From Escherichia coli (GTDB lineage Bacteria; Pseudomonadota; Gammaproteobacteria; Enterobacterales; Enterobacteriaceae): a stretch of 64,000 bases of DNA. Positions 1-64,000 of this stretch are shown here, piece after piece. The stretch lies in assembly GCF_003334405.1 (NCBI RefSeq), contig NZ_QOWM01000006.1; one strand, 5' to 3'. The notes under the pieces were generated by a model. The model saw only the letters and a list, made by a program, of their open reading frames with translations. It did not search any database and had not been told where the DNA came from. The position numbers and the translations under genes were made by a program. Each line of letters opens with the position of its first letter. Positions within the stretch are counted from its first letter, which is position 1.

Positions 1-15140: not shown

Positions 15141-18047
15141 TTACTGATGCGTTACAACGATCAAACGCAGGGCATCCAGACGCCAACCTGCCTGATCCAG
15201 GCTTTCCATTACCTGCTGACGGTTGCTCTCAATGGCGGTCAGTTCGTCGTCACGAATGTTCGGGTTCACTGCACGCAGAGCTTCCAGACGAGACAGCTCG
15301 GCAGACAGTTTTTCGTCGGCTTCGTTACGCGCTGCATCAATCAATGCACGGGCAGATTTCTCGATCTGCGCTTCACCCAGTTGAAGGATAGCGTGAACAT
15401 CCTGCTGCACGGCGTTAACCAGTTTGCTGCCGGTGTGACGGTTAACCGCGTTAAGCTGGCGGTTAAAGGTTTCAAACTCTACCTGCGCCGCCAGGTTGTT
15501 GCCGTTTTTATCCAGCAGCATACGTACCGGCGTCGGTGGCAGGAAGCGGTTGAGCTGCAACTGCTTCGGAGCCTGGGCTTCAACCACATAAATCAGTTCC
15601 ACCAACAGCGTACCTACCGGCAACGCTTTGTTTTTTAACAGTGAAATCGTGCTGCTACCGGTATCGCCAGAAAGGATCAGATCCAGACCGTTGCGGATCA
15701 GCGGATGCTCCCAGGTAATAAACTGTGCATCTTCACGCGCCAGCGCCACTTCACGATCAAAGGTGATGGTGATGCCATCTTCCGACAGGCCAGGGAAGTC
15801 CGGCACCAGCATATGATCGGACGGCGTCAGCACGATCATGTTGTCGCCGCGATCGTCCTGATTGATACCGATAATATCGAACAGGTTCATGGCGAAGGCG
15901 ATCAGGTTGGTATCGTCATCCTGCTCTTCAATGCTTTCTGCCAGTGCCTGGGCTTTTTCGCCACCGTTGGAGTGGATTTCCAGCAGGCGGTCACGACCCT
16001 GTTCCAGCTGTGCTTTCAGCGCTTCATGTTGCTCGCGGCAGTTTTTGATCAGATCGTCAAAGCCTTCGGTTTGATCCGGTGAAGCCAGATAGTTAATCAG
16101 ATCGTTGTATACGCTATCGTAAATAGTGCGTCCGGTCGGGCAGGTGTGCTCAAATGCATCCAGACCTTCGTGATACCAGCGCACCAGCACCGACTGAGCG
16201 GTTTTCTCCAGATAAGGCACATGGATCTGAATATCGTGCGCCTGGCCGATACGATCCAGACGACCAATACGCTGCTCCAGTAGATCCGGGTTGAATGGCA
16301 GGTCAAACATCACCATGTGGCTGGCGAACTGGAAGTTACGTCCTTCAGAACCGATTTCTGAGCACAGCAGTACCTGTGCGCCGGTGTCTTCTTCGGCAAA
16401 CCAGGCGGCAGCGCGGTCACGTTCGATAATCGACATACCTTCGTGGAACACCGCAGCGCGAATACCTTCACGTTCGCGCAGTACCTGCTCCAGTTGCAGC
16501 GCAGTGGCAGCTTTGGCGCAGATCACCAGCACTTTCTGAGAGCGATGGCTGGTCAGGTAGCCCATCAGCCACTCAACGCGCGGATCGAAGTTCCACCAGG
16601 TGGCGTTATCACCTTCAAATTCCTGATAAATACGCTCCGGGTAGAGCATATCGCGAGCACGATCTTCCGCACTTTTACGTGCGCCCATAATGCCGGAGAC
16701 TTTAATAGCCGTCTGATACTGCGTCGGTAGCGGCAGCTTAATGGTGTGCAGCTCGCGTTTCGGGAATCCTTTCACACCGTTACGCGTGTTACGGAACAGC
16801 ACGCGGCTGGTGCCGTGGCGATCCATCAGCATCGAAACCAGCTCCTGACGGGCGCTCTGGGCATCTTCGCTGTCGCTGTTTGCTGCCTGCAACAGCGGCT
16901 CGATATCCTGCTCGCCGATCATCTCGCCGAGCATGTTCAGTTCGTCATTGCTCAGTTTGTTACCTGCCAGCAGCATGGCAACGGCGTCCGCAACCGGACG
17001 ATAATTTTTCTGCTCTTCAACGAACTGCGCAAAATCGTGGAAACGGTTCGGGTCCAGCAGACGCAGACGGGCGAAGTGGCTTTCCATCCCCAGCTGTTCC
17101 GGGGTCGCGGTCAGCAGCAGAACGCCCGGCACGTGCTCTGCCAGTTGTTCAATGGCCTGATATTCACGGCTTGGCGCATCTTCGCTCCACACCAGGTGAT
17201 GCGCTTCATCGACCACCAGCAGGTCCCATTCGGCTTCACAGAGATGTTCCAGGCGCTGTTTGCTACGACGGGCAAAATCCAGCGAGCAAATCACCAGCTG
17301 TTCGGTGTCAAACGGGTTGTAAGCATCGTGCTGAGCTTCGGCATAACGCTCATCATCAAATAGCGCAAAGCGCAGGTTGAAACGGCGCAGCATTTCTACC
17401 AGCCACTGATGCTGTAAGGTTTCCGGGACGATAATTAGCACACGTTCAGCAGCGCCAGAGAGCAGTTGCTGATGCAGGATCATCCCGGCTTCAATGGTTT
17501 TCCCTAAACCCACTTCGTCAGCCAGCAGGACGCGCGGCGCGTGGCGGCGACCAACATCATGAGCGATGTTGAGCTGATGCGGGATCAGGCTGGTACGCTG
17601 ACCGCGCAGGCCGCTGTACGGCATACGGAACTGTTCGCTGGAATATTTACGCGCGCGATAACGCAGCGCAAAGCGGTCCATACGGTCAATCTGCCCGGCA
17701 AACAGACGGTCCTGCGGTTTGCTGAACACCAGTTTGCTATCAAGGAAAACTTCACGCAGGGCTACGCCGGACTCTTCAGTATCCAGGCGAGTACCGATAT
17801 AGGTCAGCAAGCCATTTTCTTCTTTTACTTCTTCGACTTGCATCTGCCAGCCGTCATGGCTGGTAATGGTATCACCAGGGTTGAACATCACGCGGGTCAC
17901 GGGGGAATCACTGCGTGCGTACAGACGGTTTTCACCAGTAGATGGGAAAAGTAAAGTGACAGTTCGCGCATCCACCGCGACAACGGTTCCAAGTCCCAAT
18001 TCGCTTTCTGTATCGCTGATCCAGCGTTGACCAAGTGTAAAAGGCAT
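15141..18047 (-). CDS. rapA: RNA polymerase-associated Swi2/Snf2 ATPase RapA (HepA)
   Basis: 968-aa ORF with DEVGLGKT Walker A and DEAH helicase motifs. Confidence 0.95.
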
Positions 18048-18211
18048 ATGTGTTCGGCTCTATATCTTTAATTGCAGGCAATAACCACCCGCTACCGTGC
18101 TTATGAGGTAGTGGTGTTATTCAGGTCCAGGAATGGAAAGGGCGCTATGGTACTGGATGGCAAAGCATTCGTCACGCATCAAAATGGTATCTGGCGAACT
18201 CTTTTTTTTGC

Positions 18212-20563
18212 TCAAAATAGCCCAAGTTGCCCGGTCATAAGTGTAGCAAAATTATCCTCAATAAAAGGGAGTATTCCCTCCGCCACGGGTTGTAGCTGGC
18301 GGGTCAGATAGTGTTCGTAATCCAGTGGTGAACGTTGGTAGTCCAGCGGCTCCGGGCCGTTGGTGGTCCATACGTACTTAATGGTGCCGCGATTCTGATA
18401 TTGCAAGGGGCGACCACGCTTTTGGTTTTCTTCATCGGCAAGGCGAGCGGCGCGTACATGAGGCGGCACATTACGCTGATACTCGCTCAGCGGACGGCGA
18501 AGGCGTTTACGGTAAACCAGTCGCGCATCCAGTTCACCCGCCATCAGTTTGTCGATGGTTTCGCGTACATATTCCTGATATGGCTCGTTGCGGAAGATGC
18601 GCAGGTATAGCTCCTGCTGAAACTGCTGGGCCAGCGGCGTCCAGTCGGTGCGCACGGTTTCCAGCCCTTTAAACACCATCCGCTGCTTGTCGCCCTCCTG
18701 AATCAGTCCGGCATAACGCTTTTTACTGCCGGTATCGGCTCCGCGAATGGTTGGCATCAGAAAACGGCAGAAATGGGTTTCATACTCCAGTTCTAATGCG
18801 CTGGTCAGCCGTTGTTTTTGCAGCGTTTCCGCCCACCAGGCGTTAACGTGCTGCACCAGTGCACGACCGATTTTCGCCGCTTCTTCTTCCGAATGTGCGC
18901 CTTTCAGCCAGACAAACGTTGAGTCGGTATCGCCGTAGATAACGTCGTAGCCCTGTGCTTCAATCAACGCTTTGGTTTGCCGCATGATCTGATGACCACG
19001 CATGGTGATCGACGATGCCAGCCGCGGATCGAAGAAGCGGCAGGCGGTGGTGCCGAGCACGCCATAAAAGGCATTCATGATGATTTTCAGCGCCTGCGAC
19101 AGCGGTTTGTTACCCTGGCGTTTGGCTTCATCGCGCCCGTGCCAGATGTTAGTCACAATCTCCGGCAGGCAATGTTTTTCTCGCGAGAACCAGGCATCGA
19201 GAAAACCTTCGGTACTGTGCTCTGGATCAGGCTGCGCCATGCCTTCCACCAGCCCGACGGGATCAATCAGAAAGGTGCGGATGATCGACGGGTACAGGCT
19301 TTTATAGTCCAGCACCAGCACTGAATCATAAAGCCCTGGCCGTGAATCCATCACGTAGCCGCCAGGGCTGGCGTGCGGCGGCACTTCGCCGAGATTAGGC
19401 GCGACATAACCAGCGCGATGCATTCGCGGAAAATAGAGATGACCAAATGCCGCCACCGAACCGCCGTGTCGGTCCACCGGCAGGCCGTTCACCGTTGCCC
19501 GTTCGAGTAAAAATGGCATGATTTCAGTTTTGTGGAAGATCTGCGTCACCAGCTCGCAATCTTTCAGGTTATAAGTTGCCAGCGCAGGTTTATCTTCGGC
19601 GAAACGGCGGTCAATTTCGTCCATTCGATCCCACGGGTTATCGATAGATTTTCCTTCGCCTAATAGCTCCTGAGCGACAGTTTCCAGCGAGAATGAAGAG
19701 AAATTCCAGAACGCGGATTTCAGCGCCTCGATACCGTCGATAATTAGCCGACCTTTAGCCTGGGCAAAAAAGACGCCGTTTTTAAAGCCGTGCTCGCGCC
19801 ACTCCAGCTCGCTATTATCGCGCCCAAGACGCAGCGGAAGACGGTAACGCTCGGCATGTTTTTGCAGCATTCGCAGATCGAACTGCACCACGTTCCAACC
19901 GATGATCACATCAGGATCGTAGTTGGCAAACCAGGCGTTGAGTTTTTCCAGCAACTGCGGGCGGCTGGCGACGTATTCCAGTTCGAAATCAAGCGAGGAG
20001 GCGTCGCCATTCTCCGGCCCCAGCATATAAACGATGCGCTGCCCGCAGCCTTCCAGGCCGATGCAGTACAGCTCACCGTGGCGGGTGGTTTCAATATCTA
20101 TAGAAACCCACTTGAGCGGCGGACGATAGTCGGGATGCGGTTTCAGACGGGCATTAACGATAGTGCCATTGTGCATATCACCCTCGACCCACACCGGTGA
20201 GGTGATAAACCGCTCCATCAGATAGCGTTCTGGCGGACGCACATCGGCCTCGTAGACGGTAACGCCACCTTCACGCAGGCGCTTTTCGTAATTCATCAAT
20301 TGGCGATGGGCGCGACAGTAAAGGCCATACACCGGCTGGCGGTGAAAATCCTTTAACGCCAGCGGTGTCAGGCGAAAGCCTTGTTCACCCTGCAAAATAT
20401 GCTGAGCGCGGGGAACCTGATCGGCGGGAATAAACGCCACGGACTCTTGCGGTGCAAGCGTAACCTGCAACGGCCCGTTGTCCGTCGCCAGCCAGAAGGA
20501 GACTTCTGTCCCTTGCGGGGTGTCCCGCCAGTGTCGGGTTAAGATAAAACCTGCCTGCGCCAC
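18212..20563 (-). CDS. polB: DNA polymerase II (family B)
   Basis: 783-aa ORF with B-family motifs (YGDTDS); GTG initiation codon. Confidence 0.95.
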
Positions 20564-20582
20564 GCTGAAAATCCATCAAAAA

Positions 20583-20607
20583 ACCAGGCTTGAGTATAGC
20601 CTGGTTT
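20583..20607 (-). terminator. terminator-like hairpin + U6 (candidate araBAD terminator) lying in the polB leader
   Basis: Minus strand aaccaggct-atactca-agcctggtt followed by TTTTTT; 16 nt upstream of polB GTG. Confidence 0.5.
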
Positions 20608-20618
20608 CGTTTGATTGG

Positions 20619-20634
20619 CTGTGGTTTTATACAG
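20619..20634 (-). promoter_or_regulatory. LexA (SOS) box of polB/dinA
   Basis: Minus strand CTGTATAAAACCACAG matches the CTGT-N8-ACAG consensus; sits between araD stop and polB start. Confidence 0.6.
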
Positions 20635-20637
20635 TCA

Positions 20638-21333
20638 TTACTGCCCGTAATATGCCTTCGCGCCATGCTTACGCAGATAGTGTTTATCCAGCAGCGTTTG
20701 CTGCATATCCGGTAACTGCGGCGCTAACTGACGGCAGAATATCCCCATATAAGCGACCTCTTCCAGCACGATGGCGTTATGCACCGCATCTTCGGCATTT
20801 TTGCCCCATGCAAACGGGCCGTGGGAATGGACCAGAACGCCGGGCATTTGCGCTGCATCGATACCCTGTTTTTCAAAGGTTTCTACGATGACGTTACCGG
20901 TTTCCCACTCATATTCGCCGTTGATTTCTGCGTCGGTCATTTTGCGGGTGCAGGGAATGGTGCCGTAGAAATAGTCGGCGTGGGTGGTGCCGGTTGCTGG
21001 AATCGACTGACCCGCCTGCGCCCAGATGGTGGCGTGGCGCGAGTGCGTATGCACAATGCCGCCAATGGAGGGGAATGCCTGATAGAGCAGCCGGTGAGTT
21101 GGCGTGTCGGAGGAGGGCTTTTTCGTACCTTCAACCACTTCACCGGTTTCGATGCTAACCACGACCATATCGTCAGCGGTCATGACGCTGTAATCGACGC
21201 CGGAAGGTTTGATCACAAAGACGCCGCGCTCGCGATCAACGGCGCTGACGTTGCCCCATGTGAGCGTGACCAGGTTGTGTTTTGGCAGCGCCAGGTTGGC
21301 TTCTAATACCTGGCGTTTGAGATCTTCTAACAT
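20638..21333 (-). CDS. araD: L-ribulose-5-phosphate 4-epimerase
   Basis: 231-aa [48 protein letters not shown]... class II aldolase/epimerase. Confidence 0.95.
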
Positions 21334-21347
21334 GTTGACTCCTTCGT

Positions 21348-21530
21348 GCCGGATGCGCTTTGCTTATCCGGCCTACAAAATCGCAGCGTGTAGGCCTGAT
21401 AAGACGCGCCAGCGTCGCATCAGGCGTTGAATGCCGGATGCGCTTTGCTTATCCGGCCTACAAAATCGCAGCGTGTAGGCCAGATAAGACGCGTCAGCGT
21501 CGCATCAGGCGTTACATACCGGATGCGGCT
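21348..21530. repeat. BIME: two tandem ~85-bp units (each a pair of inverted REPs) plus a partial third REP
   Basis: Unit gccggatgcgctttgcttatccggcctacaaaatcgcagcgtgtaggcctgataagacgcgccagcgtcgcatcaggcgtt... repeated at 85-bp period. Confidence 0.75.
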
Positions 21531-21532
21531 AC

Positions 21533-23035
21533 TTAGCGACGAAACCCGTAATACACTTCGTTCCAGCGCAGCGCGTCTTTAAACGCTGGCAGGCGTGTGT
21601 CGTTATCAATCACCGTGATTTCAATGTCGTGCATCTCGGCGAATTGGCGCATATCGTTGAGGTTCAGTGCATGGCTGAAGACGGTATGGTGCGCGCCACC
21701 AGCGAGGATCCACGCTTCGGAAGCAGTTGGCAGATCCGGTTGCGCTTTCCACAGCGCATTCGCCACCGGCAGTTTCGGCAGGGAGTGCGGTGTTTTCACC
21801 GTGTCGATGCAGTTAACCAGTAGACGGTAACGATCGCCGAGATCAATCAAGCTGGCGACAATCGCTGGGCCGGTTTGGGTATTGAAGATCAGGCGGGCAG
21901 GATCGTCCTTACCACCAATACCGAGATGCTGAACGTCGAGGATCGGTTTCTCTTCTGCGGCGATCGACGGGCAGACTTCCAGCATATGGGAGCCGAGCAC
22001 CAGGTCATTACCTTTCTCGAAGTGATAGGTGTAGTCCTCCATAAAGGAGGTGCCGCCCTGCAGACCGGTTGACATCACCTTCATGATGCGAAGCAGGGCG
22101 GCAGTTTTCCAGTCGCCTTCGCCCGCAAAGCCGTAACCCTGCTGCATCAGACGCTGTACGGCCAGACCAGGAAGCTGTTTCAGACCGTGCAAATCTTCAA
22201 AGGTGGTGGTGAACGCGTGGAAGCCACCTTGTTCCAGGAAACGCTTCATCCCCAGCTCAATACGCGCCGCTTCCAGCACGTTCTGTCGTTTTTTGCCGTG
22301 GATTTGTGTGGCAGGCGTCATGGTGTAGCAGCTTTCGTACTCATCGACCAGCGCGTTAACATCGCCGTCGCTGATGGAGTTCACCACCTGCACCAGATCG
22401 CCAACCGCCCAGGTATTGACGGAGAAACCGAACTTGATCTGTGCGGCAACTTTATCGCCATCGGTGACCGCCACTTCACGCATGTTATCGCCAAATCGGC
22501 AGACTTTCAGATGACGGGTATCCTGTTTAGAGACCGCCTGACGCATCCAGGAGCCGATACGCTCATGGGCTTGTTTATCCTGCCAGTGACCGGTAACCAC
22601 GGCATGTTGCTGACGCATACGCGCGCCAATGAAGCCGAACTCGCGACCGCCATGTGCAGTCTGGTTCAGGTTCATAAAGTCCATATCGATACTGTCCCAC
22701 GGCAGCGCCGCGTTGAACTGGGTGTGGAATTGCAGCAACGGTTTGTTGAGCATGGTCAGGCCGTTGATCCACATTTTGGCCGGGGAGAAGGTGTGCAGCC
22801 ACACCACCAGACCAGCGCAACGATCGTCGTAATTCGCGTCGCGGCAAATAGCGGTGATTTCATCCGGCGTGGTGCCCAGCGGTTTCAACACCAGTTTGCA
22901 GGGCAGTTTCGCTTCCGTATTCAGCGCATTAACGACGTGCTCGGCATGTTGGGTGACCTGACGCAGGGTTTCCGGGCCATACAGATGCTGGCTGCCAATG
23001 ACAAACCACACTTCATAATTATCAAAAATCGTCAT
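21533..23035 (-). CDS. araA: L-arabinose isomerase
   Basis: 500-aa product [27 protein letters not shown]...; start trimmed from the 508-aa track ORF. Confidence 0.95.
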
Positions 23036-23045
23036 TATCGTGTCC

Positions 23046-24845
<1,800 letters not shown>

Positions 24846-24855
24846 TGGCATAGCA

Positions 24856-24935
24856 AAGTGTGACGCCGTGCAAATAATCAATGTGGACTTTTCTGCCGTG
24901 ATTATAGACACTTTTGTTACGCGTTTTTGTCATGG
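24856..24935. promoter_or_regulatory. CRP site / araO1 / araC promoter region (divergent ara control region)
   Basis: Position between araI and araC; contains tgtgacg...caaataatca CRP-like motif; boundaries approximate. Confidence 0.45.
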
Positions 24936-25040
24936 CTTTGGTCCCGCTTTGTTACAGAATGCTTTTAATAAGCGGGGTTACCGGTTGGGTTAGCGAGAAG
25001 AGCCAGTAAAAGACGCAGTGACGGCAATGTCTGATGCAAT

Positions 25041-25061
25041 ATGGACAATTGGTTTCTTCTC
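25041..25061. promoter_or_regulatory. araO2 AraC operator (DNA-looping site) in araC leader
   Basis: atggacaattggtttcttctc about 270-280 bp from the PBAD start region. Confidence 0.6.
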
Positions 25062-25084
25062 TGAATGGTGGGAGTATGAAAAGT

Positions 25085-25963
25085 ATGGCTGAAGCGCAAA
25101 ATGATCCCCTGCTGCCGGGATACTCGTTTAACGCCCATCTGGTGGCGGGTTTAACGCCGATTGAGGCCAACGGTTATCTCGATTTTTTTATCGACCGACC
25201 GCTGGGAATGAAAGGTTATATTCTCAATCTCACCATTCGCGGTCAGGGGGTGGTGAAAAATCAGGGACGAGAATTTGTCTGCCGACCGGGTGATATTTTG
25301 CTGTTCCCGCCAGGAGAGATTCATCACTACGGTCGTCATCCGGAGGCTCGCGAATGGTATCACCAGTGGGTTTACTTTCGTCCGCGCGCCTACTGGCATG
25401 AATGGCTTAACTGGCCGTCAATATTTGCCAATACGGGTTTCTTTCGCCCGGATGAAGCGCACCAGCCGCATTTCAGCGACCTGTTTGGGCAAATCATTAA
25501 CGCCGGGCAAGGGGAAGGGCGCTATTCGGAGCTGCTGGCGATAAATCTGCTTGAGCAATTGTTACTGCGGCGCATGGAAGCGATTAACGAGTCGCTCCAT
25601 CCACCGATGGATAATCGGGTACGCGAGGCTTGTCAGTACATCAGCGATCACCTGGCAGACAGCAATTTTGATATCGCCAGCGTCGCACAGCATGTTTGCT
25701 TGTCGCCGTCGCGTCTGTCACATCTTTTCCGCCAGCAGTTAGGGATTAGCGTCTTAAGCTGGCGCGAGGACCAACGCATTAGTCAGGCGAAGCTGCTTTT
25801 GAGCACTACCCGGATGCCTATCGCCACCGTCGGTCGCAATGTTGGTTTTGACGATCAACTCTATTTCTCGCGAGTATTTAAAAAATGCACCGGGGCCAGC
25901 CCGAGCGAGTTTCGTGCCGGTTGTGAAGAAAAAGTGAATGATGTAGCCGTCAAGTTGTCATAA
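25085..25963 (+). CDS. araC: arabinose operon regulator AraC
   Basis: 292-aa product [55 protein letters not shown]...; start trimmed from track ORF. Confidence 0.95.
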
Positions 25964-26048
25964 TTGGTAACGAATCAGACAATTGACGGCTTGACGGAGT
26001 AGCATAGGGTTTGCAGAATCCCTGCTTCGTCCATTTGACAGGCACATT

Positions 26049-26813
26049 ATGCAAGCATTGCTGGAACACTTTATTACCCAATCCACCGTGTATTCATTGA
26101 TGGCGGTGGTGTTGGTGGCCTTTCTGGAGTCGCTGGCGCTGGTCGGTTTGATTCTACCCGGTACGGTGCTGATGGCGGGGCTGGGAGCGCTGATTGGCAG
26201 CGGCGAGTTAAGTTTCTGGCACGCCTGGCTGGCAGGGATTATTGGCTGCTTGATGGGCGACTGGATTTCTTTCTGGTTGGGTTGGCGTTTTAAAAAGCCG
26301 TTGCATCGCTGGTCATTTCTGAAGAAAAACAAAGCACTACTTGATAAAACTGAACATGCGTTGCATCAACACAGCATGTTCACCATTCTGGTCGGTCGTT
26401 TTGTTGGCCCGACGCGTCCGCTGGTGCCAATGGTGGCGGGAATGCTGGATCTGCCGGTGGCTAAATTTATTACGCCGAATATTATCGGCTGCCTGCTGTG
26501 GCCGCCGTTTTACTTCCTGCCAGGGATTCTGGCGGGCGCGGCGATCGATATTCCTGCCGGAATGCAGAGCGGTGAGTTTAAATGGTTGCTGCTGGCAACA
26601 GCGGTGTTTTTGTGGGTTGGTGGCTGGCTGTGCTGGCGGTTATGGCGCAGCGGTAAAGCGACTGACCGTTTGAGTCATTATTTGTCCCGCGGTCGTTTGT
26701 TGTGGCTGACGCCGTTGATTTCTGCCATCGGCGTGGTGGCGCTGGTGGTGTTAATTCGCCACCCGTTGATGCCGGTGTATATCGATATTTTGCGTAAAGT
26801 GGTTGGGGTTTAG
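26049..26813 (+). CDS. yabI: DedA-family inner-membrane protein YabI
   Basis: 254-aa hydrophobic ORF, DedA/SNARE-associated family features. Confidence 0.85.
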   Translation: MQALLEHFITQSTVYSLMAVVLVAFLESLALVGLILPGTVLMAGLGALIGSGELSFWHAWLAGIIGCLMGDWISFWLGWRFKKPLHRWSFLKKNKALLDKTEHALHQHSMFTILVGRFVGPTRPLVPMVAGMLDLPVAKFITPNIIGCLLWPPFYFLPGILAGAAIDIPAGMQSGEFKWLLLATAVFLWVGGWLCWRLWRSGKATDRLSHYLSRGRLLWLTPLISAIGVVALVVLIRHPLMPVYIDILRKVVGV

Positions 26814-26833
26814 GAGATAGTCTTGTGCGGGTT

Positions 26834-26919
<86 letters not shown>

Positions 26920-26926
26920 GTGCATA

Positions 26927-27625
26927 CTAACCCGTAATCCCCAATAGTGCCGAAGCACTCGCCTTACCGCTCAACAACTCATTGGTCATACCCTGCCAGG
27001 CGATGCGCCCGTCGGCGACTACTACCGAGCGCGTGGCGATCCGCGCCGCATCTTCCACGCTGTGCGACACCATCAATAGCGTCATTTTTTGCTGCTGGCA
27101 GCTCGTGCTCACCAGCGTCAACATCTCCTGACGTAACGCCGGATCGAGCGCAGAGAACGGTTCATCGAGCAATAAAATCGGCTGTTCGCGTACCAGACAA
27201 CGCGCTAACGCCACTCGCTGTCGCTGACCGCCGGAAAGCTCGCCCGGTAACCGCGCCATTAAATTATCAATCCCCATCTGGCGGGCGATAGCGTGCATTT
27301 TCCCCTGCTGTACCGCGTTCAGTTTCAATCCCGGATTTAGCCCCAGCCCGATGTTCTGTGCGACCGTCAGGTGGCTGAACAGGTTGTTCTCCTGAAACAG
27401 CATCGACACCGGACGGCGTGACGGCGGCATAGTTGTGTGATCTACGCCATCGATAGTCAGCGAACCGCTGGCTGGCGTCAGAAAACCGGCGATCAAATTC
27501 AGCAGGGTACTTTTACCCGCGCCGCTTGGCCCGAGGATCGCCACCTGCTCGCCGCGTTCCACCGTTAAGCTAAAACGCATCGGCAAATGGTGGTAAAGCC
27601 AGGTGATATCAGTCAGTTTTAACAT
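26927..27625 (-). CDS. thiQ: thiamine ABC transporter ATP-binding protein
   Basis: 232-aa product [48 protein letters not shown]... Walker A and ABC signature LSGGQRQR. Confidence 0.92.
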
Positions 27626-29219
27626 TTCGCCCCGGTAGTTTTTCAATCACGGTAAACAGCAGAAAACAGAGCAGCAGCAGAATTAACGCGGTGACCGCAC
27701 CGTCCTGGCTGCGATAGGAGCCAATTTGCTGGTAGAGATAAAACGGCAGGGTGCGGAAATCATCGTTACCGAACAACGCCACCACGCCAAAATCACCAAT
27801 CGACAGCACGCATGCAAAGGCCAGCGCCTGCGCCAGTGGACGTTTCAGGGCGCGCAGCTCCACCACTTTTAAGCGTGACCAGCCTTCAATCCCCAGCGAC
27901 TGACATAACATGCTGTAGCGGGCGGTGATATCGCGCATCGGGTTTTCCAGCACTTTCAGCGCATAAGGGATCGCCATTAACGCATTGGTGAAAATCACAA
28001 TGCCGTCAGCAGATTGTGGCAGGCCGATAGTGTTGTTGAGCAGTAAAAAGAAGCCGGTAGCCAGCACAATCCCCGGCATGGCGAGGATCAACATGCCGCT
28101 CATCTCCAGCACCTGACCCGCCAGCATTTTCTGCCGCGCCCGCAGTTCGCGACTGCTCCATAGCAGCATCATGGTCAGCACTACGCACAATACACCTGCC
28201 GCCAGCGCAATACGCAACGAGGTCCACAGCGCCTGCCACAGCACCGGTTGTGCCAGCACTTCCGGCAACTGGCGATTTACCCCATCGACGATCACCGCCA
28301 GTAACGGTGGCAGCAACAGCAGCAGCGCCAGCACAATTAACACCGTGTCGCAAATGCGGCTATGCAGACGATCGTCCGGGTCGCGCCAGCCTTGCAGCAG
28401 CGTGGTGCCGGGCGCAATGGCCTTACTCAATCGCTGACTCAACAGCACCAGCCCGAGGCAGCACACCATCTGGAGCAGCGCCAGCATTGCCGCGCGGGCA
28501 GGATCGTAGTCGTAACTCAGCGCCTGATAGATTGCCAGCTCGATAGTGGTCGCCTGCGGACCGCCCCCCAGCGATAGCACGGTGGCGAAGCTGGCGAAAC
28601 AGAGCATAAAGATAAGCGCAGCAACCGGCGGGATTTGTCGCCGTAACCACGGCCATTCGACGAAGCGGAAAAAATGCCAGCTACGCATCCCAAGCTGGGC
28701 GGCAAGTTGACGCTGTTCGCCGGGGATGTTTTCCAGTGCCTGGAGTAATAAGCGGCTCGCCATCGGCAGATTAAAAAACACATGGGCCAGCAAAATACCT
28801 TGCAGGCCGTAGGGCGAAAAGGTCCACTCCAGACCGAGCGATTGGCAGAGTGTTGCCAGCCAGCCCTGGCGACCATAGACGCTAAGAATGCCGAAAACAG
28901 CGACCAACACCGGGAGGATCAAGGTCATTGCACACAGACGCAACAGCGCCAGCCGACCCGGAAAGCGCCTGCGATAGAGCGCGCGGGCGAGGAATATCGC
29001 GGGTATGACAGAGAGCAGTGCCGAGAGAAACGCCTGCCAGAAGGAGAAGCGCACCACATGCCACAGATAGCTGTCCTGCCAGACTGCCACCCAGTCATCC
29101 TGCGGCGCGTTCCACCACAGGGCGAGAAACGCCGCCAGCGCAACCGCTACCACCAGCGTGGTGGCGCTTACACCTGGAATTAACCAGCCGGGAATTAACG
29201 GCTGACGGCGCGTTGCCAT
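27609..29219 (-). CDS. thiP: thiamine ABC transporter permease
   Basis: 536-aa two-domain permease ORF; overlaps thiQ start and thiB stop. Confidence 0.92.
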
Positions 29220-30178
29220 TCGCTAATCCATGCCTGACGTTGTGCCGCCACTTCGGCTGGCGTGAACTCCAACGTGGTTGCGGGTTTGGTCAATTTTTCA
29301 AAACCGGCAGGCAGCGTGACGTTTGCCACCGGATACATCCAGTTGCCGGTTGGGATCGCATTCTGGAAAGCCGGAGAAACCATAAACTGGAGGAATTTTT
29401 GCGCCAGCTCCGGCTGCTTGCTGGCAGCGGTGCGGGCGGCGACTTCCACTTGCAGATAGTGACCTTCGCTGAAGTTCGCGGCGGCGTAGTTATCTTTCTT
29501 CTCTTCGAGAATGTGATAAGCCGGAGAGGTGGTGTAACTCAGTACCAGATCGCTTTCACCTTTTAAAAACAGGCCGTAGGCTTCGCTCCAGCCTTTGGTG
29601 ACCGTGACCGTTTTCTTCGCCAGTTTCTGCCAGGCTTGTGGGGCGTCATCGCCATAGACTTTTTGCATCCATAGCAACAGACCCAGCCCCGGTGTACTGG
29701 TGCGCGGATCCTGATAAATCACCCGCCAGTTTTGATCGCTCTCAACCAGTTCTTTCAGGCTTTGTGGCGGGTTTTTCAGTTTGTTCTTGTCATAAACGAA
29801 GGCGAAGTAGCCATAATCAAACGGTACGAAAGTGTCATTATTCCAGCCGCCGGGAACGTTAACGGCATCCGCTGCCACACCGCTTTTGGCAAACAGTCCG
29901 GTTTTACTGGCGGCGTCTAACAGGTTGTTATCCAGCCCCAGCACCACATCGGCTTTACTGTTTTTGCCTTCCATCCGTAGACGGTTGAGAAGCGAAACGC
30001 CATCTTCCAGCGCCACCAGTTTCAGTTCGCAATTACAGTCGGCTTCAAAGGCTTTTTTAACCACCGGACCAGGCCCCCAGTCGGCGGCGAAGGAATCGTA
30101 GGTATAAACAGTCAGAACGGGTTTAGCGAAAACGGGCGCTGTGCACAGCAACAGCAGGGGCAGACATTTTTTTAACAC
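29195..30178 (-). CDS. thiB: thiamine-binding periplasmic protein ThiB (TbpA)
   Basis: 327-aa product from GTG (VLKKCLPLLLLCTAPVFA signal peptide) inside the 331-aa track ORF. Confidence 0.9.
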   Translation of the reverse strand: MLKKCLPLLLLCTAPVFAKPVLTVYTYDSFAADWGPGPVVKKAFEADCNCELKLVALEDGVSLLNRLRMEGKNSKADVVLGLDNNLLDAASKTGLFAKSGVAADAVNVPGGWNNDTFVPFDYGYFAFVYDKNKLKNPPQSLKELVESDQNWRVIYQDPRTSTPGLGLLLWMQKVYGDDAPQAWQKLAKKTVTVTKGWSEAYGLFLKGESDLVLSYTTSPAYHILEEKKDNYAAANFSEGHYLQVEVAARTAASKQPELAQKFLQFMVSPAFQNAIPTGNWMYPVANVTLPAGFEKLTKPATTLEFTPAEVAAQRQAWISEWQRAVSR

Positions 30179-30213
30179 TTTGCACCTCAAAAAAGAGTGG
30201 CAAAGGACTTGAG

Positions 30214-30306
30214 AAGGAGCCTCAAATCCCTTCGCCGGCGTTATCCGGATCAGGTTCGACGGGTATTTTCTCAGCGCACGCGTACGCGTGGCACCCCGTT
30301 GAGAAC
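30214..30306 (-). promoter_or_regulatory. sroA: TPP (THI-box) riboswitch in thiBPQ leader (sroA)
   Basis: Minus strand contains CUGAGA...ACCCGUCGAACCUGAUCCGGAUAACGCCGGCGAAGGGA, the conserved TPP aptamer core; boundaries approximate. Confidence 0.8.
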
Positions 30307-30341
30307 GGCGTTAGTGTAGTGATTTTGTTATCAACCAGCAA

Positions 30342-31997
30342 TCATGGATCCGGTGGCGCAAACCACGCTGATTTAAAATCGAACCAGCCGAGGGTATTCA
30401 TGCGCAGGCCGCGCATACTGCGTTGCCCCTGAATGATCAGCCAGTGGTGCAATAATGGCACCATCGCTTTGCTGGCGACCAGTTGCTGGCACCAGTTCGC
30501 CAGATTCATCTCGCCATTGCGCCAGCGAGCAGCGTCGGCTTGCCAGTCAATGGGAATGCAATGTTGTAGCAGTGGCACTTCGCATAAATGTGCGAAAACA
30601 GAGAAGTCCAGCGGCAGGGTAAAGTTGGCGCTGTTTAGCCAGATATCACTTTCGATCTCTCCTGTATGCCACTGATCGTAGTCGATCTCTTTGATTTTCA
30701 GCGTGACCTGGTGACTTGCCAGAATCTGCTGCATGATCCCGGCAATCACCCGATGCTCACTGTGATCCTGATAAAAGGTTAGGGTGAGGCTTTCCAGGCC
30801 AGCCGGTTTTTCGCTCTTTATGGTGCGGGCATGGTGCCAACGGGGGAGCAGTCCATAAGCCGGGAACCACAGTTGCTGGTACTGTTCCTCAGCGAAATAG
30901 ACCAGATTAGTTGGAGAAAGCACATAGCTTACCCAGTCCCTGACTTGCTGATTCGCCCCGCGATGGGTGCGGCTGTCGAACAGTAAATAGTAGCAACCTT
31001 CCTCCAGGCGGCTTTCAATCTCTTTTTCCTCGCCCTGTGGACCTTTTAGCATCAGCCCTCCGGCTGGCTCGTCGGCAATTTCCGGCAGAACCCAGACGTT
31101 AACTTCGTCGATTAATGCCCGGTAACCGAAGAAGTCATCGAATGCCTGAATTTTCAGTTGATTGGTGCTGTTGCGAATCACCGCATACGGACCGGTGCCG
31201 ATGGGATGGCTGGCAAAGTTACTGAGGGTTTCCCATTCGCGCGGCAGGATCATCGCCGGAACTTGCCCCAGCAGTAACGGTAACCAGCGGTCCGGTTGCG
31301 TGAGATGGATATCCAGCGTCCAGGGCGTCGGCGACACAATGTCAGCAATATGCGAATAGAGCGGCAGCGTATTGATTCGTTTTAAAGAGGCGATCACATC
31401 GTCCATTTCCAGTTCACGACCATGGTGAAAATGGACTCCTGGACGCAAAAAGAAACGCCAGTGAAGCGGTGAAATTTGCTGCCAGTGGTGGGCGATGTCT
31501 GCTTCCAGTTCCCCATTTTCCTCATTTATGCGCGTTAGCGAACTGAAGATTTGCCGGGCGATATGGGTTTCGGAACGGCGCAATGCGCTGCCAGGTAGCA
31601 GATTACGCAACGGACGATAGTAGAGCACGCGCAGGATGTGCCGCCCCTGGCGGAAGCTGCGGCCCAGATGAGAAACCAGCATTTGCCGCACAGTCGCTTT
31701 GTCGCCAACCAACTGCACCAGTTGATCGATACGATCCTGCTCTAGCAGGTCTTCCGCCCGCTGTTGCTGAAGCGCCAGCCCGGTATAGAGGAATGTCAGA
31801 CGCGAGCGTTTACCGCGCCCGACTTCCGCTTCCCACGTCAGCCAGCCGCGATCCTGCATGGTGTTGAGCAGGGTGCGCATATGACGACGCGAGCAGCTCA
31901 ATAACGCTGCCAGTTCGTTGAGCGTTGTGTCCTGCGATTTACCCTCGCAGCATTGCCACAGGCGGATGAACTGTTGTTGCAGACGAGCAGATGGCAT
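30342..31997 (-). CDS. sgrR: sugar-phosphate stress transcriptional regulator SgrR
   Basis: 551-aa product [45 protein letters not shown]... with N-terminal HTH and solute-binding-like domain. Confidence 0.92.
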
Positions 31998-32052
31998 AAA
32001 AGGGGAACTCCTGTGCAAAAGACAGCAATTTTATTTTCCCTATATTAAGTCA

Positions 32053-32291
32053 ATAATTCCTAACGATGAAGCAAGGGGGTGCCCCATGCGTCAGTTTTAT
32101 CAGCACTATTTTACCGCGACAGCGAAGTTGTGCTGGTTGCGTTGGTTAAGCGTCCCACAACGATTAACCATGCTTGAAGGACTGATGCAGTGGGATGACC
32201 GCAATTCTGAAAGTTGACTTGCCTGCATCATGTGTGACTGAGTATTGGTGTAAAATCACCCGCCAGCAGATTATACCTGCTGGTTTTTTTT
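32053..32291 (+). ncRNA. sgrS: SgrS dual-function small RNA (glucose-phosphate stress)
   Basis: Divergent from sgrR; contains the sgrT ORF; 3' end is hairpin ccagcagattatacctgctgg plus U8; 5' end approximate. Confidence 0.8.
32086..32217 (+). CDS. sgrT: SgrT 43-aa peptide (inhibitor of PtsG transport activity)
   Basis: MRQFYQHYFTATAKLCWLRWLSVPQRLTMLEGLMQWDDRNSES encoded within the sgrS transcript. Confidence 0.85.
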   Translation: MRQFYQHYFTATAKLCWLRWLSVPQRLTMLEGLMQWDDRNSES

Positions 32292-32318
32292 ATTCTCGCC
32301 GCGCTAAAAAGGGAACGT

Positions 32319-33497
32319 ATGATCTGGATAATGACGATGGCTCGCCGTATGAACGGTGTTTACGCGGCATTTATGCTGGTCGCTTTTATGATGGGGGTGG
32401 CCGGGGCGCTACAGGCTCCTACATTGAGCTTATTTCTGAGTCGTGAGGTTGGCGCGCAACCTTTCTGGATCGGCCTCTTTTATACGGTGAATGCTATTGC
32501 TGGGATCGGCGTAAGCCTCTGGTTGGCAAAACGTTCTGACAGTCAGGGCGATCGGCGAAAACTGATTATATTTTGCTGTTTGATGGCTATCGGCAATGCG
32601 CTATTGTTTGCATTTAATCGTCATTATCTGACGCTTATCACCTGTGGTGTGCTTCTGGCATCTCTGGCCAATACGGCAATGCCACAGTTATTTGCTCTGG
32701 CGCGGGAATATGCGGATAACTCGGCGCGAGAAGTGGTGATGTTTAGCTCGGTGATGCGTGCGCAGCTTTCTCTGGCATGGGTTATCGGTCCACCGTTGGC
32801 CTTTATGCTGGCGTTGAATTACGGCTTTACGGTGATGTTTTCGATTGCCGCCGGGATATTCACACTCAGTCTGGTATTGATTGCATTTATGCTTCCGTCT
32901 GTGGCGCGGGTAGAACTGCCGTCGGAAAATGCTTTATCAATGCAAGGTGGCTGGCAGGATAGTAACGTACGGATGTTATTTGTCGCCTCGACGTTAATGT
33001 GGACCTGCAACACCATGTACATTATTGATATGCCGTTGTGGATCAGTAGCGAGTTAGGATTGCCAGACAAACTGGCGGGTTTCCTGATGGGGACGGCAGC
33101 TGGACTGGAAATACCAGCAATGATTCTGGCTGGCTACTATGTCAAACGTTATGGTAAGCGGCGAATGATGGTCATAGCAGTGGCGGCAGGAGTACTGTTT
33201 TACACCGGATTGATTTTCTTTAATAGCCGTATGGCGTTGATGACGCTGCAACTTTTTAACGCTGTATTTATCGGCATTGTTGCGGGTATTGGGATGCTAT
33301 GGTTTCAGGATTTAATGCCTGGAAGAGCGGGGGCAGCTACCACCTTATTTACTAACAGTATTTCTACCGGGGTAATTCTGGCTGGCGTTATTCAGGGAGC
33401 AATTGCACAAAGTTGGGGGCACTTTGCTGTCTACTGGGTAATTGCGGTTATTTCTGTTGTCGCATTATTTTTAACCGCAAAGGTTAAAGACGTTTGA
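32319..33497 (+). CDS. setA: sugar efflux transporter SetA (MFS)
   Basis: 392-aa 12-TM ORF MIWIMTMARRMNGVYAAFMLVAFMMGVAGALQAPTLSLFL... Confidence 0.92.
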   Translation: MIWIMTMARRMNGVYAAFMLVAFMMGVAGALQAPTLSLFLSREVGAQPFWIGLFYTVNAIAGIGVSLWLAKRSDSQGDRRKLIIFCCLMAIGNALLFAFNRHYLTLITCGVLLASLANTAMPQLFALAREYADNSAREVVMFSSVMRAQLSLAWVIGPPLAFMLALNYGFTVMFSIAAGIFTLSLVLIAFMLPSVARVELPSENALSMQGGWQDSNVRMLFVASTLMWTCNTMYIIDMPLWISSELGLPDKLAGFLMGTAAGLEIPAMILAGYYVKRYGKRRMMVIAVAAGVLFYTGLIFFNSRMALMTLQLFNAVFIGIVAGIGMLWFQDLMPGRAGAATTLFTNSISTGVILAGVIQGAIAQSWGHFAVYWVIAVISVVALFLTAKVKDV

Positions 33498-33545
33498 TGA
33501 CGTGGACGATAGCGGAAAGCCCGGTCATTTGACCGGGCAAGGGGA

Positions 33546-35562
<2,017 letters not shown>

Positions 35563-35564
35563 GA

Positions 35565-38227
<2,663 letters not shown>

Positions 38228-38269
38228 GGTTTGGGTCCTTGTCTCTTTTAGAGCGCCTCGCTTCGGGCA

Positions 38270-38302
38270 TAAAAAAACCCGCGCAATGGCGCGGGTTTTT
38301 TG
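38270..38302 (-). terminator. leu operon attenuator (intrinsic terminator between leuL and leuA)
   Basis: Minus strand cccgcgccattgcgcggg hairpin followed by TTTTTTT. Confidence 0.7.
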
Positions 38303-38319
38303 TTTGACTGCGTGCTGGC

Positions 38320-38406
38320 TTAATGCTGGATGCCGCTCACTCGTCTACCGCGCAAAGAAGATGCGTTTAGTAGTAGTAGACCGATAAAGCGAACGATGTG
38401 AGTCAT
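38320..38406 (-). CDS. leuL: leu operon leader peptide
   Basis: 28-aa [28 protein letters not shown] with four consecutive Leu codons upstream of the attenuator. Confidence 0.9.
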
Positions 38407-38589
38407 TAAATCAGCTCCAGATGAATGCGATATGCTTTTAGAGTTACTGGATACAAAAACGGATGTCAACCCTGACGCAATAAAAACGTCCCGCCAGCGT
38501 GAGTTCTGCATCCGTAAAATTAGCTAATTGTGCTGCGGTGGTTAAAGTAAGCGATATTAATTTCTGCTTAACTACCGACGCTTTTCATC

Positions 38590-39060
38590 GGTTGACATAT
38601 TTCAGCATAAATTTTTGCATCTAATCAACGAGGAAAAAGGGGACAAAATGCACGCGTTGCAAAACCTATCCTGATGATTTGTATTGAATTATATGTTTTG
38701 CGATTTTTTTTGATATTGATTTGGTGAATATTATTGATCAATTAATGTTAAGAATTAATGCATTAAATATATAAATTAATTATTAAATAAGCACATTTAA
38801 TCCATTTTGTAGATGATTGAGTATTCGCGGTAGTTATGATTAGATTGTTTTCGCAACAAAAACATTATGGATTATTATGCTGTGGTAAATGACTCATTCC
38901 ACGGCAATGGATTCTGTTTTTATCAGAACCCGTATCTTTATGTTTTCCGAATTTTACTCATTTTGCTTTTTCTTATTTTATATGCATGATAAATCATATT
39001 CTTCAGGATTATTTCTCTGCATTCCAATAAGGGAAAGGGAGTTAAGTGTGACAGTGGAGT
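38590..39060. promoter_or_regulatory. extremely AT-rich leuL-leuO intergenic block (leuO promoter region; likely H-NS/curved-DNA silencing region)
   Basis: Long runs such as ttaatgttaagaattaatgcattaaatatataaattaattattaaataag; function from established knowledge of the leuO locus. Confidence 0.5.
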
Positions 39061-39065
39061 TAAGT

Positions 39066-40010
39066 ATGCCAGAGGTACAAACAGATCATCCAGAGACGGC
39101 GGAGTTAAGCAAACCACAGCTACGCATGGTCGATCTCAACTTATTAACCGTTTTCGATGCCGTGATGCAGGAGCAAAACATTACTCGTGCCGCTCATGTT
39201 CTGGGAATGTCGCAACCTGCGGTCAGTAACGCTGTTGCACGCCTGAAGGTGATGTTTAATGACGAGCTTTTTGTTCGTTATGGCCGTGGTATTCAACCGA
39301 CTGCTCGCGCATTTCAACTTTTTGGTTCAGTTCGTCAGGCATTGCAACTAGTACAAAATGAATTGCCTGGTTCAGGTTTTGAACCCGCGAGCAGTGAACG
39401 TGTATTTCATCTTTGTGTTTGCAGCCCGTTAGACAGCATTCTGACCTCGCAGATTTATAATCACATTGAGCAGATTGCGCCAAATATACATGTTATGTTC
39501 AAGTCTTCATTAAATCAGAACACTGAACATCAGCTGCGTTATCAGGAAACGGAGTTTGTGATTAGTTATGAAGACTTCCATCGTCCTGAATTTACCAGCG
39601 TACCATTATTTAAAGATGAAATGGTGCTGGTAGCCAGCAAAAATCATCCAACAATTAAGGGCCCGTTACTGAAACATGATGTTTATAACGAACAACATGC
39701 GGCGGTTTCGCTCGATCGTTTCGCGTCATTTAGTCAACCTTGGTATGACACGGTAGATAAGCAAGCCAGTATCGCGTATCAGGGCATGGCAATGATGAGC
39801 GTACTTAGCGTGGTGTCGCAAACGCATTTGGTCGCTATTGCGCCGCGTTGGCTGGCTGAAGAGTTCGCTGAATCCTTAGAATTACAGGTATTACCGCTGC
39901 CGTTAAAACAAAACAGCAGAACCTGTTATCTCTCCTGGCATGAAGCTGCCGGGCGCGATAAAGGCCATCAGTGGATGGAAGAGCAATTAGTCTCAATTTG
40001 CAAACGCTAA
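39066..40010 (+). CDS. leuO: LysR-family transcriptional regulator LeuO
   Basis: 314-aa product [61 protein letters not shown]... with LysR HTH; track ORF trimmed. Confidence 0.92.
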
Positions 40011-40327
40011 CTGATTGCAGAATAGGTCAGACATGAATGTCTGGTTTATTCTGCATTTTTTATTGAATGTAGAATTTTATTCTGAATGTGTGGGCTCTCT
40101 ATTTTAGGATTAATTAAAAAAATAGAGAAATTGCTGTAAGTTGTGGGATTCAGCCGATTTATTATCAATTTAATCCTCTGTAATGGAGGATTTTATCGTT
40201 TCTTTTCACCTTTCCTCCTGTTTATTCTTATTACCCCGTGTTTATGTCTCTGGCTGCCAATTGCTTAAGCAAGATCGGACGGTTAATGTGTTTTACACAT
40301 TTTTTCCGTCAAACAGTGAGGCAGGCC

Positions 40328-42052
40328 ATGGAGATGTTGTCTGGAGCCGAGATGGTCGTCCGATCGCTTATCGATCAGGGCGTTAAACAAGTATTCGGTT
40401 ATCCCGGAGGCGCAGTCCTTGATATTTATGATGCATTGCATACCGTGGGTGGTATTGATCATGTATTAGTTCGTCATGAGCAGGCGGCGGTGCATATGGC
40501 CGATGGCCTGGCGCGCGCGACCGGGGAAGTCGGCGTCGTGCTGGTAACGTCGGGTCCAGGGGCGACCAATGCGATTACTGGCATCGCCACCGCTTATATG
40601 GATTCCATTCCATTAGTTGTCCTTTCCGGGCAGGTAGCGACCTCGTTGATAGGTTACGATGCCTTTCAGGAGTGCGACATGGTGGGGATTTCGCGACCGG
40701 TGGTTAAACACAGTTTTCTGGTTAAGCAAACGGAAGACATTCCGCAGGTGCTGAAAAAGGCTTTCTGGCTGGCGGCAAGTGGTCGCCCAGGACCAGTAGT
40801 CGTTGATTTACCGAAAGATATTCTTAATCCGGCGAACAAATTACCCTATGTCTGGCCGGAGTCGGTCAGTATGCGTTCTTACAATCCCACTACTACCGGA
40901 CATAAAGGGCAAATTAAGCGTGCTCTGCAAACGCTGGTAGCGGCAAAAAAACCGGTTGTCTACGTAGGCGGTGGGGCAATCACGGCGGGCTGCCATCAGC
41001 AGTTGAAAGAAACGGTGGAGGCGTTGAATCTGCCCGTTGTTTGCTCATTGATGGGGCTGGGGGCGTTTCCGGCAACGCATCGTCAGGCACTGGGCATGCT
41101 GGGAATGCACGGTACCTACGAAGCCAATATGACGATGCATAACGCGGATGTGATTTTCGCCGTCGGGGTACGATTTGATGACCGAACGACGAACAATCTG
41201 GCAAAGTACTGCCCAAATGCCACTGTTCTGCATATCGATATTGATCCTACTTCCATTTCTAAAACCGTGACTGCGGATATCCCGATTGTGGGGGATGCTC
41301 GCCAGGTCCTCGAACAAATGCTTGAACTCTTGTCGCAAGAATCCGCCCATCAACCACTGGATGAGATCCGCGACTGGTGGCAGCAAATTGAACAGTGGCG
41401 CGCTCGTCAGTGCCTGAAATATGACACTCACAGTGAAAAGATTAAACCGCAGGCGGTGATCGAGACTCTTTGGCGGTTGACGAAGGGAGACGCTTACGTG
41501 ACGTCCGATGTCGGGCAGCACCAGATGTTTGCTGCACTTTATTATCCATTCGACAAACCGCGTCGCTGGATCAATTCCGGTGGCCTCGGCACGATGGGTT
41601 TTGGTTTACCTGCGGCACTGGGCGTCAAAATGGCGTTGCCAGAAGAAACCGTGGTTTGCGTCACTGGCGACGGCAGTATTCAGATGAACATCCAGGAACT
41701 GTCTACCGCGTTGCAATACGAGTTGCCCGTACTGGTGGTGAATCTCAATAACCGCTATCTGGGGATGGTGAAGCAGTGGCAGGACATGATCTATTCCGGC
41801 CGTCATTCACAATCTTATATGCAATCGCTACCCGATTTCGTCCGTCTGGCGGAAGCCTATGGGCATGTCGGGATCCAGATTTCTCATCCGCATGAGCTGG
41901 AAAGCAAACTTAGCGAGGCGCTGGAACAGGTGCGCAATAATCGCCTGGTGTTTGTTGATGTTACCGTCGATGGCAGCGAGCACGTCTACCCGATGCAGAT
42001 TCGCGGGGGCGGAATGGATGAAATGTGGTTAAGCAAAACGGAGAGAACCTGA
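40328..42052 (+). CDS. ilvI: acetolactate synthase III large subunit
   Basis: 574-aa TPP-enzyme [40 protein letters not shown]...; start trimmed. Confidence 0.95.
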
Positions 42053-42054
42053 TT

Positions 42055-42546
42055 ATGCGCCGGATATTATCAGTCTTACTCGAAAATGAATCAGGCGCGT
42101 TATCCCGCGTGATTGGCCTTTTTTCCCAGCGTGGCTACAACATTGAAAGCCTGACCGTTGCGCCAACCGACGATCCGACATTATCGCGTATGACCATCCA
42201 GACCGTGGGCGATGAAAAAGTACTTGAGCAGATCGAAAAGCAATTACACAAACTGGTCGATGTCTTGCGCGTGAGTGAGTTGGGGCAGGGCGCGCATGTT
42301 GAGCGGGAAATCATGCTGGTGAAAATTCAGGCCAGCGGTTACGGGCGTGACGAAGTGAAACGTAATACGGAAATATTCCGTGGGCAAATTATCGATGTCA
42401 CACCCTCGCTTTATACCGTTCAATTAGCAGGCACCAGCGGTAAGCTTGATGCATTTTTAGCATCGATTCGCGATGTGGCGAAAATTGTGGAGGTTGCTCG
42501 CTCTGGTGTGGTCGGACTTTCGCGCGGCGATAAAATAATGCGTTGA
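42055..42546 (+). CDS. ilvH: acetolactate synthase III small (regulatory) subunit
   Basis: 163-aa ACT-domain [43 protein letters not shown]... Confidence 0.95.
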
Positions 42547-42571
42547 GAATGATCTCAATGCGCAATTTACA

Positions 42572-42600
42572 GCCCAACATGTCACGTTGGGCTTTTTTTG
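42572..42600 (+). terminator. ilvIH intrinsic terminator
   Basis: cccaacatgtcacgttggg hairpin followed by CTTTTTTT. Confidence 0.65.
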
Positions 42601-42725
42601 CGAAATCAGTGGGAACCTGGAATAAAAGCAGTTGCCGCAGTTAATTTTCTGCGCTTAGATGTTAATGAATTTAACCCATACCAGTACAATGGCTATGGTT
42701 TTTACATTTTACGCAAGGGGCAATT

Positions 42726-43730
42726 GTGAAACTGGATGAAATCGCTCGGCTGGCGGGAGTGTCGCGGACCACTGCAAGCTATGTTATTAACGGCAAAGCG
42801 AAGCAATACCGTGTGAGCGACAAAACCGTTGAAAAAGTCATGGCTGTGGTGCGTGAGCACAATTACCACCCGAACGCCGTGGCAGCTGGGCTTCGTGCTG
42901 GACGCACACGTTCTATTGGTCTTGTGATCCCCGATCTGGAGAACACCAGCTATACCCGCATCGCTAACTATCTTGAACGCCAGGCGCGGCAACGGGGTTA
43001 TCAACTGCTGATTGCCTGCTCAGAAGATCAGCCAGACAACGAAATGCGGTGCATTGAGCACCTTTTACAGCGTCAGGTTGATGCCATTATTGTTTCGACG
43101 TCGTTGCCTCCTGAGCATCCTTTTTATCAACGCTGGGCTAACGACCCGTTCCCGATTGTCGCGCTGGACCGCGCCCTCGATCGTGAACACTTCACCAGCG
43201 TGGTTGGTGCCGATCAGGATGATGCCGAAATGCTGGCGGAAGAGTTACGTAAGTTTCCCGCCGAGACGGTGCTTTATCTTGGTGCGCTACCGGAGCTTTC
43301 TGTCAGCTTCCTGCGTGAACAAGGTTTCCGTACTGCCTGGAAAGATGATCCGCGCGAAGTGCATTTCCTGTATGCCAACAGCTATGAGCGGGAGGCGGCT
43401 GCCCAGTTATTCGAAAAATGGCTGGAAACGCATCCGATGCCGCAGGCGCTGTTCACAACGTCGTTTGCGTTGTTGCAAGGAGTGATGGATGTCACGCTGC
43501 GTCGCGACGGCAAACTGCCTTCTGACCTGGCAATTGCCACCTTTGGCGATAACGAACTGCTCGACTTCTTACAGTGTCCGGTGCTGGCAGTGGCTCAACG
43601 TCACCGCGATGTCGCAGAGCGTGTGCTGGAGATTGTCCTGGCAAGCCTGGACGAACCGCGTAAGCCAAAACCTGGTTTAACGCGCATTAAACGTAATCTC
43701 TATCGCCGCGGCGTGCTCAGCCGTAGCTAA
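42726..43730 (+). CDS. cra: catabolite repressor/activator Cra (FruR), LacI family
   Basis: 334-aa ORF (GTG start) [25 protein letters not shown]... LacI-type HTH. Confidence 0.92.
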
Positions 43731-44250
43731 GCCGCGAACAAAAATACGCGCCAGGTGAATTTCCCTCTGGCGCGTAGAGTACGGGACTGGACATCAATAT
43801 GCTTAAAGTAAATAAGACTATTCCTGACTATTATTGATAAATGCTTTTAAACCCGCCCGTTAATTAACTCACCAGCTGAAATTCACAATAATTAAGTGAT
43901 ATCGACAGCGCGTTTTTGCATTATTTTGTTACATGCGGCGATGAATTGCCGATTTAACAAACACTTTTCTTTGCTTTTGCGCAAACCCGCTGGCATCAAG
44001 CGCCACACAGACGTAACAAGGACTGTTAACCGGGGAAGATATGTCCTAAAATGCCGCTCGCGTCGCAAACTGACACTTTATATTTGCTGTGGAAAATAGT
44101 GAGTCATTTTAAAACGGTGATGACGATGAGGGATTTTTTCTTACAGCTATTCATAACGTTAATTTGCTTCGCACGTTGGACGTAAAATAAACAACGCTGA
44201 TATTAGCCGTAAACATCGGGTTTTTTACCTCGGTATGCCTTGTGACTGGC

Positions 44251-44280
44251 TTGACAAGCTTTTCCTCAGCTCCGTAAACT
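44251..44280 (+). promoter_or_regulatory. Pmra promoter of the dcw cluster (TTGACA-N18-TAAACT)
   Basis: Consensus -35 TTGACA at 44251-44256 and TAAACT -10 at 44275-44280, about 50 bp upstream of mraZ. Confidence 0.65.
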
Positions 44281-44288
44281 CCTTTCAG

Positions 44289-44313
44289 TGGGAAATTGTG
44301 GGGCAAAGTGGGA
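44289..44313 (+). promoter_or_regulatory. MraZ operator: three TGGGN direct repeats at 10-bp spacing
   Basis: tgggaaattgtggggcaaagtggga directly visible in mraZ 5' leader. Confidence 0.7.
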
Positions 44314-44331
44314 ATAAGGGGTGAGGCTGGC

Positions 44332-44790
44332 ATGTTCCGGGGAGCAACGTTAGTCAATCTCGACAGCAAAGGGCGCTTATCAGTGCCTACCCGTTATCGG
44401 GAACAGCTGCTTGAGAACGCTGCCGGTCAAATGGTTTGCACCATTGACATTTATCACCCGTGCCTGCTGCTTTACCCCCTGCCTGAATGGGAAATTATCG
44501 AGCAAAAATTATCGCGTCTGTCGAGCATGAACCCGGTTGAGCGCCGTGTGCAGCGCCTACTGTTAGGTCATGCCAGCGAATGTCAGATGGATGGCGCAGG
44601 TCGATTGTTAATCGCGCCAGTACTGCGGCAACATGCCGGGCTGACAAAAGAAGTGATGCTGGTTGGACAGTTCAACAAGTTTGAGCTGTGGGATGAAACA
44701 ACCTGGCATCAACAGGTCAAGGAAGATATCGACGCAGAGCAGTTGGCTACCGGAGACTTATCGGAGCGACTGCAGGACTTGTCTCTATAA
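44332..44790 (+). CDS. mraZ: transcriptional regulator MraZ
   Basis: 152-aa product [28 protein letters not shown]... Confidence 0.93.
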
Positions 44791-44791
44791 A

Positions 44792-45733
44792 ATGATGGAA
44801 AACTATAAACATACTACGGTGCTGCTGGATGAAGCCGTTAATGGCCTCAATATCCGTCCTGATGGCATCTACATTGATGGGACTTTTGGTCGCGGTGGTC
44901 ACTCACGTCTGATCCTCTCGCAGCTTGGCGAAGAGGGGCGTTTGCTGGCGATCGATCGCGACCCGCAGGCTATCGCCGTTGCGAAGACTATTGATGATCC
45001 GCGCTTCTCCATCATCCACGGACCTTTCTCCGCGCTGGGCGAATACGTTGCCGAGCGCGATCTTATCGGCAAGATCGACGGCATTCTCCTCGATCTTGGC
45101 GTCTCTTCACCGCAACTTGATGATGCTGAACGTGGCTTTTCCTTTATGCGCGATGGTCCGCTGGACATGCGTATGGACCCAACCCGTGGGCAGTCAGCCG
45201 CTGAATGGCTACAAACCGCAGAAGAAGCCGATATCGCCTGGGTATTGAAAACCTATGGTGAAGAGCGTTTTGCCAAACGCATTGCCCGCGCCATTGTCGA
45301 GCGTAACCGCGAACAGCCGATGACCCGCACCAAAGAACTGGCGGAAGTCGTGGCTGCTGCAACGCCGGTGAAAGATAAGTTTAAACATCCCGCGACCCGT
45401 ACCTTCCAGGCGGTGCGCATTTGGGTAAACAGTGAACTGGAGGAGATAGAGCAGGCGCTAAAAAGCTCGCTCAACGTGCTGGCCCCGGGTGGGCGGCTTT
45501 CGATCATCAGCTTCCACTCGCTGGAAGACCGTATTGTGAAACGTTTTATGCGTGAAAACAGCCGCGGTCCGCAAGTTCCGGCAGGGTTACCGATGACTGA
45601 AGAGCAGCTCAAAAAACTGGGTGGCCGTCAGCTGCGAGCACTAGGCAAGTTAATGCCGGGCGAAGAAGAGGTGGCTGAGAACCCTCGTGCCCGTAGTTCA
45701 GTTCTGCGTATTGCAGAGAGGACGAATGCATGA
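44792..45733 (+). CDS. rsmH: 16S rRNA m4C1402 methyltransferase RsmH (MraW)
   Basis: 313-aa product [38 protein letters not shown]...; track ORF trimmed. Confidence 0.95.
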
Positions 45734-46095
45734 TCAGCAGAGTGACAGAAGCTCTAAGCAAAGTTAAAGGATCGATGGGAAGCCACGAGCGCCATGCATT
45801 GCCTGGTGTTATCGGTGACGATCTTTTGCGATTTGGGAAGCTGCCACTCTGCCTGTTCATTTGCATTATTTTGACGGCGGTGACTGTGGTAACCACGGCG
45901 CACCATACCCGTTTACTGACCGCTCAGCGCGAACAACTGGTGCTGGAGCGAGATGCTTTAGACATTGAATGGCGCAACCTGATCCTTGAAGAGAATGCGC
46001 TCGGCGACCATAGCCGGGTGGAAAGGATCGCCACGGAAAAGCTGCAAATGCAGCATGTTGATCCGTCACAAGAAAATATCGTAGTGCAAAAATAA
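45730..46095 (+). CDS. ftsL: cell division protein FtsL
   Basis: 121-aa bitopic ORF; overlaps rsmH stop. Confidence 0.9.
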
Positions 46096-46110
46096 GGATA
46101 AACGCGACGC

Positions 46111-47877
46111 ATGAAAGCAGCGGCGAAAACGCAGAAACCAAAACGTCAGGAAGAACATGCCAACTTTATCAGTTGGCGTTTTGCGTTGTTATGCGGCTGT
46201 ATTCTCCTGGCGCTGGCTTTTCTGCTCGGACGCGTAGCGTGGTTACAAGTTATCTCCCCGGATATGCTGGTGAAAGAGGGCGACATGCGTTCTCTTCGCG
46301 TTCAGCAAGTTTCCACCTCCCGCGGCATGATTACTGACCGTTCTGGTCGCCCGTTAGCGGTGAGCGTGCCGGTAAAAGCGATTTGGGCTGACCCGAAAGA
46401 AGTGCATGACGCTGGCGGTATCAGCGTCGGTGACCGCTGGAAGGCGCTGGCTAACGCGCTCAATATTCCGCTGGATCAGCTTTCAGCCCGCATTAACGCC
46501 AACCCGAAAGGGCGCTTTATTTATCTGGCGCGTCAGGTGAACCCTGACATGGCGGACTACATCAAAAAACTGAAACTGCCGGGGATTCATCTGCGTGAAG
46601 AGTCTCGCCGTTACTATCCGTCCGGCGAAGTGACTGCTCACCTCATCGGCTTTACTAACGTCGATAGTCAAGGGATTGAGGGCGTTGAGAAGAGTTTCGA
46701 TAAATGGCTTACCGGGCAGCCGGGTGAGCGCATTGTGCGTAAAGACCGCTATGGTCGCGTAATTGAAGATATTTCTTCTACTGACAGCCAGGCAGCGCAC
46801 AACCTGGCGCTGAGTATTGATGAACGCCTGCAGGCGCTGGTTTATCGCGAACTGAACAACGCGGTGGCCTTTAACAAGGCTGAATCTGGTAGCGCCGTGC
46901 TGGTGGATGTCAACACCGGTGAAGTGCTGGCGATGGCTAACAGCCCGTCATACAACCCTAACAATCTGAGCGGCACGCCGAAAGAGGCGATGCGTAACCG
47001 TACCATCACCGACGTGTTTGAACCGGGCTCAACGGTTAAACCGATGGTGGTAATGACCGCGTTGCAACGTGGCGTGGTGCGGGAAAACTCGGTACTCAAT
47101 ACCATTCCTTATCGAATTAACGGCCACGAAATCAAAGACGTGGCACGCTACAGCGAATTAACCCTGACCGGGGTATTACAGAAGTCGAGTAACGTCGGTG
47201 TTTCCAAGCTGGCGTTAGCGATGCCGTCCTCAGCGTTAGTAGATACTTACTCACGTTTTGGACTGGGAAAAGCGACCAATTTGGGGTTGGTCGGAGAACG
47301 CAGTGGCTTATATCCTCAAAAACAACGGTGGTCTGACATAGAGAGGGCCACCTTCTCTTTCGGCTACGGGCTAATGGTAACACCATTACAGTTAGCGCGA
47401 GTCTACGCAACTATCGGCAGCTACGGCATTTATCGCCCACTGTCGATTACCAAAGTTGACCCCCCGGTTCCCGGTGAACGTGTCTTCCCGGAATCCATTG
47501 TCCGCACTGTGGTGCATATGATGGAAAGCGTGGCGCTACCAGGCGGCGGCGGCGTGAAGGCGGCGATTAAAGGCTATCGTATCGCCATTAAAACCGGTAC
47601 CGCGAAAAAGGTCGGGCCGGACGGTCGCTACATCAATAAATATATTGCTTATACCGCAGGCGTTGCGCCTGCGAGTCAGCCGCGCTTCGCGCTGGTTGTT
47701 GTTATCAACGATCCGCAGGCGGGTAAATACTACGGCGGCGCCGTTTCCGCGCCGGTCTTTGGTGCCATCATGGGCGGCGTATTGCGTACCATGAACATCG
47801 AGCCGGATGCGCTGACAACGGGCGATAAAAATGAATTTGTGATTAATCAAGGCGAGGGGACAGGTGGCAGATCGTAA
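46111..47877 (+). CDS. ftsI: peptidoglycan D,D-transpeptidase FtsI (PBP3)
   Basis: 588-aa ORF with STVK, SSN and KTG penicillin-binding motifs. Confidence 0.95.
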
Positions 47878-49351
47878 TTTGCGCGACCTTCTTGCTCCGT
47901 GGGTGCCAGACGCACCTTCGCGAGCACTGCGAGAGATGACACTCGACAGCCGTGTGGCTGCGGCGGGCGATCTCTTTGTAGCTGTAGTAGGTCATCAGGC
48001 GGACGGGCGTCGATATATCCCGCAGGCGATAGCGCAAGGTGTGGCTGCCATTATTGCAGAGGCGAAAGATGAGGCGACCGATGGTGAAATCCGTGAAATG
48101 CACGGCGTACCGGTCATCTATCTCAGCCAGCTCAACGAGCGTTTATCTGCACTGGCGGGCCGCTTTTACCATGAACCCTCTGACAATTTACGTCTCGTGG
48201 GCGTAACGGGCACCAACGGCAAAACCACGACTACCCAGCTGTTGGCGCAGTGGAGCCAACTGCTTGGCGAAACCAGCGCGGTAATGGGCACCGTTGGTAA
48301 CGGCCTGCTGGGGAAAGTGATCCCGACAGAAAATACAACCGGTTCGGCAGTCGATGTTCAGCATGAGCTGGCGGGGCTGGTGGATCAGGGCGCGACGTTT
48401 TGCGCAATGGAAGTTTCCTCCCACGGGCTGGTACAGCACCGTGTGGCGGCATTGAAATTTGCGGCGTCGGTCTTTACCAACTTAAGCCGCGATCACCTTG
48501 ATTATCATGGTGATATGGAACACTACGAAGCCGCGAAATGGCTGCTTTATTCTGAGCATCATTGCGGTCAGGCGATTATTAACGCCGACGATGAAGTGGG
48601 CCGCCGCTGGCTGGCAAAACTGCCGGACGCGGTTGCGGTATCAATGGAAGATCATATTAATCCGAACTGTCACGGACGCTGGTTGAAAGCGACCGAAGTG
48701 AACTATCACGACAGCGGTGCGACGATTCGCTTTAGCTCAAGTTGGGGCGATGGCGAAATTGAAAGCCATCTGATGGGCGCTTTTAACGTCAGCAACCTGC
48801 TGCTCGCGCTGGCGACACTGTTGGCACTCGGCTATCCACTGGCTGATCTGCTGAAAACCGCCGCGCGTCTGCAACCGGTTTGCGGACGTATGGAAGTGTT
48901 CACTGCGCCAGGCAAACCGACGGTGGTGGTGGATTACGCGCATACGCCGGATGCACTGGAAAAAGCCTTACAGGCGGCGCGTCTGCACTGTGCGGGCAAG
49001 CTGTGGTGTGTCTTTGGCTGTGGTGGCGATCGCGATAAAGGTAAGCGTCCACTGATGGGCGCAATTGCCGAAGAGTTTGCTGACGTGGCGGTGGTGACGG
49101 ACGATAACCCGCGTACCGAAGAACCGCGTGCCATCATCAACGATATTCTGGCGGGAATGTTAGATGCCGGACATGCCAAAGTGATGGAAGGCCGTGCTGA
49201 AGCGGTGACTTGCGCCGTTATGCAGGCTAAAGAGAATGATGTGGTACTGGTCGCGGGCAAAGGCCATGAAGATTACCAGATTGTTGGCAATCAGCGTCTG
49301 GACTACTCCGATCGCGTCACGGTGGCGCGTCTGCTGGGGGTGATTGCATGA
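47864..49351 (+). CDS. murE: UDP-MurNAc-tripeptide synthetase (meso-DAP adding) MurE
   Basis: 495-aa Mur ligase ORF (GTNGKTT P-loop). Confidence 0.95.
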
Positions 49352-50706
49352 TTAGCGTAACCCTTAGCCAACTTACCGACATTCTCAACGGTGAACTGCA
49401 AGGTGCAGATATCACCCTTGATGCTGTAACCACTGATACCCGAAAACTGACGCCGGGCTGCCTGTTTGTTGCCCTGAAAGGCGAACGTTTTGATGCCCAC
49501 GATTTTGCCGACCAGGCGAAAGCTGGCGGCGCAGGCGCACTACTGGTTAGCCGTCCGCTGGACATCGACCTGCCGCAGTTAATCGTCAAGGATACGCGTC
49601 TGGCGTTTGGTGAACTGGCTGCATGGGTTCGCCAGCAAGTTCCGGCGCGCGTGGTTGCTCTGACGGGGTCCTCCGGCAAAACCTCCGTTAAAGAGATGAC
49701 GGCGGCGATTTTAAGCCAGTGCGGCAACACGCTTTATACGGCAGGCAATCTCAACAACGACATCGGTGTACCGATGACGCTGTTGCGCTTAACGCCGGAA
49801 TACGATTACGCAGTTATTGAACTTGGCGCGAACCATCAGGGCGAAATAGCCTGGACTGTGAGTCTGACTCGCCCGGAAGCTGCGCTGGTCAACAACCTGG
49901 CAGCGGCGCATCTGGAAGGTTTTGGCTCGCTTGCGGGTGTCGCGAAAGCGAAAGGTGAAATCTTTAGCGGCCTGCCGGAAAACGGTATCGCCATTATGAA
50001 CGCCGACAACAACGACTGGCTGAACTGGCAGAGCGTAATTGGCTCACGCAAAGTGTGGCGTTTCTCACCCAATGCCGCCAACAGCGATTTCACCGCCACC
50101 AATATCCATGTGACCTCGCACGGTACGGAATTTACCCTACAAACCCCAACCGGTAGCGTCGATGTTCTGCTGCCGTTGCCGGGGCGTCACAATATTGCGA
50201 ATGCGCTGGCAGCCGCTGCGCTCTCCATGTCCGTGGGCGCAACGCTTGATGCTATCAAAGCGGGGCTGGCAAATCTGAAAGCTGTTCCAGGCCGTCTGTT
50301 CCCCATCCAACTGGCAGAAAACCAGTTGCTGCTCGACGACTCCTACAACGCCAATGTCGGTTCAATGACTGCAGCAGTCCAGGTACTGGCTGAAATGCCG
50401 GGCTACCGCGTGCTGGTGGTGGGCGATATGGCGGAACTGGGCGCTGAAAGCGAAGCCTGCCATGTACAGGTGGGCGAGGCGGCAAAAGCTGCTGGTATTG
50501 ACCGCGTGTTAAGCGTGGGTAAACAAAGCCATGCTATCAGCACCGCCAGCGGCGTTGGCGAACATTTTGCTGATAAAACTGCGTTAATTACGCGTCTTAA
50601 ATTACTGATTGCTGAGCAACAGGTAATTACGATTTTAGTTAAGGGTTCACGTAGTGCCGCCATGGAAGAGGTAGTACGCGCTTTACAGGAGAATGGGACA
50701 TGTTAG
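49348..50706 (+). CDS. murF: UDP-MurNAc-pentapeptide synthetase MurF
   Basis: 452-aa Mur ligase ORF (GSSGKTS). Confidence 0.95.
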
Positions 50707-51782
50707 TTTGGCTGGCCGAACATTTGGTCAAATATTATTCCGGCTTTAACGTCTTTTCCTATCTGACGTTTCGCGCCATCGTCAGCCTGCTGACCGCGCT
50801 GTTCATCTCATTGTGGATGGGCCCGCGTATGATTGCTCATTTGCAAAAACTTTCCTTTGGTCAGGTGGTGCGTAACGACGGTCCTGAATCACACTTCAGC
50901 AAGCGCGGTACGCCGACCATGGGCGGGATTATGATCCTGACGGCGATTGTGATCTCCGTACTGCTGTGGGCTTACCCGTCCAATCCGTACGTCTGGTGCG
51001 TGTTGGTGGTGCTGGTAGGTTACGGTGTTATTGGCTTTGTTGATGATTATCGCAAAGTGGTGCGTAAAGACACCAAAGGGTTGATCGCTCGTTGGAAGTA
51101 TTTCTGGATGTCGGTCATTGCGCTGGGTGTCGCCTTCGCCCTGTACCTTGCCGGCAAAGACACGCCCGCAACGCAGCTGGTGGTCCCATTCTTTAAAGAT
51201 GTGATGCCGCAGCTGGGGCTGTTCTACATTCTGCTGGCTTACTTCGTCATTGTGGGTACTGGCAACGCGGTAAACCTGACCGATGGTCTCGACGGCCTGG
51301 CAATTATGCCGACCGTATTTGTCGCCGGTGGTTTTGCGCTGGTGGCGTGGGCGACCGGCAATATGAACTTTGCCAGCTACTTGCATATACCGTATCTGCG
51401 ACACGCCGGGGAACTGGTTATTGTCTGTACCGCGATAGTCGGGGCAGGACTGGGCTTCCTGTGGTTTAACACCTATCCGGCGCAGGTCTTTATGGGCGAT
51501 GTAGGTTCGCTGGCGTTAGGTGGTGCGTTAGGCATTATCGCCGTACTGCTACGTCAGGAATTCCTGCTGGTGATTATGGGGGGCGTGTTCGTGGTAGAAA
51601 CGCTTTCTGTCATCCTGCAGGTCGGCTCCTTTAAACTGCGCGGACAACGTATTTTCCGCATGGCACCGATTCATCACCACTATGAACTGAAAGGCTGGCC
51701 GGAACCGCGCGTCATTGTGCGTTTCTGGATTATTTCGCTGATGCTGGTTCTGATTGGTCTGGCAACGCTGAAGGTACGTTAA
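50700..51782 (+). CDS. mraY: phospho-MurNAc-pentapeptide translocase MraY
   Basis: 360-aa polytopic membrane [30 protein letters not shown]... Confidence 0.95.
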
Positions 51783-51784
51783 TC

Positions 51785-53101
51785 ATGGCTGATTATCAGG
51801 GTAAAAATGTCGTCATTATCGGCCTGGGCCTCACCGGGCTTTCCTGCGTGGACTTTTTCCTCGCTCGCGGTGTGACGCCGCGCGTTATGGATACGCGTAT
51901 GACACCGCCTGGCCTGGATAAATTACCCGAAGCCGTAGAACGCCACACGGGCAGTCTGAATGATGAATGGCTGATGGCGGCAGATCTGATTGTCGCCAGT
52001 CCCGGTATTGCACTGGCGCATCCATCCTTAAGCGCTGCCGCTGATGCCGGAATCGAAATCGTTGGCGATATCGAGCTGTTCTGTCGCGAAGCACAAGCAC
52101 CGATTGTGGCGATTACCGGTTCTAACGGCAAAAGCACGGTCACCACGCTAGTGGGTGAAATGGCGAAAGCGGCGGGGGTTAACGTTGGTGTGGGTGGCAA
52201 TATTGGCCTGCCTGCGTTGATGCTACTGGATGATGAGTGTGAACTGTACGTGCTGGAACTGTCGAGCTTCCAGCTGGAAACCACCTCCAGCTTACAGGCG
52301 GTAGCAGCGACCATTCTGAACGTGACTGAAGATCATATGGATCGCTATCCGTTTGGTTTACAACAGTATCGTGCAGCAAAACTGCGCATTTACGAAAACG
52401 CGAAAGTTTGCGTGGTTAATGCTGATGATGCCTTAACAATGCCGATTCGCGGTGCGGATGAACGCTGCGTCAGCTTTGGCGTCAACATGGGTGACTATCA
52501 CCTGAATCATCAGCAGGGCGAAACCTGGCTGCGGGTTAAAGGCGAGAAAGTGCTGAATGTGAAAGAGATGAAACTTTCCGGGCAGCATAACTACACCAAT
52601 GCGCTGGCGGCGCTGGCGCTGGCAGATGCTGCAGGGTTACCGCGTGCCAGCAGCCTGAAAGCGTTAACCACATTCACTGGTCTGCCGCATCGCTTTGAAG
52701 TTGTGCTGGAGCATAACGGCGTACGTTGGATTAACGATTCGAAAGCGACCAACGTCGGCAGTACGGAAGCGGCGCTGAATGGCCTGCACGTAGACGGCAC
52801 ACTGCATTTGTTGCTGGGTGGCGATGGTAAATCGGCGGACTTTAGCCCACTGGCGCGTTACCTGAATGGCGATAACGTACGTCTGTATTGTTTCGGTCGT
52901 GACGGCGCGCAGCTGGCGGCGCTACGCCCGGAAGTGGCAGAACAAACCGAAACTATGGAACAGGCGATGCGCTTGCTGGCTCCGCGTGTTCAGCCGGGCG
53001 ATATGGTTCTGCTCTCCCCAGCCTGTGCCAGCCTTGATCAGTTCAAGAACTTTGAACAACGAGGCAATGAGTTTGCCCGTCTGGCGAAGGAGTTAGGTTG
53101 A
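51785..53101 (+). CDS. murD: UDP-MurNAc-L-Ala:D-Glu ligase MurD
   Basis: 438-aa Mur ligase ORF (GSNGKSTV). Confidence 0.95.
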
Positions 53102-54345
53102 TGCGTTTATCTCTCCCTCGCCTGAAAATGCCGCGCCTGCCAGGATTCAGTATCCTGGTCTGGATCTCCACGGCGCTAAAGGGCTGGGTGATGGGCTCGC
53201 GGGAAAAAGATACCGACAGCCTGATCATGTACGATCGCACCTTACTGTGGCTGACCTTCGGCCTCGCGGCGATTGGCTTTATCATGGTGACCTCGGCGTC
53301 AATGCCCATAGGGCAACGCTTAACCAACGATCCGTTCTTCTTCGCGAAGCGTGATGGTGTCTATCTGATTTTGGCGTTTATTCTGGCGATCATTACGCTG
53401 CGTCTGCCGATGGAGTTCTGGCAACGCTACAGTGCCACGATGCTGCTCGGATCTATCATCCTGCTGATGATCGTCCTGGTAGTGGGTAGCTCGGTTAAAG
53501 GGGCATCGCGTTGGATCGATCTCGGTTTGCTGCGTATCCAGCCTGCGGAGCTGACAAAACTGTCGCTGTTTTGCTATATCGCCAACTATCTGGTGCGTAA
53601 AGGCGACGAAGTACGTAATAACCTGCGCGGCTTCCTGAAACCGATGGGCGTGATTCTGGTGTTGGCAGTGTTACTGCTGGCACAGCCAGACCTTGGTACG
53701 GTGGTGGTGTTGTTTGTGACTACGCTGGCGATGTTGTTCCTGGCGGGAGCGAAATTGTGGCAGTTCATTGCCATTATCGGTATGGGCATTTCAGCGGTTG
53801 TGTTGCTGATACTCGCCGAACCGTACCGTATCCGCCGTGTTACCGCATTCTGGAACCCGTGGGAAGATCCCTTTGGCAGCGGCTATCAGTTAACGCAATC
53901 GCTGATGGCGTTTGGTCGCGGCGAACTTTGGGGGCAAGGTTTAGGTAACTCGGTACAAAAACTGGAGTATCTGCCGGAAGCGCACACTGACTTTATTTTC
54001 GCCATTATCGGCGAAGAACTGGGGTATGTCGGTGTGGTGCTGGCACTTTTAATGGTATTCTTCGTCGCTTTTCGCGCGATGTCGATTGGCCGTAAAGCAT
54101 TAGAAATTGACCACCGTTTTTCCGGTTTTCTCGCCTGTTCTATTGGCATCTGGTTTAGCTTCCAGGCGCTGGTTAACGTAGGCGCGGCGGCGGGGATGTT
54201 ACCGACCAAAGGTCTGACATTGCCGCTGATCAGTTACGGTGGTTCGAGCTTACTGATTATGTCGACAGCCATCATGATGCTGTTGCGTATTGATTATGAA
54301 ACGCGTCTGGAGAAAGCGCAGGCGTTTGTACGAGGTTCACGATGA
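53101..54345 (+). CDS. ftsW: peptidoglycan glycosyltransferase / lipid II flippase-family protein FtsW (SEDS)
   Basis: 414-aa polytopic [31 protein letters not shown]...; ATG at 53101 overlaps murD stop. Confidence 0.93.
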
Positions 54346-55409
54346 GTGGTCAAGGAAAGCGATTAATGGTGATGGCAGGCGGAACCGGTGGACATGTATT
54401 CCCGGGACTGGCGGTTGCGCACCATCTAATGGCTCAGGGTTGGCAAGTTCGCTGGCTGGGGACTGCCGACCGTATGGAAGCGGACTTAGTGCCAAAACAT
54501 GGCATCGAAATTGATTTCATTCGTATCTCTGGTCTGCGTGGAAAAGGTATAAAAGCACTGATAGCTGCCCCGCTGCGTATCTTCAACGCCTGGCGTCAGG
54601 CGCGGGCGATTATGAAAGCGTACAAACCTGACGTGGTGCTCGGTATGGGAGGCTACGTGTCAGGTCCAGGTGGTCTGGCCGCGTGGTCGTTAGGCATTCC
54701 GGTTGTACTTCATGAACAAAACGGTATTGCGGGCTTAACCAATAAATGGCTGGCGAAGATTGCCACCAAAGTGATGCAGGCGTTTCCAGGTGCTTTCCCT
54801 AATGCGGAAGTAGTGGGTAACCCGGTGCGTACCGATGTGTTGGCGCTGCCGTTGCCGCAGCAACGTTTGGCTGGACGTGAAGGTCCGGTTCGTGTGCTGG
54901 TAGTGGGTGGTTCTCAGGGCGCACGCATTCTTAACCAGACAATGCCGCAGGTTGCTGCGAAACTGGGTGATTCAGTCACTATCTGGCATCAGAGCGGCAA
55001 AGGTTCGCAACAATCCGTTGAACAGGCGTATGCCGAAGCGGGGCAACCGCAGCATAAAGTGACGGAATTTATTGATGATATGGCGGCGGCGTATGCGTGG
55101 GCGGATGTCGTCGTTTGCCGCTCCGGTGCGTTAACGGTGAGTGAAATCGCCGCGGCAGGACTACCGGCGTTGTTTGTGCCGTTTCAACATAAAGACCGCC
55201 AGCAATACTGGAATGCGCTACCGCTGGAAAAAGCGGGCGCAGCCAAAATTATCGAGCAGCCACAGCTTAGCGTGGATGCTGTCGCCAACACCCTGGCCGG
55301 GTGGTCGCGAGAAACCTTATTAACCATGGCAGAACGCGCCCGCGCTGCATCCATTCCGGATGCCACCGAGCGAGTGGCAAATGAAGTGAGCCGGGTTGCC
55401 CGGGCGTAA
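54342..55409 (+). CDS. murG: UDP-GlcNAc:MurNAc-pentapeptide GlcNAc transferase MurG
   Basis: 355-aa GT28 [32 protein letters not shown]... Confidence 0.95.
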
Positions 55410-55462
55410 TTGTAGCGATGCCTTTTGCATCGTATGAATTTAAGAAGTTAATGGCGTAAAGA

Positions 55463-57851
<2,389 letters not shown>

Positions 57852-57852
57852 T

Positions 57853-58683
57853 ATGTCGCAGGCTGCTCTGAACACGCGAAACAGCGAAGAAGAGGTTTCT
57901 TCTCGCCGCAATAATGGAACGCGTCTGGCGGGGATCCTTTTCCTGCTGACCGTTTTAACGACAGTGTTGGTGAGCGGCTGGGTCGTGTTGGGCTGGATGG
58001 AAGATGCGCAACGCCTGCCGCTCTCAAAGCTGGTGTTGACCGGTGAACGCCATTACACACGTAATGACGATATCCGGCAGTCGATCCTGGCATTGGGTGA
58101 GCCGGGTACCTTTATGACCCAGGATGTCAACATCATCCAGACGCAAATAGAACAACGCCTGCCGTGGATTAAGCAGGTGAGCGTCAGAAAGCAGTGGCCT
58201 GATGAATTGAAGATTCATCTGGTTGAATATGTGCCGATTGCGCGGTGGAATGATCAACATATGGTAGACGCGGAAGGAAATACCTTCAGCGTGCCGCCAG
58301 AACGCACCAGCAAGCAGGTGCTTCCAATGCTGTATGGCCCGGAAGGCAGCGCCAATGAAGTGTTGCAGGGCTATCGCGAAATGGGGCAGATGCTGGCAAA
58401 GGACAGATTTACTCTGAAGGAAGCGGCGATGACCGCGCGGCGTTCCTGGCAGTTGACGCTGAATAACGATATTAAGCTCAATCTTGGCCGGGGCGATACG
58501 ATGAAACGTTTGGCTCGCTTTGTAGAACTTTATCCGGTTTTACAGCAGCAGGCGCAAACCGATGGCAAACGGATTAGCTACGTTGATTTGCGTTATGACT
58601 CTGGAGCGGCAGTAGGCTGGGCGCCCTTGCCGCCAGAGGAATCTACTCAGCAACAAAATCAGGCACAGGCAGAACAACAATGA
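57853..58683 (+). CDS. ftsQ: cell division protein FtsQ
   Basis: 276-aa bitopic ORF with POTRA-like region. Confidence 0.93.
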
Positions 58684-59942
58684 TCAAGGCGACGGACAGA
58701 AAACTGGTAGTAGGACTGGAGATTGGTACCGCGAAGGTTGCCGCTTTAGTAGGGGAAGTTCTGCCCGACGGTATGGTCAATATCATTGGCGTGGGCAGCT
58801 GCCCGTCGCGTGGTATGGATAAAGGCGGGGTGAACGACCTCGAATCCGTGGTCAAGTGCGTACAACGCGCCATTGACCAGGCAGAATTGATGGCAGATTG
58901 TCAGATCTCTTCGGTATATCTGGCGCTTTCTGGTAAGCACATCAGCTGCCAGAATGAAATTGGTATGGTGCCTATTTCTGAAGAAGAAGTGACGCAAGAA
59001 GATGTGGAAAACGTCGTCCATACCGCGAAATCGGTGCGTGTGCGCGATGAGCATCGTGTGCTGCATGTGATCCCGCAAGAGTATGCGATTGACTATCAGG
59101 AAGGGATCAAGAATCCGGTAGGACTTTCGGGCGTGCGGATGCAGGCAAAAGTGCACCTGATCACATGTCACAACGATATGGCGAAAAACATCGTCAAAGC
59201 GGTTGAACGTTGTGGGCTGAAAGTTGACCAACTGATATTTGCCGGACTGGCATCAAGTTATTCGGTATTGACGGAAGATGAACGTGAACTGGGTGTCTGC
59301 GTCGTCGATATCGGTGGTGGTACAATGGATATCGCCGTTTATACCGGTGGGGCATTGCGCCACACTAAGGTAATTCCTTATGCTGGCAATGTCGTGACCA
59401 GTGATATCGCTTACGCCTTTGGCACGCCGCCAAGCGACGCCGAAGCGATTAAAGTTCGCCACGGTTGTGCGCTGGGTTCCATCGTTGGAAAAGATGAGAG
59501 CGTGGAAGTGCCGAGCGTAGGTGGTCGTCCGCCACGGAGTCTGCAACGTCAGACACTGGCAGAGGTGATCGAGCCGCGCTATACCGAGCTGCTCAACCTG
59601 GTCAACGAAGAGATATTGCAGTTGCAGGAAAAGCTTCGCCAACAAGGGGTTAAACATCACCTGGCGGCAGGCATTGTATTAACCGGTGGCGCAGCGCAGA
59701 TCGAAGGTCTTGCAGCCTGTGCTCAGCGCGTGTTTCATACGCAAGTGCGTATCGGCGCGCCGCTGAACATTACCGGTTTAACGGATTATGCTCAGGAGCC
59801 GTATTATTCGACGGCGGTGGGATTGCTTCACTATGGGAAAGAGTCACATCTTAACGGTGAAGCTGAAGTAGAAAAACGTGTTACAGCATCAGTTGGCTCG
59901 TGGATCAAGCGACTCAATAGTTGGCTGCGAAAAGAGTTTTAA
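58680..59942 (+). CDS. ftsA: cell division protein FtsA (actin-like ATPase)
   Basis: 420-aa [34 protein letters not shown]... Confidence 0.95.
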
Positions 59943-60002
59943 TTTTTATGAGGCCGACGATGATTACGGCCTCAGGCGACAGGCACAAATCGGAGAGAAA
60001 CT

Positions 60003-61154
60003 ATGTTTGAACCAATGGAACTTACCAATGACGCGGTGATTAAAGTCATCGGCGTCGGCGGCGGCGGCGGTAATGCTGTTGAACACATGGTGCGCGAGCG
60101 CATTGAAGGTGTTGAATTCTTCGCGGTAAATACCGATGCACAAGCGCTGCGTAAAACAGCGGTTGGACAGACGATTCAAATCGGTAGCGGTATCACCAAA
60201 GGACTGGGCGCTGGCGCTAATCCAGAAGTTGGCCGCAATGCGGCTGATGAGGATCGCGATGCATTGCGTGCGGCGCTGGAAGGTGCAGACATGGTCTTTA
60301 TTGCTGCGGGTATGGGTGGTGGTACCGGTACAGGTGCAGCACCAGTCGTCGCTGAAGTGGCAAAAGATTTGGGTATCCTGACCGTTGCTGTCGTCACTAA
60401 GCCTTTCAACTTTGAAGGCAAGAAGCGTATGGCATTCGCGGAGCAGGGGATCACTGAACTGTCCAAGCATGTGGACTCTCTGATCACTATCCCGAACGAC
60501 AAACTGCTGAAAGTTCTGGGCCGCGGTATCTCCCTGCTGGATGCGTTTGGCGCAGCGAACGATGTACTGAAAGGCGCTGTGCAAGGTATCGCTGAACTGA
60601 TTACTCGTCCGGGTTTGATGAACGTGGACTTTGCAGACGTACGCACCGTAATGTCTGAGATGGGCTACGCAATGATGGGTTCTGGCGTGGCGAGCGGTGA
60701 AGACCGTGCGGAAGAAGCTGCTGAAATGGCTATCTCTTCTCCGCTGCTGGAAGATATCGACCTGTCTGGCGCGCGCGGCGTGCTGGTTAACATCACGGCG
60801 GGCTTCGACCTGCGTCTGGATGAGTTCGAAACGGTAGGTAACACCATCCGTGCATTTGCTTCCGACAACGCGACTGTGGTTATCGGTACTTCTCTTGACC
60901 CGGATATGAATGACGAGCTGCGCGTAACCGTTGTTGCGACAGGTATCGGCATGGACAAACGTCCTGAAATCACTCTGGTGACCAATAAGCAGGTTCAGCA
61001 GCCAGTGATGGATCGCTACCAGCAGCATGGGATGGCTCCGCTGACCCAGGAGCAGAAGCCGGTTGCTAAAGTCGTGAATGACAATGCGCCGCAAACTGCG
61101 AAAGAGCCGGATTATCTGGATATCCCAGCATTCCTGCGTAAGCAAGCTGATTAA
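60003..61154 (+). CDS. ftsZ: cell division GTPase FtsZ
   Basis: 383-aa ORF with tubulin signature GGGTGTG. Confidence 0.97.
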
Positions 61155-61233
61155 GAATTGACTGGAATTTGGGTTTCGAGGCTCTTTGTGCTAAACTGGC
61201 CCGCCGAATGTATAGTACACTTCGGTTGGATAG

Positions 61234-62172
<939 letters not shown>

Positions 62173-62207
62173 CGACATTTATACTGTCGTATAAAATTCG
62201 ACTGGCA

Positions 62208-62915
<708 letters not shown>

Positions 62916-62976
62916 CAACAATAAACCTTTACTTCATTTTATTAACTCCGCAACGCGGGGCGTTTGAGATTTTATT

Positions 62977-64000: not shown

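Follow-up and report, generated by a model that had tools for sequence, protein, structure and literature searches.

The hairpin between araD and polB of Escherichia coli as a probable araBAD terminator overlapping the LexA-repressed polB promoter

The hairpin upstream of polB resembles the intrinsic terminators of E. coli in its G+C-rich stem, its loop of 7 nt, its run of six U residues and its site after the last gene of an operon, and an upstream A-tract makes it look bidirectional. The hairpin between araD and polB differs from them in that its loop and arms double as the -10 element, the spacer and the start region of the next gene. With the LexA-repressed SOS promoters, polB shares a 16-bp operator of the form CTGT-N8-ACAG, placed over the -35 region at a fixed distance from the -10 element; it departs from them in the position of this operator, which lies relatively far upstream (-48 to -33), by a very weak -35 element. 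The listing of polB among the SOS genes and its repression by LexA are established (review PMC6590174). Another likeness is found in the frd/ampC region of E. coli, where the terminator hairpin of the upstream operon is likewise part of the control region of the co-directional gene that follows, across a very short spacer. The frd terminator is said to have been recognized as the ampC attenuator by Grundstrom and Jaurin in 1982. The promoter of ampC, which is located within frdD, has an attenuator (PMC11796351); being upstream of the hairpin, it yields an RNA that reads through it, which is true attenuation, whereas the polB start is situated inside the 3' arm. An earlier, sequence-only reading of the polB locus, in which polB transcripts had to pass through the hairpin, is the ampC model, and it is not applicable to polB. 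Finally, a run of six T from +4 (UGGUUUUUUG) is shared with the reiterative promoters of codBA, upp and pyrBI, to whose start regions, which we take to be of the GAUUUUUUG type, the polB start bears a resemblance. At codBA, upp and pyrBI, control is by reiterative transcription at the T-run; at polB, the likeness is one of sequence.

The window, the whole stretch of 64,000 nucleotides that was analyzed, belongs to the E. coli chromosome. Around the site, 601 bases match K-12 MG1655 65500-66100 without a difference (MG1655 position = window position + 45217), for which the RefSeq annotation lists araD (65855-66550) and polB (63429-65780) only, and this region was found in 5401 of 5426 complete E. 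coli genomes. According to the open reading frames and the annotation of the identical MG1655 stretch, araD, the last gene of araBAD, occupies 20638..21333 on the minus strand, with its TAA stop at 20640-20638; polB, encoding DNA polymerase II, follows on the same strand at 18212..20563, with a GTG start at 20563-20561. The spacer of 74 bp contains, in minus-strand order, the araD stop, a LexA box, the hairpin and six U before the polB GTG, an order that the sequence-only reading had described correctly, with every element present at its place. Its distance of 16 nt between the U-run and the GTG has to be amended to 14 nt (GATGGATTTTCAGC), counted from the last U. For K-12, the SOS box, the start at -23 with its -10 element and the hairpin are already public record; an explicit account of the overlap between terminator and promoter did not appear in the literature searched, the original papers of 1986-1990 lying beyond the reach of that search.

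In RNA, the hairpin is built from a 5' arm (GAAACCAGGCU, 20598..20608, minus strand) with the core CCAGGCU (20604-20598), a loop of 7 nt, AUACUCA, and a 3' arm (AGCCUGGUUUU, 20580..20590, minus strand) with the core AGCCUGG (20590-20584). Folding gives a G+C-rich core stem of 7 bp (dG -10.8), which is extended to 11 bp (dG -16.2) when A-U and G-U pairs draw in the upstream A-tract and four of the six U residues. The fold of 20608-20580 has a z-score of -5.4, and none of 200 shuffled sequences was equally stable. A stem of 9 bp had been claimed from the sequence; the hairpin itself stands, and the length falls between the core and the extended form. The stable G+C-rich stem-loop, the U-rich tract (UUUUUU, 20578..20583, minus strand) directly 3' of the core stem and the co-directional upstream unit, whose stop lies 30 nt before the hairpin, are sequence features by which an intrinsic terminator is recognized. 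A pattern-based terminator scan did not call the hairpin site on the minus strand, because the longest-stem rule of the scanner absorbs the U-run. On the plus strand, by contrast, the scan reported the mirror image of the site. The hairpin is nearly symmetrical (20581-20607), having an A-tract on its 5' side and a T-tract on its 3' side, and the plus strand of this interval is also terminator-like (tail CGTTTGATTG); it could stop antisense transcription leaving polB. Rfam families gave no match in 20000-21200, and the Term-seq tables of Adams 2021, obtained from cultures grown without arabinose, contain no araD 3' end, as expected under that condition.

The polB promoter was located by start-site data from two studies. 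By 5'-triphosphate-enriched mapping in glucose M9, Kim 2012 (PMC3415461) placed a start of E. coli polB at 65803(-), which gives a UTR of 23 nt, with the upstream sequence GACTGTATAAAACCACAGCCAATCAAACGAAACCAGGCTATACTCAAGCCT (2 reads), and a start of Klebsiella pneumoniae MGH78578 polB at 69499(-), with a 24-nt UTR (4 reads), whose upstream sequence ends in ...GCTATAATCAGGCCTG and whose place is homologous to that in E. coli. Independently, Mendoza-Vargas 2009 (PMC2760140) mapped a polB start at -23 (2 reads) and predicted 'ccagGCTATACTcaag' as its sigma-70 -10 element. In the window, MG1655 65803 corresponds to 20586 on the minus strand, a U in the 3' arm of the hairpin, 7 nt after TATACT and 23 nt before the GTG; in both species the mapped 5' ends fall inside the 3' arm, 7-8 nt past the hexamer in the loop. 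All of these maps come from uninduced, glucose-type cultures and from few reads (2, 2 and 4), small numbers that are to be expected of a LexA-repressed gene in undamaged cells. The -10 hexamer TATACT (20593..20598, minus strand), assigned from conservation, its spacing to the LexA box and the prediction of Mendoza-Vargas 2009, occupies the last pair of the stem and most of the loop. A weak -35-like hexamer at 20616..20621 on the minus strand (CAGCCA, three of six matches) was placed by reference to the -10 element and the start; it is separated from the -10 by 17 bp and overlaps the last three bases of the LexA box. A consensus promoter scan called nothing at this site, because the -35 is too weak; the evidence for the promoter was therefore taken from the start-site data and from conservation. 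The 5' UTR of 23 nt (UGGUUUUUUGAUGGAUUUUCAGC, 20564..20586, minus strand) contains a weak Shine-Dalgarno-like GGA at 20574-20572, and the first 60 nt of the polB transcript show no significant structure (z +1.2). The sequence-only reading had listed a promoter embedded in the hairpin, with TATACT in the loop, among its options, and the mapped starts bear this option out, as does the invariance of the hexamer in the 80 loci compared. With the C that precedes it, the -10 element (GCTATACT) resembles sigma-S-type promoters when judged by the sigma-S consensus. This resemblance fits the RpoS dependence of polB reported by Dapa 2017, as cited in PMC6590174.

The operator of this promoter, CTGTATAAAACCACAG (20619..20634, minus strand), is one of two CTGT-N8-ACAG matches in the 64-kb window. 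Its core positions are invariant in 80 aligned sequences, and it spans -48 to -33 from the mapped start, over the -35 region, so that operator and promoter overlap. Of the 79 usable loci, nearly all have a LexA-type box, CTGTA-N-CAG, 71-75 nt upstream of the GTG, and almost without exception exactly 20 nt separate the end of this box from the beginning of the -10 element, irrespective of the DNA upstream. This fixed distance ties the operator and the hexamer in the loop together as one promoter. A further weak start was recorded by Kim 2012 inside araD, at MG1655 65946 (window 20729), 166 nt before the polB GTG (2 reads); transcripts from there would have to cross both the LexA box and the hairpin.

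Taken together, the hairpin is best understood as the intrinsic terminator of araBAD, overlapping the LexA-repressed promoter of polB in such a way that polB RNA starts inside the hairpin, a reading to which a probability of roughly 0.85 may be assigned. The anatomy, the start sites and the conservation pattern behind it come from the present analysis or from the data cited. On RNA coming from araD, the hairpin 20608-20580 and the six U would act as an intrinsic, Rho-independent terminator, at which, judging from its structure and place, araBAD transcripts probably end, some 60 nt past the araD stop. At the level of DNA, the same 30 bp constitute the core promoter of polB, the spacer being provided by the 5' arm, the -10 element (TATACT, preceded by C) by the loop and the start site (20586) by the 3' arm, such that the U-run becomes +4 to +9 of the polB mRNA. 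LexA bound at -48 to -33 would block RNA polymerase from the promoter and thus presumably represses polB by occluding the -35 region. The two signals are not in conflict and can coexist, since each keeps its sequence-specific part at a place where sequence hardly matters to the other: the loop of a terminator accepts any sequence and takes up the -10, and the spacer and start region of a promoter accept most sequences and take up the stem. Since the RNA from 20586 begins in the 3' arm and lacks the 5' arm, the terminator hairpin cannot form on polB mRNA, which speaks against leader attenuation, another of the options raised from the sequence; the accompanying claim that polB transcripts must cross the hairpin fails at the same point, the start at 20586 lying in the 3' arm and the LexA box covering the -35 region. 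It had also been stated that a polB start mapped downstream of the hairpin would reduce the latter to the araBAD terminator upstream of the polB promoter. In essence this is what the maps show, the start being located within the 3' arm and not fully downstream of it, with the same consequence.

For comparison, araD and polB were located in 80 loci of Enterobacteriaceae, one genome per species (designated by L numbers), and an alignment, A1, was built from 80 sequences, namely 79 usable loci and the window. The positions of the box, the hairpin and the GTG are conserved across the family, the GTG start being kept in all informative loci, and the -10 element TATA.T is invariant in the 80 sequences of A1, with TATAAT in most relatives. 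Between araD and polB lie 73-220 nt in 52 loci, as against 312-1502 nt in 25 loci that carry an insert. A hairpin enclosing the -10 element, with a dG of -11.7 or better (median -15.0), is present in all 52 close loci; among the insert loci, only 10 of 25 reach a dG of -10 or better (median -6.3), and the hairpin is decayed or lost in the other 15 (Mann-Whitney p = 4e-8 for close versus insert loci, uncorrected for phylogeny). Within Citrobacter, loci with araD adjacent have perfect hairpins (dG -13.7 to -16.3), as against uncompensated mismatches and a dG of -6.3 to -13.9 in those with an insert on the opposite strand. The 3' arm is gone, with -10 element and LexA box kept, in Salmonella, Phytobacter, Kosakonia, Pseudocitrobacter, Superficieibacter and Kluyvera cryocrescens. 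Loci in which araD is the neighbor retain the T-rich tail, and Phytobacter, Kosakonia and Pseudocitrobacter have lost it; since the T-run is absent along with the hairpin, it is to be assigned to the terminator and not to the promoter. In several lineages devoid of the 3' arm, araD is directly followed by a strong hairpin and T-run of its own, with a dG of -17.9 in Pseudocitrobacter, -20.8 in Phytobacter (L036) and Kosakonia (L037) and -12.4 in UBA5654 (L010). In compact loci, no other hairpin with a T-run occurs between araD and polB, and where the gap measures 112-220 nt, araD and the LexA box are separated by REP-like palindromes only, none with a T-run, so that even there the polB hairpin is the first intrinsic terminator downstream of araD.

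The ten insert loci with a preserved hairpin are mostly ones in which a co-directional gene ends immediately upstream of the LexA box (L017, L020, L039, L070 and L078); such a gene could use the same terminator. The link to araD adjacency is imperfect, as the hairpin was lost in Phytobacter and Kosakonia despite a co-directional upstream gene. In two loci, L076 and L079, both arms are replaced by AAAGTGGTC...GACCACTTT around an unchanged TATAAT, and in L078 the stem is re-registered; for such swaps of the arms, it is hard to find an explanation other than selection for pairing. Measured over the alignment as a whole, covariation is weak (three pairs changed on both sides; the covariation score was equalled in 104 of 500 shuffles), because the stem sequence is almost invariant, and the structural support comes from two or three lineages and from the loss pattern. 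The association of araD adjacency with the hairpin, with LexA box and -10 element fixed throughout, amounts to a small natural experiment, and the comparative loss pattern may be regarded as a modest new observation.

The 5' arm, AACCAGG(C/T) (A1 columns 43-51, window 20599-20607), is conserved to at least 90%, even in loci that have lost the 3' arm (L007, L011, L035-L037, L042, L044, L047 and L051); part of its conservation is therefore not due to the terminator. In spite of this conservation elsewhere, the 5' arm is fully replaced in L076 and L079. Both arms are Dcm sites (CCAGG at 20600-20604 and CCTGG at 20584-20588, minus strand), one of them in the promoter spacer (-18 to -14) and the other across the start (-2 to +3), and Dcm methylation or very-short-patch repair might contribute to the strong conservation of the 5' arm.

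Before the overlap of terminator and promoter is accepted, three other explanations have to be considered. It is very unlikely that SOS induction brings a different promoter into play, one that uses the TATAAA within the LexA box (20631-20626, five of six matches to the -10 consensus), the sole candidate for a -10 element ahead of the hairpin, and starts near 20619, so that the whole hairpin would lie in the leader and, before polB is reached, induced RNAs would in part be terminated or else have a masked ribosome site. Such a leader attenuator had already been predicted by software: Table S6 of Mendoza-Vargas 2009 (PMC2760140), drawing on the catalogue of Merino and Yanofsky, lists a polB 'translational attenuator/terminator' at 65787-65835 (window 20570-20618), and every map of the polB start was made without SOS induction. 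However, the start mapped in the same paper falls within the catalogued interval, and no start near 20619 is present in any of three data sets. The -35 element of a TATAAA promoter would have to be CATATT, in the last codons of araD, and the sequence upstream of the LexA box is unconserved across loci; the constant 20-nt distance, moreover, connects the operator to the hexamer in the loop, the hairpin is missing altogether in several lineages, and the 5' arm stays untranscribed from the mapped start. With regard to pairing, the outer flanks of the hairpin pair slightly better with their cognate partners than with permuted ones (-3.82 vs -3.09 ± 0.29 kcal/mol, P = 0.008, in 29 representative loci), a weak co-variation that counts for the attenuator. 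The predicted accessibility of the ribosome site (-14..+3) is nevertheless equal for promoter-derived and read-through RNA (0.43 vs 0.40 over 52 loci, p = 0.06), with E. coli in the opposite direction, and thus points to neither masking nor an alternative structure. In the window, CCAAUCAAA pairs with UUUGAUGG (20573-20580 with 20610-20618), lengthening the stem towards the polB ribosome site; an insulator function, in which the extended stem would mask this site on read-through RNA, was considered and rejected, predicted accessibility being alike on both RNAs.

It is highly improbable that the inverted repeat serves as an operator to which a dimeric regulator of polB binds, or acts through nothing beyond promoter and Dcm-site sequence, with no terminator at the level of RNA. 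The persistence of AACCAGG at 90% or more where the 3' arm is gone, and the CCWGG (Dcm) site in each arm, would suit a signal of this kind, but a protein site would not tolerate the exchange of both arms for an unrelated complementary sequence seen in L076 and L079, and the stem is followed by a U-run. Furthermore, the 3' arm persists in every locus with araD adjacent and decays if no co-directional gene lies upstream (Citrobacter, Salmonella), and araD gains a terminator of its own where it is separated from polB. The sequence-only reading had also offered dependence of polB on read-through from araD. In its full form, polB would be expressed mainly as a fourth araBAD gene, or from a promoter internal to araD, by RNAs leaking past the hairpin, with LexA as a roadblock, a proposal that must be called extremely improbable. 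Terminators are rarely complete, and the weak start inside araD at 65946 (window 20729, 2 reads) could feed such transcription; yet polB has a mapped start and an invariant -10 element of its own, its transcripts are detected in glucose medium, in which araBAD is off, and the same geometry of box and -10 element is maintained where araD is 0.7-1.5 kb away or the neighbors point the other way.

If the overlap is accepted, SOS-induced polB transcripts should be read as not attenuated, and the catalogued 'polB attenuator' would be the terminator of the upstream operon, seen from the wrong transcript. For annotation, the locus illustrates neatly how a terminator and a promoter can share 30 bp, and it advises against calling a leader attenuator from a hairpin plus U-run in a short co-directional spacer when start-site data are not at hand. 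Nothing fundamental changes for SOS or arabinose biology, the arrangement being ordinary and largely documented. Whether the overlap is a functional coupling, by way of arabinose or UTP, rather than mere compaction is a separate matter, and coupling is considered unlikely. Were it to exist, heavy arabinose-induced transcription of araBAD would cross the LexA operator and the polB promoter and stop at +4 to +9 of polB; it could then occlude the promoter, displace LexA or leak through, and the level of Pol II would respond to arabinose. Alternatively, the T-run at +4 to +9 could give rise to UTP-sensitive reiterative transcription, as at codBA and upp.

The spacer between araD and polB is an insertion hot spot across the Enterobacteriaceae (L005-L080). 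Inserts comprise REP-like palindromes (in the gaps of 112-220 nt), small open reading frames on the opposite strand in Salmonella and Citrobacter, and heterogeneous genes, among them a gene of 209-210 aa, co-directional with polB, for which only a weak DUF218/ElyC-like match was obtained. In Phytobacter, Kosakonia and Superficieibacter, the LexA box falls within the final codons of this gene, whose stop directly adjoins the -10 region, a terminator being absent between the two. The LexA box itself occurs in two forms among L001-L080, of the CTGTATAAAAC(C/A)CAGC type where araD is adjacent and of the CTGTACAAAA...CAGTA type, with ends nearer to the consensus, where an insert lies upstream; that the two forms track their context suggests two old alleles of the region.

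Follow-up and report, generated by a model that had tools for sequence, protein, structure and literature searches.

The spacer between araA and araD in the 64,000-nucleotide stretch of Escherichia coli DNA analysed here (the window) is a BIME-2 array of paired Y and inverted Z2 REP sequences, and it contains two 85-bp units where the same array in MG1655 contains three. This difference in unit number is a real, ordinary and already documented polymorphism of a previously studied BIME-2. Taking the evidence as a whole, we consider it highly probable that the window carries a natural u1-u2 allele from which the middle unit was lost by slippage or unequal recombination, with hairpins that possibly tune the araBAD mRNA.

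Architecture of the araD-araA spacer

Genes on the minus strand of the window are arranged in the order polB-araD-araA-araB, and in the araBAD mRNA araA therefore lies upstream of the array and araD downstream. The coordinates of the two genes place the spacer at 21334..21532 (Table 1) and confirm its length of 199 bp, as given in an earlier note made from the sequence alone. That note had also described two tandem 85-bp units, each with opposed REPs, followed by a partial REP, and this anatomy was recovered by three kinds of search. Tandem Repeats Finder reported one array at 21347-21527 with a period of 85, 2.1 copies, 94% matches and a score of 327, and a repeat search returned two 85-nt copies (21347-21431 and 21432-21516) with 95% identity. 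Pattern searches located Y-type REPs on the plus strand at 21348-21376 and 21433-21461, and Z2-type REPs on the minus strand at 21390-21425 (0 mismatches) and 21475-21510 (2 mismatches), with 0 matches expected from dinucleotide-preserving shuffles of the window. Each unit is thus the sum of a 30-nt Y REP, a 13-nt linker, a 36-nt Z2 REP and a 6-nt S linker.

Table 1. Features of the araD-araA spacer and its flanking genes (window coordinates)
Feature	Position	Strand	Remarks
araD (L-ribulose-5-phosphate 4-epimerase)	20638..21333	-	ORF list and RefSeq annotation of the identical GM4792 sequence
araD leader, 13 nt	21334..21346	-	mRNA sense CGAAGGAGUCAAC; Shine-Dalgarno AAGGAG at 21339-21344
BIME-2 unit 1, haplotype u1	21347..21431	.	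same as first MG1655 unit
Unit 1, Y REP	21347..21376	+	
Unit 1, tail-to-tail linker	21377..21389		
Unit 1, Z2 REP	21390..21425	-	
Unit 1, head-to-head S linker	21426..21431		
BIME-2 unit 2, haplotype u2	21432..21516	.	same as third MG1655 unit
Unit 2, Y REP	21432..21461	+	
Unit 2, linker	21462..21474		
Unit 2, Z2 REP	21475..21510	-	
Unit 2, linker	21511..21516		
Truncated Y REP head, 16 nt	21517..21532	+	TACCGGATGCGGCTAC; abuts araA stop codon
araA (L-arabinose isomerase)	21533..23035	-	ORF list and GM4792 annotation; stop TAA 21533-21535

The two ends of the array are constant. An alignment of 17 spacers showed that the 13-nt araD leader is kept in every E. coli allele in which a BIME unit adjoins araD, and the 16-nt tail was the same after the last unit in every allele compared. 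The nature of this tail as a Y head is plainer in E. albertii and Escherichia sp. MOD1-EC7003, where it begins TGCCGGATGC.

Both REP types in the array are imperfect palindromes of 30-40 nt with a conserved GTAG/CTAC foot. The Y REP, GCCGGATGCGCTTTGCTTATCCGGCCTAC, is present twice, and the Z2 REP, GCCTGATGCGACGCTGGCGCGTCTTATCAGGCCTAC, agrees at 36 of 36 positions in unit 1 with the published Z2 reference sequence of Durrant et al. (PMC11208160), while the second copy has 2 mismatches. The array is entirely extragenic, with the araA stop codon to one side of it and the araD start codon to the other, and its sequence is dispersed: across 5426 complete genomes, a 799-bp query consisting of the allele and its 300-bp flanks matched 15 places in the median genome. 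BIME-2 elements are defined by the combination of y and z2 REPs, by tandem copies and by a short S linker (Ton-Hoang et al. 2012, PMC3333891). Consistent with this definition, the plus strand reads Y(+), 13 nt, Z2(-), 6 nt (GTTGAA), Y(+) and so on, with AAAATCGCAGCGT as the 13-nt tail-to-tail linker, and the unit is present in 2.1 copies here and in 1, 2 or 3 in other E. coli. BIME-2 elements are reported to be bound and cleaved by DNA gyrase (Espeli and Boccard 1997, as cited in PMC3333891). Elsewhere in the window, another Z2-type REP, GCCTGATGCGACGCTTGCCGCGTCTTATCAGGCCTAC, stands alone at 26834-26870 between yabI and thiQ.

In addition, the Rfam model naRNA4 (RF02564) matched the minus strand at 21393..21458, spanning the unit junction in the mRNA sense, with a score of 60.2 bits that is only just above the gathering score of 59.5 (E = 1.7e-10); a weaker, partial match of 31.3 bits covered 21478-21551. 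The naRNA4 model was derived from REP325, the Y-Z2 array between yjdM and yjdN, and in effect it describes any Y-Z2 pair. REP325 and the array in the window share their REP types, the Y-linker-Z2 architecture and an intercistronic position within an operon, but REP325 has six units (12 hairpins) as against two units here, and the Y loop is shorter here. A role for naRNA4 in HU binding and nucleoid organization has been claimed (PMC4550694) and disputed (10.64898/2026.03.23.713779).

The two-unit allele and its origin

In MG1655 (NC_000913.3), araD occupies 65855-66550 and araA 66835-68337, leaving a spacer of 284 bp. The figure given for MG1655 in the earlier note, a spacer of about 284 bp and so one 85-bp unit longer than that of the window, was thus borne out by the annotation and also by alignment of the two sequences, which have identical flanks and a single 85-nt gap of exactly one unit. 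We looked for the same two-unit structure in K-12 and found it absent from MG1655, whose spacer has three units. At the level of haplotypes, the window is u1-u2 while MG1655 and NCTC9087 are u1-u3-u2, so that the middle unit is the one absent from the window. As judged by sequence comparison, u1 and u2 match the first and third units of the MG1655 araD-araA BIME-2 at every base; partial BIMEs from that MG1655 region, oligonucleotides B315 and B316, served as substrates for the transposase TnpA(REP) (PMC3333891). The locus and flanks are likewise the same, and the two arrays differ in that MG1655 has three units and the window two, without u3. Unit u3, which has a C at position 43, differs from u1 by one T-to-C change only, and any register of deletion that removes this single diagnostic base yields the same product, leaving the breakpoint unplaceable.

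The window allele is best read as a deletion, since middle units with C43 occur in diverse lineages and the middle unit is therefore older than the K-12-like haplotype. The opposite polarity, in which two units are ancestral and the three-unit allele of K-12 reflects a recent duplication of u1, would fit the single base that separates u3 from u1, as expected of a young duplicate. We regard this as very improbable because E. coli strains of varied background have three units whose middle members (u4 and u9) are diverged and share the C43 of u3, because three units also occur in Escherichia sp. MOD1-EC7003, a lineage separate at the species level, and because three-unit arrays are the commonest class among the chromosomes sampled (see below).

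If the allele arose by deletion, the most likely route would be replication slippage or unequal recombination between the near-identical 85-bp direct repeats. The loss amounts to one period, no more and no less, between direct repeats that are long and near-perfect, and host replication and recombination readily delete between such repeats without a special enzyme. Strand exchange by TnpA(REP), the REP-associated tyrosine transposase (RAYT, yafM), rather than slippage or homologous recombination, is a possible but unlikely route. TnpA(REP) cleaves and recombines the single-stranded oligonucleotides B315 and B316 from the MG1655 araD-A BIME in vitro, and the authors of that work proposed that such exchange could yield BIME variability and amplification (PMC3333891). 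Yet no C|T cleavage site can be assigned to the breakpoint in the window, and the copy number and distribution of REPs and BIMEs differ only slightly between strains with and without tnpA(REP) (PMC3333891).

Since u1 and u3 are one base apart, they are prone to being collapsed by de Bruijn assemblers, and we also considered that the source of the window might have three units that a short-read assembler reduced to two. The closest flank match, NCTC9087, shows no difference from the window in the 25 kb of right flank and has three units, in keeping with such a collapse, and K-12 substr. GM4792, the only record with a K-12 name among the 26 complete genomes identical to the window over 799 bp, fits a real deletion or a collapse alike. 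Against an artefact, the same two-unit allele is found in all 26 of these genomes, which include a coherent group of related livestock isolates, and further two-unit alleles are present in O157:H7 and in strain 998. The two-unit state therefore clearly exists in nature, and we think it unlikely that the window owes its two units to assembly; loss of the middle unit remains the preferred reading.

The flanking sequences place the allele more closely. The right flank of the window over 25 kb is a perfect match to NCTC9087 (46167 bits, the sole perfect 25-kb match), with about 3 mismatches to MG1655 implied by bit scores. Across the array itself, no perfect 25-kb match was found in complete RefSeq E. 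coli genomes, the best being W444 (46150 bits, about 3 mismatches). The allele with its 300-bp flanks is 100% identical in the 26 complete genomes, which come from varied hosts and laboratories, and isolates from pig, pork and cow formed a group matching the window in a single ungapped piece over 25 kb around the allele, with about 3-4 mismatches implied by bit scores.

At K-12 coordinates, GM4792 (CP011343.2 / NZ_CP011343.2, 66551-66749) has the two-unit allele, which sets it apart from the other K-12-derived records seen; in 19 of these, the match starts at 66902, the +85 offset expected of three units. The two-unit state of GM4792 reflects either loss of a unit in a laboratory lineage or a collapse during assembly. 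The araC gene is intact in the window, whereas the GM4792 annotation gives it an internal stop; the window is accordingly not GM4792, despite the 100% identity over 799 bp at the same K-12 coordinates, and neither is it MG1655.

Unit number in E. coli and related genera

The araA-araD locus was present in all 5426 of the complete E. coli genomes searched, and spacer lengths, taken from RefSeq annotation and from alignments, fell into a small set of classes. One unit gives a spacer of 114 bp (ST131, and JKHS016 by match span), two units give 199 bp (the window, O157:H7 493/89 and strain 998), and three units give 284 bp (MG1655, NCTC9087, FORC_081, ML35, ST540, RM14723 and others). Spacers of 168 or 162 bp, in ST130 and Z1323PEC0010 respectively, combine one unit with a different GC-rich palindrome that we take to be BoxC-like, and in strain 1368KP the array is interrupted by IS621. 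Among 59 evenly spaced chromosomes, rough counts were 6 with one unit, 17 with the BoxC-like element and one unit, 12 with two units, 23 with three units and 1 interrupted by IS621, making three units the commonest class (about 23 of 59). No array of more than three units was seen in these 59 chromosomes or in targeted checks, where 10 of 10 split megablast matches proved to be 284 bp.

Unit number also varied on closely similar backgrounds. Genomes whose 25-kb right flank is near-identical to that of the window (bit scores imply about 0-3 mismatches) include the three-unit genomes NCTC9087, FORC_081, Z1323HEC0011, FJ_Ec_21, NCTC9100, ML35 and MG1655, the two-unit genomes 98-3133 and BA92, and JKHS016 with one unit. 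Near-identical 25-kb haplotypes thus carry 1, 2 or 3 units, which indicates that copy number changes in less time than it takes for about 1 substitution per 10 kb to accumulate. Furthermore, the other two-unit alleles are built of different units, u16-u17 in O157:H7 and u18-u13 in strain 998, indicating that the two-unit state arose more than once. Together, these comparisons show that changes in unit number are recurrent and fast compared with point substitution.

This behaviour agrees with earlier reports that how many tandem BIMEs one locus holds varies among strains (PMC3333891). The polymorphism described among strains for BIME presence or absence and for tandem BIME-2 number (Bachellier et al. 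1997, Genetics 145:551, as cited; Ton-Hoang 2012 Suppl. Fig. S3) is of the same kind; insertion sequences that specifically target REPs are a further shared feature, exemplified by IS621 in 1368KP, and we see no essential difference, the araA-araD array being one more instance. The two-unit allele matters little beyond correct annotation. More broadly, few short sequences in otherwise near-identical E. coli haplotypes change as fast as BIME-2 arrays, which makes these arrays a useful typing marker and a reason for caution with short-read assemblies, and the araA-araD spacer is a hotspot that attracts small palindromic repeats as well as the REP-targeting IS621.

The BoxC-like element, TTTCCCCTCACCCCGGCCCTCTCCCCAAAGGGGCGAGGGGGAAAAC, lies between the araD leader and the single BIME unit, at positions 611-667 of the extracted locus in ST130 and 614-662 in Z1323PEC0010. 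The element together with its junction, at a coverage of at least 80%, was found in 1566 of the 5426 genomes (29%), which supports this class of spacer independently; the element itself is a dispersed repeat, found at 12 places in the median genome.

In 1368KP (NZ_CM173843.1), IS621, an IS110-family element with a bridge-RNA recombinase, is inserted in the second araD-araA BIME unit (extracted-locus 1100-1290). The junction reads ...CGCGTAG|ATACTGTT, splitting the Z2 REP at GTAG|GCC, and matches the published IS621 target site in REPs, ATCAGGCCTAC, which is given as ATCAGGC|CTAC (PMC11208160).

Outside E. coli, the spacer has one unit (114 bp) in E. albertii and three units (284 bp) in Escherichia sp. 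MOD1-EC7003. Salmonella arizonae, Citrobacter, Enterobacter and Buttiauxella have an inverted pair of REP-type palindromes in the araA-araD spacer, and Klebsiella, Kluyvera and Pseudocitrobacter have BoxC-like palindromes there. Among the genera examined, tandem amplification of the 85-bp unit was seen only in Escherichia.

RNA folding and possible effects on araBAD

Folding of the spacer RNA gave a predicted minimum free energy of -97.6 kcal/mol (z = -6.3 against shuffles), with each unit predicted to add about -44 to -48 kcal/mol and with individual hairpins of -21.4 kcal/mol for Z2 and -14.3 kcal/mol for Y. In the araBAD mRNA, transcribed from the minus strand, the stretch from the araA stop codon to the araD Shine-Dalgarno sequence is thus predicted to fold into four REP hairpins rich in GC. 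The araA and araD genes lie on the same strand, and no promoter or intrinsic terminator was predicted in the spacer, with 0 promoter-like sites in 20500-22000; this is the location expected of an mRNA stabilizer or attenuator.

Precedents for such a function come from other operons. BIMEs within polycistronic mRNAs stabilize upstream genes (PMC9023263), and REP325 stabilizes the upstream yjdM and partly terminates transcription before yjdN (bioRxiv 10.64898/2026.03.23.713779). The REP stabilizer between malE and malF (Khemici and Carpousis 2004, as cited in PMC3333891 and PMC9023263) likewise consists of GC-rich REP hairpins on the transcribed strand between co-transcribed genes; the difference is that the araBAD array would be placed in the stabilizer class by analogy. 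On the model of malE-malF and yjdM-REP325-yjdN, the hairpins would block 3'-to-5' exonucleases and so stabilize the araBA segment, and they would partly attenuate transcription into araD. An effect of the array on the stability of araBAD mRNA segments is plausible on these grounds. At REP325, Rho-dependence was seen with the full array alone, arrays of 2-4 hairpins showing none, and the effects of REPs are context-dependent and often absent (10.64898/2026.03.23.713779). We found no study of araBAD mRNA processing at the araA-araD array in the literature searched.

With one unit fewer, the mRNA would have four hairpins in place of six, a difference that might slightly alter the ratio of araA to araD expression. 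If unit number does measurably shift this ratio, the array would provide a simple natural form of tuning within an operon that leaves promoters and coding sequence untouched. A stronger version, in which unit number is a fast-mutating dial for the AraA:AraD ratio that is under selection, more hairpins giving more attenuation or decay of the araD segment, strikes us as quite unlikely. Were it true, selection would arise because too little AraD leads to accumulation of toxic L-ribulose-5-phosphate, and the dial would explain why 1-3 units and none longer occur in the genomes examined, as well as why REP or BoxC-like palindromes are present in this spacer in many of the Enterobacteriaceae examined.

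We also considered whether unit number could act through occlusion of the araD Shine-Dalgarno sequence. Its predicted accessibility was flat, at 0.49-0.54 for 0-3 units, and this mechanism was dropped.

The sole terminator-like site in 20500-22000 is a hairpin with a 10-bp stem at 20581-20607, between polB and araD. It was called on the plus strand, where a T-run follows the stem, and not on the araBAD sense strand; the stem is palindromic on both strands, and the hairpin may mark the end of the araBAD transcript.

Follow-up and report, generated by a model that had tools for sequence, protein, structure and literature searches.

The thiB (tbpA) TPP riboswitch of Escherichia coli, its switching leader and the SroA fragment

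Introduction

What kind of structured RNA lies in the leader of the thiamine transport genes of Escherichia coli, how far does the functional element extend, and at which level does it act on the genes downstream? These questions are raised by a sequence-only reading of a 64,000-nucleotide stretch of E. coli DNA (RefSeq assembly GCF_003334405.1, contig NZ_QOWM01000006.1; the whole stretch is called the window here), which had placed a TPP riboswitch, or THI box, on the minus strand at 30214–30306, upstream of thiBPQ. Positions given below are window coordinates, and nucleotides of the leader are numbered from window 30306 (nt 1) along the minus strand.

Identity and extent of the element

The 64-kb window was compared with all 4227 Rfam families using cmscan, and the TPP family (RF00059) matched the minus strand at 30308–30209 with 65.9 bits, which passes the curated gathering score of 54.3 bits. 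The match covers model positions 1–105 of 105, and across this alignment the optional inner stem after CUGAGA is the sole model element that is absent. The E-value is 1e-10 when the full 64 kb is searched and 8e-13 when the search is confined to the surrounding 501 bases, and the match thus lies far beyond chance. Both core motifs on which the proposal had been built are in place on the minus strand, namely CUGAGA at 30274–30269 and the 38-nt motif ACCCGUCGAACCUGAUCCGGAUAACGCCGGCGAAGGGA at 30264–30227.

Over 1101 bases that surround the element, the sequence shows 100% identity to K-12, and likewise to many other E. coli genomes. On this identical DNA, the PGAP/RefSeq annotation of a K-12 genome places a "TPP riboswitch" at window 30308–30209, between sgrR and thiB-thiP-thiQ. 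The proposed TPP aptamer (THI element; 30209–30308, minus strand) in the thiB leader is therefore borne out twice, by the covariance model and by an annotated, K-12-identical locus that share the same coordinates. The interval 30214–30306 corresponds exactly to the sroA ncRNA feature of NC_000913.3 (b4762; 75516–75608, offset 45302), and the description of the interval as the known element sroA was thus correct. This feature denotes SroA, a 93-nt RNA of E. coli K-12 that comprises the aptamer plus 7 nt, the ends of which were taken here from the GenBank feature and later papers.

As a delimitation of the riboswitch, the interval holds only in part: it captures the aptamer and the SroA fragment, but the regulatory unit reaches approximately 45 nt further in the 3′ direction, to the start codon. 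Indeed, the invading strand, the hairpin that sequesters the Shine-Dalgarno (SD) sequence and the start codon itself all lie outside 30214–30306. The functional unit runs from approximately 30341 (promoter) or 30306 (transcription start) to approximately 30167, and not just from 30306 to 30214. The element is almost certainly the E. coli thiB (tbpA) TPP riboswitch, that is, a cis-acting element of the 128-nt thiBPQ leader that switches translation OFF in response to TPP and is under kinetic control; its aptamer part also accumulates as the 93-nt SroA. Both the thiB riboswitch and sroA are already known, the former being annotated by RefSeq and the latter in the K-12 reference record.

Genes, transcription start and candidate promoter

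The aptamer sits in the sense-strand 5′ leader of the thiamine transport genes, and thiB, thiP and thiQ follow directly on its 3′ side on the same strand, as had been proposed. According to the RefSeq annotation of the identical DNA, thiB (tbpA; 29195–30178, minus strand), which encodes the periplasmic thiamine/TPP-binding protein, begins with the GTG codon at 30178–30176 that had been read from the letters, and is followed by the genes for the ABC transporter permease ThiP (27609–29219, minus strand) and the ABC transporter ATPase ThiQ (26927–27625, minus strand). The minus strand at the locus reads GUUCUCAACGGGGUGCCACGCGUACGCGUGCGCUGAGAAAAUACCCGUCGAACCUGAUCCGGAUAACGCCGGCGAAGGGAUUUGAGGCUCCUUCUCAAGUCCUUUGCCACUCUUUUUUGAGGUGCAAAGUGUUAAAAAAAUG.

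Transcription starts at the G of GUU at 30306 (minus strand), which is the 5′ end of the sroA feature. The published tbpA transcript begins with GUU, and the published constructs make use of U14 and G37, all of which fit the window (Chauvier 2021). In Salmonella, 5′ RACE placed a start shared by sroA and tbpA 129 nt upstream of the GTG codon, compared with 128 nt from transcription start to GTG in the window.

A simple scan of 30000–30700 found no consensus sigma-70 promoter, so the promoter assignment rests on the mapped 5′ end together with a conserved TACAAT-like box. The mapped 5′ end lies 7 nt downstream of the candidate –10 hexamer, TACACT (30313–30318, minus strand), which stands at a fixed distance upstream of helix P1 in 15 of 15 enterobacterial leaders, mostly as TACAAT and with T, A, A and T invariant. 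The candidate –35 hexamer, TTGCTG (30336–30341, minus strand), lies 17 nt upstream of the –10 box and carries three of the six consensus bases; its leading T residues are conserved in the orthologs (T17 invariant, T18 in at least 90%). TTGCTG and TACACT are accordingly put forward as the putative thiB promoter hexamers. The sgrR stop codon TGA (30344–30342) directly adjoins the candidate –35 hexamer, and a stop codon followed by a conserved T-rich hexamer occupies the same place in most enterobacterial leaders. No terminator could be detected between sgrR and the riboswitch, and read-through from sgrR into the thiB leader is thus possible.

Anatomy of the aptamer

On the minus strand, the Rfam alignment assigns five standard pairs to P1 (30303–30299 with 30225–30221), which joins the 5′ strand CUCAA (nt 4–8; 30299–30303), invariant in the 15 orthologs, to the 3′ strand UUGAG (nt 82–86; 30221–30225). 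The latter is contested by the P1 5′ strand and by the invader described below (see also Berman 2023). P1 closes two arms, both defined by the Rfam alignment and by pairing. The P2–P3 arm (30260–30298) is made up of P2 (30298–30293 with 30266–30260) and P3 (30292–30288 with 30279–30274) and contains the CUGAGA pyrimidine-sensor junction; the P4–P5 arm (30229–30254), on the pyrophosphate-sensor side, is made up of P4 (30254–30252 with 30231–30229) and P5 (30248–30245 with 30238–30235) and is invariant in the orthologs. The three-way junction expected of the family is thus present, and 22 of the 22 assigned pairs are standard; where P4 ends, G56 stands opposite A75, a G·A apposition that the RF00059 model tolerates in its scoring.

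The ligand-contact motifs are likewise present, with CUGAGA at 30274–30269 and CCUGAU...GCG.AGGGA within 30254–30227, and they are identical to the thiM core. Their role in contacting the ligand is assigned from published thiM structures (cited in Berman 2023, Chauvier 2021). When the 93-nt SroA span was folded alone, its z-score against shuffles was –0.26 and the predicted fold differed from the aptamer fold, indicating that thermodynamic stability by itself does not flag the aptamer.

Expression platform and strand competition

Two short sequences each occur twice in the leader. CUCAA is found at 30303–30299, as the P1 5′ strand, and again at 30213–30209, as the invader; UUGAG is found at 30225–30221, as the P1 3′ strand, and again at 30190–30186. 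Two hairpins downstream of, or overlapping, the aptamer were predicted on the minus strand. The first is an extended anti-sequester (anti-P1) hairpin spanning 30202–30232, in which nt 75–87 pair with nt 93–105 (30232–30220 with 30214–30202) through 13 pairs (–14.3 kcal/mol) and which holds the invader CUCAA. The second is an SD-sequestering hairpin at 30178–30205 (–10.6 kcal/mol), with a CUUUGC:GCAAAG base, an inner CUC:GAG stem and a U6 loop; it takes in the Shine-Dalgarno sequence GAGG (30185–30188), which lies 6 nt upstream of the GTG codon, together with the G of that codon. An alternative sequestering helix between the linker CUCAA and the UUGAG at 30190–30186 was rejected: with the aptamer enforced, it reached –30.2 kcal/mol, compared with –37.6 kcal/mol for the CUUUGC:GCAAAG hairpin, and it also differs from the stem backed by mutagenesis (Berman 2023).

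Folding and sequence together show that these helices are mutually exclusive, P1 with anti-P1 and anti-P1 with the SD-sequestering stem. The anti-sequester uses the 3′ strands of both P1 and P4 as well as a CCUUU segment, which takes in the first four of the six bases that form the 5′ side of the sequester hairpin base. When the full leader was folded without constraints, the anti-sequester hairpin appeared in place of P1 (–48.4 kcal/mol); for this leader the z-score was –2.4, and 0 of 200 shuffles folded as well. For the full leader and for the intermediates of 100–117 nt, the minimum-energy fold is thus the anti-sequester stem, in its extended form at 105 and 117 nt.

Enforcing the aptamer yields an ensemble 11.5 kcal/mol less stable than the free ensemble in a nearest-neighbor model that omits tertiary contacts. 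A gap of this size fits a switch that decides during transcription, as in the kinetic co-transcriptional control reported for this leader (Chauvier 2021), and it suggests that, once the leader has folded completely, physiological TPP would be unable to restore the aptamer state. In the same nearest-neighbor folding, the probability that GAGG is unpaired was 0.20–0.24 in all states, and the small SD hairpin was predicted in every state. SD accessibility being alike throughout, the computation supports strand competition and does not by itself support the translational output.

Published work and proposed mechanism

Experiments on the identical sequence supply that output. A leader-sfGFP fusion was repressed in a TPP-dependent manner, and repression was lost in aptamer point mutants; a mutation weakening the SD hairpin likewise abolished the TPP response (Berman 2023). 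Linker nt 95–99, which are complementary to the P1 3′ strand, proved essential, the anti-sequester stem was supported by SHAPE-Seq, and mutations favoring P1 biased the switch OFF while those favoring the anti-sequester biased it ON (Berman 2023). In kinetic terms, a Kswitch of 227 nM was determined, and anti-P1 formation was found to set the limits of the TPP-sensing window, the pauses being at 104, 117 and 136 (Chauvier 2021), which correspond to window positions 30203, 30190 and 30171. A pause near the start codon had also been described (Chauvier 2017).

Combined with the predicted helices, this literature, from which the TPP dependence, the translational control and the kinetic control are taken (Berman 2023; Chauvier 2017, 2021), leads us to propose the following course of events. 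Transcription begins at G30306, and the first approximately 88 nt fold into the three-way-junction TPP aptamer (P1–P5). If TPP were bound while the polymerase was still in the leader, near the pauses at nt 104 and 117, P1 (CUCAA:UUGAG) would be locked, the downstream CUCAA (30213–30209) would stay unpaired, and the hairpin at 30205–30178 would form, burying the SD sequence GAGG and the first base of GTG and leaving ThiB untranslated. If TPP did not arrive in time, the downstream CUCAA would invade P1, pair with its 3′ strand and zip into the 13-bp anti-sequester, which would also claim the 3′ side of P4 along with four bases from the six-base 5′ strand of the sequester base. Since the anti-sequester would consume these 5′-strand bases, the ribosome binding site would open and thiBPQ would be expressed.

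Conservation among enterobacteria and within E. coli

A DNA-pattern scan with the aptamer core, applied to 100,044 species genomes, returned 120 loci. A ThiB homolog is encoded immediately downstream at 21 of these 120 loci (13 in Enterobacterales, 7 in spirochaetes and 1 in Bacillota). Leaders were then aligned as a set of 15 orthologs, comprising the window and 14 enterobacterial leaders (those of the 13 Enterobacterales loci and that of E. albertii).

Across the 15 leaders, no change is seen in either P1 strand, in the invader CUCAA, in CCUUUGCC or GCAAAGUG, in the GTG start or in the CUUUGC/GCAAAG base of the sequestering hairpin. More generally, P1, P2, P4, P5 and the hairpin base never vary among the 15 orthologs, which for the four aptamer helices is due in part to the search pattern, since it fixed the core. 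Pair counting across the 15-ortholog alignment detected no covariation signal, with shuffles reaching the observed values; the paired columns being invariant, the alignment speaks for conservation and not for covariation. P3 shows a different pattern, in that its hairpin is formed in 15 of 15 leaders from at least six unrelated stem sequences, indicating compensatory change. Both hairpins of the expression platform are also kept in every ortholog: in 15 of 15 leaders the anti-sequester forms over its full length, with a loop that ranges from 5 to approximately 45 nt, and at least three of the four SD bases are paired in all 15, even where AGGAG replaces GAGG and the anti-SD sequence changes alongside.

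Beyond the enterobacteria, TPP aptamers with the core spacing of thiB were observed directly upstream of genes for ThiB homologs (35–46% identity) in seven spirochaetes and one member of the Bacillota.

Among 5426 complete E. coli genomes, 5399 carry the 156-nt leader exactly once, with an identity of at least 95% in every one of these except 2; a longer query of 1.1 kb, which includes parts of sgrR and thiB, placed 2907 genomes in the 90–95% band. Four variant leaders were compared, from three E. coli strains and E. albertii. Their differences lie in the P3 stem or loop and in the U-rich hairpin loop, and no change was found in P1, P2, P4, P5 or any of the switching strands.

E. coli strain H2 (NZ_CP028733.1) carries a 10-nt deletion in the perfectly palindromic P3 sequence CACGCGUACGCGUG, aligned to window 30290–30280, which leaves its thiB aptamer with a very short P3; PGAP still calls a TPP riboswitch there. 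A natural 4-bp P3 is found in Superficieibacter, and the H2 deletion may thus be tolerated. The 1101-base sgrR-thiB stretch matches E. coli strain 5444 (NZ_CP103515.1) in two parts that together extend over 1878 bases, with an IS1A transposase annotated beneath the match; this strain has an IS1 insertion in or beside the sgrR-thiB region.

Alternative readings

Could the switch act mainly on transcription, with TPP exposing a Rho loading site or uncoupling translation so that transcription stops inside thiB and SD sequestration is secondary? In chromatin immunoprecipitation (ChIP) of RNA polymerase in the Rho R66S mutant, thiB received a termination score of 3.0 (Bastet 2017), and thiC and thiM are both under dual control (Berman 2023; Bastet 2017). 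The first approximately 100 nt of the thiB open reading frame (30176–30073) are mildly richer in C than in G (C/G 1.4–1.5), a bias too weak to indicate more than a putative loading site. Bicyclomycin had no effect on TPP repression of the leader-sfGFP fusion, repression being the same under the drug and lost when the SD hairpin was weakened (Berman 2023). The insensitive reporter carried only 12 nt of thiB (Berman 2023) and would therefore lack a Rho site located in the gene, such that the ChIP and bicyclomycin results can be reconciled. Termination by Rho after a translational block is, moreover, the usual polarity effect and needs no dedicated mechanism; Rho termination inside thiB is probably a consequence of the block. 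We regard control mainly through Rho as unlikely, though worth serious consideration, and Rho control as possible only as a secondary layer. The ChIP signal in thiB nevertheless means that translation may not be the sole regulated level in the native context.

A second alternative concerns SroA itself, which might be a trans-acting small RNA with its own targets, besides or instead of being part of a cis switch. A discrete species of approximately 93–100 nt is annotated and was detected on Salmonella northern blots, and predictions of small-RNA regulation have been noted (Chauvier 2021). In Salmonella, the level of SroA rises approximately 3-fold with tigecycline while tbpA mRNA hardly changes, an induction that is not seen in E. 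coli; deletion of sroA lowers survival, a plasmid complements the deletion, and a fitness defect in mice has been reported, but, as the authors themselves point out, tbpA loses its cis regulator through the same deletion. SroA has no validated target, the available TargetRNA predictions having p-values of approximately 0.006, and nearly all of the fragment is folded aptamer, so that few of its bases are free to pair. A regulator of this kind is hence improbable in our estimation. The SroA 3′ end (30214, nt 93) falls within the anti-sequester loop, with the invader CUCAA following at once, and there is no terminator at that point. It is conceivable, at similarly long odds, that the stable SroA, as the TPP-bound aptamer left after cleavage or trimming of the linker at nt 93, acts in trans or as a TPP-buffering or decoy RNA, apart from the cis control of thiBPQ; the tigecycline and mouse-fitness phenotypes in Salmonella offer a hint in this direction.

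The existence of this short species, and a hairpin with a U6 run at 30205–30178, might also recall an attenuator in which, with TPP bound, transcription would terminate at the hairpin that precedes the start codon. The U6 run, however, is the loop of that hairpin and not a tail, its stem being followed by GUGUUAAAAAAA; a scan of the minus strand over 30000–30700 found no terminator-like site; and the SroA 3′ end lies upstream of the hairpin. In vitro transcription yielded only the full-length product at every TPP concentration, by which an intrinsic terminator had already been refuted (Berman 2023), and we consider this reading very improbable indeed. Finally, a chance resemblance to a THI box in a non-functional spacer is excluded for all practical purposes by the E-value of 1e-10 over the window, by the maintenance of the element across Enterobacterales with compensatory changes in P3, and by the experimental characterization of the locus.

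Comparison with known systems

The K-12 thiB/tbpA riboswitch (sroA, b4762) is the same element as that described here, and nothing differs within the leader. The translational OFF switch of thiB has its nearest paralog in E. coli thiM, which belongs to the same Rfam family (71.2 bits). Both aptamers have a three-way junction that lacks the optional inner stem, both contain the CUGAGA, ACCCG, CCUGAUC and GCG.AGGGA cores, and both rely on SD sequestration with an anti-P1 alternative (Berman 2023; Chauvier 2017, 2021). In contrast, the P1 and P3 sequences of the two are unrelated, their expression platforms cannot be aligned, and the P5 pair C60:G71 of thiB is U:A in thiM; thiM furthermore controls a salvage kinase, has an AUG start and is reported to involve Rho (Berman 2023; Bastet 2017).

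The thiC riboswitch responds to the same ligand in the same genome and, like that of thiB, has an anti-P1 stem and a regulatory pause close to its start codon (Chauvier 2017), whereas its control is dual, translational and through Rho, with a Rho score of 12 compared with 3.0 for thiB (Bastet 2017). Set against thiC, thiB is marked by a shortening of the pause half-life near position 117 by TPP (Chauvier 2017). A more distant parallel is found in transcriptional OFF switches of the type of the Bacillus subtilis yxjA purine riboswitch, in which P1 and the expression platform likewise both face competition from an intermediate helix, in keeping with strand displacement (Berman 2023). Switches of the yxjA type end in an intrinsic terminator, whereas the thiB platform is an SD-sequestering hairpin without a terminator.

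Other observations in the window

Comparison with NC_000913.3 indicates that the window derives from a K-12-like strain and is not the reference record. The sole substitution in the 6.5 kb compared is a T, where K-12 has C, at window 31743 inside sgrR. The araD-araA spacer (21083–21798) contains tandem repeat units of approximately 85 bp that match naRNA4, with one unit more than in NC_000913.3, and Rfam reports naRNA4 at 21393–21458 (minus strand) with 60.2 bits against a threshold of 59.5. Owing to the extra unit, the K-12 offset of 45302, which is valid for the thiB region, becomes 45217 upstream of this spacer.

Two further known elements gave full-length Rfam matches at their expected K-12 positions, SgrS at 32065–32291 (plus strand; 228.8 bits) and the leucine operon leader at 38271–38420 (minus strand; 145.8 bits). 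A match to RF02797, PssrA ("plasmid-encoded Shigella sRNA A"), at 59922–60011 (plus strand; 105.5 bits) is chromosomal, covering the 3′ end of ftsA, the ftsA-ftsZ spacer and the first codons of ftsZ, and the other strand carries the antisense RNA StfZ in the annotation of NC_000913.3; given this position, the family name does not fit the locus.

Significance

The mechanism at this locus has already been worked out through mutagenesis, SHAPE-Seq and single-molecule FRET, and the element has little value as a discovery. Its value here is that of a positive control, in which a reading of raw sequence recovered a real structured RNA at its exact annotated coordinates. The comparison of leaders makes a small addition to what is known, namely that conservation from Escherichia to Yersinia and Photorhabdus extends beyond the aptamer to the whole three-strand switching architecture, even with linker insertions of up to approximately 45 nt and a change in the SD sequence.

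Follow-up and report, generated by a model that had tools for sequence, protein, structure and literature searches.

The element under study is the canonical, experimentally characterised sgrS/sgrT gene of the K-12 type, which is already known and adds no new biology. It lies within a window of 64,000 nucleotides of Escherichia coli DNA, to which all coordinates below refer, and the locus as a whole is almost certainly the K-12 form of the E. coli module for glucose-phosphate stress, sgrR / sgrS-sgrT / setA. Among Gram-negative bacteria, SgrS/SgrT is the founding case of a single RNA that encodes a protein and also base-pairs with mRNAs. The copy described here serves as a positive control, its defining features having been recovered from raw sequence: a single terminated transcript (32065-32291) holds both an ORF (32086-32217) and a base-pairing seed (32231-32252), the combination that defines a dual-function sRNA. 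The features of the locus, with the evidence for each in brackets, are as follows.

30342-31997, minus strand: sgrR, activator of sgrS, 551 aa (ORF, NCBIfam, annotation of MG1655 b0069)
31998-32064, no strand assigned: sgrR-sgrS intergenic region, 67 bp, with divergent promoters and SgrR-responsive sequences (MG1655 identity, PMC2760817)
32052-32057, plus strand: candidate -10 hexamer AATAAT, matching TATAAT at 5 of 6 positions, 7 nt before +1 (putative, read from the sequence)
32065-32291, plus strand: sgrS RNA, 227 nt (Rfam RF00534, identity with MG1655 b4577)
32075-32085, plus strand: 5' hairpin GGGGGTGCCCC, which sequesters the sgrT Shine-Dalgarno and inhibits sgrT translation (sequence, fold, PMC2760806)
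32086-32217, plus strand: sgrT CDS, 43 codons and TGA (translation, Pfam, RefSeq annotation)
32231-32252, plus strand: seed region (SgrS nt 167-188) with complementarity to the Shine-Dalgarno region of ptsG (duplex scan, allele conservation)
32247-32260, plus strand: small hairpin GGUG/CACC (predicted fold; Hfq role from PMC4021124)
32262-32291, plus strand: intrinsic terminator with 8-bp stem, 7-nt loop and U8; Hfq-binding 3' end and partial setA attenuator (sequence, Rfam terminal helix, literature)
32319-33497, plus strand: setA, sugar efflux transporter (ORF, TIGR00899)

Identity and extent of sgrS

Identity, anatomy, ptsG complementarity and allelic relationships of the element are observations on the sequence itself. 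A scan of the whole window with Rfam 15 matched RF00534 (SgrS) at 32065-32291 on the plus strand with 228.8 bits (E 2.7e-64; gathering score 37 bits), and the match spans positions 1-232 of the 232 in the model, i.e., it is not truncated. For transfer of annotation, the window was aligned on E. coli K-12 MG1655 45303-109302. In this alignment 227 of 227 nt of sgrS equal MG1655 b4577, and the MG1655 annotations fall exactly on the window features sgrS (32065-32291), sgrT (32086-32217), sgrR (30342-31997) and setA (32319-33497). The identity to the K-12 gene settles the membership of the element. The sequence-only reading had recognised sgrS with an embedded sgrT as a known system, and had proposed an Rfam scan and an alignment to the annotated genes as checks; the full-length match and the identity with b4577/b4662, at coinciding coordinates, bear this out. 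The 5' end is the exception. That reading had let the RNA begin at 32053, whereas both the annotated and the Rfam 5' end are at 32065, and the 12 nt further upstream belong not to the transcript but to the promoter, in its -10 region.

The gene order is the canonical thiB-sgrR/sgrS-setA-leuD. Across the surrounding 4.5 kb there are 2 SNPs relative to MG1655, both synonymous (one in sgrR, one in leuD) and neither in sgrS. All four features by which Horler and Vanderpool (2009; PMC2760817) recognise SgrS homologs are present, namely an own promoter divergent from sgrR (here judged by its sequence only), a small SgrT-like ORF, a region complementary to ptsG, and a terminator about 10 nt past the pairing region. 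The predicted fold of the 227-nt RNA has an energy of -79.2 kcal/mol, which corresponds to z = -3.4 relative to 200 dinucleotide-shuffled sequences. The minimum-free-energy structure of the full transcript hides part of the seed in a long-range helix, unlike the centroid fold and the published models. None of the analyses reported here yielded evidence contradicting the canonical sgrS/sgrT assignment.

sgrR and the divergent promoter region

The divergent arrangement that had been claimed from the sequence is found: sgrR occupies 30342-31997 on the minus strand, and its product matches the NCBIfam equivalog NF010149 with 1126.8 bits (cut-off 476). The SgrR protein is the same as in MG1655, the one SNP in the gene, at 31743, being synonymous. 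Between the sgrR ATG (31997) and the sgrS +1 (32065) lies a spacer of 67 bp, equal to that of MG1655 and with one difference to a divergent, CFT073-like allele. The spacer is known to be highly conserved and to be needed for sgrS activation, and the start site of sgrS has been mapped experimentally in MG1655 (PMC2760817). SgrR activates sgrS in glucose-phosphate stress (PMC4021124).

By inspection of the sequence, the candidate sgrS promoter consists of the -10 hexamer listed above without a good -35 element. A weak -35 is expected of an activator-dependent promoter. A consensus promoter scan proposed AAGACA-16-TATATT (32019-32046) instead; this candidate was rejected, as it implies a +1 near 32053, the start in the sequence-only reading, whereas annotation and Rfam both put the 5' end at 32065. 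A minus-strand site that resembles a promoter (32254-32227) scores no better than chance and was likewise discarded. A search of the sgrR-sgrS spacer for SgrR operator repeats gave only a 6-nt ATAAAA/TTTTAT inverted repeat, which is too short to be called an operator.

The base-pairing region

The segment between the ORF and the terminator had been assigned to base pairing, and the assignment holds. Predicted duplexes were computed in 24-nt sliding windows against ptsG -40..+15, with the leader sequence taken from MG1655, as ptsG lies outside the window. SgrS nt 167-188 pairs with ptsG -29..-8 at -27.8 kcal/mol in a duplex that includes the AGGAG Shine-Dalgarno sequence; for 200 shuffled SgrS sequences the best window averages -18.2 kcal/mol (sd 2.7), and 0 of the 200 reach -27.8. 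In addition, a block that includes most of this segment is kept at 26 of 27 positions in a divergent allele (see below). The positions of the seed mutations G176C/G178C, which abolish ptsG pairing, fall within the computed segment; the pairing is known to mask the ribosome-binding site of ptsG (PMC2760806; PMC4021124). The coding and pairing parts of SgrS are separate, with the ORF ending at 32217 and the seed beginning at 32231.

A duplex of the full-length SgrS with 133 nt of ptsG (RNAduplex, -59.6 kcal/mol) was dismissed: its internal loops are very large, and equally good values arise in 416 of 500 shuffles. With manX (-40..+60) or the manX-manY spacer as target, the sliding-window scan chose SgrS nt 152-180, the right part of SgrS, although in this crude scan 36 of 100 and 39 of 100 shuffles, respectively, are as good; this does not speak against the published sites. 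Regulation of ptsG mRNA by SgrS is Hfq-dependent and involves decay by RNase E; manXYZ is repressed and yigL stabilised by SgrS (PMC4021124, PMC12612679, PMC3901232).

The 3' hairpins, the terminator and setA

The terminator consists of the stem arm GCCAGCAG, the loop ATTATAC and the arm CTGCTGGT at 32262-32284, with 8 pairs of which 5 are G-C, and a run of exactly eight T at 32284-32291. The terminator string ccagcagattatacctgctgg + U8, quoted in the sequence-only reading, is found verbatim at 32263-32291. The same reading called the terminator strong; stem and U8 look strong, but published work reports a partial block only (PMC4509938, PMC9765468). The spacer from the seed end (32252) to the terminator measures 9-10 nt. 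Judged by sequence, a putative Hfq-binding module is present, made up of two hairpins, the small one and that of the terminator, and of a tail with at least 7 U; such a module, i.e., a small hairpin and a terminator with its U tail, is known to bind Hfq (PMC4021124, PMC4509938).

In unstressed cells, about 50% of the transcripts made from plasmids read through the sgrS terminator, and stress makes termination more efficient. Hfq binding is lost in RNAs that continue past the terminator; the functional species, bound by Hfq, is the terminated RNA (PMC4509938). When the terminator is deleted, setA-lacZ goes up by only 1.6- to 1.8-fold (PMC4509938, PMC9765468). The setA gene is co-transcribed with sgrS and starts 27 bp past the terminator (PMC9765468). 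In the window, the same spacing of 27 nt (32292-32318) separates the U8 tail from the setA start, and the setA product matches TIGR00899 (sugar efflux transporter, 602.6 bits). The ORF list and the consensus promoter scan detected no separate setA promoter between the sgrS terminator and setA.

sgrT and its 5' hairpin

The sgrT ORF begins with ATG at 32086 and ends with TGA at 32215-32217, encoding the 43-aa product MRQFYQHYFTATAKLCWLRWLSVPQRLTMLEGLMQWDDRNSES. The ORF of 43 codons thus lies wholly inside the short transcript (32065-32291), as had been proposed, and the loss of the reading frame, named beforehand as an observation that would speak against sgrT, is not seen on translation. The peptide matches Pfam PF15894 (SgrT) with 49.5 bits and E 3.5e-13 (residues 3-37 against positions 1-36 of 46 in the model); an NCBIfam search of the peptide matched no model. 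The gene is annotated as sgrT in RefSeq genomes, and its MG1655 counterpart is b4662.

Directly upstream of the start codon, the GGGGGTGCCCC hairpin alone has a predicted fold of -4.5 kcal/mol, versus -0.2 for the variant with GGAGG in place of GGGGG, a gap of about 4 kcal/mol. Mutagenesis of C19/C21 established that this inverted repeat inhibits sgrT translation in K-12 (PMC2760806). Since the window has an ATG but also the 5' hairpin, a low SgrT output is expected.

This raises the question of whether an allele of the K-12 type acts, for practical purposes, as a base-pairing riboregulator only, with sgrT nearly silent behind a blocked ribosome-binding site. The reading is possible but rather unlikely. 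It agrees with the stability of the hairpin at 32075-32085, with the very low SgrT output of the native E. coli allele (PMC4021124), and with the finding that stressed cells are not rescued by K-12 sgrS whose seed is inactivated, partial rescue being obtained with C19/C21 hairpin mutants that make more SgrT (PMC2760806). On the other hand, the ORF is intact with an ATG and matches the Pfam SgrT family; only 2 of SgrT residues 1-37 are changed in the divergent allele, and frame and stop are kept through a stretch that is 43% divergent. Moreover, K-12 SgrT made ectopically inhibits PtsG (PMC2760806; PMC3901232), and a low output is not zero. A nearly silent sgrT has real support, but the difference to the dual-function sgrS/sgrT assignment is one of degree and not of kind, since the intact ORF is conserved and gives a functional product upon expression.

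A further suggestion is that the GGGGGUGCCCC hairpin may be a conditional switch that frees SgrT synthesis upon some signal, rather than a simple defect. We regard this as improbable; an unknown regulator of the hairpin was raised as a possibility by the authors of PMC2760806. The hairpin is found in about a quarter of complete E. coli genomes, and each exact match to the window that was examined has setA as well. If it were true, E. coli populations would hold functionally distinct stress modules: one with hairpin and setA, one with neither hairpin nor setA, and one with an ATT start in sgrT.

Alleles across complete E. coli genomes

Of 5426 complete E. coli genomes, 5400 have the locus once, as judged with a 341-nt query around sgrS, and the annotated genes are sgrR / sgrT / setA. 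The remaining 26 complete genomes have no match to the locus, and 3 of the 5400 matching records are labelled plasmids. The count bears on a reading in which the element is a chance short ORF next to a chance hairpin in an intergenic spacer. Short ORFs of 20-40 aa are indeed abundant in the region, but this reading can be discarded entirely in view of the Rfam and Pfam matches (E 2.7e-64 and E 3.5e-13), the single copy in nearly all genomes, and a ptsG pairing beyond that of 200 of 200 shuffles.

The K-12-like 3' half of sgrS occurs in about 3240 complete genomes, and setA is present in 12 of 12 such records listed. A divergent sgrS allele (90-95% identical) occurs in about 2156 genomes (about 40%). 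Its match stops just after the terminator, and in 8 of the 8 divergent-allele records listed setA is absent and leuD is directly next. These genomes are informative with respect to a third alternative, namely that the segment is mainly a 5' leader or attenuator of setA and the short RNA a by-product of premature termination. Such a role would suit the start of setA 27 nt past the U tail, the failure to detect a promoter between them, and the read-through described above, as well as the small gain of setA-lacZ upon deletion of the terminator. However, one divergent allele that was aligned keeps both seed and terminator; sgrS with seed and terminator kept where setA is absent implies that the sRNA is maintained independently of setA. 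In addition, it is the terminated RNA that is bound by Hfq and functional (PMC4509938), and published data on seed mutants and compensatory mutants contradict an inactive terminated SgrS. We therefore consider the leader reading very unlikely and retain the assignment as an sRNA gene that is co-transcribed with setA where setA is present.

For the comparison of alleles, the locus of E. coli FDAARGOS_536 (3001-3345) was aligned with the window (31990-32330). By segment, this one divergent allele compares with the window allele as follows.

SgrS nt 1-132: 3 substitutions, and 1 in the 5' leader
sgrT 3' end: 12 of 21 positions identical
Linker: 4 of 7 identical
Seed block, nt 161-187: 26 of 27 identical, with flanking segments at 40-57%
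Small stem-loop: 4 of 10 identical
Terminator stem arms: 15 of 16 identical
Terminator loop: 2 of 7 identical

The lone change in the terminator stem turns a G-U into a G-C pair. The small stem-loop of the divergent allele still folds, albeit from other sequence (UGGUG...CGCCA versus GGUG/CACC). SgrT has the same length and stop in both alleles; residues 1-37 show 2 differences, and the C-terminus has 5 differences in the last 6-7 residues. Such a pattern would be expected under selection on the seed, the SgrT core and both 3' hairpins. As a separate observation, the divergence between the alleles begins abruptly near SgrS nt 125-133, inside sgrT, and the break looks like a recombination or indel boundary.

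The forms of the 5' hairpin were counted by megablast with 40-nt probes that have the polymorphic base in the middle. A central mismatch abolishes the required exact word of 28 nt, and the probes thus tell GGGGG from GGAGG. The GGGGG (hairpin) form is found in 1426 of the 5426 complete genomes (about 26%), the GGAGG form in 3856. These counts over 5,426 genomes update a figure from 2009, according to which no more than 3 of 15 strains of E. coli have the inhibitory 5' inverted repeat (PMC2760817). Among the genomes with GGAGG, 347 (about 6%) carry one further mismatch to the probe and may share an ATT start: in the one of the 347 that was examined, E. coli strain 472 (NZ_CP018245.1, locus 279-281), ATT replaces the sgrT ATG. 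A change in the start codon of sgrT to ATT has been described for O157:H7 (PMC2760817). We note that RefSeq still annotates an sgrT CDS in strain 472 (WP_001248768.1), under the same accession as in strains with an ATG start.

Comparison with known systems

Relative to E. coli K-12 MG1655 sgrS (b4577) and sgrT (b4662), the element has no difference; the flanks (sgrR, setA, leuD) and the 5' hairpin are also the same. The CFT073 / O157-type allele of E. coli shares with the window the length of 227 nt, the seed (26 of 27), the terminator stem and a 43-aa SgrT. It differs in having GGAGG for GGGGG, a replacement that results in the lack of a stable 5' hairpin and in an improved match to the Shine-Dalgarno consensus. 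The SgrT end, the linker, the small stem-loop and the terminator loop are divergent, and setA is absent, with leuD next.

Salmonella enterica SgrS/SgrT, for which the comparison draws on the literature only, likewise has a 5' sgrT, a conserved seed of about 13 nt, a terminator and a divergent sgrR (PMC2760817, PMC4021124). Unlike the window allele, it has an SgrT of 40 aa and lacks the inhibitory 5' hairpin, leading to more SgrT; its spacer from seed to terminator is 22 nt versus about 10 nt, and it has sopD as an extra target. Other RNAs that also combine pairing to mRNAs with a coding function, as described in PMC12612679, PMC8915982 and PMC8672173, are RNAIII/hld (S. aureus), SR1/SR1P (B. 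subtilis), AzuCR (E. coli) and VcdRP (V. cholerae). These have no sequence kinship with SgrS. In AzuCR, according to PMC8915982, the coding and pairing segments overlap, in contrast to SgrS, where they lie apart.

Proposed mode of action

Induction by SgrR, dependence on Hfq and RNase E, binding of SgrT to PtsG and read-through into setA are taken from the literature on the identical K-12 RNA and would apply to the window allele as well. Upon accumulation of sugar phosphates, SgrR would activate the divergent sgrS promoter, and transcripts that end at the terminator (32262-32291) would constitute the sRNA of 227 nt that binds Hfq. In this sRNA, nt 167-188, which are single-stranded, are predicted to pair with the ptsG Shine-Dalgarno region, and the RNA would also act on manXYZ, yigL and other targets. 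The pairing would block ptsG translation and trigger decay by RNase E, leaving fewer glucose transporters. The same RNA presumably serves as mRNA for the 43-aa SgrT, which would bind existing PtsG and stop transport; SgrT is known to bind EIICB-Glc (PMC3901232, PMC12612679). In the window allele, the GGGGGUGCCCC hairpin over the ribosome-binding site probably holds the output of SgrT low. Read-through transcripts would lose Hfq binding and act as setA mRNA.

Other elements in the window

Outside the element, the window is collinear with MG1655 downstream of 21347, with 5 SNPs, and has small indels upstream of this position. The first 21.5 kb are 99.88% identical to MG1655 with two gap openings, and a direct comparison in register breaks near 13821, in the yabP region. 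In the araD-araA spacer (21347-21527), MG1655 appears to have one REP-containing unit of about 85 nt more than the window. An Rfam match to naRNA4 (21393-21458, minus strand; 60.2 bits versus a gathering score of 59.5) sits on REP elements.

A further Rfam match, to PssrA ("Plasmid-encoded Shigella sRNA A", RF02797; 105.5 bits), is located at 59922-60011 on the plus strand. The site is chromosomal: it runs from the final 21 nt of ftsA through the ftsA-ftsZ spacer into the first ftsZ codons, opposite the MG1655 antisense RNA StfZ. A comparison of the PssrA stretch with PLSDB gave 9 matches, of which the 8 listed are all E. coli records of 0.4-4.9 Mb that resemble mislabelled pieces of chromosome; no Shigella plasmid with the stretch is among these 8. 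The family name therefore appears misleading for the ftsA-ftsZ locus.

Two leader elements were also recovered. A TPP riboswitch (RF00059, 65.9 bits) lies at 30209-30308 on the minus strand, upstream of thiBPQ and directly downstream of the sgrR stop; its site coincides with MG1655 SroA (30214-30306). The leucine operon leader (RF00512, 145.8 bits) is found at 38271-38420 on the minus strand together with leuL, upstream of leuABCD as expected.

Follow-up and report, generated by a model that had tools for sequence, protein, structure and literature searches.

The minus-strand DNA directly upstream of leuA is almost certainly the leader of the Escherichia coli leu operon, comprising the leader-peptide gene leuL and the ribosome-mediated transcription attenuator ahead of leuABCD. 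The element was recognized in a stretch of 64,000 nucleotides of E. coli DNA (hereafter the window), and both its RNA and its peptide belong to curated families. The RNA matched the Rfam family RF00512 (Leu_leader) over the entire model (positions 1-148 of 148; 38420-38271, minus strand) with 145.8 bits and E = 4.5e-32, the gathering threshold being 50 bits. The peptide matched the NCBIfam equivalog NF007397, 'leu operon leader peptide', over residues 1-28 of 28 with 80.9 bits, for a curated cutoff of 59 bits. Of 5426 complete E. coli genomes, 5400 carry the 501-nt region, annotated as leuL and leuA, with 100% identity in many of them, and RefSeq labels identical E. coli DNA as leuL (WP_001300467.1), leuA, and leuB. 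The leuL attenuator found here is the leu attenuator of E. coli itself, more than a relative of it, and an earlier note, made from the sequence, had rightly called it known. Every defining feature of an attenuator that is open to an in silico test was found, and the present analysis itself established the parts in the sequence, the mutual exclusivity of the computed structures, the family membership, and the conservation. The element is real, intact, and ordinary, and it holds nothing new. By tying transcription of leuABCD to the charging of a rare tRNA-Leu isoacceptor, the leu leader has been a textbook case since about 1980, and it serves here as a positive control, in which a cis-regulatory RNA outside the coding sequences was recognized from raw sequence to within a base.

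The leader gene, its control codons, and its promoter

The leuA start codon lies at 38227, with leuB and leuC 3' of it on the same strand; the leader is flanked by leuO and ilvI on one side and, beyond leuA, by leuB on the other (Table 1). The leuL frame starts with an ATG at 38406-38404 and ends with a TAA at 38322-38320, and its minus-strand translation gives the 28-codon peptide exactly as first read in the earlier note. The four consecutive Leu codons that the note had singled out are codons 10-13, all of them CUA. With its Shine-Dalgarno sequence, start codon, in-frame run of Leu codons, and stop, the leader is predicted to be translatable, and a purine-rich GGAG or GAGG motif occupies the same Shine-Dalgarno position in the aligned relatives. 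CUA is the rarest Leu codon, accounting for 3.5% of Leu codons and for 3.7 per 1000 codons in the 32 window ORFs of at least 300 aa. The CUA run (CTACTACTACTA) occurs a single time in the 64 kb window, both strands considered, and the chance expectation of four consecutive CUA codons in a 28-codon ORF is about 5e-9. These data place the layout of ORF, codon run, and terminator well beyond chance. As summarized in PMC1183508, Carter et al. 1986 found that replacing CUA by CUG lowers the sensitivity to leucine limitation, and what PMC1183508 and PMC9291695 relay of Carter 1986 and Bartkus 1991 describes a dependence on leucine and tRNA in vivo for the E. coli and Salmonella elements.

Table 1. 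Features of the leu leader region and of the genes that follow it (window coordinates).
Feature	Position	Strand	Description and basis
-35 hexamer TTGACA, leuL promoter	38464..38469	-	sequence; invariant in 44 Enterobacterales upstream regions
-10-like TAACTC	38446-38441	-	17-nt spacer from TTGACA
Shine-Dalgarno GGAG	38415..38418	-	8 nt 5' of the leuL AUG; sequence
leuL leader peptide ORF	38320..38406	-	28 codons + UAA; translation, NF007397, RefSeq leuL annotation
Control codons CUA x4 (codons 10-13)	38368..38379	-	proposed ribosome stall site when charged tRNA-Leu is scarce
Small protector/pause hairpin CGCA-UCUUCUU-UGCG	38351..38365	-	MFE fold; RNAalifold consensus
Antiterminator 5' strand ('preemptor') GCGCGG	38348..38353	-	codons 18-20 (uuG CGC GGu); stalled-ribosome folds
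Probable RNA polymerase pause	38338..38339	-	U38339 = -1, G38338 = +1, G38348 = -10
Shared segment CCGCGC	38289..38294	-	pairs with 38353-38348 (antiterminator) or 38284-38279 (terminator)
Intrinsic terminator (attenuator)	38271..38301	-	13-bp stem AAAAAACCCGCGC/GCGCGGGUUUUUU, CAUU loop, U7 at 38277-38271
leuA (2-isopropylmalate synthase)	36656..38227	-	first regulated structural gene; ORF; RefSeq annotation
leuB	35565-36659	-	ORF; RefSeq annotation
leuC	34162-35562	-	ORF

Two other frames were considered and rejected. The longer in-frame ORF 38511-38320 (63 aa) starts 5' of the conserved -35 and -10 elements, and relatives support the short ORF; the plus-strand ORF 38046-38387 (113 aa), antisense to the leuA start and to the leader, is unsupported.

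Among the 44 aligned Enterobacterales upstream regions, the -10 region ('GTA.C' / TA.C..) is conserved along with the -35 hexamer. Judging from promoter spacing, leuL transcription would start near 38434, and the element would begin about 28 nt 5' of the ATG, not at the ATG as the earlier note had it. Its interval, 38270-38406, is correct for the ORF and the terminator but too short for the leader, whose Rfam match runs from 38420 and whose Shine-Dalgarno sequence lies at 38418-38415. With a start near 38434, the terminated leader would measure about 160 nt (38434-38271), which we take to agree with the published length of the leu leader. A consensus promoter and terminator scan reported neither the leuL promoter nor the leu attenuator terminator. 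The promoter was missed because the -10 element TAACTC fits the consensus at just two of six positions, and the terminator because A-U pairs carry the stem into the U run, leaving too few T. Since both of these known elements were missed, a negative result from a simple consensus scanner is weak evidence.

Several minor observations concern the DNA upstream of the leader. The leuO-leuL intergenic region (38625-38870) is very AT-rich. In the E. coli sequence NZ_CP060974.1, the match is confined to the DNA downstream of about 38510 and is accompanied by a second matching place, suggesting that the DNA between leuO and leuL (38511-38650, minus strand) has undergone an insertion or a rearrangement in that strain. 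The ORF overlapping leuO (38889-40010, plus strand) begins well 5' of LeuO as annotated (314 aa), which places the real leuO start inside the ORF. RefSeq also places a 14-codon 'hypothetical protein' between leuO and ilvI (L001 942-986).

Competing folds of the leader RNA

The terminator reads AAAAAACCCGCGC-CAUU-GCGCGGGUUUUUUU, with a core stem CCCGCGC/GCGCGGG, has a fold energy of -20.2 kcal/mol, and corresponds to the terminal helix of the RF00512 model. The GC-rich hairpin followed by U7 that the earlier note had reported is present at 38301-38271, with a U run of exactly 7 bases. Its placement 'immediately before leuA' holds in the sense of directly upstream but not of abutting, the terminator ending 43 nt 5' of the leuA ATG. 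In the free leader, the small protector hairpin is extended by pairing between CUACUAC (38381-38375), a strand made of the Leu codons, and GGUAGAC (38349-38343), plus outer helices; the large protector thus formed (38420-38308) has an energy of -35.5 kcal/mol, the inner hairpin one of -10.8 kcal/mol. The MFE fold of the free 170-nt leader combines protector and terminator (-56.8 kcal/mol), and the antiterminator is absent from it. Compared with dinucleotide shuffles, the leader fold has a z of -4.55, with 0 of 200 shuffles as stable.

Stalled ribosomes were represented by masking the footprint with the A site on codons 10-13, and the RNA 3' of the ribosome was folded up to the terminator loop, which corresponds to the state just ahead of the termination decision. 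For a stall at any of codons 10-13, the MFE fold (-19.9 kcal/mol) was closed by GCGCGG:CCGCGC. When the ribosome sat on codon 19 (Arg19) or on the stop codon, the fold held no antiterminator pairing and the terminator formed; at the stop, the inner protector hairpin re-formed behind the ribosome, sequestering GCGCGG. For stalls at codons 12 and 13, masked folds of the whole leader yielded pairing across the ribosome, which we consider physically implausible, and the 3'-only folds were used in their place. The antiterminator overlaps the 5' arm of the terminator by 6 nt and the 3' arm of the protector hairpin by 3 nt (GCG), so that protector, antiterminator, and terminator are pairwise exclusive. 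In these computed folds, both the mutual exclusivity and the ribosome-position dependence of the attenuator switch hold. The earlier note had named a lack of mutually exclusive antiterminator and terminator structures as grounds for refuting it; folding produced such structures, with protector and terminator in the free RNA and antiterminator upon a stall at codons 10-13. Together with the translatable Leu-run ORF, the terminator, and the matches to RF00512 and NF007397, these exclusive folds bear out its description of classic ribosome-mediated attenuation.

When the 3' arm of the terminator was included, the terminator prevailed in the stalled-ribosome folds as well (-31.7 to -35.9 versus -19.9 kcal/mol). 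The terminator being thermodynamically preferred, antitermination must be kinetic, as in other attenuators, and we infer a kinetic competition between antiterminator and terminator. When the upstream leader was shuffled 2000 times, 180 of the shuffles (9%) formed a duplex with the terminator arm as strong as the antiterminator core (-12.6 kcal/mol); as this single-sequence test is non-significant, the case for the antiterminator rests on conservation.

The 50 nt from 38387 to 38338 (minus strand) are identical to the leuL pause context given in the supplement of PMC9291695, which ends at that position. This paper describes a consensus G-10 Y-1 G+1 pause at leuL, enhanced by NusA, and its supplement lists the pause hairpin, the same as the small protector hairpin of Table 1, at -4.2 kcal/mol; its account of Bartkus et al. 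1991 likewise includes pausing at leuL. From the motif and the published context, the pause would fall exactly at U38339, about 12 nt 3' of the small hairpin, which is the geometry of a his-type hairpin pause. The leading edge of a ribosome at the Leu codons touches the 5' arm of this hairpin, a position that would fit the published idea of a ribosome freeing the paused polymerase. In PMC9291695, pausing was not restored by compensatory mutations, which leaves the function of the pause hairpin short of full proof.

In the mechanism that we propose, transcription would begin about 28 nt 5' of the leuL AUG, the small CGCA/UGCG hairpin would form, and RNA polymerase would pause about 12 nt 3' of it until the translating ribosome arrives at the hairpin and frees the polymerase, thereby synchronizing transcription and translation. 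If the charged tRNA-Leu that reads CUA is scarce, the ribosome would stall on the four CUA codons, its footprint keeping the 5' half of the protector open and GCGCGG free. GCGCGG (38353-38348) could then pair with CCGCGC (38294-38289) once the latter is transcribed, and the antiterminator would take the 5' arm of the terminator, letting the polymerase pass U7 and read leuABCD. If leucine is ample, the ribosome would move on toward the stop, GCGCGG would be covered by the ribosome or recaptured in the local protector hairpin, and the terminator (-20 kcal/mol plus U7) would form, with transcription ending at about 38271 and a leader RNA of about 160 nt. For the pause-release step and for the leucine response in vivo, this scheme draws on deduction or on the literature.

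Conservation across Enterobacterales and alternative readings

Eighty loci, one genome per species, were chosen solely for their similarity to LeuA residues 1-200. They come from Escherichia, Citrobacter, Salmonella, Klebsiella, Enterobacter, Pantoea, Erwinia, Pectobacterium, Dickeya, Serratia, Yersinia, Hafnia, Rahnella, Budvicia, Photorhabdus, and other genera. A short leader ORF with at least three adjacent Leu codons was found at all 79 loci having enough upstream DNA, and the conserved control runs consist of three or four Leu codons, mostly CUA. The MAFFT alignment of 78 distinct leaders has a mean column identity of 52%, and yet little or no variation is seen within it in GCGCGG (invariant in 77-78 of the 78 species), CCCGCGC, GCGCGGG, and the U tract. 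Arg19 is encoded by CGC in 77 of 78 leaders, whereas the Arg6 codon ends in C in 27 and in T in 48. Similarly, Gly20 is GGU in 74 of 78, whereas Gly9 has U as its third base in 42 and C in 31, and codon 18 ends in G in 78 of 78 with a variable first base. Synonymous sites frozen in codons 18-20 and free elsewhere are, as read from the alignment, the mark of a constraint at the RNA level.

Over the 78 leaders, the fraction of paired cells reaches 95.7% for the terminator, 97% for the inner protector, and 99.4% for the closing helix of the antiterminator. Compensatory change is seen in the protector alone, where columns 48 and 88, a pair next to the small hairpin, hold U-A in 39 sequences and C-G in 27, with U-A to C-G compensation counted in 30 sequences. 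Terminator and antiterminator display no covariation across the alignment because their core helices are invariant; support for them is thermodynamic and comes from conservation and published genetics, none from compensatory change. Conservation is poor in the outer helices of the protector (54-68% paired), for which we make no claim of conserved structure. When a stalled-ribosome fold was computed for each species, 77 of 78 leaders paired the 5' arm of the terminator with (G)CGCGG, a segment located 21-27 nt beyond the first Leu codon in the run; in the sole miss (L078), the arm-finding routine failed on a mismatched terminator. The most divergent leader (L080) keeps the pairing in a shifted register, CGUGGGU:ACCCGCG. 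The invariance of these segments probably reflects a three-way constraint, in which the middle segment must complement two partners.

Divergent leaders located about 200 nt 5' of leuA were observed in Budvicia (L072), Zophobihabitans (L070), Rosenbergiella (L053), and an uncultured Enterobacterales MAG (L080). They carry a Leu-run ORF made of CUC/CUU, not CUA, together with a terminator and a predicted antiterminator, and the control codon moves from CUA to CUC in these lineages. All four score below the RF00512 gathering threshold, so the coverage of this model is incomplete at the margins of the family.

The ORF and the hairpin could in principle lie together by chance, the hairpin being a constitutive or partial terminator or an mRNA-stabilizing stem and the short ORF being untranslated or non-regulatory. 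In favor of chance, 6.5 kb hold as many as 103 ORFs of 20 aa or more, and 9% of shuffles yield the antiterminator duplex, taken by itself. Chance does not, however, account for four identical rare CUA codons, unique in the window and expected at about 5e-9, nor for the conservation of ORF, Leu run, terminator, and GCGCGG 5' of leuA in 77-79 Enterobacterales species; with the strong curated matches of both RNA and peptide and a Shine-Dalgarno sequence at proper spacing, we regard it as exceedingly improbable. Equally little credence can be given to a ribosome-independent sensor of leuA, whether a T-box-like leader, a metabolite riboswitch, or an RNA-binding protein acting on the terminator or antiterminator. 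Alternative terminator and antiterminator folds also typify T-boxes, riboswitches, and protein-controlled leaders, and leucine biosynthesis is under T-box control in many Firmicutes. Yet Rfam, searched with the entire window at gathering thresholds, placed no T-box or riboswitch model at the leader, Leu_leader being the sole match there. Besides, such mechanisms have no need of a conserved Shine-Dalgarno sequence, start, in-frame Leu run, and stop, and it is the codon run itself that supplies the protector's 5' strand.

The ribosome-mediated attenuator, which is the reading we retain, might have an additional role in trans, exerted by the LeuL peptide or by the terminated leader RNA of about 160 nt, by analogy with the trp leader products of Sinorhizobium. 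Were this the case, the near-absolute invariance of CCCGCGC/GCGCGGG and GCGCGGU would reflect more than three-way pairing in cis. Precedents for trans-acting attenuator RNA and peptide exist (PMC6614838 and PMC7298713), and the C-terminal half of LeuL is fairly well conserved (LRGR.VG.). By contrast, the conservation of codons 18-20 reaches synonymous sites, which RNA pairing explains and the peptide does not, while other peptide residues vary freely; we consider a role in trans very unlikely.

Relation to other attenuators, and further RNA matches in the window

The leu leader and attenuator were reportedly described in the original work of Gemmill et al. in 1979, Keller and Calvo in 1979, Wessler and Calvo in 1981, Carter et al. 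in 1986, and Bartkus et al. in 1991. In comparison with leuL of E. coli K-12 and Salmonella Typhimurium, the peptide, the four CUA codons, the pause context, and the protector, preemptor, and terminator are all identical. The position, 5' of leuABCD and 3' of leuO, is also the same, and no difference is detectable.

The paradigm of ribosome-mediated attenuation is trpL. The E. coli trpL shares the logic of leuL, with an ORF carrying control codons, a pause hairpin, exclusive folds, and a kinetic decision that depends on where the ribosome is (PMC1183508). The sequences are unrelated, and trpL relies on two Trp codons whereas leuL relies on four CUA Leu codons read by a rare isoacceptor. Two points of anatomy set leuL apart from trpL: its control codons themselves make up one strand (5') of the protector, and the antiterminator's 5' strand precedes the stop codon. 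A ribosome at the leuL stop thus leaves GCGCGG uncovered, and the local protector hairpin must sequester it. Both anatomical differences belong to the classical description in terms of protector, preemptor, and terminator. The leaders ilvL/ivbL, thrL, hisL, and pheL are attenuators of the same leader-peptide class, with NusA-stabilized pause sites (PMC9291695), but they differ in control-codon composition, length, and Rfam family, the leuL region matching RF00512 alone.

Elsewhere in the window, Rfam matches were obtained for the SgrS sRNA (32065-32291, plus strand, 228.8 bits), for a TPP riboswitch (30209-30308, minus strand, 65.9 bits), and for naRNA4 (21393-21458, minus strand), the latter with 60.2 bits and barely over the threshold of 59.5. 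A full-length match to RF02797, 'PssrA, plasmid-encoded Shigella sRNA A', was found at 59922-60011 (plus strand, 105.5 bits), at the chromosomal ftsA-ftsZ junction between the ORFs 58680-59942 and 60003-61154. Of 5426 E. coli genomes, 5425 have the matching DNA annotated as ftsA/ftsZ. For a locus made up of the ftsA end and the 5' region of ftsZ, this family name misleads.

Follow-up and report, generated by a model that had tools for sequence, protein, structure and literature searches.

In the 64,000-nucleotide stretch of Escherichia coli DNA analysed here (the window), the leader of the leuL(ABCD) operon and the gene leuO diverge from a spacer of 659 bp, most of which is filled by an extremely AT-rich block of 471 bp (Table 1). 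The spacer is the longest among the window's 18 intergenic regions, and the gene map agrees with the first-pass annotation, which had placed the block between the leu promoter region and leuO. The leuA-leuO spacer taken with its flanks (839 bp) finds a match in 5,400 of the 5,426 complete E. coli genomes, with 100% identity to K-12-type strains. The window as a whole is 99.88-99.995% (about 99.9%) identical to E. coli K-12 MG1655, and beyond about position 21,347 window coordinates convert to MG1655 coordinates throughout by adding 45,302. That the window is MG1655 itself was ruled out by an 85-bp difference between araD and araA, small changes in yabP/yabQ and scattered SNPs, and gene coordinates were remapped. 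The araD/araA repeat region (window 21334-21532) is 85 bp shorter than in MG1655. Spacing also differs from MG1655 in the yabP/yabQ region (13071-14100), the third most AT-rich of the window (GC 0.38): yabP lies at 13241-13892 and yabQ at 13904-14062, and the two overlap in MG1655.

Table 1. Genes and sequence features around the leuO upstream region, in window coordinates
Feature	Coordinates	Strand	Basis
leuA	36656-38227	-	gene map
leu operon leader/attenuator RNA	38271-38420	-	Rfam RF00512 Leu_leader, 145.8 bits, E = 3.5e-33; left boundary of spacer, outside block
leuL	38320-38406	-	RefSeq annotation
Putative leuLABCD promoter: perfect TTGACA -35 at 38464-38469, weak -10 about 17 bp downstream	38441-38469	-	sequence reading; fits leader 5' end at 38420
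AT-rich block: very probable leuO regulatory region, H-NS/StpA silencing domain	38590-39060	.	GC, trough in 80 loci, PMC5025477, PMC3950696, PMC6797219, ChAP-seq flags
Candidate LeuO core site ATATTGATTTGGTGAATAT	38713-38731	.	15/19 identical to K-12 cas promoter near-palindrome ATATTCATACTGTGAATAT
72-bp AT-richest core, GC 0.125; holds 29-nt run and AATTAAT cluster	38719-38790	.	minimum-GC 72-mer
Sigma-70-like match TTCGCA-17-TATTAT, candidate distal leuO promoter	38850-38878	+	consensus match only
Conserved box TCTTTATGTTTTCCGAATTTT, candidate BglJ-RcsB (RcsB-type) site	38933-38955	+	near-invariant, 20 genera; core wwTTCykA at 38943-38950
Promoter-proximal module CTTTTTCTTATTTTATATGCATGATAAATCATATT, putative P2 core promoter, -10 CATATT at 38995-39000	38966-39000	+	cross-genus identity
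Tandem RBS and start units, GGAGTTAAGT-GTG and GGAGTTAAGT-ATG	39036-39068	+	exact 10-nt direct repeat, 18 nt apart
leuO, LysR-type regulator, H-NS antagonist controlled by block	39066-40010	+	100% identical to K-12 b0076
yabR, 14 codons	40165-40209	-	gene map
ilvI	40328-42052	+	gene map

A perfect 9-bp inverted repeat (ATGTCAACC at 38463-38471 and GGTTGACAT at 38590-38598) carries a perfect TTGACA -35 hexamer in each arm, one directed toward leuL, where it belongs to the putative leu promoter, and the other toward leuO. The leuO-facing arm sits exactly at the left edge of the block and is followed by no well-spaced -10 element, a TCTAAT lying 22 bp away. As had been noted before, no ORF of at least 60 codons lies wholly in the block; the largest has 40 aa (38867-38989), and ORFs of 373 and 59 aa start inside and run out of it.

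Base composition sets the block clearly apart from the rest of the window. Its GC content is 0.297, compared with 0.530 for the window, and in the distribution of all 471-bp windows (mean 0.530, sd 0.041) it stands at z = -5.7, the lowest value outside the block being 0.382. At scales of 100, 200, 300, 471 and 660 bp the GC minimum always falls inside 38354-39014, and at 100 bp it reaches 0.15 (38702-38801), which bears out the description of the block as the most AT-rich stretch of the window. Set beside the window's 17 other intergenic regions of 80 bp or more (GC 0.31-0.57), the leuL-leuO spacer as a whole (0.329) is second lowest after the 154-bp leuO/yabR spacer (0.312), the only one of them with comparable AT-richness. 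Second in AT-richness among the regions of the window comes the leuO-ilvI spacer (40011-40327), which holds the minus-strand yabR as well as the ilvIH promoter region; its 100-bp GC minimum is 0.25 (40045-40144), and strong bends are predicted at 40129 and 40305.

The long A/T-only runs and the TTAAT/ATTAA motifs named in the first-pass annotation are indeed there. The longest A/T-only run of the 64 kb, 29 nt at 38762-38790 (runner-up 19 nt), is longer than dinucleotide shuffling of the block produces (mean 16, p = 0.002). TTAAT occurs four times and ATTAA five times, all within 38741-38801, though neither is over-represented for the composition (p = 0.32 and 0.07 against shuffles), and among the motifs tried only the heptamer AATTAAT, with three copies, was in excess (p = 0.004). 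By nearest-neighbour stability, computed with approximate parameters, the segments 38740-38789 and 38950-38999 rank lowest and second lowest among all 50-bp duplexes of the 64 kb; that both lie inside the block fits a sensitivity to supercoiling. The first overlaps the AT-richest 72-bp core, which runs from -347 to -275 relative to the leuO ATG, and the second takes in the promoter-proximal module. A 60-bp imperfect palindrome at 38731-38790 (73% complementary) was considered as evidence for a cruciform and rejected, since chance alone makes A/T-only DNA about 50% self-complementary.

Curved DNA had also been proposed for the block, and this part of the first-pass annotation was not demonstrated. 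We predicted curvature with a dinucleotide wedge model whose parameters, and hence absolute values, are approximate. On this approximate scale the mean is 8.5 deg per turn in the block against 5.8 in the window, and the other 17 intergenic regions have means of 4.7-10.6, enclosing the block's value. It could be argued that the block is recognised through a static intrinsic bend built of phased A-tracts, and not through AT-richness as such: mean predicted curvature over 471 bp reaches its maximum for the window around the block, which itself lies in the top 0.7%, and the periodicity of AA/TT at 10-11.5 bp marginally exceeds that of shuffles (p = 0.04). However, the mean is ordinary for intergenic DNA of the window and, in the same approximate model, marginal over dinucleotide shuffles (p = 0.044), the maximum is not above them (p = 0.23), and the strongest bend of the block (16.9 deg per turn at 38702) ranks only about 14th in the window. 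Recognition by a static bend is on this evidence unlikely. Of the two properties that the first-pass annotation wanted compared with other intergenic regions, GC content clearly sets the block apart and predicted curvature does not.

The reading of the block as an AT-rich target of H-NS accords with what has been published on leuO. As described in PMC5025477 and PMC3950696, leuO is silent in laboratory growth through repression by H-NS and StpA, and is served by a distal promoter, P1, and a proximal promoter, P2, of which P1 is fully active only in hns stpA mutants; both papers, citing Stratmann 2012, speak of derepression of E. coli P1/P2 in hns or hns stpA mutants. For Salmonella, PMC6463858 (summarising Chen et al. 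2001, 2003, 2005) describes AT4, a transferable gene silencer of 72 bp and 22% GC in the leuO spacer, made up of AT7 (LeuO-binding, derepression) and AT8 (repression), and names the repression element as a target of H-NS binding in both Salmonella and E. coli; the 72-bp AT-rich silencer of the spacer is also summarised in PMC4264507 and PMC6797219. The gene map and this literature support the earlier suggestion that leuO is an H-NS-silenced LysR regulator controlled from the block. By its composition and position, the AT-richest core would probably be the E. coli counterpart of the AT4 silencer and its H-NS nucleation element.

Occupancy by H-NS had been named as a check, and published ChAP-seq data for three E. 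coli strains including K-12 (PMC4720273) bear on it, as gene-level flags and not as a coverage track over the spacer DNA: the criterion for a bound gene was an overlap between its coding region and a reproducible H-NS region in one or more of the strains. By the gene table of that study leuA, leuO and ilvI are bound, and leuB, leuC, leuD, ilvH and fruR are unbound; the 12 other intergenic regions of the window that appear in its intergenic table are all unbound. These flags match an H-NS filament that is centred on the block and reaches the 5' end of leuA on one side and, through leuO, the 5' end of ilvI on the other. Inside the leuO coding sequence there is a GC dip at 39416-39565 (codons ~117-167), seen over the 80 loci described below as a mean GC of 0.36-0.41 at +350 to +500; by analogy with bgl and proU, it might serve as a downstream H-NS contact.

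We also scanned the window and the 80 loci for the high-affinity H-NS 10-mer TCGATAAATT (tCGATAAATT). It is not enriched in the block, where the best matches, 8/10 at 38734 and 38768, equal the shuffle expectation, nor across the loci, where a 9/10 match (TTGATAAATT) was found in 16 of 80 compared with 12% of shuffles. The 9/10 matches share one homologous position, with Salmonella and Citrobacter among the aligned genera. The 10-mer is not obligatory for H-NS targets, and H-NS targeting at this locus is best ascribed to general AT-richness.

Conservation of the region was followed in a one-genome-per-species scan that yielded 80 LeuO loci from about 25 genera of Enterobacteriaceae, with identity figures from 20 genera. 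In every locus in which leuA and leuO could both be located, they diverge across a distance of 747-941 bp, and the 470 bp upstream of leuO have a GC content of 0.28-0.42, compared with about 0.5 for each locus. When the loci are aligned on the leuO ATG, mean GC forms a trough between -550 and -50: it is lowest at -300 (0.235), rises again to a bump at -200 and falls to a second low at -150 to -100; the minimum-GC 72-mer has a median GC of 0.194 and a median start at -335. Mean identity of the block to E. coli across the 20 genera is only 0.52, and the A+T content of 20-bp bins is mostly 0.6-0.8. The conserved exception is a module at 38933-39000 that is near-invariant across about 20 genera. 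Low identity together with steady GC, spacer length and core position indicates that the composition, length and position of the AT-rich core are kept family-wide, along with the short proximal module, and that the sequence of the silencer is not, which is a modest addition to what is known of this locus. We infer that selection maintains base composition and low duplex stability, and not sequence, save in the promoter-proximal module and a few short islands.

The same comparison weighs against two readings in which the block would be AT-rich without regulatory design. The first holds that it is a remnant of horizontally acquired AT-rich DNA, on which H-NS acts only as a xenogeneic silencer. 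H-NS-bound core genes do overlap predicted horizontally transferred genes (PMC4720273), and the GC content of leuO (0.459) is below that of its neighbours, but the gene order, the spacer length and the AT trough recur in all 80 loci, so that any acquisition would predate the Enterobacteriaceae. The region moreover carries conserved promoter and activator islands, and ordinary-GC leuA-leuO spacers in most related genera were looked for and not found. We give this reading very little credence.

The second, that weakly constrained intergenic DNA has drifted toward AT by mutation bias and has a composition without a function, is also highly improbable. The low cross-genus identity would suit it, as would a slightly faster divergence of the block within E. 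coli (94.9% identity to UTI89, compared with 96-98% for the flanking genes). Against it, GC has been held within its narrow range over large evolutionary distances while the sequence changed, A and T are concentrated in a positioned core to a degree that shuffles do not reach, and the leuO/yabR spacer alone among the other 17 intergenic regions comes near the block in GC; published deletion and insertion experiments (PMC6463858, PMC6797219) also show silencing. Hardly credible at all is a hidden unannotated gene (small protein, sRNA or antisense transcript). In its favour, the block holds ORFs of 38-41 aa, and AT-rich H-NS-bound DNA is described in PMC9335307 as known for spurious promoters. 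Against it, an Rfam scan of 36000-41000 at E <= 1 gave no match in the block and, apart from the Leu leader, listed only microRNA hits of chance level (38521-38592). The stretch with the 40-aa ORF (38888-38927) shows the poorest conservation, with gaps in the cross-genus alignment and identities of 0.24-0.36, and the RefSeq annotations of K-12 and of four other E. coli strains leave the block empty.

The block is very probably, then, the known leuO regulatory region, a chromatin-type silencer combined with a promoter cassette, and several elements of the cassette can be tentatively placed. We infer the positions of the P2 promoter, the LeuO site, the BglJ-RcsB box and the nucleation core from the sequence. 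The highest cross-genus identity in the block, 0.84, falls at 38968-38987, within the promoter-proximal module. If the CATATT of this module is the -10 element of P2, transcription would start near 39006-39008 and the centre of the conserved upstream box would lie near -57. This agrees with the published distance, since P2 is described in PMC5025477 and PMC3950696 as activated by BglJ-RcsB from a site centred 57 bp upstream of the start, with LeuO as an antagonist. The box contains the BglJ-RcsB core motif wwTTCykA (PMC3950696), but this motif alone was rejected as a locator of sites; it is too degenerate and is not enriched in the window, with 27 occurrences found against 25.3 expected. A strict sigma-70 consensus scan of 38200-39200 returned a single match, the candidate distal promoter, where shuffles gave a mean of 4.3.

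The candidate LeuO site was recognised by its likeness to ATATTCATACTGTGAATAT, the sole near-palindrome of 19 nt in the K-12 cas promoter region. Its agreement at 15 of 19 positions has a chance expectation of roughly 0.03-0.2, and a TGAAT half-site recurs at this position in many genera; LeuO site I at leuO is described in PMC6698644 as holding a palindrome almost identical to the cas core site. Placed here, the site would adjoin the upstream edge of the AT core and so mirror the layout of AT7 and AT8. At the same edge, a 31-nt segment at 38692-38722 resembles one at 38939-38969, at the conserved proximal box (TATGTTTTGCGATTTT and TATGTTTTCCGAATTTT, 77% identity, direct orientation). Because the distal copy is not conserved across genera, we treat this repeat as a possible chance match, and it may be either that or a second, E. 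coli-specific activator site.

Two further features of the promoter-proximal end concern the proteins that act on and arise from leuO. The RcsB-type box TTTTCCGAATTTT and the module at 38933-39000 are conserved over a range that may well be wider than that of BglJ, and another, more widely distributed activator may use the box. In addition, an in-frame GTG at 39048, six codons upstream of the annotated leuO ATG, is preceded by the first of the two tandem RBS units. Among 74 anchored loci, 68 have a GTG or ATG at this upstream position and 69 have a start codon at the annotated position, five (Kluyvera-like) having the upstream one only; LeuO may begin six codons before its annotated start, or both starts may be used. 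To go further and propose that the conserved box is the target of a family-wide leuO activator (e.g. RcsB with another partner) and, separately, that LeuO starts at the GTG is speculative, and we consider it rather doubtful. If true, the activator would provide the missing physiological cue that turns on leuO and, through it, CRISPR-Cas and other LeuO targets.

Based on the published work and the placements proposed above, we can present an outline of how the block would operate. H-NS, with its paralogue StpA, is described in the literature as binding AT-rich DNA, nucleating at an extremely AT-rich core and spreading along the DNA, which keeps leuO off in laboratory growth. In the window, nucleation would take place at the 72-bp core, and the spreading filament would cover the candidate distal promoter at ~38850-38878 and the candidate P2 at ~38966-39007. 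Several routes of relief are documented in the literature. LeuO, which stops the cis-spreading of H-NS (PMC4264507), binds beside the core and blocks the filament, and at high levels it represses its own gene, an autoregulation covered in PMC5025477 and PMC3950696. The BglJ-RcsB heterodimer acts from a site ~57 bp upstream of P2, and LrhA, which also targets PleuO (PMC12968389), activates leuO as well. Finally, when neighbouring genes are transcribed, the DNA under H-NS receives negative supercoils or is invaded by RNA polymerase. Upstream of Salmonella leuO, where an H-NS nucleation site has been defined, silencing is lifted by invading or approaching transcription (PMC6797219, PMC10981669), and ilvIH, leuO and leuABCD are linked through neighbour transcription in the 'promoter relay', which has been described as a coupling by local supercoiling (PMC4264507).

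Natural insertions of IS elements were found at the locus in three strains. In strain 23CRST017, an IS1 with a 9-bp target duplication (38752-38760) sits in the middle of the AT-richest core; in CUPF06, an IS10-like ISVsa5 lies 15-27 bp upstream of the leuO ATG (~39039-39051); and in FDAARGOS_943, an IS1A stands in place of 38568-40232, so that the block, leuO and yabR are lost. These insertions recall the activation of bgl by IS elements and the laboratory activation of leuO by Tn10.

The block is already known and explained in the literature, and our analysis makes no departure from published knowledge; the natural IS insertions, the conserved upstream start codon and the family-wide conserved candidate activator box are minor side observations. 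Its importance derives from leuO, which as a master H-NS antagonist controls CRISPR-Cas, virulence, acid-stress and efflux genes, and from the use of this AT-rich region as a textbook model of gene silencing, filament spreading, barrier formation and the supercoiling-coupled 'promoter relay'.

Among known systems, the leuO upstream region of Salmonella Typhimurium is the orthologous locus, with the same divergent arrangement and AT trough and with AT4 composed of AT7 as the LeuO site and AT8 as the H-NS nucleation site. The AT4 silencer and the ilvIH-leuO-leuABCD promoter relay were reportedly worked out there by Chen et al. (2001, 2003, 2005) and by Fang and Wu (1998). Relative to the ATG, the core occupies nearly the same place in the window (-347 to -275) as in S. 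enterica subsp. diarizonae (-338 to -266), whose core shares TATTGAT.AATTAATGTTAA with that of E. coli; AT4 of S. Typhimurium was compared by its description. The two differ in that the E. coli core has 12.5% GC and the published AT4 22%, and in that, at the conserved TTGAT.AATT position, E. coli agrees with the H-NS 10-mer in 8/10 letters and Salmonella in 9/10.

The E. coli bgl silencer is likewise AT-rich, silenced by H-NS and StpA and activated by BglJ-RcsB and LeuO, and it is activated by IS insertion in nature and in the laboratory (PMC3950696, PMC9678765), just as the leuO block carries natural IS1 and IS10-like insertions. However, bgl has upstream and downstream H-NS sites with looping, and CRP in addition, whereas leuO lies between two divergent or tandem amino-acid operons to which it is coupled through supercoiling. 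The proU (proV) operon, with its upstream and downstream regulatory elements, is like leuO a classic H-NS nucleation-and-spreading silencer in core-genome DNA, and studies of invading transcription have employed the two in parallel (PMC6797219, PMC10981669); in contrast to the E. coli leuO block, in which no such match was found, it has defined high-affinity sites of the TCGATAAATT type, and it is under osmolarity control. A further parallel, drawn from the description in PMC9728156, is leuO of Vibrio vulnificus and V. parahaemolyticus, upstream of which H-NS is described as covering >160 bp and overlapping activator sites, although the activators there are ToxR and a cFP signal.

Follow-up and report, generated by a model that had tools for sequence, protein, structure and literature searches.

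A sigma-70 promoter followed by a GTGG repeat array upstream of Escherichia coli mraZ, very likely Pmra with the MraZ autoregulatory operator, and its conservation across Enterobacteriaceae

The region analysed here lies between cra and mraZ in a 64,000-nucleotide stretch of Escherichia coli DNA (hereafter the window, to which all coordinates refer unless stated otherwise). From 43731 to 44800 the sequence does not differ from that of E. coli K-12 MG1655 (100% identity), and the match is present once in 5,424/5,426 complete E. coli genomes. In K-12 the gene order is ilvI, ilvN(H), the fruR leader peptide, cra, mraZ, rsmH, ftsL and ftsI, and the RefSeq annotation of mraZ reads 'division/cell wall cluster transcriptional repressor MraZ'. 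The leader peptide is a 28-aa ORF between ilvH and cra (42558-42644; 1328-1414 of locus L001), called 'fruR/shl operon leader peptide' in RefSeq. Fifteen nucleotides past the cra stop codon, a perfect 10-bp inverted repeat (TACGCGCCAG / CTGGCGCGTA, 12-nt loop, 43745-43776) without a T-run is likely the hairpin of the cra 3' end; a terminator scan of 43700-44450 found none and did not call this hairpin. The features on which our interpretation rests are collected in Table 1.

Table 1. Coordinates of the promoter, the repeat array and mraZ (positions in the window)
Feature	Sequence	Position	Strand	Remarks
Pmra -35 hexamer	TTGACA	44251..44256	+	perfect consensus; invariant in 79/79 aligned Enterobacteriaceae, present in 80/80 loci
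Pmra promoter spacer	AGCTTTTCCTCAGCTCCG	44257..44274	+	18 nt in 80/80 loci; unusually conserved
Pmra -10 hexamer	TAAACT	44275..44280	+	4/6 to TATAAT; invariant in 80/80 loci
Pmra (mraZ1p) TSS		44287..44288	+	two published TSS maps; leader of 44-45 nt
MraZ box 1	GTGGG	44288..44292	+	GTGG core invariant, 79/79
MraZ box 2	GTGGG	44298..44302	+	GTGG core invariant; preceding TT conserved too
MraZ box 3	AAAGTGG(G)	44308..44312	+	AAAGTGG invariant; G44312 specific to E. coli
Possible degenerate fourth in-phase box	GGGG	44318..44321	+	1 mismatch to GTGG; 93% conserved
mraZ CDS		44332..44790	+	152 aa plus stop; two PF02381 MraZ domains, E 1e-22 and 5e-22

The promoter TTGACA-N18-TAAACT had been proposed in an earlier note made from the sequence alone, and both its coordinates and its sequence proved exact on direct reading. 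It is the top-ranked promoter-scan match in 43700-44450, scoring 10/12 with a perfect -35 hexamer; the same interval holds three promoter-like matches against 1.3 expected, so that the promoter count alone is not significant. Published transcription start site (TSS) maps were placed on the window by subtracting 45302 from the MG1655 coordinate. Kim et al. (2012; PMC3415461, Table S1) recorded an mraZ TSS at NC_000913:89589, supported by 29 reads and followed by a 45-nt UTR, and the 51-nt flank given for it, GCCTTGTGACTGG...TAAACTCCTTTCA, corresponds to 44237-44287, which sets the start at A44287. Cappable-seq recorded a TSS at 89590 (44288, score 27.2), the strongest plus-strand start in the cra-mraZ spacer (PMC4782308). 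The mapping of the start, which the earlier note had named as a check, thus puts the dcw-cluster promoter at this place in both data sets. Mapped onto the window, the published tables put the start 7-8 nt past the -10 hexamer, in keeping with a sigma-70 promoter that has both hexamers, a spacer of 16-18 nt and a mapped start 6-8 nt past the -10. The same promoter, likewise with a 45-nt leader, was found in K. pneumoniae (Kim et al. 2012, PMC3415461). An earlier primer-extension estimate, quoted in a passage of PMC7761207, places the start 38 bp before mraZ, which corresponds to 44294; this start, 6-7 nt off the genome-wide maps, stays inside the operator and leaves our reading unchanged.

The -10 hexamer is followed by cctttcag and then by three direct repeats, TGGGA (44289-44293), TGGGG (44299-44303) and TGGGA (44309-44313), separated on direct reading by aattg and caaag, with a start-to-start distance of exactly 10 bp. 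Three 10-bp-spaced TGGGN repeats just upstream of mraZ had been described before, and their coordinates, sequence, spacing and position are exact; the 10-bp spacing also places the boxes on one face of the helix, as had been claimed. The pattern TGGG-N6-TGGG-N6-TGGG occurs once in the 64-kb window when both strands are counted, against 0.01 expected from 100 shuffles, and the exact GTGG-N6-GTGG-N6-GTGG pattern is also unique there. The array thus contains at least three direct GTG(G/T) cores at a 10-bp period, with 6 nt between the 4-nt cores, in the promoter of the dcw cluster and immediately upstream of mraZ. Relative to the mapped start, the first GTGG begins at +1/+2, the boxes lie at about +2, +12 and +22 and the array extends from about +2 to +25/+27, ending 20 nt before the mraZ ATG. 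The repeats therefore sit within the transcribed leader and not upstream of the start. A Shine-Dalgarno sequence, GTGAGG (44321..44326, plus strand), stands 5 nt before the ATG, with a column conservation of 0.94 over 44322-44331. A match to the triple pattern with one mismatch at 44298-44321 brings in a further in-phase tetranucleotide, GGGG, which overlaps the purine-rich region preceding the Shine-Dalgarno sequence; judged by its sequence it is possibly a degenerate fourth MraZ box, and four-box operators occur in M. genitalium and in B. cenocepacia (PMC7761207 for B. cenocepacia).

The protein expected to bind such an array is encoded in cis. MraZ comprises two SpoVT/AbrB-like half-domains with DXXXR motifs, and it aligns at E of about 1e-11 to MraZ chains of M. 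genitalium and M. pneumoniae, including the DNA-bound cryo-EM structures 9r4j, 9sx6 and 9sz7. The first motif, D11-S-K13-G-R15, is conserved in the structure alignment, where K13 and R15 align with contact residues of the M. genitalium protein, and a second DXXXR motif, D87-G-A-G-R91, is visible in the translation. Overproduction of MraZ is lethal, and an R15A substitution in the first DXXXR motif has been found to remove this effect.

We compared this locus across the family. Scanning the genome collection with MraZ yielded 80 loci from Enterobacteriaceae, whose proteins are 88-95% identical to it, and 79 sequences entered the alignment. The TTGACA-N18-TAAACT promoter is found in 80/80 loci, and each of the 80 contains exactly one GTGG-N6-GTGG-N6-GTGG array, invariably 43-54 nt upstream of the ATG, in a scan that covered both strands of 449,588 nt. 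Column conservation across the 79 sequences is 1.00 for the -35 hexamer, the -10 hexamer and each GTGG core and 0.96 for the 18-nt spacer; it is 0.95 and 0.84 for the two inter-box segments, 0.71 for the six bases past box 3, 0.63 for the rest of the cra-mraZ spacer and 0.72 for the 3' end of the cra CDS. The cores and their register are thus kept among relatives while the flanks drift, and at the level of sequence the promoter and its three-box operator stand out as a clean phylogenetic footprint. The comparison also redefines the repeat unit. TGGGN is exact for E. coli, and that part of the earlier description stands, but the TGGG triple is present in 0/80 other species: at box 3, position 44312 is T, C or A in all of them (GTGGTG in 34, GTGGTA in 20, GTGGCG in 15 and GTGGAG in 11). 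With the third G of box 3 confined to E. coli, the conserved unit in these alignments is not TGGGN but GTGG, offset by 1 nt, which is the universal MraZ box and is preceded by AAA at box 3.

Within E. coli the MraZ boxes are fixed, and the common polymorphism lies in the promoter spacer, where position 44268 is A or C. The A of K-12 (CTCAGCTCC) is the minority allele, found in about 1,309/5,424 E. coli genomes by identity over 44245-44335; C is carried by O157:H7, ExPEC XM, U15A, E. albertii and every other genus. One genome in 5,424, E. coli WS3294A (NZ_CP035819.1, locus L085), has a 5-bp deletion, CAGTG, equivalent to 44286-44290, in which both the mapped TSS and the first GTGG box are lost; it is either a natural operator and start-site mutant or an assembly error. 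About 10 extra bp lie between box 3 and the mraZ ATG in 20/80 species, where the distance is 52-54 nt against 43-45 nt elsewhere (L053, L068, L075, L079, L080 and 15 more, among them Buttiauxella, Cedecea, Kosakonia, Dryocola and others; equivalent to 44313-44331). The addition amounts to roughly one helical turn and may be a single ancestral insertion. Another of the loci (L022) lies on contig CACSKA010000010.1, labelled 'Chryseobacterium sp. 18061', yet its mraZ locus is of the Enterobacteriaceae type, encodes a protein 92% identical to E. coli MraZ and shares the promoter and operator; mislabelling or contamination of the record is probable.

The same G44312 that sets E. coli apart raises the question of whether the G-tracts act through their own structure. 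In E. coli, 44290-44321 reads GGG-N7-GGGG-N6-GGG-N5-GGGG, which fits the canonical G3+N1-7 motif, spans the operator and the pre-Shine-Dalgarno region and is 1 of only 3 such motifs on the plus strand of the window. A regulatory G-quadruplex has been argued for S. aureus PmraZ (PMC11796246), where, as in E. coli, a G-rich stretch lies between the promoter and mraZ, and by extension the E. coli tracts could fold, within the non-template DNA strand or the mRNA leader, into an intramolecular G-quadruplex that takes the place of MraZ binding in throttling dcw transcription or translation. We regard this as very unlikely. The formal fit in E. coli, read from the sequence, is owed to G44312, and the three-tetrad motif is kept in 0/80 other Enterobacteriaceae, where the third tract is only GG (GTGGT/C/A). 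A conserved G-quadruplex function, which we took to require four conserved tracts of at least three G with loops of 1-7 nt, was rejected on this count. In addition, the T within each GTGG and the exact 10-bp register are invariant, as a protein-read box needs and a G-quadruplex does not, and the G-richness follows automatically from GTGG(G) boxes placed beside a purine-rich ribosome binding site. Because the G-quadruplex motif is not kept while the T and the register are, we favour a box read by a protein.

The repeats are transcribed (+2 to +27), and E. coli boxes 1 and 3 contain GGA, so they might instead act as RNA in the 45-nt leader, as GGA-type protein sites or as a ribosome stand-by site, with the DNA periodicity being incidental. 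This appears scarcely credible to us: box 3 is without GGA in the other 80 species, Rfam covariance models gave no match at E <= 1 in 43600-44500, and the strict 10-bp register holds in 80/80 loci while the array stands anywhere from 43 to 54 nt before the ATG, a pattern that marks the geometry of the DNA helix rather than an RNA element. DNA binding by MraZ is, moreover, documented in the literature.

A DNA-binding protein other than MraZ, for instance PdhR or CRP, could also be the relevant input at Pmra and the repeats its operator. PdhR gave a 1.7-fold enrichment in ChIP-qPCR and a 'very weak' EMSA shift on an mraZ-promoter probe (Göhler et al.), mraZ is among the CRP genomic-SELEX targets (Shimada et al.), and our motif scan found a CRP-like box, TGTGACTGGCTTGACA (44241..44256, plus strand), with 1 mismatch to the consensus, overlapping the -35 hexamer. 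However, neither the PdhR probe (44230-44273) nor the CRP-like box reaches the repeats at 44288-44313: each is situated upstream of them and overlaps the -35; a PdhR-like match with up to 4 mismatches occurs nowhere in the spacer, and the left half of the CRP-like box, TGTGA, is not conserved outside Escherichia and Citrobacter. Since these sites overlap the -35 and not the repeats, they are possible extra inputs and do not explain the array, and we consider it extremely improbable that the repeats are an operator for such a regulator. The PdhR binding, weak as it was, and the CRP SELEX listing nonetheless suggest that MraZ is probably not the sole input at Pmra, and they point weakly to PdhR and CRP as secondary inputs.

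We conclude with high confidence that the site is Pmra (mraZ1p), the sigma-70 promoter of the dcw cluster, together with the MraZ autoregulatory operator. The match to that operator, which the earlier note had asserted, is borne out by the identity to K-12, the TSS maps, the footprint, the MraZ domains and the literature, and nothing contradicts this reading. The K-12 literature on Pmra reportedly comprises Hara et al. 1997, Mengin-Lecreulx et al. 1998 and Eraso et al. 2014, the last of which is said in secondary citations to show that MraZ binds exactly these three K-12 repeats. The promoter and its operator are therefore already known, having been published for E. coli between 1997 and 2014 and extended structurally in 2026. 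A passage of PMC7761207, citing Eraso et al. 2014, states that E. coli MraZ represses Pmra and that it does so through a repeated sequence, located past the -10 box, to which it binds. [quoted passage not shown] What our analysis adds is comparative: the GTGG core, the position of the boxes in the leader, a promoter spacer frozen across the family and a G-quadruplex motif without support from conservation.

A model that unites these observations with the structural work can be outlined. In the M. genitalium cryo-EM complex the MraZ ring is opened, adjacent subunits each place a beta-strand 'cradle' in the major groove, one box after the next, and Lys13, Arg15 and Arg86 read GTG(T/G). In E. coli, RNA polymerase recognises TTGACA-N18-TAAACT, initiates at 44287/44288 and transcribes mraZ, rsmH, ftsL, ftsI and the genes that follow in the dcw cluster. 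MraZ, the first product of this transcript, forms an oligomeric ring in which each subunit carries the two SpoVT/AbrB-like half-domains with their DXXXR motifs. Adjacent subunits would dock on successive boxes, with Lys13, Arg15 and Arg91 (E. coli numbering) predicted to read GTG(G) in the major groove; these residue-level contacts are carried over by analogy from the M. genitalium homologue, and we likewise infer the number of E. coli subunits engaged. The bound array would cover the start site and the early transcribed region and would thereby occlude RNA polymerase or block its escape from the promoter, with negative feedback on mraZ and on the downstream division and cell-wall genes as the expected result. 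Given the position of the TSS and the stretch covered by the array, steric occlusion or an escape block is the most likely mode of repression.

The E. coli site shares its basic design with MraZ operators elsewhere. It does not differ from K-12 Pmra/mraZ1p, with the same locus, hexamers, repeats and gene order (cra-mraZ-rsmH-ftsL-ftsI), except in notation: papers on E. coli describe TGGGN repeats separated by 5 nt, and the cross-genus comparison gives GTGG-N6. Among Firmicutes and Mollicutes, B. subtilis has three copies of GTGG[A/T]G, Mollicutes have three to four copies of (AAAGTG[T/G]-N3), and the M. genitalium cryo-EM complex has four boxes. They share with E. coli a period of 10 bp, a GTG(G/T) core, placement in the dcw promoter directly upstream of mraZ and A-rich bases before the box (here AAAGTGG). 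In contrast to them, the E. coli operator shows three clear boxes and no more than one degenerate fourth (GGGG), and it is situated downstream of the TSS; the E. coli protein is moreover reported to be a dodecamer, as against an octamer in the Firmicutes/Mollicutes comparison. In B. cenocepacia the repeats of PmraBc follow the -10 and, 'as in E. coli', overlap the TSS, and MraZ binding was observed by EMSA (PMC7761207), but this operator consists of four repeats of 7 nt set 3 nt apart, and its leader measures 100 nt against 45 nt in E. coli.

The upstream half of the cra-mraZ spacer contains conserved elements without an assigned function. Three blocks, 120-370 bp upstream, stand far above background in the comparison of 79 species. 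The first, at 44023-44086 (44023-44031 plus 44042-44086; conservation of 0.93 over 44042-44086 in 79 species), lies about 230-260 bp upstream of Pmra. It consists of a conserved CTGTTAAC at 44023-30, a variable stretch and then TAAAAT at 44047-52, which is 6 nt before a minor Cappable-seq TSS at 89360 (44058), and the first ~30 transcribed nucleotides, CGCGTCGCAAACTGACACTTTATATTTGC, are conserved too. The block looks like a weak upstream promoter with a conserved start of its transcript. The second block, 44135-44173, is a 39-bp conserved non-coding element (0.90 in 79 species) with the consensus TTTTTTCTTACAAATATTCATRACGTTAATTTGCCTCG, also given as TTTTTTCTTACAAATATTCATRACGTTAA(T)TTTGCCTCG; in E. 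coli it includes an 8-bp palindrome, TAACGTTA, and the published maps record no TSS within it. The third, TTTTGCATTATTTTGTTACA at 43914-43933 (0.91 in 79 species), lies directly upstream of a minor Cappable-seq TSS at 89237 (43935), and a further minor Cappable-seq TSS is at 89143 (43841). These last two fit the statement of 'five transcription starts in the 5' region' in PMC3265435.

Several explanations for these elements were tried and set aside. A 21-aa ORF, MTMRDFFLQLFITLICFARWT (44120-44185), at which third-position variation hinted as the cause of the second block, was ruled out as coding: neither its ATG nor its stop is conserved, and 1-nt indels fall inside the block. A structured RNA or sRNA in the spacer was rejected as well, with no Rfam match and a fold of 44058-44232 at z = 0.04 against shuffles. 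LexA SOS boxes are mentioned in PMC3265435; the LexA 20-mer consensus has no match within 3 mismatches in the window, and a single CTGT-N8-ACAG-like site, which has 2 mismatches, occurs in the spacer. The motif scan of the spacer returned no Cra/LacI-like, IHF or PdhR-like motif within the thresholds used, and one relaxed DnaA-like box (44088-44096, minus strand) in non-conserved sequence.

The 0.96 conservation of the 18-nt promoter spacer, the candidate fourth box by the ribosome binding site and the three upstream blocks are not accounted for by MraZ, the weak PdhR and CRP data, Rfam families or a coding ORF. They suggest further inputs, and we entertain tentatively, while leaning against it, the idea that Pmra integrates more inputs than MraZ through uncharacterised elements. 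If this were true, the elements could be sites for further regulators that couple division-gene expression to physiology. Transcription also starts farther downstream, inside the mraZ CDS, at 44399 (89701; Kim 2012, assigned to rsmH) and at 44481 and 44504 (89783 and 89806; Cappable-seq). K. pneumoniae likewise has internal starts, there assigned to mraW, and those inside E. coli mraZ are possibly internal promoters for rsmH and the genes downstream of it.
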